Part shown: in pieces, positions 1 to 38,897 of the stretch
Numbering within the stretch: the stretch's first letter is position 1
Layout: each line of letters starts with the position of its first letter
Source of the DNA: a virus
UHGV virus genome: UHGV-0060448
DNA length: 38,897 bases
Reading direction: 5' to 3' (one strand)
Made by a program: the position numbers and the translations under genes
Notes under the pieces: generated by a model
Told to the model about the DNA's origin: nothing
The model's database searches: none
Seen by the model: the letters and a program-made list of their open reading frames with translations, nothing else

Positions 1-53
1 AATAAGCAACTCCCTTCTCTTTCTCTAAAATACCCCTGATATTTCATATTTAA

Positions 54-1208
54 TCAATCGTCCAAATGTTCAATGGCATAATCCGCTTCTTCGGAAGTAA
101 ACTGTTCTCCGTACTCGGAAGTAAGCTGATCATGGATAGCGGAAGGAGACATATTCATGCTGTCACGGTAATTTTTTGCAGTCTCCAGAGCGTTTTCATT
201 CCAATCGGCATCTAAGTTTTCTACTGCATAGTCTGCCTCTTCGGAGGTAAACTGTTCGCCGTATTCAGAAGTGAGCTGATCTCTGATTCCTTCTTTGGAC
301 ATGTGCATACTATCACTATAGTGTTTTGCAGTTTCCAGAGCGTTTTCATTCCAATCGGCATCTAAGTTTTCTATTGCATAGTTTGCGGCTTCTTCACTGA
401 ACTGTTCGCCGTATTCAGAAGTAAGCTGTTTGCGAATGCCTTCTTTAGACATATGCATGTGTTCACTGTAAGTTTCAGCACTTTTTAATGCAGATATGTA
501 TTCGGATGGAACCTGTGATTCCGTTTCTTTCACTTTGGTTTCGGCTGTAACTGGCTCAGTATCTTCTTCTATGTCATCATCAAGGTCTGAAAAATCTATG
601 TCATCGGATACATTTCCATAAGTAGAATATGTACTGTCTGGATCAGTTATTTTTACAGATTTTAAGATTCTGTTCAGGTACGTGTCATATTCATCTTCTA
701 CCTCAGAACTTAATGCGAATGTGAATGTGCCGCTTGTTCCATTGAAAACAATCGCTTTTGCAGGAAAACCTTGCACACTAAAAGTTAATTCGAGGGTGTC
801 CATTCCGTTTATACGGGTATTTTTAGAAGCGACTTTGCCATCATCTACAGAGCTGGCGATACCATCTTCAAACGCAGATACAATAACTTCATTAGAGAAA
901 TCTAAAACCCCTTCATTGTACATGACAAAGAACATTCCATCTCCGTTCCCGATGCCATTTTTGTAGAAATAAGCCATATCATCTGAATTGTCAGTGGCTT
1001 CTTCCCAAGAGGCAGGTACTTCGTAAGTGACTCCATAAGCATTTGAAACTGATGTATAATCTTCTTTAGAGTCAGAAGTAGAACTTGTTTCAGTTTCAGA
1101 GAAAGTTTCGGATACTTCGGTTGAAGGAGTACTTGGAGTGCCTGAACAAGCAGTGATACTACCAGCGACAGCGATTGCAAGTAAAACAGTAATAATTTTT
1201 TTCTTCAT
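54..1208 (-). CDS. ltp: Ltp-family surface lipoprotein (superinfection-exclusion type) with three C-terminal Ltp repeats and an extra central domain
   Basis: Signal peptide with lipobox ITAC (Cys21), Ser/Thr linker, repeats 'AL..A..Y...M.MS...I..QLTSEYGEQF..EEA.YA.ENL'; lies in the lysogeny module. Confidence 0.85.
   Translation of the reverse strand: MKKKIITVLLAIAVAGSITACSGTPSTPSTEVSETFSETETSSTSDSKEDYTSVSNAYGVTYEVPASWEEATDNSDDMAYFYKNGIGNGDGMFFVMYNEGVLDFSNEVIVSAFEDGIASSVDDGKVASKNTRINGMDTLELTFSVQGFPAKAIVFNGTSGTFTFALSSEVEDEYDTYLNRILKSVKITDPDSTYSTYGNVSDDIDFSDLDDDIEEDTEPVTAETKVKETESQVPSEYISALKSAETYSEHMHMSKEGIRKQLTSEYGEQFSEEAANYAIENLDADWNENALETAKHYSDSMHMSKEGIRDQLTSEYGEQFTSEEADYAVENLDADWNENALETAKNYRDSMNMSPSAIHDQLTSEYGEQFTSEEADYAIEHLDD
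60..490 (-). repeat. Three tandem 150-bp (50-aa) Ltp repeats
   Basis: ccagagcgttttcattccaatcggcatctaagttttct occurs at 185 and 335; the protein repeat is visible three times. Confidence 0.9.
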
Positions 1209-1335
1209 ATTTCATTTTCTCCCTTTAGTTGTTCATTTCAAAGGCATGTGCCTAAGATTTTATAAGTTTACAAATCCCTCCTAATAAAATAAAATTCCTT
1301 TGCATATTGTTCGTGAAAGCTGGAACAATAGCAGT

Positions 1336-1533
1336 ATGAAAATACTATTATATGATTACATCATCAAACACGACATGACATTTCGCCAGGTAGCCGAACT
1401 TACCGGCATTCCACGTTCTACTGTCAGCGACATCGCAAACGGCAAGACATCACCCACCATGAACCAGATGGAACAGCTGGCAGCGGGACTGCAAATTACT
1501 ATTTCAGACCTATTTGAGTCTGATTATAAGTAA
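1336..1533 (+). CDS. Small XRE-family HTH regulator, possibly leaderless
   Basis: HTH 'TFRQVAELTGIPRSTVSDIANGKTSPT'; ATG at 1336 has no SD, with TTGCAT (1300) and AACAAT (1324) just upstream. Confidence 0.85.
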   Translation: MKILLYDYIIKHDMTFRQVAELTGIPRSTVSDIANGKTSPTMNQMEQLAAGLQITISDLFESDYK

Positions 1534-1545
1534 TCTCATCTGAGC

Positions 1546-1563
1546 TGTCCGGGATTTCGGACA
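1546..1563. promoter_or_regulatory. Inverted repeat TGTCCG-N6-CGGACA, candidate XRE operator
   Basis: Perfect 6-bp arms directly downstream of the XRE gene and upstream of the small ORF at 1662. Confidence 0.45.
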
Positions 1564-1661
1564 ATTTCGAAAATTGCATCACTTTTTTTCTCCTGAAACG
1601 TTTACTAAGGTGAATGGAAAAATTTACCATATCACACATCACGCATCAGGAGGTACATAAG

Positions 1662-1772
1662 ATGGATTACAAAAAAGGTATAATGGAACAGATTGAACAA
1701 ATAAAAAGTAAACAAGTATTAAAATTCTTGTATGAACTTATTATAGCGTTCAAAGAAAATTGGGGCTGTTAA
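1662..1772 (+). CDS. 36-aa peptide MDYKKGIMEQIEQIKSKQVLKFLYELIIAFKENWGC (not in ORF track)
   Basis: Strong SD AGGAGG upstream of ATG 1662; the TAA overlaps the cI stop codon convergently. Confidence 0.7.
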   Translation: MDYKKGIMEQIEQIKSKQVLKFLYELIIAFKENWGC

Positions 1773-2122
1773 AGCCCTTTTTCTTTTTGAGCTAAAAAGT
1801 CAATCATATCATATACACTTTTTCGGTTGTCACTATTTAAATCCATCAATAGCTTCACATGATCAATAAGGCATTTGTCCATTAATATTTTTGTAACTAA
1901 ATCAGCACTATTGTTTAGATTCTCTTCATACCCCATGAGATAAGCCGGTGTGGTTTCAAGTGCCTGAGCGATTGGTTCTAATATTGTTGTCGGCAAATTT
2001 TCAATATCACCATTTTCATAACGATATACAGTTGCTCTGTTTTTGCCAAGTTTAAGAGCTAGCTCATCAACACTCATACCAGCTTCTAATCTTTTTTGTC
2101 TGATTCGTTCTCCTATTGTAAT
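1769..2122 (-). CDS. cI: CI-like XRE repressor, ~117 aa, no S24 autoprotease domain; probable ATT start
   Basis: 'TIGERIRQKRLEAGMSVDELALKLGKNRATVYRYENG' HTH; divergent from cro; SD AAGGAGGTG lies 6 nt before ATT at 2122. Confidence 0.85.
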   Translation of the reverse strand: MTIGERIRQKRLEAGMSVDELALKLGKNRATVYRYENGDIENLPTTILEPIAQALETTPAYLMGYEENLNNSADLVTKILMDKCLIDHVKLLMDLNSDNRKSVYDMIDFLAQKEKGL

Positions 2123-2207
2123 AATAACCACCTCCTTTGGAGATGAAAATATAATAGCATATGATTCGCAAATATGCAACAAAATAATATGAAAAAAAAT
2201 ACAAAAA

Positions 2208-2222
2208 TCGCATGTAATGCGA
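2208..2222. promoter_or_regulatory. Operator O1 TCGCATGTAATGCGA
   Basis: 15-bp palindrome TCGCAT-N3-ATGCGA present three times around cI/cro. Confidence 0.85.
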
Positions 2223-2230
2223 ATAATGTA

Positions 2231-2259
2231 TTGACACACTTGAAAAAGAATGCTATTAT
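2231..2259 (+). promoter_or_regulatory. Lytic (cro) sigma-A promoter TTGACA-N17-TATTAT with extended -10 TG
   Basis: Perfect -35 and 17-bp spacer; flanked by operators O1 and O2. Confidence 0.85.
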
Positions 2260-2267
2260 TTCATTAG

Positions 2268-2282
2268 TCGCATATAATGCGA
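2268..2282. promoter_or_regulatory. Operator O2 TCGCATATAATGCGA
   Basis: Same palindrome, just downstream of the cro -10 box. Confidence 0.85.
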
Positions 2283-2306
2283 ATACATAAAGAAAGGAGG
2301 AGTTGG

Positions 2307-2525
2307 ATGGTCAATATTCAAAAACTTAAGGGGAAAATGGTAGAAAATGGCGTTAGTGTTGAAAAAATGGCTGAGATTATAGGCGTTAATAGATCGACAA
2401 TGTACAGAAAACTTGATCCAAACGGTAAAAATATCTCAATAAAAGAAGCGACGATAATGGCGAAAGAATTAAAAATGTCATTTTCAGAGGTAAATGAAAT
2501 TTTTTTTAATTCGGAAGTCGCATAA
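2307..2525 (+). CDS. cro: Cro-like HTH regulator, 72 aa
   Basis: SD AGGAGG before ATG 2307; 'KLKGKMVENGVSVEKMAEIIGVNRSTMYRKL...EIFF' is a typical Cro pattern. Confidence 0.85.
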   Translation: MVNIQKLKGKMVENGVSVEKMAEIIGVNRSTMYRKLDPNGKNISIKEATIMAKELKMSFSEVNEIFFNSEVA

Positions 2526-2532
2526 AATGCGA
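2518..2532. promoter_or_regulatory. Operator O3 TCGCATAAAATGCGA overlapping the cro stop
   Basis: Third copy of the palindrome. Confidence 0.8.
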
Positions 2533-2565
2533 AAAACAATAACAAAGCAGGGTAGGAGGTGAAAG

Positions 2566-2937
2566 ATGATTCGAAAAAGAAAATCAGAAAAAGAATTGCT
2601 GTTAAAGAAACTCATCAGAAGTGCTCCGTATGATCTGGAAAGATCTGGTGTATTAAAATACATGACATTATCTCAACTGAGAATAGTAGACCGGATGCTT
2701 GAAGAGGTTCAGAAGAAGAGCACATACATGATGAAATGCAAAAACTGTCAAAAGTTAAACGCCGGAATGGTGATGTACAACGGATTCGAATGGAAGTATG
2801 AAGAAGATGGACATTTACCGTTTCATATGGGATTTGACCGTGAGACAGAGACAATACTTGTTCCGGAAGAAATGCTGATGTATTTCATACAGCTTGCGAA
2901 TCCAGGACAGCCAAAGCATCGGATTCAACTGTTCTGA
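2566..2937 (+). CDS. Hypothetical early protein
   Basis: SD AGGAGGTG; 123-aa ORF in the early operon. Confidence 0.75.
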   Translation: MIRKRKSEKELLLKKLIRSAPYDLERSGVLKYMTLSQLRIVDRMLEEVQKKSTYMMKCKNCQKLNAGMVMYNGFEWKYEEDGHLPFHMGFDRETETILVPEEMLMYFIQLANPGQPKHRIQLF

Positions 2938-2940
2938 CGC

Positions 2941-2970
2941 AAAAACACCCATGAAAAACATCCATGGGTG
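2941..2970 (-). terminator. Intrinsic terminator for the minus-strand gene 2981-3307
   Basis: Stem CACCCATG/CATGGGTG followed by a T-run on the minus strand. Confidence 0.65.
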
Positions 2971-2980
2971 CGGCACAAAG

Positions 2981-3307
2981 TCAAGGAATAAAGTTGATCA
3001 GAAAATTTACAACTTCTTTTAAACCATTTGAAAAACGGTTTTCCATATAAACAATAGTTTTATCCGTAATGGTTATGAAGAAAACAGTATTGTCATAATA
3101 TTTGCAGGTTATGTACCCGTGTTGACGAAGGGCACTGCAAATAGAACGTATTTCATCAAGGTTATACGCTGGAAAGATATGCTCTTGAATATAAGCAGCA
3201 TCGGGAAGAATCTTTGCTTTTTCATTTGCCATAGTTGCTTTCCTATCGAGATATTCTTTATACAGTGCAACGATGAAACGTTGTTGTTCCTTGGTGAGAT
3301 CATCCAT
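2981..3307 (-). CDS. Stand-alone reverse-oriented accessory (moron) protein, 108 aa, possibly winged-helix
   Basis: SD AAGGAG before ATG 3307; own promoter and terminator; AT-rich. Confidence 0.75.
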   Translation of the reverse strand: MDDLTKEQQRFIVALYKEYLDRKATMANEKAKILPDAAYIQEHIFPAYNLDEIRSICSALRQHGYITCKYYDNTVFFITITDKTIVYMENRFSNGLKEVVNFLINFIP

Positions 3308-3358
3308 ATATTTGACTCCTTTCTTAAGTACTCGGCTGTTGCAGCAGCCTGTAGAACA

Positions 3359-3387
3359 AGAATAAGAGGAAAGAGCAATAAAGTCAA
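3359..3387 (-). promoter_or_regulatory. Promoter TTGACT-N17-TATTCT for the moron gene
   Basis: -35 at 3387-3382 and -10 at 3364-3359 on the minus strand. Confidence 0.65.
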
Positions 3388-3427
3388 TGGCAGGAAAACA
3401 GAACGCGGGAAGAGGGGGTGAGAGAGT

Positions 3428-3574
3428 TTGGAGAAACGACAAAGAATTGAAGAAGCTTTAAAAGAGATTGGAATCCATAGCATCAAAGATTTGAACGAAG
3501 CCATTAAAAAGGAAAAGCCGCTTGATCTTGGAATTATGACAGGAGATGCGGAAGCAGTGAGAAAGGCAGGATAA
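3428..3574 (+). CDS. 48-aa hypothetical protein MEKRQRIEEALKEIGIHSIKDLNEAIKKEKPLDLGIMTG... (not in ORF track)
   Basis: SD GAGGGGGTG, TTG start, stop 2 nt before the next ATG. Confidence 0.65.
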   Translation: MEKRQRIEEALKEIGIHSIKDLNEAIKKEKPLDLGIMTGDAEAVRKAG

Positions 3575-3576
3575 GG

Positions 3577-3780
3577 ATGAAGAGAAGAGAGTTATATAGC
3601 CTGATCGGGAGCGTGATCGCCCCGATCGTGGCGGCAGGAGCAGCAGCATTCACATTCTGGTGGCTGACAATGTACAGTGTGCTGTGTGAAAGGGACGTAG
3701 CCGGAACGGTCATTACTGTATGGTGTGCGGTAGTAATCCGCATCATGTTGTGGGCGGAAAAGAAAGGAGAAAAGGAATGA
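3577..3780 (+). CDS. Small membrane protein with two hydrophobic segments
   Basis: Hydrophobic stretches; ATGA coupling to the next gene. Confidence 0.65.
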   Translation: MKRRELYSLIGSVIAPIVAAGAAAFTFWWLTMYSVLCERDVAGTVITVWCAVVIRIMLWAEKKGEKE

Positions 3781-3965
3781 TCGGAGTAAGCGAAGAACGC
3801 GACCCGGCGGGCATTAAGCTGATGAGACGAGCCGGTCTGAATCCGGATCAGTACATAGCAGTGAAGAACAATACAGAAGAACTGGTGGCTATGAACATCA
3901 AAACCAGCGAAACAGTAAGAATTGAAAAAGCCCCGGTGCTGGCAGGCAATCCGGGACTTGAATAA
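3777..3965 (+). CDS. Small hypothetical phage protein, 62 aa
   Basis: SD AAGGAG and ATGA overlap with the previous stop; 'LMRRAGLNPDQYIAVKN' resembles a common small early protein of Firmicutes phages. Confidence 0.65.
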   Translation: MIGVSEERDPAGIKLMRRAGLNPDQYIAVKNNTEELVAMNIKTSETVRIEKAPVLAGNPGLE

Positions 3966-4006
3966 AAAAGCAAGCTTAGTATAGAGCATATGAGAGGAAA
4001 AAGCAA

Positions 4007-4675
4007 GTGAACCATAAACAAGAAATCGTAAATACACTCCAGAGAATGTCCGGAAAATACTCAACGTATGAGATCTTCTCCGACTGGATCAAGTGCTGTG
4101 CCCTGGCGATCAGCAACCAGAGCGACCTTTTCCGGGATAATGAGATATGGGAAAGCCGAGAGCAGGAGTATCTTGCGACCATTCGGAAATACCTGCCGGA
4201 AGAAGCACAGGAGTTTACCCGGATGCTTGCGGAACTGGCTTTTGCCCTGGAGGACGAAATAACAGACGTCCTGGGCGAAGTGTACATGGAAGCCGATATG
4301 GGAAGTAAGTCCACCGGGCAGTTTTTCACACCGTACCATTTGTCGAAGATGACTGCCGGGGTTACGATCCCGGCAGACGTTTCGCCGGCGAAACCATTGA
4401 TACTGAATGAACCAAGTACGGGAGGTGGCGGCATGATCATTGCCGCCGCTGAAATATTGAGAAAAAGAGGGCTGAACCACCAGAGGTGCATGGAAGTGGT
4501 TGCACAGGATCTGGACTGGAAGGGGGTATACATGACCTACCTGCAGCTGTCCCTTTTGGGGATCAAGGCGATTGTGGTACAGGGCAATACCCTGTCAGAG
4601 CCATTTACAGACCTGAGGAGCTACCCGAAAGAACGGGTGCTGCTCACGCCTGCACAAAAAGGAATGTTGATTTGA
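4007..4675 (+). CDS. HsdM/N6-adenine methylase-like protein, truncated before the catalytic NPPY/F motif
   Basis: 'DVLGEVY...GQFFTP' and SAM-binding 'EPSTGGGGM...AQDLD'; ends shortly after 'QGNTL'. Confidence 0.8.
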   Translation: MNHKQEIVNTLQRMSGKYSTYEIFSDWIKCCALAISNQSDLFRDNEIWESREQEYLATIRKYLPEEAQEFTRMLAELAFALEDEITDVLGEVYMEADMGSKSTGQFFTPYHLSKMTAGVTIPADVSPAKPLILNEPSTGGGGMIIAAAEILRKRGLNHQRCMEVVAQDLDWKGVYMTYLQLSLLGIKAIVVQGNTLSEPFTDLRSYPKERVLLTPAQKGMLI

Positions 4676-4693
4676 AAGGAAGAAGCAAGAAAG

Positions 4694-5746
4694 ATGGAAG
4701 GACAGCAGCCAGATGCACGTCAGAGCCTGTATGAAAGTATACTTCTGGTCCTGATGAACGAAGAGGTAGATATCAGCCGCGTTAAGAATGGGATCTATGT
4801 GGCACTGAATGGGTATGAAGTCCAGGAACGAACAACAGAGATTGCGTTGATTTCACAGGAGAGAAATGAGTATCTGCTTAAAAAGTTTATGATTGCAAAG
4901 ACGGTCAAAGGATGCACACCAAGAACTCTGAGGTATTATCGTGACACTTTGAAATTTGTGTTCGATTACATAGGAAAAACGGTAGATGACATTACCTCGG
5001 ATGACATCCGGATGTACAGCATTATCCGGATGAAAAAAGATGGAGTGACTGAAGTAACAGCAGATAATGAACTCCGTGTACTGAGGAGTTTTTACGGGTA
5101 TCTTCAGCGGGAAGAGATCCTGACAAGCAACCCGATGCTGAAGATTGAATGTATCCGGGCACAGCGGGTGAAAAAGACGGCATTTACCGAAATGGAGATT
5201 GAAAAACTCAGAATCCAGGCGATGGAAACAGGAGCGAGAGAAAGCATGATTGTTGAAACACTGTTAAGTACTGGAATGAGGGTCGCAGAACTGGCACAGG
5301 TCAGACTGTGCGAGATTGAAGGAAACCGTGTGCTGACCCATGGAAAAGGGAAAAAGGACCGTTACACCTATCTGAACGCAAAGGCAGAGCTTGCGATGGA
5401 CAGGTACCTGAAAACCAGAAACGATGATAACCCATACCTGATCCCAGGACGGATCATGCAGAGAGGTGATAAAGAACTGGAAAGACCGGCAGCGTTTAAC
5501 TGTCATGGACATATCGAACGTCACCAAATAGAAGAGACACTGAAAGGAATTGCACAGGCAGCAGGCGTTGCCGAAGGGAACCCACATAAATACAGACGTA
5601 CCTGTGCAACGATGGCACTCCGCAGAGGGATGCCGGTTGAACAGGTGTCGAAGATGCTGGGGCATGAACAGCTCACGACTACACAAATCTATCTGGATAT
5701 AGACGAGGAAAACATGAAAGCGGCACACCGGAAATATGTGGTTTAG
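4694..5746 (+). CDS. Tyrosine recombinase (XerC/D-like), copy A
   Basis: STGMRVAE, GKGKK, PHKYRR, LGH, TTQIY: full catalytic set; N-terminal core-binding (SAM-like) domain. Confidence 0.92.
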   Translation: MEGQQPDARQSLYESILLVLMNEEVDISRVKNGIYVALNGYEVQERTTEIALISQERNEYLLKKFMIAKTVKGCTPRTLRYYRDTLKFVFDYIGKTVDDITSDDIRMYSIIRMKKDGVTEVTADNELRVLRSFYGYLQREEILTSNPMLKIECIRAQRVKKTAFTEMEIEKLRIQAMETGARESMIVETLLSTGMRVAELAQVRLCEIEGNRVLTHGKGKKDRYTYLNAKAELAMDRYLKTRNDDNPYLIPGRIMQRGDKELERPAAFNCHGHIERHQIEETLKGIAQAAGVAEGNPHKYRRTCATMALRRGMPVEQVSKMLGHEQLTTTQIYLDIDEENMKAAHRKYVV

Positions 5747-5784
5747 AAAACAAAAGGGTGCTGACCTGAAGGGGGCGAAGAGAA

Positions 5785-6837
5785 ATGGAAGGACAACAGC
5801 CAGACGCACGCCAGAGTCTGTATGAAAACCTGCTCATGGTGCTGATGAACAAAGAAATGGATATCGGATGTGTCAAGGATGGCATCTATGCGGTAATAAG
5901 CAAATACGAGATCCAGGAACGCACAACAGAGATTGCGTTGATTTCACAGGAGAGAAATGAACAGCTGATGAAACGCTTCCTGCTTGCAAAAACCGTCAAG
6001 GGGTGTACGCCGCAGACATTGGAATATTACAGGAGTGCATTGAAGTTTGTATTTGATTACATAGGAAAGACGGTGGATGATATCATTTCAGATGATATCC
6101 GGATCTACAGTGTCATGAGGATGAGAAGGGATGGGATAACGGCAGTGACTGCTGACAATGAGCTTCGGATTCTGCGGAGCTTTTATGGATACCTTCAACA
6201 GGAAGAAATCCTCCTCAAAAACCCGATGACGAAAATTGAGCGGATCAAAGCACCAAAAGTGAAAAAAGAAGCATTTACAGACATGGAAATTGAAAAGATA
6301 AGACTCCAGGCAATAGAGACAGGACCGAGGGAAACTATGATTGTGGAAACGCTGCTGAGCACTGGAGCGAGGGTTGCGGAACTGGCACAGGTAAAGCTGT
6401 GCAACATCGAAGGGAAACGTATGCTTGTGCACGGAAAAGGGCAGAAAGACCGTTATGTATACCTGAATGCAAAGGCAGAGCTTGCAATGGGCAGGTATTT
6501 AAAGACCAGAAATGATGATAACCCCTACCTGATACCGGGATGTGTGATGGAAAAAGGGGAACAAAAGATTGGAAGACCGGCAGAACGTAACCGATATGGA
6601 CACATCGGAAAAGGCGGCATTGAAACGATTGTACGAGATATTGCAGAGGGAGCAGGTGTTACAAAAGGGAACCCGCACAAGTACCGCCGCACCTGTGCGA
6701 CAATGGCACTCCGCAGAGGAATGCCGATTGAACAGGTATCAAAGATGCTGGGGCATGAGAGCATTGAAACCACACAGATCTATCTTGACCTTAGTGAGGA
6801 AGACCTGAAAACGGCACACAGAAGATATGTGGTATAG
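5785..6837 (+). CDS. Tyrosine recombinase (XerC/D-like), copy B, tandem paralogue of A
   Basis: STGARVAE, GKGQK, PHKYRR, LGH, TTQIY; same length (350 aa) and colinear with A. Confidence 0.92.
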   Translation: MEGQQPDARQSLYENLLMVLMNKEMDIGCVKDGIYAVISKYEIQERTTEIALISQERNEQLMKRFLLAKTVKGCTPQTLEYYRSALKFVFDYIGKTVDDIISDDIRIYSVMRMRRDGITAVTADNELRILRSFYGYLQQEEILLKNPMTKIERIKAPKVKKEAFTDMEIEKIRLQAIETGPRETMIVETLLSTGARVAELAQVKLCNIEGKRMLVHGKGQKDRYVYLNAKAELAMGRYLKTRNDDNPYLIPGCVMEKGEQKIGRPAERNRYGHIGKGGIETIVRDIAEGAGVTKGNPHKYRRTCATMALRRGMPIEQVSKMLGHESIETTQIYLDLSEEDLKTAHRRYVV

Positions 6838-6840
6838 AAG

Positions 6841-6871
6841 CAAAAGGGCATTGCCATGACAGCAATGCCCT
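6841..6871 (-). terminator. Intrinsic terminator hairpin AGGGCATTGC-N7-GCAATGCCCT
   Basis: Perfect 10-bp stem at 6845-6871; T-run only on the minus strand. Confidence 0.7.
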
Positions 6872-6897
6872 CCGCGAATATGCAATATTCCTCAACC
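6841..6897 (-). ncRNA. Candidate ~57-nt counter-transcribed small RNA upstream of rep
   Basis: Minus-strand promoter at 6904-6932, small GAATAT/ATATTC hairpin, then 10-bp stem AGGGCATTGC/GCAATGCCCT with a T-run. Confidence 0.55.
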
Positions 6898-6903
6898 GGT
6901 TAT

Positions 6904-6932
6904 ATTGTATCATTTCGCCGGCGAAAATTCAA
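6904..6932 (-). promoter_or_regulatory. Antisense promoter TTGAAT-N17-TACAAT (extended -10) with palindrome TTTCGCCGGCGAAA in the spacer
   Basis: -35 at 6932-6927, -10 at 6909-6904, palindrome at 6913-6926. Confidence 0.65.
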
Positions 6933-6975
6933 GCGGCAAAAGCAGCGGCAGGGCCGCTTTTCAACTTGATTTAGA
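6931..6975 (+). other. Candidate double-strand origin: GC hairpin AGCGGC/GCCGCT followed by CAACTTGAT
   Basis: CAACTTGAT (6962-6970) equals the first 9 nt of the phiX174 gpA origin (CAACTTG^AT); lies 31 nt upstream of the HUH gene. Confidence 0.45.
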
Positions 6976-7001
6976 CAATTAAAGATAGGAAAACCAGAGG
7001 G

Positions 7002-7721
7002 ATGTATACAAGAAAGACTTGGAAGAGTAAAAACGCGATCGAGATAGCAGAATACCATGACTGCAGGTACGGGGCACCGGGAAGAAGCAGGATGGAAAAA
7101 AGGAAAGCCACACCGGAAGAGATGGAGAAGCAGAACCAGAGAAACCGGGAGCGGAAAGCCAGACATAAGTTATGGGCAAACTTCAAGGAAGACGACTACT
7201 TTTCGACCTGGACGTTTAAGAAGGAAAGCAGACCGCAGGACATGGGAGAAGCAAAGCAGATCTTCAGCAAAGTGATCGGGATCATCCGGAGGGAATATAA
7301 GAAGCGTGGGCATAAGCTTTGCTGGATCCGCAACATAGAGGTAGGCACAAAAAATGCATGGCATATCCATATCGTGCTGAACCGGATACCGGACACGGAC
7401 CTGATCCTGAAAAAAGCATGGACATATGGCGGGATCCATAATGAACTGCTGTATACAAGCGGGGAGTTCACAAAGTTGGCGGTATATCTGTGCAAGACAC
7501 CGAAGACGGACAGGCGTCTGAAGGAGAACAGCTATTCAACGTCCAGGGGATTAGCCGGGATCGAGCCGAAAAGGCGGGTCATGAAGGGCAAGACCTGGAA
7601 AAAGGAGATCAGACCGCCGAAAGGCTGGTACATCGACAAGGAGAGCGTCCGCCAGGGAGAGAACAAACTGACCGGACAGCCATACCGGACTTATATCCTG
7701 TTCCGGATACAGAGGGAATAA
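7002..7721 (+). CDS. HUH-superfamily rolling-circle replication initiator-like endonuclease
   Basis: Motif I FSTWTF, motif II WHIHIVL (HUH) and motif III YLCK in Rep order. Confidence 0.8.
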   Translation: MYTRKTWKSKNAIEIAEYHDCRYGAPGRSRMEKRKATPEEMEKQNQRNRERKARHKLWANFKEDDYFSTWTFKKESRPQDMGEAKQIFSKVIGIIRREYKKRGHKLCWIRNIEVGTKNAWHIHIVLNRIPDTDLILKKAWTYGGIHNELLYTSGEFTKLAVYLCKTPKTDRRLKENSYSTSRGLAGIEPKRRVMKGKTWKKEIRPPKGWYIDKESVRQGENKLTGQPYRTYILFRIQRE

Positions 7722-7774
7722 AGACACGGTAACATGGAAAGAAACCACTAAAAACAATAGATAAAGACAAAATA

Positions 7775-7803
7775 TGTGGACAGTGTGCATAAAATGTGCA
7801 CAA
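7775..7803 (-). promoter_or_regulatory. Three co-oriented DnaA-box-like 9-mers
   Basis: TGTGGACAG, TGTGCATAA (exact TTATNCACA on minus) and TGTGCACAA in intergenic DNA after rep. Confidence 0.5.
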
Positions 7804-7859
7804 CTACAAGGAATAGGGCAGAAATACGATAAAAGGGAGTCCGCAGAAAGGAGAAATCA

Positions 7860-8240
7860 GTGGAAGAACATAGAGCAAAAGTAAAAGCATACATAAAAGT
7901 GACCAGCTGGCAGTATGCCTGGATGCTGGAATATAACGGGCACCGCCTGTACGGTGAAGGAGAAGGGAGCACGCACAGCGTAAACCGGAAGCTGACAGCG
8001 ATCGAAGCCCTGGCAGATATGCTGGGACACATGAACAGGGGAGCAGTGATCGACCTGGAGATCAATGAGATGAACGTTGCAAACTACATCAACAGTGGAT
8101 GGCTGGGCAAGTGGAAACAGAATGACTGGAAAACCGTGGGTGGTGTCGGGGTTAAATACGCGGAAACATGGAAAACGGTACGCTTTGAGCCACATGCACT
8201 CCGTGCGAAATACGTCCGCGGGCTGGAGATACCGGCATGA
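7860..8240 (+). CDS. RNase HI-like protein, apparently lacking catalytic aspartates
   Basis: 'WLGKWKQNDWKT...VKYAETWK' matches the RNase HI basic-protrusion pattern; the YTDG and TDS equivalents read YIKV and INE. Confidence 0.6.
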   Translation: MEEHRAKVKAYIKVTSWQYAWMLEYNGHRLYGEGEGSTHSVNRKLTAIEALADMLGHMNRGAVIDLEINEMNVANYINSGWLGKWKQNDWKTVGGVGVKYAETWKTVRFEPHALRAKYVRGLEIPA

Positions 8241-8602
8241 AGAATGAATGGGAAGGATTTATGCTGCCAAAGGGCAGTGGAAAAAGGAAAAGAAAACAGC
8301 ACGGGAAGAGCATCATGCAGGATGAAAAATACTGCTATCTGTGTGCCAAGCTGTATGAAGATTATGGGCGAAAGCCTGTGCAACAGCACCACATAGTCTT
8401 CGGGTGGGGAAACAGGCAGATATCAGAGGAACTGGGCTTGACCGTCTACCTGTGTGACCAGCACCATGAACACGGACCGGATGCCGTGCATGTGAACCAT
8501 GAGACGGCAAGGATTCTTCAGCAAGATGCACAGGAAGTATATGAACAGACACACACCAGAGAGGAGTGGATGGAGCGAATTGGGCGGAATTACAAACTAT
8601 AA
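8237..8602 (+). CDS. Zn-binding HNH/His-Me-finger-like protein
   Basis: CYLC...HHIVFG...LCDQHH...VH pattern. Confidence 0.65.
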   Translation: MKNEWEGFMLPKGSGKRKRKQHGKSIMQDEKYCYLCAKLYEDYGRKPVQQHHIVFGWGNRQISEELGLTVYLCDQHHEHGPDAVHVNHETARILQQDAQEVYEQTHTREEWMERIGRNYKL

Positions 8603-8648
8603 ACGGCAAAAGTGATGAAAGCATTGAAGAGAAAGGAAGGCAAACAGA

Positions 8649-9083
8649 ATGAACAAAGTAATCTTGATGGGAAGATTAACCAGAGACCCGGATATCCGAC
8701 ATTCTGCTGGCGAGAACAGTACAGCGGTTGCACGTTATACACTGGCAGTGGATCGCAGATACAAGCGTGATGGCGAGGCAGGTGCTGATTTTATCGGCTG
8801 TGTGGCGTTTGGCCGCAGTGCAGAGTTTGCAGAAAAGTATTTCCGCCAGGGCTTGAAGGTAGTGATAACCGGCCGCATCCAGACCGGGAGCTATACCAAC
8901 CGGGACGGCAACAAGGTTTATACGACAGATGTAGCCGTAGAGGAACAGGAATTTGCGGAAAGCAAAGCGGCAGCAGGACAGGGAGAAAACAGCAGATCCC
9001 AGCAGAAACCAGAGCCACAAGTGGATGCAAATGGATTTATGAACATCCCGGACGGTATTGACGAAGAACTGCCGTTCGCATAG
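8649..9083 (+). CDS. ssb: Single-stranded DNA-binding protein
   Basis: MNKVILMGRLTRDP N-terminus and acidic tail DEELPFA. Confidence 0.97.
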   Translation: MNKVILMGRLTRDPDIRHSAGENSTAVARYTLAVDRRYKRDGEAGADFIGCVAFGRSAEFAEKYFRQGLKVVITGRIQTGSYTNRDGNKVYTTDVAVEEQEFAESKAAAGQGENSRSQQKPEPQVDANGFMNIPDGIDEELPFA

Positions 9084-9125
9084 AAACTGATCTGAATTAC
9101 GGCAAGGAGAAAGGAAGAAGATATT

Positions 9126-9614
9126 ATGATGTTCACAAAATTTGGCGAAATGAACTCCTACAAGGAGATCAATGAACTGGCGGAAAACCTGTTCAACGAG
9201 GGCGATATCAAAAGCCTGAAAGAAATGGCTAAAGAGAACGGGATCCCGGAAGATATGACAGAAATGTACCTGCAGGGCGAGATCCCACAGCTCTGCGAGG
9301 CAATGGATGCGGCACTGGGCAAGATCGATGTCGAAGTCCGGGAACTGAAGCCGAAGGAGATCATGATGGACTGGGTAGAATACCTGAGAGGTCAGTGTAT
9401 GGAAAATGAGATGCTTGCATTTCAGGTGCGAAAAAAGGGCAAGAGCCTGGCGGGATGCATCGGGACACTGCTGAAATGGTCCTATACTAACCAGGTGTCT
9501 GTACATAAGGACGTAATGAAGGCGGCAGGCATCGGAGGAAGCTATAGACTGGGCATGTGCCCGGGGATGGCAACCGCCAAGAAGCTGATCACAGGGTACT
9601 ATATGGGAAAGTAG
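9126..9614 (+). CDS. Hypothetical protein; C-terminal half PcfK-like
   Basis: 'KKGKSLAGCI...AKKLITGYY' and position directly upstream of the PcfJ-like gene. Confidence 0.55.
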   Translation: MMFTKFGEMNSYKEINELAENLFNEGDIKSLKEMAKENGIPEDMTEMYLQGEIPQLCEAMDAALGKIDVEVRELKPKEIMMDWVEYLRGQCMENEMLAFQVRKKGKSLAGCIGTLLKWSYTNQVSVHKDVMKAAGIGGSYRLGMCPGMATAKKLITGYYMGK

Positions 9615-9623
9615 GAGGCAGGA

Positions 9624-11756
9624 ATGAAAAAGAAGGCAATCGAAAAGATCCCATATCTGGGGTTGAAGAAGATCAGCAGAAAGCAGGATGTGAAATATAT
9701 CGGGGTAACGGCGGTCAAGACCGTGGGGCACGAAAAGCATCTGTTCCTGGAAATGTATCGAAACGAAAAAGAATCAATGGATATTCCGGTCGTGCGGATC
9801 GCACTGACAAAGAAAGACTTTGGCACTTACTACCCTGACAAAGATACATGGACAAGAGAAAAAATCGGAAAGGACTATTATTACGGTTCAACACTGGTCT
9901 GGAATAAGGCAGGGGGAAGGACAGAGCGAAACAGCAGGGCAAAAGCCAATATCCTTGCCACCGAAGAAGACATGCAGCGTATTGAAAAATTCTGTGGAAA
10001 AAATGAATGGTATAAAAGCGAATGGTGGGAGCACATATACCGGTTTCAGAGTTCCATCGCAATAGAAGAACGAAGAAAAGCAGAAAACAGAAAGTATGAA
10101 AAACGGCAGCAGGCGTTGAAAGACCGCCAGGAGCACACACCGGAACTTCCGGAAGCGGAGATCCTGGAGATGGCAGACAGGTTCTATTTCCACCAGAAGC
10201 ATTATCTGTATTACAAGAAACACGGCTGCAAGGTACGGATCGCATGCACCAAATGCGGCGGTGTGACAGAAGCCAGATGGAAAGGCGGAATGAGTTACGA
10301 GAGCCAGTTCCAGAAATGGGTGGACCCGCCGAAAGAAGGTGTTCTTGCACCATGCCCGATGTGTGGGGAGACTGGTGAGTACAAATGCCAGGGCAAAGTA
10401 AAAGGTATGCATAGCCAAAAGATTTATGCATTCATTGGACAGAAATATAAAGAAACAGGCATGGTGTTCCGTTACATAGAGCTGATAAAAGAATGGAAAC
10501 TCGGGCTGGTAGAAGACGGGGAAGAAACGGTCATGTATAATGCCAGTGAAGAAATTTCCGGTATCGAAATAGCAAGGGCCTATTTTGCACCGGGAGAGAA
10601 AACACAGATTGATTACCATAAGTGTGACCGCATTGACGAAAAAAATTACTGGGATGACTGCAACCTGTACGGCAACGCCAACATCACGATCCATGCAGGG
10701 CGGATCCTGCCGCATACCTACCGTGAAATGCAGGGAACTATATTCCAGTACAGTGCCCTGCAGGAATATGAAAAAATGGTCCCGGAAGTCAACCCGGTCA
10801 GCTACCTGGAACGCTGCCTGGATATCCCACAGTTGGAAATGATTGTAAAAATGGGATTAAGCGAGATCGCGGCGTCCATGGTCCGGTGTGAGTGCGGCAT
10901 CATAGCAGACACAAATGCAAAACGGCTGGATAAATTCCTGGGGATCCGGAAAGAGCGGACACAGCAACTGATCGAAAGCAAAGGCAATCTTGAACTCCTG
11001 AAAGTTATGAAGATGGAAAAGAACCTGAAACAGAACTGGACCGAAAAACAGATAGAACATCTGGCGGTCACAAGACTGGGACAGGGACAGATCGAACCGG
11101 CATTGCAGCACATGAGTCTGCAAAAGCTTCTGAACCGGATAGAACGGTATGCCGAATGCAGATATGAAAGTGCCTGCCTGCGTGCACAGGAACGGATCAG
11201 ACACATGGCAGTAACCTACACGGATTATCTGAATATGCGGCTGTCACTTGGCTATGACCTGACTAATACCGTATATCAGCAACCGAGAAATCTGGAAGCA
11301 GCACACAACAAGATGAACATGGAACTGAACAAGGAAGAAATAGACAAACGCCTGCAGGAAGTAAAAAAGAGATTTGCAGGCATCAGGAGCAGATACCGGA
11401 AGCTCAGAAACCGGTATTTCTATGAGGATGATGAATATATCATCCGGCCGGCAAGGTCAGCGGAAGAGATCGTTATGGAAGGCAGGATCCTGCACCATTG
11501 CGTTGGCGGGGACAGCTATCTCGGAAAACACAATGACGGACAGACCTACATTCTGATGCTGCGGTTTGCAAAAGAACCGGAGATACCGTACATAACCGTA
11601 GAGATCGAGAGGGACACGCACCGGCTCATCCAGTGGTACGGGGCACATGACCGCAAACCAGATAAGGGGCACATGCAGAAGTGGCTGGATGATTATGTGG
11701 GGCATCTGAAACAGAAAGATGCAGAAGCAAAGCAGAGGGCACAGAGCGTGGCGTAA
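9624..11756 (+). CDS. PcfJ-domain protein with CxxC zinc-ribbon motifs
   Basis: 'DYLNM...LEAAH...EGRILHHCVGG..Y...ITVEI...QWYG' PcfJ signature; CTKC and CPMC. Confidence 0.85.
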   Translation: MKKKAIEKIPYLGLKKISRKQDVKYIGVTAVKTVGHEKHLFLEMYRNEKESMDIPVVRIALTKKDFGTYYPDKDTWTREKIGKDYYYGSTLVWNKAGGRTERNSRAKANILATEEDMQRIEKFCGKNEWYKSEWWEHIYRFQSSIAIEERRKAENRKYEKRQQALKDRQEHTPELPEAEILEMADRFYFHQKHYLYYKKHGCKVRIACTKCGGVTEARWKGGMSYESQFQKWVDPPKEGVLAPCPMCGETGEYKCQGKVKGMHSQKIYAFIGQKYKETGMVFRYIELIKEWKLGLVEDGEETVMYNASEEISGIEIARAYFAPGEKTQIDYHKCDRIDEKNYWDDCNLYGNANITIHAGRILPHTYREMQGTIFQYSALQEYEKMVPEVNPVSYLERCLDIPQLEMIVKMGLSEIAASMVRCECGIIADTNAKRLDKFLGIRKERTQQLIESKGNLELLKVMKMEKNLKQNWTEKQIEHLAVTRLGQGQIEPALQHMSLQKLLNRIERYAECRYESACLRAQERIRHMAVTYTDYLNMRLSLGYDLTNTVYQQPRNLEAAHNKMNMELNKEEIDKRLQEVKKRFAGIRSRYRKLRNRYFYEDDEYIIRPARSAEEIVMEGRILHHCVGGDSYLGKHNDGQTYILMLRFAKEPEIPYITVEIERDTHRLIQWYGAHDRKPDKGHMQKWLDDYVGHLKQKDAEAKQRAQSVA

Positions 11757-11765
11757 GGAGGGAAT

Positions 11766-13043
11766 ATGGAGTACACACAGATCACACTGAATGACTGGAT
11801 GGAGATGAAACAGAAGCTGAAACAGGAACTGCTTGGCGTGAAGCAGTCCTTTGTCCGGATCGGGTACGCACTTCGAAAGATCGATGATGCGAAACTGTAC
11901 GAACAGGACGGATACAAGAGCGTTGCGGAGTTCGCCAAAGCGGAATATGGCCTTGAAGGTTCCACGGTATCACGATTTATGAGCATCAACCGGGAATATT
12001 CCATAGACGGCTATTCCGAACGCCTGAAGCCGGAATATGCAGACTTTAACCGTTCCCAGCTGGAAGAGATGCTGAAGCTTCCAGAAGCAGACCGGGAGAT
12101 GATCACACCGGATACCGCAAGAAAAGAGATCCGCGATATCAAGAAATTCAACCATGCAGAACCGCAGGAAGGCATTGCAGACGATGTAACAGACCTGATC
12201 CGGCACTTCGGGGAAGATAACGAAGAAACATTGGGAAAGCTGTATCAGTGCGGTATTGCAGATAACCTGCATGAAAATATCAACCGGCTGATCGAGATCG
12301 TAAACCCGGGCGGCAGCAGGAGCTACCGTAAAGGGCTGTTCTTCCTGATGTTCCATGAAGACTGCCTGAAATATAAGAAATACGGACAAACACCGCAGAG
12401 AATGGAGTACCGTGAATTTTTTGAACGGATACTGGATGCTTTTGGTGATGAGCCGGAAGATCCAGAAGAAAAAATGGAAGAGGTGACAGAAGTTGAGCAT
12501 GAAAGAGAAGTGGAAGAACTGGCAGCAGAACCGCAGAGAGATAGCGGAACTGAGAGAGAAAATCCTGAGAGCAGGGAACATGAACCGAAGCGAACTGAAC
12601 AACCAGATCAGAAAGTCGAAGAACCGGAGAAAACAGTAATTTCGCCGGCGAAAAAATCCGAAGAAAAAGAAGAGGAAACCGTTCCGAAAATCGTGGAAGA
12701 TATGGCTGAAACTGAGGAAAGTGTTCCGGAAATCATGGAAGATGTGGTTGAAATCGAGGAAACTGTTCCGAAAATAAGCGAAAACGTAATTGAAACAGAA
12801 ATGAACGTTACCCATCAGATTAAGCTGGAAGCGAAATTTTTCGACGATGCGGCAGCAGGAAGAAAGAGTTTTGAGCTGAGAAAGAACGATCGCAATTATA
12901 AAGAAGGCGATGTATTAGAGATGGAAGAAGTACAAGATGGGGTGAAAACCGGGCGAAGGTGCAGTAAGCGTATTGTATACATGATGGAAAACTTTGAAGG
13001 ACTGGAAAACGGATATTGCATCCTGGGATGCGAATTGCTGTAA
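11766..13043 (+). CDS. Multidomain protein: helical N-terminal domain, acidic linker, C-terminal ASCH/DUF3850-like domain
   Basis: C-terminal 'HQIKL...FFD....GRKSFELRKNDRNYKEGDVL...GLENGYCILG'. Confidence 0.75.
   Translation: MEYTQITLNDWMEMKQKLKQELLGVKQSFVRIGYALRKIDDAKLYEQDGYKSVAEFAKAEYGLEGSTVSRFMSINREYSIDGYSERLKPEYADFNRSQLEEMLKLPEADREMITPDTARKEIRDIKKFNHAEPQEGIADDVTDLIRHFGEDNEETLGKLYQCGIADNLHENINRLIEIVNPGGSRSYRKGLFFLMFHEDCLKYKKYGQTPQRMEYREFFERILDAFGDEPEDPEEKMEEVTEVEHEREVEELAAEPQRDSGTERENPESREHEPKRTEQPDQKVEEPEKTVISPAKKSEEKEEETVPKIVEDMAETEESVPEIMEDVVEIEETVPKISENVIETEMNVTHQIKLEAKFFDDAAAGRKSFELRKNDRNYKEGDVLEMEEVQDGVKTGRRCSKRIVYMMENFEGLENGYCILGCELL
12672..12797 (+). repeat. Three tandem 42-bp (14-aa) repeats EE[TS]VP[KE]I.E....E. 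in the linker
   Basis: GAGGAAA..GTTCCG at 12672, 12714 and 12756. Confidence 0.85.
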
Positions 13044-13059
13044 AGGAGAGGATGATAGG

Positions 13060-13653
13060 ATGTTTATACATTTAAAAGATTTCAAAAGAATGCTCAAGCA
13101 AGCCTATACAGGCGTAGGGTTATGTGTGGCACGCAGAGGAGATGATCTGCTGTTCAGTGGTTCTGGCTGGGCGATTGCCACAGAAAAAGGGTCAATGGAT
13201 AAAAAGCAGCTGGCAGCAGTCATTGAACTGACTGGTGAACTTCCGGGAGACGGGGAAGCTCTCAAAGCAACAAAGGAAGAGAATCAGTATGAGATCGGCG
13301 AAGTTCACTGGGATATGATAGACAGAACAGAGAACCGAGAGGAAGAAGAAAAATTAACCGTGACGCAGGTTGTGTTAGAAAGATATCCATATGGCAAGGC
13401 TATGAGGGTATTGCAGGCAGCAGACGGACGAGTAGAGGTGCTGGATGACAGATTCGCAAAAGCGATTGATTCCATGTTGATGAACTTGGAATATGAGTAT
13501 GAAGTCCAGGGACCGTTCATCAACCGTAAATTTCCGAAACAGGTGTACTGGAAAAGCGAAGCAACGACACTGACTGCTCTGTTATATGATCAGGATGAGA
13601 TGAAAGAAAAAGATATCCTGGATTATCTTCGGGATACAAAAATTGAAGGGTGA
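13060..13653 (+). CDS. Hypothetical protein, 197 aa
   Basis: SD before ATG 13060; continuous with the operon. Confidence 0.75.
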   Translation: MFIHLKDFKRMLKQAYTGVGLCVARRGDDLLFSGSGWAIATEKGSMDKKQLAAVIELTGELPGDGEALKATKEENQYEIGEVHWDMIDRTENREEEEKLTVTQVVLERYPYGKAMRVLQAADGRVEVLDDRFAKAIDSMLMNLEYEYEVQGPFINRKFPKQVYWKSEATTLTALLYDQDEMKEKDILDYLRDTKIEG

Positions 13654-13663
13654 GTGGGAGAGA

Positions 13664-13852
13664 ATGAATGATAATAAAAACTGCAGCACATGCAGATATC
13701 ATAGCGAAAACGGAGTATGCAGATGCACAAGAAGTGAAGAATTCAGTGACGTAACAACGGAAACACATTGCTGTGATTGCTATCAGGAAAGAATGGAATA
13801 TGACTGGAGAATGTCAGTATTGGACAGGTTCATGAAAGGGGCGAGAAGATGA
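13664..13852 (+). CDS. Small Cys-rich protein
   Basis: CSTC...CRC...CCDC; SD GGGAG. Confidence 0.65.
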   Translation: MNDNKNCSTCRYHSENGVCRCTRSEEFSDVTTETHCCDCYQERMEYDWRMSVLDRFMKGARR

Positions 13853-13855
13853 AGA

Positions 13856-14107
13856 ATGAAAGCAGCAGAAAAAAATGTGAAACGGAAAGCACATTATGAT
13901 CATCTGGAGCAAAGTGTGGATGTCGAGGCGGCAAAGCGGTTCCATGAGCCAACATATATGCAACGGACACCACACTACGTAAAACAGGTGTATGACCAGC
14001 TGGAGCTGGCAGCAGGACTGAGCGGATTCGAGCTTATCGGTCTGAAGGACAGAAGAACAGGTAAGGAATACTGCAAAACCGATAATGAAGTGCATGAAAA
14101 GACATAA
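13856..14107 (+). CDS. Hypothetical protein, 83 aa
   Basis: Operon continuity. Confidence 0.65.
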   Translation: MKAAEKNVKRKAHYDHLEQSVDVEAAKRFHEPTYMQRTPHYVKQVYDQLELAAGLSGFELIGLKDRRTGKEYCKTDNEVHEKT

Positions 14108-14137
14108 TAGCACGGAAATGCATGAGGGGAGCGAACA

Positions 14138-14614
14138 ATGGAAATTATAACAAAATTGGAGCAATATTATGCAATGAAGCAAGAAGCGAAAGACCTCCGA
14201 CAGAGGATTGAGGCGGGGGAGCGTTATCTTGCAGAGATGGAAAAAGAGGGGTGTCAGGTATCGGATACGGTAACAGGAACGCGGAAAGACGGGACAATCG
14301 GAGTAATCTGTGTTACCGGATTTCCGATTCCGGAATATGAAAAGATCAAAACAATGACGAAAAAAAGAATAGCAAGGCTGAAAATACTGGAAGGGGAACT
14401 GATCGAAGCGATGAATCAGGTGGATGATTTTATCAATCAAATTCCAAAAAGCGAATTACGGATGATCTTTCGTCTGTATTATATTGACGATTATACATGG
14501 TTTCGAGTCGCTCACGTTATGAACAACCGGTTTCCAAAACGGAAAAACAAGTATACGGCAGACAGTTGCCGGATGTTACACAACCGGTATTTGGGAAAAA
14601 TTGAAAAAAATTAA
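14138..14614 (+). CDS. RinA/ArpU-like late transcriptional activator
   Basis: 'LEQY...RI...ELRMIFRLYYID..TW..VA..M....T.DSCR..H.RYL'; last gene of the early region. Confidence 0.75.
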   Translation: MEIITKLEQYYAMKQEAKDLRQRIEAGERYLAEMEKEGCQVSDTVTGTRKDGTIGVICVTGFPIPEYEKIKTMTKKRIARLKILEGELIEAMNQVDDFINQIPKSELRMIFRLYYIDDYTWFRVAHVMNNRFPKRKNKYTADSCRMLHNRYLGKIEKN

Positions 14615-14619
14615 AAAAT

Positions 14620-14655
14620 GTTCGCTCACGTTCGCTTAAAGTATGTTACAAATAA
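14620..14655 (+). promoter_or_regulatory. Probable late promoter with GTTCGCT direct repeats at 10-bp spacing
   Basis: GTTCGCT at 14620 and 14630 directly after the activator stop, followed by TGTTACAAAT. Confidence 0.45.
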
Positions 14656-14723
14656 AATGCAAAAACAGACAGAAACATACCTCTTGATGTTTGGAAAAAG
14701 CCGCCGATTCATTCGGCGACTGA

Positions 14724-14795
14724 CGGAATGTAGTTTAAGGGAAAAACATACGGCGTTACGCACCGTAGACTCTGGTTCGAATCCAGGCTTTCCGA
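14724..14795 (+). tRNA. Degenerate tRNA-like gene; anticodon arm centred on TAC (Val); no encoded CCA
   Basis: Acceptor CGGAATG/CTTTCCG, D arm GTTT/AAAC, anticodon stem TACGG/CCGTA with 9-nt loop, T arm TCTGG-TTCGAAT-CCAGG. Confidence 0.6.
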
Positions 14796-14848
14796 TCGGC
14801 AGCAGATGTTGCCGCTGCTGTGAATAATCAATAATTTCTTCCTTTCAG

Positions 14849-14880
14849 AAAAACGCACTTTAATGATAAGGTGCGTTTTT
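14849..14880. terminator. Bidirectional-looking intrinsic terminator
   Basis: AAAAACGCAC...GTGCGTTTTT inverted repeat. Confidence 0.75.
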
Positions 14881-14883
14881 ACT

Positions 14884-14936
14884 TACGTAAAAATACGTAA
14901 AAAGTACTTGCAATACGTAAAAATACGTGGTATAAT
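14884..14936 (+). promoter_or_regulatory. hicAB promoter TTGCAA-N17-TATAAT with two TACGTAAAAATACGT operators
   Basis: Operators at 14884-14899 and 14914-14929 (the second fills the spacer); extended -10. Confidence 0.85.
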
Positions 14937-14967
14937 ATAAACATGATAAGGAAAGGAGATAAATAAC

Positions 14968-15156
14968 ATGCCAATGAGTTCGAAGGAGATGATAAAACTT
15001 CTCCAGAAAAAAGGTTTCGTGATTGTCAGCCAAAACGGTTCACACGTTAAAATGGCCAACAGAGAAACCGGAAGAACGGTAATCGTTCCTTATCACTCCA
15101 AAGACCTGAAAAAGGGAATGGAGCAGGCAATACTGAAACAGGCAGGACTGAAATAG
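14968..15156 (+). CDS. hicA: HicA-family toxin (mRNA interferase)
   Basis: 'EMIKLLQKKGF....GSHVK.......VPYH.KDL.KG....ILKQAGL'. Confidence 0.95.
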   Translation: MPMSSKEMIKLLQKKGFVIVSQNGSHVKMANRETGRTVIVPYHSKDLKKGMEQAILKQAGLK

Positions 15157-15184
15157 TCCTGCCACCTGAAAAGGAGGATTGTGC

Positions 15185-15586
15185 ATGAACAGGTTATTTT
15201 ATCCAGCTGTTTTTCACACAGCAGAAGAAGGTGGGTTCTGGGTAACATTTCCGGATATACCGGAGTGCATGACACAGGGCGATAATATGCAGGAAGCTTA
15301 CGAAATGGCAGTTGATGCATTAGGATTGTCATTGACAAGTAGAGAAGCAGAAAGAGAAGAGATTCCGAAAGCATCTTCGCTTGATGAAGTAGATGCAGAG
15401 GACGGTACACTGGTTATTGTAGAGTTTGACATGGCGGAGTATCGCAGACGAAACAGCTCAAGGGCAGTCAAGAAGACACTCAGCATTCCGGAATGGCTGA
15501 ATGAGGCAGCAGTCCGTGAGGGTGTGAATTTTTCACAAATCTTGCAGGAAGCATTAATGTCAAAACTTGGAATTCAAAGACAATAG
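15185..15586 (+). CDS. hicB: HicB-family antitoxin
   Basis: 'YPAVF...GGFWVTFPDIPECMTQGD...' plus C-terminal RHH-like 'VKKTLSIPEWLNEAA...NFSQILQEAL'. Confidence 0.95.
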   Translation: MNRLFYPAVFHTAEEGGFWVTFPDIPECMTQGDNMQEAYEMAVDALGLSLTSREAEREEIPKASSLDEVDAEDGTLVIVEFDMAEYRRRNSSRAVKKTLSIPEWLNEAAVREGVNFSQILQEALMSKLGIQRQ

Positions 15587-15601
15587 AAAAGATACAAGAC
15601 G

Positions 15602-15632
15602 AAGGGGCATCCGTTTAGCGGGTGTCCTTTTT
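15602..15632 (+). terminator. Intrinsic terminator after hicB
   Basis: AAGGGGCATCCG/CGGGTGTCCTT stem with G-U pairs, followed by a T-run. Confidence 0.75.
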
Positions 15633-15656
15633 GCATACTCAAACAGGAGGAACGGA

Positions 15657-16169
15657 ATGACCGGAAGAAAAAGTAAATATGAAACACACGTGAAGCCGTA
15701 TCTTCCGGAAATTGAGAAATGGTGCAACACCATGACGGAAGCCCAGATATGCAAGCGGCTCGGTGTTGGCAAGAGTGCATGGAATGAGTACAAGAAAAGA
15801 TTCCCGGAACTAATGGAAAGTATTAAAAGGGGAAGGACAGATCTTGTATCTGATCTGAAAAGTGCACTGATTCGAAAAGCGAAAGGCTATGAATACACAG
15901 AAACCAAGATCACAAAGCAGAAAGTAGAGCTGCCGGATCTGATGAAACAGGCGTTGATTGAAGCAGGTTTCAAAAAAGAAGAACTGGAAAGGGTTGATCT
16001 TGTAAAGACAGAAATCAGCCATAAGAAAGCTTCTCCAGATGTTGCGGCGATTAATTTGCTGCTAAAGAATTACGACAAAGAGAACTGGGCGAACGATCCA
16101 CAGATGCTTCAGATCAGGCAGGAAGAGTTGCGGCTCAGAGAGAAACAGGTAGAGAGCAATACATGGTAA
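15657..16169 (+). CDS. HTH protein resembling a terminase small subunit or packaging-associated DNA-binding protein
   Basis: SD AGGAGG; 'GRKSKY...TEAQICKRLGVGKSAWNEYK...ALIRKAKGY...PDVAAI..LLKN'. Confidence 0.65.
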   Translation: MTGRKSKYETHVKPYLPEIEKWCNTMTEAQICKRLGVGKSAWNEYKKRFPELMESIKRGRTDLVSDLKSALIRKAKGYEYTETKITKQKVELPDLMKQALIEAGFKKEELERVDLVKTEISHKKASPDVAAINLLLKNYDKENWANDPQMLQIRQEELRLREKQVESNTW

Positions 16170-16182
16170 GCGAGGTGAAGGA

Positions 16183-16524
16183 ATGGCAGATAAAAAAGTA
16201 TACGGTATGTATGAAAACAAATGCAAAGAAGAAGTAATACCAATGCAGAATATTTGCACGTTTACAGGAGAAATCAATGCTGAAAAAGACAGTGTTACGA
16301 TTTTATTTCCTGACGCAGAAGCTAGTTCTATGGGGCTTGAGCCATGGAATACAGTTCTCCTTAGTGTATGCGAAAAGACTACAGGAAATGGACGAAAACG
16401 AGTGTCTTCTCAGGATTTTGAAGTATCACTTATAAGCAGGGCAGGACTTAGAGTTCAAGTCAAAAACCTCACGGGTAAAGAAGTTACCGGTTTTTATGCG
16501 ACTGTTATGAAAGTCGCAACGTGA
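16183..16524 (+). CDS. Hypothetical protein, 113 aa
   Basis: SD GAGGTG; operon continuity. Confidence 0.7.
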   Translation: MADKKVYGMYENKCKEEVIPMQNICTFTGEINAEKDSVTILFPDAEASSMGLEPWNTVLLSVCEKTTGNGRKRVSSQDFEVSLISRAGLRVQVKNLTGKEVTGFYATVMKVAT

Positions 16525-16525
16525 T

Positions 16526-17227
16526 ATGAAACAGACATTAGATACGTTCTATAAGTCGAAAGAGTGGGTGAGCTTGGTTGGTGCTATCAGATTGCAGAGA
16601 GTAAACGCTCAAGGTGATCTGATATGTGAGTATTGTGGGGAACCTATTGTGCGGGCATACGACTGCATCGGACATCATGTCATTGAACTTAACGACAACA
16701 ATGTGAATGATGCAATGATTGCACTGAATCCAGATAACATACAGCTTGTGCACCATAAATGCCACAACAGAATACATAAGAAGTTCTGCTATGGAGAAGA
16801 TATGCGGCAGATCTTTCTAGTATATGGTTCACCATTGTCCGGCAAGACGAGCTGGGTGAGGGAAGTACAGAACGAAGGCGATCTGATCGTTGATATCGAC
16901 AGTATCTGGCAGAGCGTGAGCGGATGCAACCGGTATACAAAACCCGGAACGCTGAACAGTATTGTATTTGGCATCCGGGATTATCTTATTGAGAGCATCA
17001 AGTATCGGCGGGGAAAATGGCGGAACGCTTACATTGTCGGTGGCTATCCTCTGATCAGCGAGCGAGAACGATTATGCAAGACACTGGGGGCAAGGGAGAT
17101 ACTGATCGACACCAGCAAAGAGCAATGTCTTGCACGACTGAAGAGCTGTTCGGATGGCAGGAACATCGCAGAGTGGACACAATACATCGAAGAATGGTGG
17201 CACAGGTACTCCCCCCACGTCCCCTGA
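16526..17227 (+). CDS. Packaging-associated HNH endonuclease fused to a P-loop (AAA/kinase-like) domain
   Basis: 'FYKSKEW...CEYC...HHVIEL...N....HHKCHNRIH' followed by Walker A GSPLSGKT. Confidence 0.85.
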   Translation: MKQTLDTFYKSKEWVSLVGAIRLQRVNAQGDLICEYCGEPIVRAYDCIGHHVIELNDNNVNDAMIALNPDNIQLVHHKCHNRIHKKFCYGEDMRQIFLVYGSPLSGKTSWVREVQNEGDLIVDIDSIWQSVSGCNRYTKPGTLNSIVFGIRDYLIESIKYRRGKWRNAYIVGGYPLISERERLCKTLGAREILIDTSKEQCLARLKSCSDGRNIAEWTQYIEEWWHRYSPHVP

Positions 17228-17300
17228 TACGATAGCTGGGATGGACTGTCGGGGAGGGGGTTTCTCTCACCGAAAACCGAAAAATGAGATTTTTGGATTT
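17210..17300. other. Probable cos (packaging) region
   Basis: C-run (CTCCCCCC...CCCC) and G-run (GGGGAGGGGG) followed by A/T tracts at the end of the HNH gene, a common cos context. Confidence 0.4.
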
Positions 17301-17337
17301 GAAAAATGAGAAAAATTGAAAAAAGGAGGCAGGATAA

Positions 17338-17835
17338 TTGAAAAATACGATCGTTATTGACGCGACAAGAAACTGCATATGCGATCTGGTGAGTGCCGTT
17401 GATAACGGTGAAAATCGTTTTTTCATAGAAATCAGGGCAGATACGGCACTGAACCCAAAGCTGCAGATTGAAAATGAACAGATTACAATAACAGGATCCA
17501 CGTTTTTGTATGAGGTTGGGACTGCTTACTATATAGGAGATGAAACGTTACAGTTTCGCATTGTAGATGACGAGAACGTAGGGGAATATTTTAGCATTGA
17601 AAAAATCGCAAAAGTAGATGGAAATCTGTTTTTGACACAAGAATCAAATTATATATATACCTTGTTGGATGTCGTGCAATCAATGGGAGATATACCAATC
17701 GCTACCACAGAACGACTTGGAGGTATTATTGTTGGATCGACACTGTGTATTACGCCGAGTGGTGTTCTGGATGTGCTATCTGGTGAAATAGCAATGCCAA
17801 TCACAACAGAAGAATTGGAAAGAATTTTAGTGTGA
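17338..17835 (+). CDS. Fibre-associated/adaptor-like structural protein
   Basis: SD AGGAGG, TTG start; 'IPIATTERLGGIIVG..L.IT..GVL' fibre-type motif; C-terminus ITTEELERILV. Confidence 0.65.
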   Translation: MKNTIVIDATRNCICDLVSAVDNGENRFFIEIRADTALNPKLQIENEQITITGSTFLYEVGTAYYIGDETLQFRIVDDENVGEYFSIEKIAKVDGNLFLTQESNYIYTLLDVVQSMGDIPIATTERLGGIIVGSTLCITPSGVLDVLSGEIAMPITTEELERILV

Positions 17836-17871
17836 GGTGAATATGTATACAAAAAGAAAAGAAGTGATGCG

Positions 17872-18708
17872 ATGTTAAACAATCTATTTGAAACCTGGAA
17901 CGCCGGATTTCTTGCGGATGGTGGACGAAATCTGGCAGAAAACACTAACCAAGGAGTGACTGGCTGGTACTGGTCAATGTCGGCGAGGGGGGCATTCGAA
18001 GACTGAAGTAATTGAGGATGGGTTCGTACTGCAAAACTTGTTAGGGATAAAAGCGAATTTAACGGTAATTGGTCTTATCTGCACTTTGATAAACCGGGAA
18101 TTAAAAAATACTTACCCAGTACTATATATACGATTTCAATCGATATAAAACCGAGTGTTATTACACAAATTGCCGCTAACATCAAAAATGGAGACGGCAC
18201 AAATCCTATAGCAAATGATGCAAAAACAAAAGAACTGATTGCGAATTCTTGGAATAAAGTGATTTGGAAAATAAGAACATATTCATCACTACCTGAATTA
18301 AAACAACAAGTATTATATTTGATTAAAATGAATTCTGGTGTAGGAATTTCTTACCAATTTCGAAATCTAAAGATTGAAAAAGGAACAGAAGCAACTGCCT
18401 GGACGCCAGCTCCTGAAGACACTATCGGCAATGGTGACTACCCGAACTCAATCTTTACGAACACCATTCCCGTTAAGAAAAACACACAGTATGCCTACGG
18501 TCTGGAAAATGCTGGTACGTTACCAGCCCACACCGTGCGATATCTGAAATCTGATGGAACATATATCAGGTCGGAAGACATCGCGGAAAATCAGACTAGT
18601 GGTATCAGAACCGTAACATTTGATGGGGACTATGATATTGAGATCATGTTCCCGGACGGCTTAACAGACGATGAAAAAAATAATTTCTATTATAGGAGGA
18701 TTGGAATA
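17872..18708 (+). pseudogene. Interrupted fibre-associated gene carrying a 'GGRNL...KIEKG..AT.WTPAPED' (putative carbohydrate-binding) domain
   Basis: Same frame before and after TGA stops at 18004 and 18013; sensible reading (GHSKTEVIEDG) runs in the +1 frame between G6 (17987-17992) and GGG (18020-18022). Confidence 0.65.
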
Positions 18709-19536
18709 ATGTCAAAATTTTTGGACACAGCCGGATTAACTTATCTCTGGAGCAAAATCAAAACAGCACTCGGCAAAAAGGTAGATAAAGTAGACGGAAA
18801 AGGGCTGTCTACAAACGACTATACAACAGCAGAGAAAAACAAACTGACAGGAATCGCAGACGGTGCAAACAAATATGTGCATCCGAGTTACACAGCGAAA
18901 ACAAATGGACTGTACAAAGTGACCGTGGATGCAACCGGACACGTATCTGCCACGACAGCAGTTACTAAGACAGATATCACGAATCTGGGAGTGCCTGGAA
19001 GTAACACAACCTATTCCGACTTTAAGGGGGCAACAGCGGATGCGGCAGGTGCACACGGACTGGTACCGGCACCGGCAAAGGGAACGACTGGATCATTCTT
19101 GAAGAGCGATGGAAGCTGGCAGGCACTCTCACTGGATAAGAACCTTGGATTAGATGAAGGATTTTTGGAATTGAACTGGGGTGACAGCTATTCCAGAGTA
19201 ATCATTCCGGCAGCTACAGCATCTCTTGCAGGCTTCATGCCGGCTGCAATGTACACAAAACTGAATGATCTGCCGACAAATGCAACGTTGGCCAGTACCT
19301 ACGCGAAAAAAACCGACATCACGGGCGTGTACAAGTACAAGGGTTCCCTGGCGGATGCAACGAAACTGCCGACTACAGGGCAGGTTACCGGTGATGTGTA
19401 CAATCTGGAAGCAGCATCTGATTATGGACCGGCAGGAACGAATGTAGCATGGGACGGTAAAGCATGGGATGCACTGGGCGGTCTGTTCGTAGTTGATGCG
19501 ATCACCAACGCTGAAATTGACGCTATCTGCGTGTGA
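18709..19536 (+). CDS. Fibre (head or tail) protein, 275 aa
   Basis: SD AGGAGG before ATG 18709; 'KVDKVDGKGLSTNDYT..EK.KL.GI..GANKY.HP', 'GLVPAPA.G', 'YKYKGS' fibre motifs. Confidence 0.75.
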   Translation: MSKFLDTAGLTYLWSKIKTALGKKVDKVDGKGLSTNDYTTAEKNKLTGIADGANKYVHPSYTAKTNGLYKVTVDATGHVSATTAVTKTDITNLGVPGSNTTYSDFKGATADAAGAHGLVPAPAKGTTGSFLKSDGSWQALSLDKNLGLDEGFLELNWGDSYSRVIIPAATASLAGFMPAAMYTKLNDLPTNATLASTYAKKTDITGVYKYKGSLADATKLPTTGQVTGDVYNLEAASDYGPAGTNVAWDGKAWDALGGLFVVDAITNAEIDAICV

Positions 19537-19570
19537 TTCATTGACGCAGTCATAATAAGGAGGAAGAAAC

Positions 19571-20341
19571 ATGGCGTATCTGGACAAGTCAGGGCTTACT
19601 GAGTTATGGAAGAAAGTGAAAAGTTATGTGGATGCCAATGGCGGCGGAACACCGACAACAATTACAGGAAATGCAGGTTCAGCAACCAAGCTCCAGACAG
19701 CACGGGCAGTAGATGGCGTCAATTTCAACGGTACGGCTGACATTGCCCATTATGCCGTGTGTTATACGACAGGCTCGACCGCCGCAAAGACGGTCAGCCT
19801 GACGAACTTCAAGCTGGTAGCTGGTGCGAGAGTGTTCGTGCGGTTTAGCTACGCCAACACTGCAAGTAACCCAACACTGAATGTCAATTCTACCGGGGCG
19901 AAAGCAATTCAATACAGAAACAGTGCCATACCTGCAAACCTGATCAAGCAGTATGCAGTATTGGAGTTGGTGTACAGCGGATCATATTGGTATGTAGTTG
20001 GCGATATTGATGCAGCAGTGGTTCTGTCAACGGCAGCAGTAACACCGTCAGCAATAACAACGTGGGCGTATTCGGCGGCAATCAGCACACTGGCAAATTA
20101 CGATGAGATTCGTGTGTGGCTGGAAGTTTCTGACGGGCAGAAAGGCTGGGTAACACTTACGCGAAGCGATCCGGCAGAAACCGTGATCACAATGTACCTT
20201 AGTTCTACATACAATGTGCGTGTGCAGCTGAAATGGGACACCGCAAACAATAAGGTAGGCGTATATGTACGAAATATCGGTTCAGGTTGGACAGTGGGAC
20301 AAGTGAGCATGAAACGCATCGAAGGGGTGAAGCTGAAATGA
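19571..20341 (+). CDS. Fibre/receptor-binding-like protein, 256 aa
   Basis: 'GNAGSATKLQTAR...GVNFNGTADI' shaft motif and 'NT..NPTLNVN.TGAK.I' domain. Confidence 0.75.
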   Translation: MAYLDKSGLTELWKKVKSYVDANGGGTPTTITGNAGSATKLQTARAVDGVNFNGTADIAHYAVCYTTGSTAAKTVSLTNFKLVAGARVFVRFSYANTASNPTLNVNSTGAKAIQYRNSAIPANLIKQYAVLELVYSGSYWYVVGDIDAAVVLSTAAVTPSAITTWAYSAAISTLANYDEIRVWLEVSDGQKGWVTLTRSDPAETVITMYLSSTYNVRVQLKWDTANNKVGVYVRNIGSGWTVGQVSMKRIEGVKLK

Positions 20342-20652
20342 GTAGAAAAGCAGAATTATTAGATGCGATCAACCATGATGCGGCACTCATACCTCTTGTT
20401 GATGAAGCAGTATTTTTGGAGGGCCGATTGGAGGAGCTGAAAAAACTGCCATTTATTAAGGTTCATCCAAAAGATTCTACCAAACAGAAAGCGACAACGG
20501 CACAAAAGCAATATAAAGAGCTTTTGCAACAGTATGTCAATATCATTCGTGTATTGATCAGGGCAACAGGAACAGATGAAAGCGATGATGAGTCACCGCT
20601 CAGAAAGTGGGTAAATTGTGTTAATTCAAAATACAACAATCTGGACTCCTGA
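20338..20652 (+). CDS. Terminase small subunit-like protein
   Basis: Directly upstream of and overlapping terL; 'LVDEAVFL...LEELK...KQYKEL.QQY..II..L'. Confidence 0.65.
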   Translation: MSRKAELLDAINHDAALIPLVDEAVFLEGRLEELKKLPFIKVHPKDSTKQKATTAQKQYKELLQQYVNIIRVLIRATGTDESDDESPLRKWVNCVNSKYNNLDS

Positions 20653-22345
20653 CAATTCGTTTCTTCTGGAGTACCGTGCACGTGCAGAAACGGGCGAGAT
20701 CATCATAGGTCAGGAGTTATGGCAGGAACTGGACAACTTGGCAGAGGATTTTTATAACGATCGGTATTTTTACGATACGGATGCGGCAAGTCTGAGGATG
20801 GATTTTATGGAAAACTGCGTGCGGCTGACAAAATCGCCGTACTATAACAAACCTATGGTGTTGATGTTATGGCAGAAAGCATGGATCGAAGCGTTTTACA
20901 GCTTCAAAATGGCAGAAACCGGATTTGACCGGTTCAAGAAAACCATCTTGCTGATTGCCCGAAAGAATACCAAAAGCGAAACATCCTCAGCCCTGGCAAA
21001 CAGTGAGTTTATTGTAGGAAATGAAGGTGCAGACATATGCTGCAGTTCAAACGATGAAGCACAGTGCAGCATCGTTTACGATGCCATTGATCTGATGCGG
21101 CAGCTCTATGATCCGGGTGACCTGGATACAAAGAGAAACCAGCGTTTCATCCTCAACAAGGCAACGAACACGAAGATCTTTAAGATGTCGGACCGCACCA
21201 AAAACAAAGAAGGACGAAATATTGACTTTGCCATCGTGGACGAAACCCATGAAATGAAAGAAAACATCATAGGAAAATCCATCGAACAGTCACAGAGCCT
21301 GAAAGACAATCCAAAATTCATCAATATTACGACAGAAGGATTTGTGATAGACGGCTATCTGGACGATGAGCTGAAAAAAGCCAGAAAGGTGATCACAAAG
21401 GAAGATGACACACTGGCAGGCGAAAGGCTGTTGCCCTGGCTGTATACGCAGGACAGCGAACAGGAAGTCTGGAACGGAAACCGGAAGAACCGACTGTGGC
21501 AGAAGTCAAATCCGACACTTGGGATTGTCAAAAAGTGGGAATACCTGGAAGAACAGGTTGACATGGCAAGAGAATCGAAAGCAGATCGTATTTTTGTACT
21601 TTCGAAAGATTTCAACATCAAACAAAACGGCACAGAAGCCTGGTTGAATCTGGAAGATTATGAATATCATGCAGTGTATGACCTGGAAGAATTTCGCGGA
21701 TGTATCTGCATGGGTGCGGTCGATCTGTCAGAAACAACCGACCTGTGTGCGGCAAAAATTCTGATGATGAAACCAGGCGATCCGACCAAGTACATCTGTC
21801 AGCATTACTTCATACCGGAAAGTAAGCTGGAAGATTCCGATGACTGGAACGCAGGGGCACGTTATAAGGAATGGGCAAAACTTGGAGTCCTGACGATCAC
21901 AGAGGGCAATGACATTGATCTGGCAAAAGTGGCAGACTGGTTTTACCAACTGTATACCGACTACAACATCCGTCTGTGGAAATGTGGATACGACCAGCGA
22001 TTCGCAAAAGACTGGATCAATCGCATGGGGTTCTACGGCTGGCAGCGTACCAGTGATGAGGATTCGGATCTGGTTATGATTCTGCAGAACGCTCAGACAC
22101 TTTCGAATGCGATGAAACTGTGCGAAGCAGATCTGAAACACCAGCTGATCAATTACAACGAAAACGTTATGGATCGTTGGTGCTTCAAAAATGCAGGCAT
22201 CAAAGTGGACGATCATGGGCAGTGTCTCTGCATCAAACAGGAAACAAACAAGCGAATAGATGGTGCGGTCTGCCTGATCATCCTGTATGAAATGTACAGG
22301 AGATATCGCACGGAGTTCATGCAGATCATTGCGAATGAGAAGTGA
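20618..22345 (+). CDS. terL: Terminase large subunit
   Basis: LMLWQK, Walker A-like IARKNTKS, Walker B IVDETH, W.KSNP.LG, GAVDLSET.DL, RIDGAV. Confidence 0.95.
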   Translation: MLIQNTTIWTPDNSFLLEYRARAETGEIIIGQELWQELDNLAEDFYNDRYFYDTDAASLRMDFMENCVRLTKSPYYNKPMVLMLWQKAWIEAFYSFKMAETGFDRFKKTILLIARKNTKSETSSALANSEFIVGNEGADICCSSNDEAQCSIVYDAIDLMRQLYDPGDLDTKRNQRFILNKATNTKIFKMSDRTKNKEGRNIDFAIVDETHEMKENIIGKSIEQSQSLKDNPKFINITTEGFVIDGYLDDELKKARKVITKEDDTLAGERLLPWLYTQDSEQEVWNGNRKNRLWQKSNPTLGIVKKWEYLEEQVDMARESKADRIFVLSKDFNIKQNGTEAWLNLEDYEYHAVYDLEEFRGCICMGAVDLSETTDLCAAKILMMKPGDPTKYICQHYFIPESKLEDSDDWNAGARYKEWAKLGVLTITEGNDIDLAKVADWFYQLYTDYNIRLWKCGYDQRFAKDWINRMGFYGWQRTSDEDSDLVMILQNAQTLSNAMKLCEADLKHQLINYNENVMDRWCFKNAGIKVDDHGQCLCIKQETNKRIDGAVCLIILYEMYRRYRTEFMQIIANEK

Positions 22346-22361
22346 GAAAGCAGGTAAATAT

Positions 22362-23603
22362 ATGGGATTTTTTGACAGATTAAGAAGAAAACCACCAAAG
22401 ACGCAGAAATGGGCACAGACACTGAATGGTTATGCCCCTGTGTTTTCACAGTTTGGGACAAACATTTATGCTTCCGACGTTGTGCAGCAGGCGATCAAGT
22501 GCATCGTGGATGAGATGAAGAAATTAAATCCTGCACATATCCGATACAACGGAAACGACCCGGTGCCGGTAAACGATGACATCCAGACAGTTCTGAATAA
22601 TCCGAACCCGCTTATGACAACGAGCGAATTCCTGGAAAAGATCCTGTGGCTGTTGTTGCTGAATTACAATGCATTTGTCCTTCCGACCTATTACATATGG
22701 GAAGATGAAAAGGGGATTCAGAAAAGGAAATACAGTGGACTCTATCCGCTGAAGCCGACACAGGTGGATTTTATCGAAGACGGATCGGGGCGGATGTATG
22801 TAAAAATGCGTTTTGAAAACAATTTCGAAACGACCGTGCCATACGATGACCTCATCCACATCAAATACAATTATTCCGTCAATGAATATATGGGCGGCGA
22901 TGCGTCCGGCCAGCCGGATCACACGGCACTTCTGAAAACTCTGGAACTGAATGACACACTGCTCAAAGGAATCGCAAAAGCGATGAATTCGAGTTATGCG
23001 GTCAATGGGGTTGTGAAGTATAACACAATGCTGGATGACGGGAAGATGGAAGCGGCATTGAAAGAACTGGAGCGAAAACTGAACAATTCAGAGAGCGGAT
23101 TCTTGCCGCTGGATCTGAAAGCGGAATATACACCGCTGCAGCACGAAATCAAGCTGGTGGACGAAGAGACACTGAAATTCATTGACGAAAAGATCCTGAG
23201 AAACTGGGGTGTACCGTTATCGATCCTGACCGGAGACTACACAAAAAGCCAGTATGAAGCATTTTACCAAAAGACGCTGGAGCCGCTGATCATATCCATA
23301 TCACAGGCTTTTACCAAAAAACTGTTTACAGATCGCGAAAGGTCATTTGGAAACAGGATTGAACTGTATCCGAAAGATCTGATCTTTATGACGGTAGAGC
23401 AGACGCTTGAAATGGTGAACCTGTTAAGCAATACCGGTTGCATCTATGAGAATGAGAAACGTGTGGCGTTTGGACTTAGGCCGCTTCCGGAACTGGAGGG
23501 AAAGCGTTATATGTCACTAAACTGGGTTGATATGGATATTGCAAATCAATATCAGGTGGGAAAAAACGAGAAAGAAGGAGAGGCAGATGGAACAGAAGAA
23601 TAA
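22362..23603 (+). CDS. Portal protein (HK97 type)
   Basis: 'LNNPNPLMT..EF', 'WGVP..IL', 'NE.R...GL.PL'; follows terL. Confidence 0.92.
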   Translation: MGFFDRLRRKPPKTQKWAQTLNGYAPVFSQFGTNIYASDVVQQAIKCIVDEMKKLNPAHIRYNGNDPVPVNDDIQTVLNNPNPLMTTSEFLEKILWLLLLNYNAFVLPTYYIWEDEKGIQKRKYSGLYPLKPTQVDFIEDGSGRMYVKMRFENNFETTVPYDDLIHIKYNYSVNEYMGGDASGQPDHTALLKTLELNDTLLKGIAKAMNSSYAVNGVVKYNTMLDDGKMEAALKELERKLNNSESGFLPLDLKAEYTPLQHEIKLVDEETLKFIDEKILRNWGVPLSILTGDYTKSQYEAFYQKTLEPLIISISQAFTKKLFTDRERSFGNRIELYPKDLIFMTVEQTLEMVNLLSNTGCIYENEKRVAFGLRPLPELEGKRYMSLNWVDMDIANQYQVGKNEKEGEADGTEE

Positions 23604-24228
23604 ACCGCTGGAACAGCGTTCCTATCATTTTGAGGTCCGGGCGGAAGAGTCCGAAGCCGGGAATATCATTACCGGCCGGCCGATTGTATACAACAGCCGG
23701 ACGGATCTTGGATGGTTTGATGAGATCATTGAACCAGGTGCCCTGAACAATACAGATCTGACGGATGTACGGTTTCTGGTAAACCATGATACCAGTAAAA
23801 TTCCACTGGCAAGATCCAGACGGAATAACGGAAACAGTACCATGCAGCTCACTACCGACAATGAGGGTCTGGGTATCCGGGTAACATTGGACACAGAAAA
23901 CAACAGTGAAGCAAGGGCACTGTACAGTGCCGTACAGCGTGGCGATATTTCCGGAATGTCATTTATGTTCGGCATCCGGGACGAAGAGTGGGAGAACCTT
24001 GACAGCGACCACCCGACACGTCATATCAGAGATATCAGCACAGTCGTCGAAGTAAGTGCCGTGACATTTCCGGCCTATGAATCGACTGAAATAAATGCAC
24101 GAAGCAAGGAGGCATTGGACAATGCCCGGTCAGCAGTGGAGACTGCAAGGCAGCAGGGTGCACCGTCAGTGGAAACTGATGACCTGGAACTTTTAAAAGA
24201 AAAAGCAAAAATCTTAGGAGGTTTTTAA
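23587..24228 (+). CDS. HK97-family prohead protease
   Basis: 'E.I.PGA...L.NHD', 'GMSF.F', 'EVSAVTFPAY'. Confidence 0.93.
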   Translation: MEQKNKPLEQRSYHFEVRAEESEAGNIITGRPIVYNSRTDLGWFDEIIEPGALNNTDLTDVRFLVNHDTSKIPLARSRRNNGNSTMQLTTDNEGLGIRVTLDTENNSEARALYSAVQRGDISGMSFMFGIRDEEWENLDSDHPTRHIRDISTVVEVSAVTFPAYESTEINARSKEALDNARSAVETARQQGAPSVETDDLELLKEKAKILGGF

Positions 24229-25539
24229 GTGGGCAGAAAGAAAGTATTAGAGAAACGCCTGGCAAGACTGCAGGCGAAGAAAACAAAACTGACAGAGAGA
24301 GCACTTGCATCCCAGGATGCAGCGGAAGTAAGAAGCATCAATGAGGAACTGGGCGAGCTGAATGAAGAAATCGCAGAAACACAGGAAGAGATCGATACGA
24401 TTGAAGAGGTGACACCGGACCCGGAACCAGATCCGAACCAGCAGAGAAGCAACCCGCCTGTGGGGGCACAGCAGGTAAACAACGGAATCCCGATGGCATC
24501 CTATTCTCAGAATCCGGCAGGTACACAGCAGAGAGAGAATAAAGATCCATATGCTTCCATGGAATACCGTGAGGCATTTAAGGCGTATGTACAGAGAGGC
24601 ACACCAATTCCGGAAAATCTGACACAGCGTGCAGGCGGCGATGCAGGACCAACTGTGGCAGCTGATCTTGGTATGATCATCCCGACAACGATCATGAATG
24701 AATTCATCAAAAAAGTTTCCAAAGTGTACGGTCAGCTGTACAGCAAAGTACGCAAGCTGAATATTCAGGGCGGCGTAAAATTCCCGATTTCAGATCTGAA
24801 AGCAAATTTCAAATGGATTACGGAAACAACTCCTTCAGGCCGCCAGAAAGCCGGAGACGTAAAAGAATATGTTGAATTTTCCTACAATATCGGAGAGATC
24901 CGCGTATCCCAGACCTTACTTTCACAGGTTGTTGCTCTCCAGATGTTTGAGGAAGAGATCGTCCGCATTATGACAGAAGCATATGTGGAAGCCATGGACA
25001 AGGGTATCATTGCCGGAACAGGTGCAGGTCAGATGCTGGGCATCCTGAAGGATACCAGGGTTACAGAACAGACCGGCCATATTATCGAGTTTACTGCGGA
25101 ACAGTTTGGAGACTGGGCACAGTGGAGAAAGAGGCTGTTTTCTGTGATTCCGCTTTCCAAGCGAGGAAAAGGAGAATTTATTTTTACTGCCAGCACCGTA
25201 GAGTCCAACCTTCTGACCATGAAAGATGCAAACAACCGTCCGATCTTCAAAGAGGCTGCTGAGTTAAATGTCGGGGAAAGTGCAACAGACGGCAGATTCT
25301 ACGGCCGTGAGGTTGCGATGGTTGAGCCGGATATTGTAGCAGACTTTGATACGGCAGGCAGCGGCGATGTCGTAGGCGTTTACTGGATTCCTGACGATTA
25401 TGCGATCAATACTAATCTTGCATTTGGCATGAAACGCTATTTTGACGAGGACAAAAACGAATGGGTGAACAAAGGCTTAACGATCGTTGACGGAAAGATC
25501 CTGGACCCATCCGGTGTCTATATCATCAAAAAGAAATGA
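24229..25539 (+). CDS. Major capsid protein (HK97 fold) with N-terminal coiled-coil delta domain
   Basis: Position, size, 'IIAGTG', 'MKDANNRPIF'. Confidence 0.92.
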   Translation: MGRKKVLEKRLARLQAKKTKLTERALASQDAAEVRSINEELGELNEEIAETQEEIDTIEEVTPDPEPDPNQQRSNPPVGAQQVNNGIPMASYSQNPAGTQQRENKDPYASMEYREAFKAYVQRGTPIPENLTQRAGGDAGPTVAADLGMIIPTTIMNEFIKKVSKVYGQLYSKVRKLNIQGGVKFPISDLKANFKWITETTPSGRQKAGDVKEYVEFSYNIGEIRVSQTLLSQVVALQMFEEEIVRIMTEAYVEAMDKGIIAGTGAGQMLGILKDTRVTEQTGHIIEFTAEQFGDWAQWRKRLFSVIPLSKRGKGEFIFTASTVESNLLTMKDANNRPIFKEAAELNVGESATDGRFYGREVAMVEPDIVADFDTAGSGDVVGVYWIPDDYAINTNLAFGMKRYFDEDKNEWVNKGLTIVDGKILDPSGVYIIKKK

Positions 25540-25550
25540 TGAGGTGAGAA

Positions 25551-25724
25551 ATGAGCAGCACAACAGTAGAAGCATTAAAAGGATTATGTGCCGCAATCAG
25601 AAATGACGGTACGGCAGCAGGTGACATTCCGGGGAATACCATCCCGGAAGTCATCGATCAGATCACGGCAGCGAAAGAAAGCCAGAACAAGGCATCGGAG
25701 ACAGGCAAAAATACAAGTGAGTAG
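25551..25724 (+). CDS. 57-aa protein after the capsid gene (not in ORF track)
   Basis: SD GAGGTG, ATG 25551, MSSTTVEALKGLCAAIRNDG...; fills the gap before the connector gene. Confidence 0.7.
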   Translation: MSSTTVEALKGLCAAIRNDGTAAGDIPGNTIPEVIDQITAAKESQNKASETGKNTSE

Positions 25725-25734
25725 GAGGTGTCAG

Positions 25735-26010
25735 GTGACGGATGAAGAACTGCTTGCAGCAGTGAAAAAGAGGATAGGCATTACAGGTGATTATCAGGAC
25801 GATACGATTAGCGGGCATATTCAGGATGTAAAAGACTATATGGCAGACAGTGGCGTAAGCGATGCGGTCATGGAGTCCGATGCGATCCTTGGAGCCGTTA
25901 CCCGTGGTGTATCAGATCTGTGGGATTATGGGAGCGGAAGCGGGGAGTTTTCCCCCTACTTCTTCCAGAGGGTCACGCAGCTGACGTACAAAGGCGGTGA
26001 GGGCATATGA
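25735..26010 (+). CDS. Head-tail connector (gp6-like)
   Basis: SD AGGAGGTG, GTG start; 'LLAAVKKRIGI....DD.I...I'. Confidence 0.8.
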   Translation: MTDEELLAAVKKRIGITGDYQDDTISGHIQDVKDYMADSGVSDAVMESDAILGAVTRGVSDLWDYGSGSGEFSPYFFQRVTQLTYKGGEGI

Positions 26011-26351
26011 GAGAATACAGGCCGGCATTGTTCACGACTCCGATAAAACTGCTGGCACCGGGCTATCAGACAGTCAAGGGTGTGCCAAGGAAGATTTATC
26101 CAGAAGATGGAGAACTGATCTGGTGCAGTTTTAAAACTTATGGTGGGACAGAAAGGACAGTCAATGATATCTATGCGATCGAGGACACTGCGGTGATCGA
26201 AACCTGGTATCGCCCGGATATCAGAAGTGACTGTCGGATCATGCTGGCAGAAAACGGTGCCGTGTATGACATCCTCAATGAGCCGGAAGATATGGAGCAA
26301 CGGCATAAGTACTGCAAATTTAAGGTGCAGCGGATTAAGGGAGGTGCGTAG
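26007..26351 (+). CDS. Head closure / head-tail adaptor
   Basis: Position; 'TWYRPDI...RI......YDI'. Confidence 0.78.
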   Translation: MREYRPALFTTPIKLLAPGYQTVKGVPRKIYPEDGELIWCSFKTYGGTERTVNDIYAIEDTAVIETWYRPDIRSDCRIMLAENGAVYDILNEPEDMEQRHKYCKFKVQRIKGGA

Positions 26352-26364
26352 TCTGGGAAAAAAT

Positions 26365-26793
26365 ATGCTGAAACTGGATACCAGTGCTTTTGAAGCATAT
26401 GCAGAGAGACTGGACAGGCTCGGTGCAAACCTGAAACCGATCTTTACGGAAGCTCTGGAACAGGCGGCTGATAAGATCACGCAGGACACACAGGAAGCGA
26501 TGCAGAACCAGAACCTTCCGGCGGGAGGAAAGTATCACCATGCCGGAAACCCGACAGAAAGAAGTATCCTGGAGCATCCAAAAGTGAAGTGGTCCGGTAT
26601 GATCGGTGAAATGGGAGTAGGCTTTGACTTTTCAAAGCATGGTGCAGGGGGTTATCTGATTACCGGAACGCCCAGGATGGCACCGGATCGGGAACTGAAC
26701 AAAATTTACAAAAGCAAACGGTATATGTCTGAGATTAAAAAAGGCATGAGAAACGTGTTTGAGGATGCGATTCAGGACTATATGGGAGGTTGA
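26365..26793 (+). CDS. HK97 gp10-like neck/tail-completion protein (start may be CTG at 26353)
   Basis: Position; 'GTPRM.P' motif. Confidence 0.7.
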   Translation: MLKLDTSAFEAYAERLDRLGANLKPIFTEALEQAADKITQDTQEAMQNQNLPAGGKYHHAGNPTERSILEHPKVKWSGMIGEMGVGFDFSKHGAGGYLITGTPRMAPDRELNKIYKSKRYMSEIKKGMRNVFEDAIQDYMGG

Positions 26794-26794
26794 A

Positions 26795-27136
26795 ATGGAA
26801 GATGATTTGATTGAGATCCTGTCAGGCTTTGGCTTTCCTGTATTCCGGCAGGGGAGCCTGACTGATACCGATGCTTATCCGGACAGTTTTTTTACATTCT
26901 GGAACAATGACAGTCCGGATCACGCACACTATGATGGGGATGAGTATGGTACCGAATGGGATTTTGACGTAAATTTTTACAGCACGGATCCAGAGAAAAC
27001 ATACAAAGTTCTGACGGATGCGAGAATCCGGTTGAAACAAAACAGATGGATTATTCCAGGCAAAGGGTATGATGTGGCATCGGATGAGGCCACACACACC
27101 GGAAGAGGAATGAGGGCATTTTACTTACAGGTATAG
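26795..27136 (+). CDS. Tail terminator-like protein
   Basis: Position before the major tail protein; SD GGAGGT. Confidence 0.7.
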   Translation: MEDDLIEILSGFGFPVFRQGSLTDTDAYPDSFFTFWNNDSPDHAHYDGDEYGTEWDFDVNFYSTDPEKTYKVLTDARIRLKQNRWIIPGKGYDVASDEATHTGRGMRAFYLQV

Positions 27137-27147
27137 GAGGAAAAAAC

Positions 27148-27759
27148 ATGAAAAAAAGCAAAAAGATTTATGAGTACAGAGGTGTTTCGGACGCAGTATA
27201 TGCAGAGGTTCTGAAAGATGACAGCGAAAATTTTACGGTAGGTGAGGTAAAACCGTTTGTCGGTGTTTCGGAGATTGGAAAAACAACAGAGTCCAGTAAT
27301 GAGCCACACTATTACGACAATATCCCGGCAATCATTATCTGTTCGACTGGTTCAGATGAGATTTCAATCACCGGTTCTGCATTCCCTATGGACACACTGG
27401 CAGAAATCACCGGACAGTATTACGATGAGGCAACCGGGATGATGGTCGAATGCGAACGCACGCAGAAGTACTTTGCATTTGGCTACCGCACGAAGCGAAC
27501 AGATGGAACAGAAGTACTGGTATGGAGACTGAAAGGCTCGTTTTCCATTCCGGATGCCACACACGTGACAGAAGATGACGGAACCGATGCAAACGGTCAG
27601 GAAATTACATACACAGGTATTTCCACAACCCATAAATTTACCAAAACCGGAAAAACGGCGAAAGCGGTAAATGTTGATATGGGACTTGATCTGGTAGATG
27701 GCAGCACGTTCTTTGATACCGTCCAGACACCGGACAGCGTAAAGGCAAAAACAGCGTAA
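27148..27759 (+). CDS. Major tail tube protein (phi13-like)
   Basis: 'YYDN', 'YFAFGYR....G......KG.FS.P'; 203 aa. Confidence 0.88.
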   Translation: MKKSKKIYEYRGVSDAVYAEVLKDDSENFTVGEVKPFVGVSEIGKTTESSNEPHYYDNIPAIIICSTGSDEISITGSAFPMDTLAEITGQYYDEATGMMVECERTQKYFAFGYRTKRTDGTEVLVWRLKGSFSIPDATHVTEDDGTDANGQEITYTGISTTHKFTKTGKTAKAVNVDMGLDLVDGSTFFDTVQTPDSVKAKTA

Positions 27760-27794
27760 GGAACGAAGAACGTAAACAGACAGTGAATAAGACT

Positions 27795-27821
27795 TCCCGG
27801 CATGAAATGTGCCGGGATTTT
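27795..27821 (+). terminator. Intrinsic terminator/attenuator after the major tail gene
   Basis: TCCCGGCA/TGCCGGGA stem followed by TTTT. Confidence 0.65.
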
Positions 27822-27840
27822 ACAAATGGAGGCAGATAAA

Positions 27841-28164
27841 GTGAAATTAACCTTAAATGTATACGATGAAAAAGGCGAAGTAAAAAAGATATGCGAAGCA
27901 CAGACGGTAGACCTGGAATTTGGGACGGTCCGTTCGTTAATGAAGGTGCTGAATGTAGACAAGATGGATGACAGCACGGAACTGCTGTCTTCTGTATACG
28001 GTGCATGGGAACAGGTGACAGGAGTACTGAACCGGTGCTTCCCTGATATGGAACCACAGGACTGGGAACATGTAAAGGTGAAAGAATTATTGCCGGTTGT
28101 CCTGAACATCCTGAAAGCATCCTTTACTGAAATCCTCAGCATTCCAAAAGACCCAAAAAACTAG
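27841..28164 (+). CDS. Tail assembly chaperone (gpG-like)
   Basis: Between the tail tube and tape measure genes; ends in a slippery sequence. Confidence 0.8.
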   Translation: MKLTLNVYDEKGEVKKICEAQTVDLEFGTVRSLMKVLNVDKMDDSTELLSSVYGAWEQVTGVLNRCFPDMEPQDWEHVKVKELLPVVLNILKASFTEILSIPKDPKN

Positions 28165-28188
28165 AGGGCGGGGACGATGACACCCCGC
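28152..28188 (+). other. Programmed -1 ribosomal frameshift signal
   Basis: C CCA AAA AAC TAG followed by a GCGGGG/CCCCGC hairpin; the -1 frame is open to 28391. Confidence 0.8.
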
Positions 28189-28391
28189 TTTTTGAGGTGC
28201 TCTTTAATATTAACTATCAGTTGTGCAAAGAATTTCCGGCACTGACACCATACGATATAGAAAAACGGACATTTCACGACGTCATAAGGCTTTACAGTGA
28301 TGTGCGTGCCATGCAGATCCGGGAAAGCAGATATAAAAACAGGAAAAACAGCAGCGTGATAAGACGGCCTGCCGGAGATGACTGGTTTTAG
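28158..28391 (+). CDS. Frameshift extension of the tail chaperone (gpGT C-terminal part)
   Basis: -1 frame reads LEGGDDDTPLFEVLFNINYQLC...GDDWF up to the tape measure SD. Confidence 0.75.
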   Translation, partial: KLEGGDDDTPLFEVLFNINYQLCKEFPALTPYDIEKRTFHDVIRLYSDVRAMQIRESRYKNRKNSSVIRRPAGDDWF

Positions 28392-28402
28392 GAGGTGGGA
28401 AG

Positions 28403-31400
28403 ATGGCAGAAGACAGCACGACCCGGATGCGGGTGGATCTGTCAGAATTAAAAAAAGAATTTAAAGATGCACAGCGGCAGATCCAGCTTGTTAATTCTGA
28501 ATTCAAGGCAGCAACTGCAGGTATGGCAAAATGGGCAGATGATGCTGATGGCGTGTCTGCAAAAATTGAACAGTTAAATGGTGTACTTGCGGCAGAAAAC
28601 GTAAAGCTGCAGTCTCTGGAAGACCAGTATAAACTTGTGGCACAGGAGCAGGGAGAAAATTCCAGAGGAGCACAGGAACTGCTGATCCGGATCAACAACC
28701 AGAAAGCAGCGATCGAACGGACACAGGCAGCACTGGCACAGTATGGGGATCGTCTGGAAAACTTGCAGTCTGAATCACAAAAAGCGGCAGCAGCGACCGA
28801 GCAGCTGCAGAACAAAATTTCTGATCAGCAGACAGAGCTGGACAGCCTGAAAAGTAAATACACGGATCTGGTACTTGAACAGGGCGAAAGTTCAGATGAA
28901 GCAAAACAGTTAGCCAGCGAGATTCAGGAACTGTCGCAGGAATTACGACAGAACAAACAGAAATTAGAACAGGCCACACAGGCAGCGGGTAACCTGGGTG
29001 AAGAACTGGATGATGCCGGAGACGGTGCAGAAGACAGTGCCGGCGGCTTTACAGTTTTAAAAGGTGCACTGGCGGATCTGGTGGCTGATGGCATTAAAGA
29101 AGCGGTCAGTGCAATCAAAGAGCTTGCTGCAGATGCACAGGAAGCATATGCGGGATTCCAGGCACAGACGGGAGCCAGTGCGGATGAGATGCGGGAATTT
29201 AAGCATGAGATGGATGACCTCTATGCAAATAATTATGGCGAAAGCCTTCAGGACATCGGCGATAAGATGGCGTATGTGAAACAGGTAGCCGGTGAAACAG
29301 ATCCGTCTAAAATCCGGGAACTGGTAGAGAATGCGATCACGCTGGAAGATACCTTTGGCAGTGATTTCAATGAAACCATTCGCGGTGCTAGCAACCTGAT
29401 GCAGCATTTTGAGCTGGATGCATCCGAAGCATTTGACCTGTTCGCAAAAGGATCGCAGGAAGGACTGGATTATACCGGTGAGCTTGGGGACAACATCGCA
29501 GAATATGGCGGCAACTTCAAACAGGCCGGATACAGTGCACAAGAGTACTTCCAGCTGTTGAAAAACGGCACCAAAGGCGGAGCGTATAACCTGGACAAGG
29601 TCAACGACTCCATTAATGAGATCAAGAACCGCCTGGCTGATGGAACCATTGGCGATACGATGGCTGAGATTGACGAAAAGACCGGAGAACTGAAAGACGG
29701 CACCGGTATATGGTCAAAAACCACAGAGAAAGCATTTAAGGCATGGCAGAAGGGCAAAGGTAAAATGAAAGATGTCATTGACTCGATTGTCAGTGATATT
29801 TCGAACTGTAAGGATGAGCAGGAAGCCCTTACCATGGCATCTACGGCGTTCGGCACGATGGGTGAAGATGCCAACCTCAATGTTGTGAAATCCTTAACTA
29901 CGCTGGGTGAAGATTTTACAGATGTGAAGGGGAAGATGGAAGAAGTCAAAAACGTCAAGTATGATACGGTTGCATCCTCTCTGGAAACCATCAAACGAGG
30001 CCTGACTGTCAATGTGGTGGAACCGATCGTAGGACCGGTACTTTCCAGCCTGTTACAGCTCGCACAGTGGTTTCCGAAACATATTCCGGAAATCGTCACC
30101 TTACTCGCATCGGTAGGAACAGCGATGCTGGTGTTTAATGCCGGTGCAGTGATCGCAAAAACAACCGCAAAGATCGCATTGCTGACAGGTGGAATCAAAG
30201 CACTGGGGCTGGCAATGGCTGCGAATCCGTGGGGAGCGATCATTGCCGGTGTGGCAGCAGTTGCCGCCGGTATTGCGGCATATACAGCCACACAGAAAGC
30301 AGCAAAAGCCCAGGATGATGAAAATATCCAGGCAACAAAGGAACTGAAAAAGAGCCAGGAAGAATTAAACGCAGCACTGGAAGATTCGAAACGTACAAGA
30401 GAAGAAAATAACACAGCGGCGGAAGCTCAGACAAAACAGGCAGATATCTATGCGGAACGTCTGGAACAGCTGGCAGGAGTGGAAGAAAAGAGTACGGCAC
30501 AGAAAGAGCTGATGAAAGACTATGTGGACAAGCTGAATGAGCTTATGCCGGATCTGAATGCAAAGTATGATGAAGAGGCAGATAAGCTGAACATGTCCAC
30601 AGATGCGATCAAAGATAATATCCAGGCACAGAAAGAGCTGATTCTGGCAAAAGCAGCCCAGAAAAATCTGGAAGGGATCGCAGAAGATATCGCAAAGCTG
30701 GAGATCGAACAGTCTGATATCGCAAAGCAGCACGCAGACAATGAACTTGCACTGCAGGCGGCAGTAGAGAAAACACAGGAAGCAAAAGAAGCCTATGCAC
30801 AGACAGGCTATGATGTTTCTTCTATGGAGCATAAAAATTATCTGGAGGCAGTTGGAGACGAAGGACAGAAACGCACTGCCTATGAAGAGACAAGAAAGGC
30901 ACTGGAAGAAAACAAAAAATCTCTGGAAGCCCTGAACGATGAATACAACAATACAGAAAAATACGCACAGGACAAACTGGACGCATCCGAAATGGAAAAG
31001 AGTATCGCAGCCATTACGGAAAAAATGCGAAAAAAAGGTATAGAGATACCAGAAGCTGTAGCTGAAGGCATGCAGTCCGGTCAGTACGTCATCCCGGAAA
31101 AAGTAAAAGGGATGAAAAATCTGATCAACTTTGATGAACTGGCAGCGGAAGCAGGCTTGAGCGGCGTTAAGATTCCGAAAAACCTCGCAAAAGGCATCAG
31201 TGATAACAGCATTTCTGCAAAAGATGCTATTGAAGCTCTGAAAAAAGTAGCTGACTTTGATAATTCAGATGCAGTGAAGAACGCAGAGAAAGCCGGTATC
31301 AAGATTCCGGAGTTCTTGCGAAAAGGTATTGCAAGCGGAAAACTGAGTGTAGAGGATGCGGTGAAGCGTGTCAGTGACCTTACGTCATTGGATAAAGCAG

Positions 31401-33907
31401 TACAAAAGGCAGGATTTGAGGGGCTTGAAATTCCAAAAGCCCTTGCCAAAAGTGTGTTAAAAGGCAAGACAAGTGTGGAAGATGCCCAGAAACGTATCGA
31501 AGATGCCATAAGTTTTCGAAAAACAGCAAGGAAAAATGGCGTTACCGGAAAAAACGTAGTCAATGCATTTGCAGAAGCCATCTTAAGCGGTGAGATGACG
31601 GTGGAAGAAGCGGCGAAAAAAGTCTCACAGGCAAATGTAAGAGGTGTAAAGTCCGGTGCGAAAGGCATGAAGAATGCAGGCGAGGAACATGGAAAAGAAT
31701 ATGTGACCGGTGAGAATTCACAGAAACCGGCAGTGGAAAAAGCTGGTCAGGAGATAGGAAAAACGGCAACAAAAGGAGCAAAAGCAGGAGCTGCTGGAAT
31801 GAGCAATGTTGGACTTGGGACAGGAGAGCATTATGCAGCGGCATTACAAAGCAAAAGTAATGCTTCAAGGGAAAGCGGTGAAACTTTAGCGAAAAGTGCA
31901 AATGAAGGTGCAGATTCGTATCGCGGAAACGCCAAAACATCAGGGGAGTTTTTTGGTCAAGGATTTATAAATGGTATCGGTTCTATGGTGACAGGTGCAT
32001 TTAATAAAGCTTGGGAACTTGCTAAAAGTGCATGGAATGGACTAAAAAAAGGACAGCAGGAAGGTTCACCGTCCAAACTGACAAAGAAATCCGGTGTGTT
32101 TTTTGGTCAGGGTTATATCAATGGTATCAACAGTATGCTTCCGACATTGATGAAGACTGCTAAGAATTTTGCGGATACGTCTGTTAAGACTCTGAAAAAG
32201 AATACAGGGCAGGATATGCTTAAAAGTGCGGGCGGAAAATTCATGCAGAGGACATTAAATGGGTTGCAGCCTGCAGTCGATGGAAAAAAGAAGACACAGA
32301 CGAATCTGTATAATGCTGGCAAGAAGATCACGGAGAATTATGCAAAAGGCGTGACTGATGGGCAGAGCGAACTGCAGACAGCAGTAAAGGGAATGGTTAC
32401 TACTGTGTTGACAACCATGCTGGATCTGACAAAATTCAATTTTTCCAAAGTGGCAGAAAAAGCAGGCAGTCAGTTTGGAACCGAACTGTCAAAGAAAATC
32501 ACGTACATCAATAATAAAGCCCAGTATCAGAGTGAGCAGAAAGCGAAACAGCTGGAAAAGAAACTGAGTAAGTATGAAACAGACAAGAAAACTGCCCAGA
32601 GCAACTATAAAGCCACCAACACAAAACTGAAAAGCACAGAAAAGAGCCTGACAAGTAACCGGAAAAAGTACGCCACAGCGGAAGAAAACTATAAAAAAGC
32701 AGCGGGAAAATATAACAGTGCTACAAAAGCAACGCAGAAAGCCAGTTATAAGGAACAGATGCAGAAATATAAAAAGCAGATGGAGACGTACAAAAAAGAG
32801 GCAGATGCGGACAAAAAGAGCATCGCAGCACTGAAAAAGAAAAAAGCTGCTTATAAACAGGCGGTAAGCGATAATAAGAAACTGATTAAAGATCAGAAAG
32901 CATTTAATGAAGCTTACACAACGGCTTCATCGCAGATGTTAAGCGAATTTTCGGAAGCCCTGAGTGACTATCAGACAAAAGCACAGGAATTGATTGATGA
33001 AACGATCAATGGCATTGAAACGAAGTATCAGGAAAGATATGATGCACTGATCGAAAAACAAAACACGTTGATCTCAAAACTGAAAAGTGCAGGAGATCTG
33101 TTTGAGGTATCCGGTGCAGGTATTATGACCGTCAATGATCTTAAAACTCAGACTCAGAATATCAGGGATTATGCAGATAAATTACAGAAAATTAAAAGCA
33201 AAGTGTCATCCGAGCTTTTTGATCAGATTGCAGGTTATGACATGGACCAGGGAAGTGCATTTATGGATCGGTTGCTGGCAATGGATGACCTGGAACTGAA
33301 AGCGTATGTTGATGCGTATGATGAAAAAATGAGAGTATCCGAGGAACTGGGAAAAAAGACTTACCAGAAAGACCTTGAGAACGTTGAAAAAGAATACAAA
33401 ACAGCATTGGAGACAGCATTTAAAGATCTACCGAAAAAGATGGAAGAGCTTGGAAAACAGGCGATGGCCGGTTTTACCGAAGGTCTGACAACCAATACCG
33501 ATTATATGGCAGAGGCGGTAAAGTCTGTGGTATCCGATATGGTGGAACAGGTCAAGACACTTCTGGATATCCACAGTCCATCGAAAGTGATGGAGAAACT
33601 GGGAGTGTATACAGGCGAAGACTTTGGAAACGGATTGTATGAAACAGCAAAACGGGTACAGAAGCAGGCAAAACAGTTCCTTGCTGAAGCAGCGACACCG
33701 TTTGAAACGTTTTCGACATCTGTCGGAAATGTCAGAACAGCAGTCGGACAGAATGGCAGTATGGCAGCATCAGAGTCGGTAAATGTTGTAAATAATTATA
33801 ATCTGGTACAGAACAATACCAGTCCGAAGGCGTTATCTGCATTGGATACCTACAGGGCGAGACGGCAGCAGGTGAGCATGGTAAAAGCCATGACACAGAC
33901 CGTATAA
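28403..33907 (+). CDS. Tail tape measure protein, 1834 aa
   Basis: Long Ala-rich coiled coils, 'FGTMGED' domain, hydrophobic 'ANPWG' segment, SPSK motifs. Confidence 0.95.
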   Translation: MAEDSTTRMRVDLSELKKEFKDAQRQIQLVNSEFKAATAGMAKWADDADGVSAKIEQLNGVLAAENVKLQSLEDQYKLVAQEQGENSRGAQELLIRINNQKAAIERTQAALAQYGDRLENLQSESQKAAAATEQLQNKISDQQTELDSLKSKYTDLVLEQGESSDEAKQLASEIQELSQELRQNKQKLEQATQAAGNLGEELDDAGDGAEDSAGGFTVLKGALADLVADGIKEAVSAIKELAADAQEAYAGFQAQTGASADEMREFKHEMDDLYANNYGESLQDIGDKMAYVKQVAGETDPSKIRELVENAITLEDTFGSDFNETIRGASNLMQHFELDASEAFDLFAKGSQEGLDYTGELGDNIAEYGGNFKQAGYSAQEYFQLLKNGTKGGAYNLDKVNDSINEIKNRLADGTIGDTMAEIDEKTGELKDGTGIWSKTTEKAFKAWQKGKGKMKDVIDSIVSDISNCKDEQEALTMASTAFGTMGEDANLNVVKSLTTLGEDFTDVKGKMEEVKNVKYDTVASSLETIKRGLTVNVVEPIVGPVLSSLLQLAQWFPKHIPEIVTLLASVGTAMLVFNAGAVIAKTTAKIALLTGGIKALGLAMAANPWGAIIAGVAAVAAGIAAYTATQKAAKAQDDENIQATKELKKSQEELNAALEDSKRTREENNTAAEAQTKQADIYAERLEQLAGVEEKSTAQKELMKDYVDKLNELMPDLNAKYDEEADKLNMSTDAIKDNIQAQKELILAKAAQKNLEGIAEDIAKLEIEQSDIAKQHADNELALQAAVEKTQEAKEAYAQTGYDVSSMEHKNYLEAVGDEGQKRTAYEETRKALEENKKSLEALNDEYNNTEKYAQDKLDASEMEKSIAAITEKMRKKGIEIPEAVAEGMQSGQYVIPEKVKGMKNLINFDELAAEAGLSGVKIPKNLAKGISDNSISAKDAIEALKKVADFDNSDAVKNAEKAGIKIPEFLRKGIASGKLSVEDAVKRVSDLTSLDKAVQKAGFEGLEIPKALAKSVLKGKTSVEDAQKRIEDAISFRKTARKNGVTGKNVVNAFAEAILSGEMTVEEAAKKVSQANVRGVKSGAKGMKNAGEEHGKEYVTGENSQKPAVEKAGQEIGKTATKGAKAGAAGMSNVGLGTGEHYAAALQSKSNASRESGETLAKSANEGADSYRGNAKTSGEFFGQGFINGIGSMVTGAFNKAWELAKSAWNGLKKGQQEGSPSKLTKKSGVFFGQGYINGINSMLPTLMKTAKNFADTSVKTLKKNTGQDMLKSAGGKFMQRTLNGLQPAVDGKKKTQTNLYNAGKKITENYAKGVTDGQSELQTAVKGMVTTVLTTMLDLTKFNFSKVAEKAGSQFGTELSKKITYINNKAQYQSEQKAKQLEKKLSKYETDKKTAQSNYKATNTKLKSTEKSLTSNRKKYATAEENYKKAAGKYNSATKATQKASYKEQMQKYKKQMETYKKEADADKKSIAALKKKKAAYKQAVSDNKKLIKDQKAFNEAYTTASSQMLSEFSEALSDYQTKAQELIDETINGIETKYQERYDALIEKQNTLISKLKSAGDLFEVSGAGIMTVNDLKTQTQNIRDYADKLQKIKSKVSSELFDQIAGYDMDQGSAFMDRLLAMDDLELKAYVDAYDEKMRVSEELGKKTYQKDLENVEKEYKTALETAFKDLPKKMEELGKQAMAGFTEGLTTNTDYMAEAVKSVVSDMVEQVKTLLDIHSPSKVMEKLGVYTGEDFGNGLYETAKRVQKQAKQFLAEAATPFETFSTSVGNVRTAVGQNGSMAASESVNVVNNYNLVQNNTSPKALSALDTYRARRQQVSMVKAMTQTV
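31037..31670 (+). repeat. About five 42-44-aa repeats 'G..IP..L..G...G...V..A' within the tape measure protein
   Basis: Units start at 31037, 31163, 31295, 31421 and 31547. Confidence 0.7.
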
Positions 33908-33921
33908 GGAGGGATAGAGGA

Positions 33922-34770
33922 ATGTATGCACTGACAGCGGAAAATAAATATGGCGAAAGGCTGGAACTGACGCACAATCCCTGTTACGACATCACGGAAA
34001 TAGATGGTCTCTATCCGCCGGAGGCTGTCATAAACAGTACAAAAACAGCTGGAATGGATGGGGCTGTTTTTAACAGTGCCTATATGAACAGCAGGACGAT
34101 CACGATCACTCTGGTGGTGAATGGACCGGCCGAGGAAAACAGAATTCAGTTGTATCGATATTTCAAAACAAAATATCCGGTGAGACTGTATTACAAAAAC
34201 GGCATCCGGGATGTGTATATTGACGGATATGTATCTAAAGTTTCGGTTGAATACTTTAACCAAAAGCAAACGGTGCAGGTGGTTGTTGAATGTCCGTTGC
34301 CATTGTTCAACGCAACAGCGGAAAGCAGAACAGAGTTTTCTACTGTTGAAAGCTTATTTGAATTTCCATTTGCAATTGGTTCAGGCGGTATTCCGTTTTC
34401 TGAGATCCAAATTGGAAAACAGGAAAGTATTATAAATGGTGGAGATATGGAAACAGGCGTATTGATCAGACTTAATGCTGTAGGAAATGTGGTCAATCCT
34501 AAAATATACAACACAGATACCGGAGAATACATGATTATCAATCAGGAAATGCAGAAAGGCGATGAGATTACGATCAATACCAGAAAAAAGCAGAAGTCGG
34601 TTACCATGTTGCGTGATGGAACAGTATCCAATCTGATTGGAAAACTGCAGGCGGGATCAACCTGGTTCAGCCTGATTCCGGGGGATAATCTGTTTGCATA
34701 CGAAGCGGATGAAGCTTCAGATAACCTGAGATGCACATTTATTGTAAATGATCAGTTTGAGGGGGTGTAA
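33922..34770 (+). CDS. Distal tail protein (Dit)
   Basis: Follows the tape measure gene; 'DGA......R.ITI', 'N.GD..T', 'L.PG.N'. Confidence 0.85.
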   Translation: MYALTAENKYGERLELTHNPCYDITEIDGLYPPEAVINSTKTAGMDGAVFNSAYMNSRTITITLVVNGPAEENRIQLYRYFKTKYPVRLYYKNGIRDVYIDGYVSKVSVEYFNQKQTVQVVVECPLPLFNATAESRTEFSTVESLFEFPFAIGSGGIPFSEIQIGKQESIINGGDMETGVLIRLNAVGNVVNPKIYNTDTGEYMIINQEMQKGDEITINTRKKQKSVTMLRDGTVSNLIGKLQAGSTWFSLIPGDNLFAYEADEASDNLRCTFIVNDQFEGV

Positions 34771-34772
34771 GA

Positions 34773-35834
34773 TTGGAAGTCTATGTTTTGGGAAATGACC
34801 TGGAAATCATAGATATGATAGACAGTTACGAAAGCATCATATGGACCGTTCAGTATTTTTCACAGAATGACTTTCAGCTGATCGTACCGGCTACTCCTTA
34901 TTATATAAAGCTCCTGCAAAAAGATCGCCTGTTATGCCGCGAGACAGACCGGATGGAAGACACCTGGAAAAATGTAATGGTGATTGAAAATGTGAACATT
35001 TCAACTGACTGGGAAACAGGGGATAAGCTGACTGTAAGCGGAAAAGGATTAAAGAGCATTGTGGGCAGACGCATTGTGTGGAAACAGACAAATCTGACCG
35101 GAAACGTAGAAAGGGGTATCCGACAGGTCATCACAGAAAATATTGTGGATCCGGATGACAGCATGCGAAAAATAGAAGGATTTCAACTGGCAGAGGCAGA
35201 AGGGATTGCCGATACATTTAACGTTCAGCTGTTAGGTGAAAATATTGCAGAATGGTTGGAATCTACCTGTCAGACGTATGGCATCGGCTGGGATGTGTAT
35301 ATAGAAAACAAAAAATATATTTTCAAGCTTTATAAAGGCACAGACCGATCGTATAATCAGACAGAGGCTTTGCCGGTGGTGTTTTCAGAGGAGTTTGATA
35401 ATTTACTGTCTTCCAGTTATTTATATGAAAAGGCAGAATACCGGAATACAGCCTTGATCGGTGGTGAAGGAGAAGGAATCAATAAACGCACCGCATCGAT
35501 TGGCGATACTGCCGGATGGCAGCGTTATGAAACTTATATTGATGGTTCCAGTGTTTCAAGTAATGGAAAGATTATAACGGAAGAACAATACTATAAAATG
35601 CTGCAGGATTATGGAAAAGAGCAGTTAAATTCATCTTTGTACACAGAAAAGTTCGAAGGAAACGTGGATCCGGCAGGCAATTATGTTTTGAACAAAGATT
35701 ACTTTCTTGGTGATATTGTCCAGGTGATAAATGCGTATGGGATCCGTGCAACGCCGCGGATCATAGAAATTATCGAGAGCGAAGATGAAAACGGAGCGTC
35801 TACCGTTCCGACATTTAGTACGTGGGAGGTGTAA
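34773..35834 (+). CDS. Tail hub / Tal-like protein (ReqiPepy6 Gp37-like)
   Basis: 'ID.YES.IW...Y....F.L', 'GGEGEG..R', 'DYFLGDIV'. Confidence 0.82.
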   Translation: MEVYVLGNDLEIIDMIDSYESIIWTVQYFSQNDFQLIVPATPYYIKLLQKDRLLCRETDRMEDTWKNVMVIENVNISTDWETGDKLTVSGKGLKSIVGRRIVWKQTNLTGNVERGIRQVITENIVDPDDSMRKIEGFQLAEAEGIADTFNVQLLGENIAEWLESTCQTYGIGWDVYIENKKYIFKLYKGTDRSYNQTEALPVVFSEEFDNLLSSSYLYEKAEYRNTALIGGEGEGINKRTASIGDTAGWQRYETYIDGSSVSSNGKIITEEQYYKMLQDYGKEQLNSSLYTEKFEGNVDPAGNYVLNKDYFLGDIVQVINAYGIRATPRIIEIIESEDENGASTVPTFSTWEV

Positions 35835-35835
35835 A

Positions 35836-36714
35836 ATGGCAGTAACCTATGGTTTTTTTAACAGTGTCAATGGAGACAGAAAATACAATGCGGATCAGAT
35901 GTCATCCTATTTTGAAGGACTTGTGACAGATGGGGTATATGAAAAGATTGGTGATGCACTGATTGTGAAAGCTGGTACCGGAATGCAGGTTAGAATCGGA
36001 AAAGGTCGTGCTGTTATCCGGTCAAAATGGTTTGACAGTGATGCATCATATATCATCAATCTGAATCCGGCTCATGCCACATTGAACAGATACACGGCAA
36101 TCTGCTTAAGACTGGATCTGGAAGAACGCAAAATAGATTTTTACATGAAAGACAGTGCAGATGCAACAACACCTGTAAAACCTACAATGGAAGACAGCCA
36201 GACACTCAAAGAGTTATGTCTGGCATATATCTATGTGAAACGTGGAATGACAGAAATAACACAGGCAGACATCACAGACACCAGGGCAAATACACAAATT
36301 TGCGGCTGGGTAACCGGATTGATTAAACAGGTAGATACCAGTCAGCTGTTTTTGCAGTGGCAGGCAGCCTATGAAAAATCCATTACAGAAATGCAGGACT
36401 GGAGAATCCAGCAACAGGCAGCATTTGACAGCTGGTTTGCAGCATTAACTGGTCAGCTGCAGGTAAATACAACGCTGAAAGAGTATAAGAACTGCACAAC
36501 AACTACAGCGGATGTATCTATGCATCCGGTCGGCGTTCCGGAATTTGATGCGTCAAAAGATATTCTGTATGCAAACATCAATGGCATTCAACTTGTCGAA
36601 GGTGAAGACTATACCGTATCAGGAACAGGTTCAACGGCATCATTAAACTTTAAAAATGTGATTGATGTCGGAAATACGATTGAGATCAGGGTAGTAAAAT
36701 CCGTGATCGGATAA
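35836..36714 (+). CDS. Baseplate/upper-baseplate structural protein
   Basis: 'GFFNSVNGDRKYNA', 'I.D.R.....CGWV'. Confidence 0.78.
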   Translation: MAVTYGFFNSVNGDRKYNADQMSSYFEGLVTDGVYEKIGDALIVKAGTGMQVRIGKGRAVIRSKWFDSDASYIINLNPAHATLNRYTAICLRLDLEERKIDFYMKDSADATTPVKPTMEDSQTLKELCLAYIYVKRGMTEITQADITDTRANTQICGWVTGLIKQVDTSQLFLQWQAAYEKSITEMQDWRIQQQAAFDSWFAALTGQLQVNTTLKEYKNCTTTTADVSMHPVGVPEFDASKDILYANINGIQLVEGEDYTVSGTGSTASLNFKNVIDVGNTIEIRVVKSVIG

Positions 36715-36731
36715 AGAGGGGATGGTTATAA

Positions 36732-37172
36732 ATGATGAACAAAATTATTATGTTGCTTGCGGGTAATTCGTTTTTCCGCATTTTGCTGATCGCTGTTACT
36801 CTGGACACAGTGCTTGGCGTGCTCAGAGCGATCAAGGAACACAAGTTCAACAGTTGCGTGGGTATTGACGGTGCAATTCGAAAATCAGCCATGTTACTGT
36901 CTGTATGCTTACTGATGGCGGTGGATGTGATCCTGAATATCAATGTATTGTTTATGGTGCCACAGGATTATATTGAATTGTTAGGAATACATAAACTTGG
37001 AATTTGTGAATTTTTCAGTATTCTGTTCATATTATATGAGATCGTGAGCGTGTTGAAGAATATGACGTTGTGTGGTTTGCCTGTTCCAGCAAAAATTAAA
37101 CGCTGGGTGCAGAAATTTCTGGAGGATATGACAGAGGAACTTCCGGAAGAGAACAGAACCAGTAACACATAA
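36732..37172 (+). CDS. Holin (toxin-secretion/phage-lysis type)
   Basis: 'D..LG...A......NS..G..G..RK', 'E..S...N....G.P.P'; three hydrophobic segments. Confidence 0.88.
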   Translation: MMNKIIMLLAGNSFFRILLIAVTLDTVLGVLRAIKEHKFNSCVGIDGAIRKSAMLLSVCLLMAVDVILNINVLFMVPQDYIELLGIHKLGICEFFSILFILYEIVSVLKNMTLCGLPVPAKIKRWVQKFLEDMTEELPEENRTSNT

Positions 37173-37201
37173 ACATAAAAAACAATCAAATAAAAAAGAA
37201 C

Positions 37202-37227
37202 AAGAGGGCGTGCAAGCGTCCTCTTTT
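37202..37227 (+). terminator. Intrinsic terminator after the holin gene
   Basis: AAGAGGGCGT-GCAA-GCGTCCTCTT followed by a T-run. Confidence 0.65.
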
Positions 37228-37259
37228 ATATTGCAAAAAAATGAATGGAGGAAAGCAAA

Positions 37260-37916
37260 ATGAACGGATTATTAAAAATCAATTATAAGGAAGAGAAAAT
37301 GTCGGTTACGGATATTTGTGAAGTACTTGATCAATGCAATGACTTCACACAGTTTTTTATTGCTTGCAGTGAAATGAAAGTACAATTTGATCGTGAAGGA
37401 TTAAGAATACTTATTGATGCACTTAGAAAATATTATTCCAAGTATGGAGCCGAAAGTATTGCTTATCTGATTGATTCAATTCATGCGGAAATGGCATTAC
37501 CGTGCAATAACGTAGTGACTAGAAAACTTTCTGAATCAACTATGAGAAAAAGAATATTGGATAATTTCGATAAGATATTTCCTGAATGCGATCACATACA
37601 AATAGAAAAAAATGTGAAAGGGATTGGAAGGATTGATATTTATACTGAAAAAAATGGACGGCCAGTAATTATAGAGCTAAAAATCGGTAGAAAAAATCCT
37701 AATCAACAATTATTAGCATACAGTGCAGGTTTTGAAAACCCTATTCTTATTGGGATTACGGAATTTCCATTAGATGAAGAACAAAAGATTTCAGGTATTG
37801 AGTACTTTTCTCTTCATGAATTAGAGAAGACAAATAAAAAGAGCCGCTTAATAAAAAGCGACTCACACACACAAGCAGGCGGTACTTGCCATCGCCTGCA
37901 CCCAATAAGAACATAA
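37260..37916 (+). CDS. PD-(D/E)xK-type nuclease-like protein inserted between holin and endolysin
   Basis: 'E...R....E......GRIDI.......IIELK.......QL..Y' motif; AT-rich; SD GGAGG. Confidence 0.75.
   Translation: MNGLLKINYKEEKMSVTDICEVLDQCNDFTQFFIACSEMKVQFDREGLRILIDALRKYYSKYGAESIAYLIDSIHAEMALPCNNVVTRKLSESTMRKRILDNFDKIFPECDHIQIEKNVKGIGRIDIYTEKNGRPVIIELKIGRKNPNQQLLAYSAGFENPILIGITEFPLDEEQKISGIEYFSLHELEKTNKKSRLIKSDSHTQAGGTCHRLHPIRT
37836..37903 (-). ncRNA. Candidate ~68-nt antisense RNA overlapping the nuclease 3' end
   Basis: Minus promoter at 37910-37938, hairpin GCAGGCG/CGCCTGC, terminator GAGTCGCTT/AAGCGGCTC + T5. Confidence 0.5.
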
Positions 37917-37938
37917 CACAGTTTAGGGAAAATGGCAA
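37910..37938 (-). promoter_or_regulatory. Antisense promoter TTGCCA-N17-TATGTT with extended -10 TG
   Basis: -35 at 37938-37933 and -10 at 37915-37910. Confidence 0.55.
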
Positions 37939-37965
37939 GAGTCAAGAGAAAGGCGGGTAGAAACT

Positions 37966-38847
37966 ATGAATAAAATTAACCGTATGATTTCAAAGTACAA
38001 TTTTAATCCTGGTAACATTTCCAGAATCAAGTACATCGTGATCCATTACGTCGGAGCATTAGGCGGAGCACAGGAAAACTGTGCATACTATGGTGGTGGT
38101 AACCGTGGAGCATCTGCACATTATTTTGTCGGTTTCGCCGGCGAAATCTGGCAGTGCGTGGAAGATCAGAATATTGCCTGGCATTGCGGGGCGAGCAGCT
38201 ATAAGCATCCGGAATGCAGAAACGCCAACAGCATCGGAATCGAGATGTGCGTGCGAAAAAAGAACACGGCAAGTCTTGGAGCGACGGATAAGGACTGGTA
38301 TTTTGAAGAGGTAACAGTGAAGTCCACTATTGAGTTGACCAGATATCTGATGCAGAAGTACAACATTCCTGCAGATCATGTCATCCGTCACTATGACGTG
38401 ACCGGAAAAATATGTCCGAACCCGTATGTATACAATACAGGTACATATACCTGGGACGCGTTCAAGAAAGCTATTTCCGGACAGAATGGAGATATTCTTC
38501 CAAGCACCGGCAAAGACTGGTATCGCGTCCGTAAGACCTGGAAGAACGCAGGCAGTCAGATCGGGGCGTTTCAGACATTCGTTAAGGCAAAAAAATGTGC
38601 AGATCAGTATGCCGGATATCATGTATACAATCCTTCCGGCAAGAAAGTTTACGCATCTGCCAAATTACCATATAAGGTTCAGCCGAAAAACAACAACGTT
38701 CCGATCAGAACGGGACCGGCGAAAACCTACAGCCGTGTCCAGATGTGCCCGGCTGGAACTTACGTGATTATCGAAGAAAAGAACGGTTTTGGCAAGCTGA
38801 AAAATGGATCAGGATGGGTATATCTGAAGAAAGTGACGCGAGTATAG
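37966..38847 (+). CDS. Endolysin: Amidase_2 N-acetylmuramoyl-L-alanine amidase with C-terminal cell-wall-binding (SH3-like) region
   Basis: IVIHY, SAHYFV, AWHCG, SIGIEMC, RHYDVTGKICP; C-terminal 'GKLKNGSGWV'. Confidence 0.93.
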   Translation: MNKINRMISKYNFNPGNISRIKYIVIHYVGALGGAQENCAYYGGGNRGASAHYFVGFAGEIWQCVEDQNIAWHCGASSYKHPECRNANSIGIEMCVRKKNTASLGATDKDWYFEEVTVKSTIELTRYLMQKYNIPADHVIRHYDVTGKICPNPYVYNTGTYTWDAFKKAISGQNGDILPSTGKDWYRVRKTWKNAGSQIGAFQTFVKAKKCADQYAGYHVYNPSGKKVYASAKLPYKVQPKNNNVPIRTGPAKTYSRVQMCPAGTYVIIEEKNGFGKLKNGSGWVYLKKVTRV

Positions 38848-38859
38848 CAGACCTTTCCG

Positions 38860-38888
38860 TTGCTTTTTGCAATATCGTATGTTATATT
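38860..38888 (+). promoter_or_regulatory. Possible promoter TTGCTT-N17-TATATT for a gene beyond the window
   Basis: 17-bp spacer and TG extension. Confidence 0.4.
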
Positions 38889-38897
38889 AGAAAAAGT

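Follow-up and report, generated by a model that had tools for sequence, protein, structure and literature searches.

The window, a stretch of 38,897 nucleotides of the virus genome UHGV-0060448, contains a self-contained module of an HUH Rep gene, a likely upstream origin and a predicted antisense RNA that, judging from its sequence, probably starts phage DNA replication by a rolling-circle mode. A plasmid-like Rep replicon in a Firmicutes siphovirus had been proposed in the initial annotation, and the membership of the protein in an HUH family, the position of its gene in the initiator slot and the conserved upstream element support this proposal. Since a nicking gene in the initiator slot is combined with a conserved, likely origin and a predicted antisense RNA that would keep the gene off, copying in the manner of rolling-circle plasmids is likely. 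The features of the module and its surroundings are collected in Table 1.

Table 1. Features of the predicted replicon and neighbouring genes in the window (minus strand features are given by their lower and upper positions).
Feature	Position	Strand	Details
Predicted countertranscript RNA, ~60 nt	6838..6897	-	start placed ~6 nt past the -10 box; end set by the terminator
Intrinsic-terminator-like hairpin	6841..6871	-	10-bp perfect stem 6845-6854/6862-6871, 4-U run
Leader hairpin A	6873..6921	+	antisense RNA would target the 5' arm and loop; 3' arm (~6904-6922) is the predicted anti-RBS
Sigma-70/sigmaA-type antisense promoter	6904..6932	-	TTGAAT (6932-6927), 17 nt, TG-TACAAT (6909-6904)
GC-rich hairpin B	6938..6961	+	directly 5' of the putative nick
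Putative double-strand origin	6961..6990	+	CTTG 6965-6968, predicted nick 6968/6969, ATTA 6978-6981, then AAGATAGGA
HUH Rep, 239 aa	7002..7721	+	H121 (7362-7364), H123 (7368-7370), Y162 (7485-7487), K165; second invariant Tyr Y231
Degenerate RNase HI-like protein	7860..8240	+	phrog_531; usual gene right after rep
Single-stranded DNA-binding protein	8649..9083	+	PF00436
PcfJ-like gene	9624..11756	+	PF14284; independent bait; linked neighbour, also beside theta-type initiators

Pfam and PHROGs scans showed that the window is a siphovirus-type genome, with TerL, portal, HK97-type capsid, tape measure and Dit proteins. Its left part encodes a superinfection-exclusion lipoprotein and HTH repressors; then come a methyltransferase gene, two tyrosine recombinase genes, the rep ORF and genes for RNase H-like, SSB, PcfJ-like and DUF3850 proteins. 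Further genes encode an HNH protein, the PF03354 terminase, the portal, a protease, the capsid and tape measure proteins, Dit, a holin and an amidase. A tRNA was the sole Rfam match in the whole window. Neither a lysogeny integrase nor an att site was found within the window, so the label prophage is based on genes of the repressor type and on L016/G002, a close relative that is classed as a provirus, has a Rep 99% identical to that of the window and carries an integrase-like ORF at its left end. In agreement with the initial annotation, no helicase, loader, primase, DnaD-type initiator or polymerase came up in the scans of window proteins, which covered 33 and a further 10 proteins against Pfam and 23 against PHROGs. 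The suggested tie to cos packaging was not supported, as the replicon module occurs with more than one packaging type: the PF03354 terminase was found in only 18 of 48 records, and SPP1-type portals are among the other neighbours.

The product of ORF 7002-7721 is a single-tyrosine HUH protein, with fold and motifs intact according to its sequence and its structural model. The motifs FSTWTF (residues 67-72), WHIHIV (with H121 and H123) and VYLCK (with Y162 and K165) follow each other in the order I-II-III, with one tyrosine in motif III, as had been read from the DNA initially. All 80 of the 80 non-redundant relatives share H121, H123, Y162, K165 and Y231, the last of which could be a second catalytic tyrosine. 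Position 158, four residues before Y162, is occupied by Lys (24), Asp (22), Glu (18) or other residues, with Tyr in none of the 80; the window protein has Lys.

Profile and structure searches also place the protein among the HUH enzymes. It matched PF23343 with 42.4 bits against a cut-off of 27.8 (E 9e-11), this being a broad model for which protein A of P2 and protein A of phiX174 also score above cut-off, and phrog_3584, 'replication initiation protein', over residues 1-238 (E 5.5e-48); phrog_3419 was matched as well. The Pfam scan of the window Rep gave no match to Rep_1 and none to PF05840, which P2 A and phiX174 A do match. An AlphaFold model had a pLDDT of 92.5, and its structural matches in BFVD were headed by Siphoviridae ORF2/G2P proteins, with microvirus Reps next and Rep matches down to E 2e-19. 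In the comparison with solved structures (VIA) the top three were HUH nucleases with Z 7.9-8.3, including SIRV1 ORF119 (Z 8.3, rmsd 2.8 over 107) and B19 NS1 (Z 7.9); these PDB matches are weak, with Foldseek E values of 0.016 or worse and a Z of 8.3 lying near the background range. A PDB sequence search with Rep returned no match at E 10. At the level of annotation the protein is not undescribed, as PHROGs, Pfam, UniProt titles and GenBank use names for it that denote a replication initiator.

The Rep family is large. One protein search gave 257 matches, and clustering at 50% identity gave 2664 clusters at E ≤0.001 and 314 at E ≤1e-30. About 740 viral stretches match peptide patterns of the family, which was confirmed for 340 of the 600 checked. 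Labels among the 80 genome loci listed are mostly Lachnospiraceae. Nine matching records were found among 50,697 phages, including phiCs5676-1 (53.6% identity), Arawn, Idris, Closwp03, Dulem virus 34 and TMW 1.1381 P1; the Reps of these phrog_3584 phages are 27-54% identical to that of the window. Phage phiCs5676-1, which carries the module with a 54% identical Rep, is described as a temperate plaque-forming siphovirus (PMC8005731, in part), and for the lysate of L. curvatus TMW 1.1381 it is reported that assembled virions were not seen (PMC10688831, in part). No Rep homologue was found among 72,556 plasmids. For the comparisons below, 175 Rep loci, minus four with less than 200 nt upstream, were grouped at 85% into 84 clusters, of which 81 were retained and three fell below the motif score. 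The maximum-likelihood tree was a quick version of 80 rows, with one short row left out.

A 30-nt element with the consensus ACTTGATAAGNATATTAAAGWTAGGA precedes rep in 81 of 84 clusters and is likely the double-strand origin of Rep, on the evidence of its conservation and position. In a leave-one-out analysis it was the top site of the whole locus, both strands included, in 82 of 84 clusters, and its score in the window is 18.3 (at 6961), compared with -0.5 for the next best site. The reverse search was equally consistent: all 80 viral loci baited by the DNA motif have rep downstream (80 loci with flanks, of sets of 112 and of 113). The last AGGA of AAGATAGGA may double as Shine-Dalgarno sequence. 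Hairpin B, the GC hairpin noticed initially just upstream, is found in 69 of 81 relatives against 22.3 expected from shuffles. The element is also recognisable in phiCs5676-1 and Arawn, and weak in TMW P1. Two other functions of the motif were considered and rejected. A sigma-70 -10 box would need a base at position 6 that, by inspection, is not conserved on either strand, and a dif-like recombinase site, for which a TAA-N5-TTA pseudo-palindrome is present, is not supported because the motif tracks rep and not the recombinases.

The initial annotation had singled out a phiX174-like 9-mer. This sequence, CAACTTGAT, is indeed present at 6962-6970 as the single occurrence on both strands of the window, but the exact 9-mer was found in only 2 of 81 relatives; it stands above chance because it is part of the 30-nt element conserved upstream of homologues. 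Similarly, of the likeness to CTTG^ATA, the CTTG is present but the window reads CTTGATT; CTTGATA occurs in 28 of 81 relatives. What is conserved is the unit CTYG-N8-ATTA with at most 1 nt slip. Allowing one base of slip, the tetranucleotide at the predicted nick is CTTG in 49, CTCG in 12, GTTC in four and another sequence in 16 of the 81 loci, so that CT(T/C)G accounts for 61, compared with a background of 20 in 2430 (0.8%). The insertion sequence IS91 uses GTTC. Loci without CTYG belong mostly to one clade (16 of 18 rows, support 99 in the quick tree).

Within this element, we favour a nick on the top strand after CTTG (6968/6969), the site named in the initial annotation, as reasonably likely. 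The annotated nick sequences are CAACTTG^ATATTAATAAC for phiX174 and GCCTCG^GAG for P2, and the pC194 origin reads TCTTGATAATAAG (PMC10378824 and PMC7072734, both in part). These known sites correspond to the two commonest variants of the family, and CTTG is kept in all eight distinct protein-baited upstream sequences of a distant subfamily (E ~1e-20; L275, L326, G001; L580 was left out of one analysis of this group), which together argue for CTTG^A. The same replicon could instead be nicked at TATT^A (6980/6981), with CTTG serving as a binding site or forming an extended hairpin with an upstream CAAG. CRESS-DNA viruses have a nonanucleotide consensus with the nick at TATT^A, and CRESS and parvovirus Reps are among the structural neighbours of the Rep model. 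Because ATTA is invariant in 81 of 81 main-family loci, compared with 49 for CTTG, a CRESS-like nick at ATT^A was considered first; this invariance is partly by construction, since the motif search was seeded on ATTA. A centroid fold of the DNA does pair CAAG with CTTG. However, the distant subfamily keeps the distance from CTTG to A-x-T-A while ATTA becomes AGTA, AATA or ACTA, ATTA lies outside any conserved hairpin loop, and PF23343, as noted, also matches protein A of the phages whose nick sequences are CTTG and CTCG. We consider a nick at TATT^A unlikely. Conservation of CTTG merely for pairing with the upstream CAAG was rejected, as inspection showed that GTCAAG is often kept where CTTG is lost.

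It is also conceivable that the element is only an operator or expression signal of Rep and that the true nick site has another position, such as within the rep gene, where phiX174, P2 and pT181 have theirs. The origins of phiX174 and P2 do lie inside gene A, and the element abuts the RBS, a position reminiscent of pUB110, where RepU acts from the origin to silence its own promoter (PMC5703833, in part). On the other hand, the element follows a hairpin at a fixed distance with a tetranucleotide known from other nick sites, is not strongly palindromic and has no second copy in the locus, and a double-strand origin upstream of rep is the common plasmid layout (PMC5703833, in part). A mere operator function is very unlikely.

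Upstream of this putative origin, the leader of rep appears to encode a countertranscript. An antisense promoter was found in 54 of 81 leaders, whereas the plus strand had one in six and shuffled sequences in 7.5; its offset is fixed (-41 to -44) in 41 of the 54. It is followed by a terminator in 45 of 54 cases (shuffles 11.6, opposite strand 4), at a distance of 54-75 nt in 44 and of 37 nt in one more. A stricter terminator scan, for which five T are needed, did not list the terminator of the window. In a second set of 20 new non-redundant loci 18 had the antisense promoter, whereas the distant subfamily had it in only 13 of 32. No Rfam family matched the leader (best E 2.1 in 6780-7060). The ctRNA mentioned in the initial annotation therefore seems to reflect a conserved architecture of promoter and terminator. 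In L001, whose Rep is 99-100% identical to that of the window, the loop of hairpin A and the terminator stem differ, as incompatibility variants would show.

The pairing potential of the leader suggests how this RNA would act. On the sense strand, the -10/spacer segment of the antisense promoter is the 3' arm of hairpin A. The two arms of hairpin A pair better with their cognate than with non-cognate partners (z -17.6; second set -9.7), and the 3' arm pairs with its own RBS/start region at -13.0 kcal/mol versus -10.0 for non-cognate combinations (z -8.2), a result replicated in 18 new loci (z -5.6). The controls, arm against coding sequence and 5' arm against RBS, gave no significant difference between cognate and non-cognate pairs. 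Only 5 of 54 rows had the cognate TIR as their best partner, and 23 had it among the top five. When whole leaders were folded at equilibrium with the target blocked, RBS accessibility went down only slightly, from ~0.49 to 0.43. By analogy with pSK41, there is a good probability that the predicted antisense RNA represses rep translation, as these pairings suggest. The conserved antisense promoter, the terminator and the covarying anti-RBS pairing, all predicted from sequence comparison, are newly described here.

Instead of a translation block, the antisense RNA could cause attenuation at hairpin B, as in pT181 or pIP501, or its promoter could be the one from which RNA polymerase primes a single-strand origin. 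Hairpin B lies ahead of the start, with TTTT behind it in the window, single-strand origins of rolling-circle plasmids are primed by RNA polymerase (PMC5703833, in part), and a primer on the displaced strand would have this polarity. Hairpin B was nevertheless rejected as an attenuating terminator, with a T-run after it in only 14 of 81 loci, and it is paired whether or not the target is blocked. The antisense RNA has its own terminator, and the locus-specific covariation of arm and RBS points to translation. These alternatives are doubtful, and repression of translation is the preferred mode of control.

The position of rep in the genome is that of an initiator gene. With the PcfJ-like gene as bait (159 loci, 94 with at least 5 kb upstream, 45 clusters), Rep was found in 42 of 45 clusters, in 41 of them upstream of PcfJ, a frequency that is inflated because the PcfJ baits were taken from rep-positive loci. 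Two of the three Rep-negative clusters have a theta-type initiator in the same slot: in L327 this is a Lin1244_N/phrog_2562 initiator with RusA, and in L229 a DnaD-like (phrog_186) initiator. The third, L320, has neither the slot nor head genes within the locus. None of the three contains the origin motif (best scores 0.3-4.0). Thus, from this comparison, Rep occupies the initiator slot, swaps with theta-type initiators and is mutually exclusive with them there.

Searches of whole records, which were not dereplicated, are in line with this. The Pfam models PF07261, PF01695 and PF03796 matched none of 47 Rep-positive records (0/49 with two controls), although the sensitivity of these negatives is limited, as the DnaD, DnaC and DnaB models missed both theta-type controls. 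The D5 primase model PF08706 was found in 0 of 48 Rep-positive records (0/50 in all), and phrog_2562, also with 0 of 48, matched only its own control. Besides its own control, phrog_186 matched three records with weak 84-aa ORFs and G021, a 70-kb record that has an HUH rep and a DnaD-like gene ~44 kb apart. No helicase, loader or primase was a recurrent neighbour family among 80 representatives and 78 further rep-positive ORFs; in phiCs5676-1 a 'DNA helicase' (phrog_62) is annotated outside the early region. Rep appears, from these genomic patterns, to be the main initiator in a common group of gut Lachnospiraceae phages.

Of the neighbouring genes, the RNase HI-like gene is the first downstream of rep in 50 of 84 loci, and its family is present in 21 of 42 rep-positive but 0 of 3 rep-negative PcfJ clusters. 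Alignment of the L070 homologue to solved structures showed that the E48 and D70 positions are altered, and no acidic residue is invariant in the family alignment; the protein is probably an inactive hybrid-binding accessory. SSB was found within 10 kb in only 14 of 84 loci. Two elements that had been counted as parts of the system were not retained. DnaA boxes, to which the window has three similar 9-mers at 7775-7803, occur in 11 of 82 loci, at a background of 0.084 per 250 nt. The two recombinases form a tandem duplication (258/350 identical), and they were left out of the module because a member of their family is also encoded ahead of the theta-type initiator in the relative L229.

The PcfJ-like and DnaA-box-like neighbours could be read in another way. 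PcfJ is named after a protein of a conjugative plasmid, and Rep might be a relaxase-like or selfish nickase, used for mobilisation by a co-resident conjugative element or for homing, while the phage itself relies on host-driven theta replication via the DnaA boxes. HUH Reps can indeed serve as relaxases with ICEBs1 (PMC5703833, in part). Yet the motif order I-II-III is of the Rep type as opposed to the Mob type (PMC5714925, in part), Rep shares one slot with theta initiators in a mutually exclusive manner, the DnaA boxes are not conserved, plasmid matches are absent from the set searched, and the antisense architecture is of the copy-control type. Such a role has little probability compared with that of a replication initiator.

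For Rep as initiator, the following course of events can be envisaged. The rep mRNA would fold hairpin A, leaving the RBS free. Binding of the antisense RNA to the 5' arm and loop would release the 3' arm to pair with the RBS and start codon, and translation would be blocked, so that little Rep would be made in the lysogen and when infection begins. Rep, once made, would bind the ATTAAAGWTAG block, nick the top strand after CTTG and remain linked to the DNA via Y162. The 3'-OH would then be extended rightwards by host helicase, Pol III and primase, with SSB coating the displaced strand; the use of host helicase, polymerase and primase for elongation is inferred by analogy with rolling-circle plasmids (PMC5703833 and PMC5714925, both in part). 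Since residue 158 is neither the second Tyr of phiX174 and P2 nor the conserved Glu of pC194, termination may well be loose and yield the concatemers needed by cos and headful terminases, a step that is about as likely as not; alternatively, Y231 or a second subunit could terminate.

The module likely works like a P2- or pC194-type rolling-circle replicon with pSK41-type RNA control, as the sequence and these analogies suggest, while belonging to neither the gpA nor the Rep_1 family. With P2 and other Peduoviridae it shares a temperate tailed dsDNA phage background and an HUH nickase as initiator. The P2 site CTCG^G has the second commonest tetranucleotide of the window family, and P2 A was the best match of the family profile among five reference records, albeit a marginal one (E 0.002). 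Whereas P2 A has 761 aa, a YxxxY motif (YIAKY), PF05840 and an origin inside gene A, the window Rep has 239 aa, one motif III tyrosine, no PF05840 and an upstream origin, and its phage differs in the antisense leader, siphovirus morphogenesis and Gram-positive hosts. P2 packages monomer circles. Protein A of phiX174 likewise has a second tyrosine (YVAKY) and an origin inside its gene, neither of which is seen in the window Rep, which comes from a dsDNA tailed phage; its origin and the putative origin of the window are identical over the 9 nt CAACTTG^AT.

The pC194/pUB110 (Rep_1) plasmids resemble the module in the single motif III tyrosine, a double-strand origin (putative in the window) upstream of rep and a proposed control by antisense RNA. 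Their pC194 origin core equals the family consensus CTTGATAA, the form found in 28 of 81 loci (PMC10378824 and PMC7072734, both in part). A difference is that pC194 has Glu210, the proposed termination residue (PMC5703833, in part), four positions before its tyrosine, where the window family is variable. For pC194 an antisense RNA in direct overlap with the initiation region has been proposed, whereas the predicted RNA of the window lies ~100 nt upstream. In this respect the module is closer to RNAI of pSK41, a short countertranscript ~100 nt upstream of the start with proposed RBS sequestration (PMC5703833, in part), although pSK41 is a theta RepA_N plasmid with an RNA of ~83 nt and the predicted RNA of the window family, at 54-75 nt, would control an HUH Rep in a phage. 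ORF278 of the inovirus Pf3, a PF23343 protein (ORF2/G2P) of 278 aa, also lacks Tyr or Glu at position -4 of its putative motif III; Pf3 is an ssDNA filamentous phage and the similarity of ORF278 to the family profile is not significant (E 0.45). In phiCs5676-1, Arawn/Idris/Closwp03, TMW 1.1381 P1 and Dulem virus 34 the same family occupies the same slot, known by annotation only.

Rolling-circle initiators are not new to dsDNA viruses. It has been suggested that helicase-less dsDNA viruses may use P2 gpA-like endonucleases (PMC4889955, in part), and a 2019 survey lists HUH Reps in the dsDNA Sphaerolipoviridae, Rudiviridae, Corticoviridae and Myoviridae, siphoviruses not being in that list (PMC6668415, in part). 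The accessible parts of the isolation papers PMC8005731 and PMC10688831 are silent on rolling-circle replication, on an origin and on any antisense RNA, and in PMC7372960 the words 'replication' and 'rolling' are absent. Our search, which lay mostly outside subscription papers and supplements, found no paper that describes a rolling-circle origin or control by antisense RNA for these siphoviruses.

A broader scenario, which we offer tentatively and with considerable doubt, is that a large group of temperate gut siphoviruses imported a complete plasmid-type replicon, with a non-terminating single-tyrosine nickase that would produce concatemers from the first round and an antisense RNA that would act as a second, repressor-independent immunity or incompatibility system in the lysogen. 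Rep made before excision would then start rolling at the integrated origin, pass attR and enter host DNA, causing one-sided lateral transduction. The predicted module would extend HUH-initiated replication in tailed phages, described for P2-like myoviruses, to siphoviruses. With an origin placed at nucleotide level and a predicted RNA switch, the mechanism can be tested in the cultured pair of phiCs5676-1 and Clostridium scindens. It is relevant to the formation of concatemers in temperate phages that use neither a theta stage nor recombination genes, and to the silencing of a nickase in a prophage. The ~0.9 kb module could also supply compatible shuttle replicons for Lachnospiraceae.

The leader of L001, a Rep-family locus in another record, was compared with that of the window (L001:2870-3050 versus window 6830-7010). 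Whereas Rep and origin are near-identical, the loop of hairpin A, which is part of the predicted antisense-RNA target, and the terminator stem of the predicted antisense RNA differ. On this sequence comparison, the L001 leader is a candidate antisense specificity variant.

The genes and sites around the putative initiator gene rep are listed in the table. The RNase HI-fold gene is the first one downstream of rep in 50 of the 84 non-redundant loci, and the catalytic carboxylates of the window protein are not conserved. Conservation of the window DnaA-box-like 9-mers was absent in the relatives checked. The two recombinases share 258 of 350 amino acids and are possibly dimer resolvases. The early region of phiCs5676-1, a Clostridium scindens siphovirus, likewise holds a second 'integrase'.

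The two tail-fibre or virion-protein-like ORFs precede the large terminase gene, an unusual place for genes of this type. Reverse transcriptase genes lie 3' of the tail genes of Rep-positive phages in 6/84 loci and probably represent diversity-generating retroelements.

Features of the window and of related Rep-positive records
Feature	Coordinates	Remarks
Ltp-type superinfection-exclusion lipoprotein	window 54-1208	minus strand; three PF07553 repeats
N6-methyltransferase-like gene	window 4007-4675	precedes recombinase pair
Tandem tyrosine recombinase paralogues	window 4694-5746 and 5785-6837	early region
Three DnaA-box-like 9-mers	window 7775-7803	after rep
RNase HI-fold protein	window 7860-8240	
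tRNA-Val(TAC)	window 14724-14795	between early region and packaging genes
HicA/HicB-like pair	window 14968-15586	clusters with phrog_353 and phrog_497 members
Separate small-terminase-like gene	window 15567-16169	adjoins HNH/P-loop fusion gene
HNH endonuclease fused to P-loop (Walker A) domain	window 16526-17227	phrog_4581
Two ORFs, tail-fibre or virion-protein-like PHROG matches	window 18259-19536 and 19571-20341	
Reverse transcriptase genes	L176:15859-17004 (phage Arawn); L146:966-2078	after tail genes
Distant Rep subfamily members	G001:C1:33744-34367 (L453); L275:3097-4038; L326:13488-14348	

Another Rep subfamily, distantly related to that of the window, has CCTTGTAATRGRTAKTAAC as an origin-like sequence. 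This sequence occurs in about 210 viral stretches, with rep downstream in 74 of 80. Some members of this subfamily lack the antisense leader. Because the window's nearest record (35% words in common) uses the distant subfamily, the two Rep modules are exchanged between related phages.
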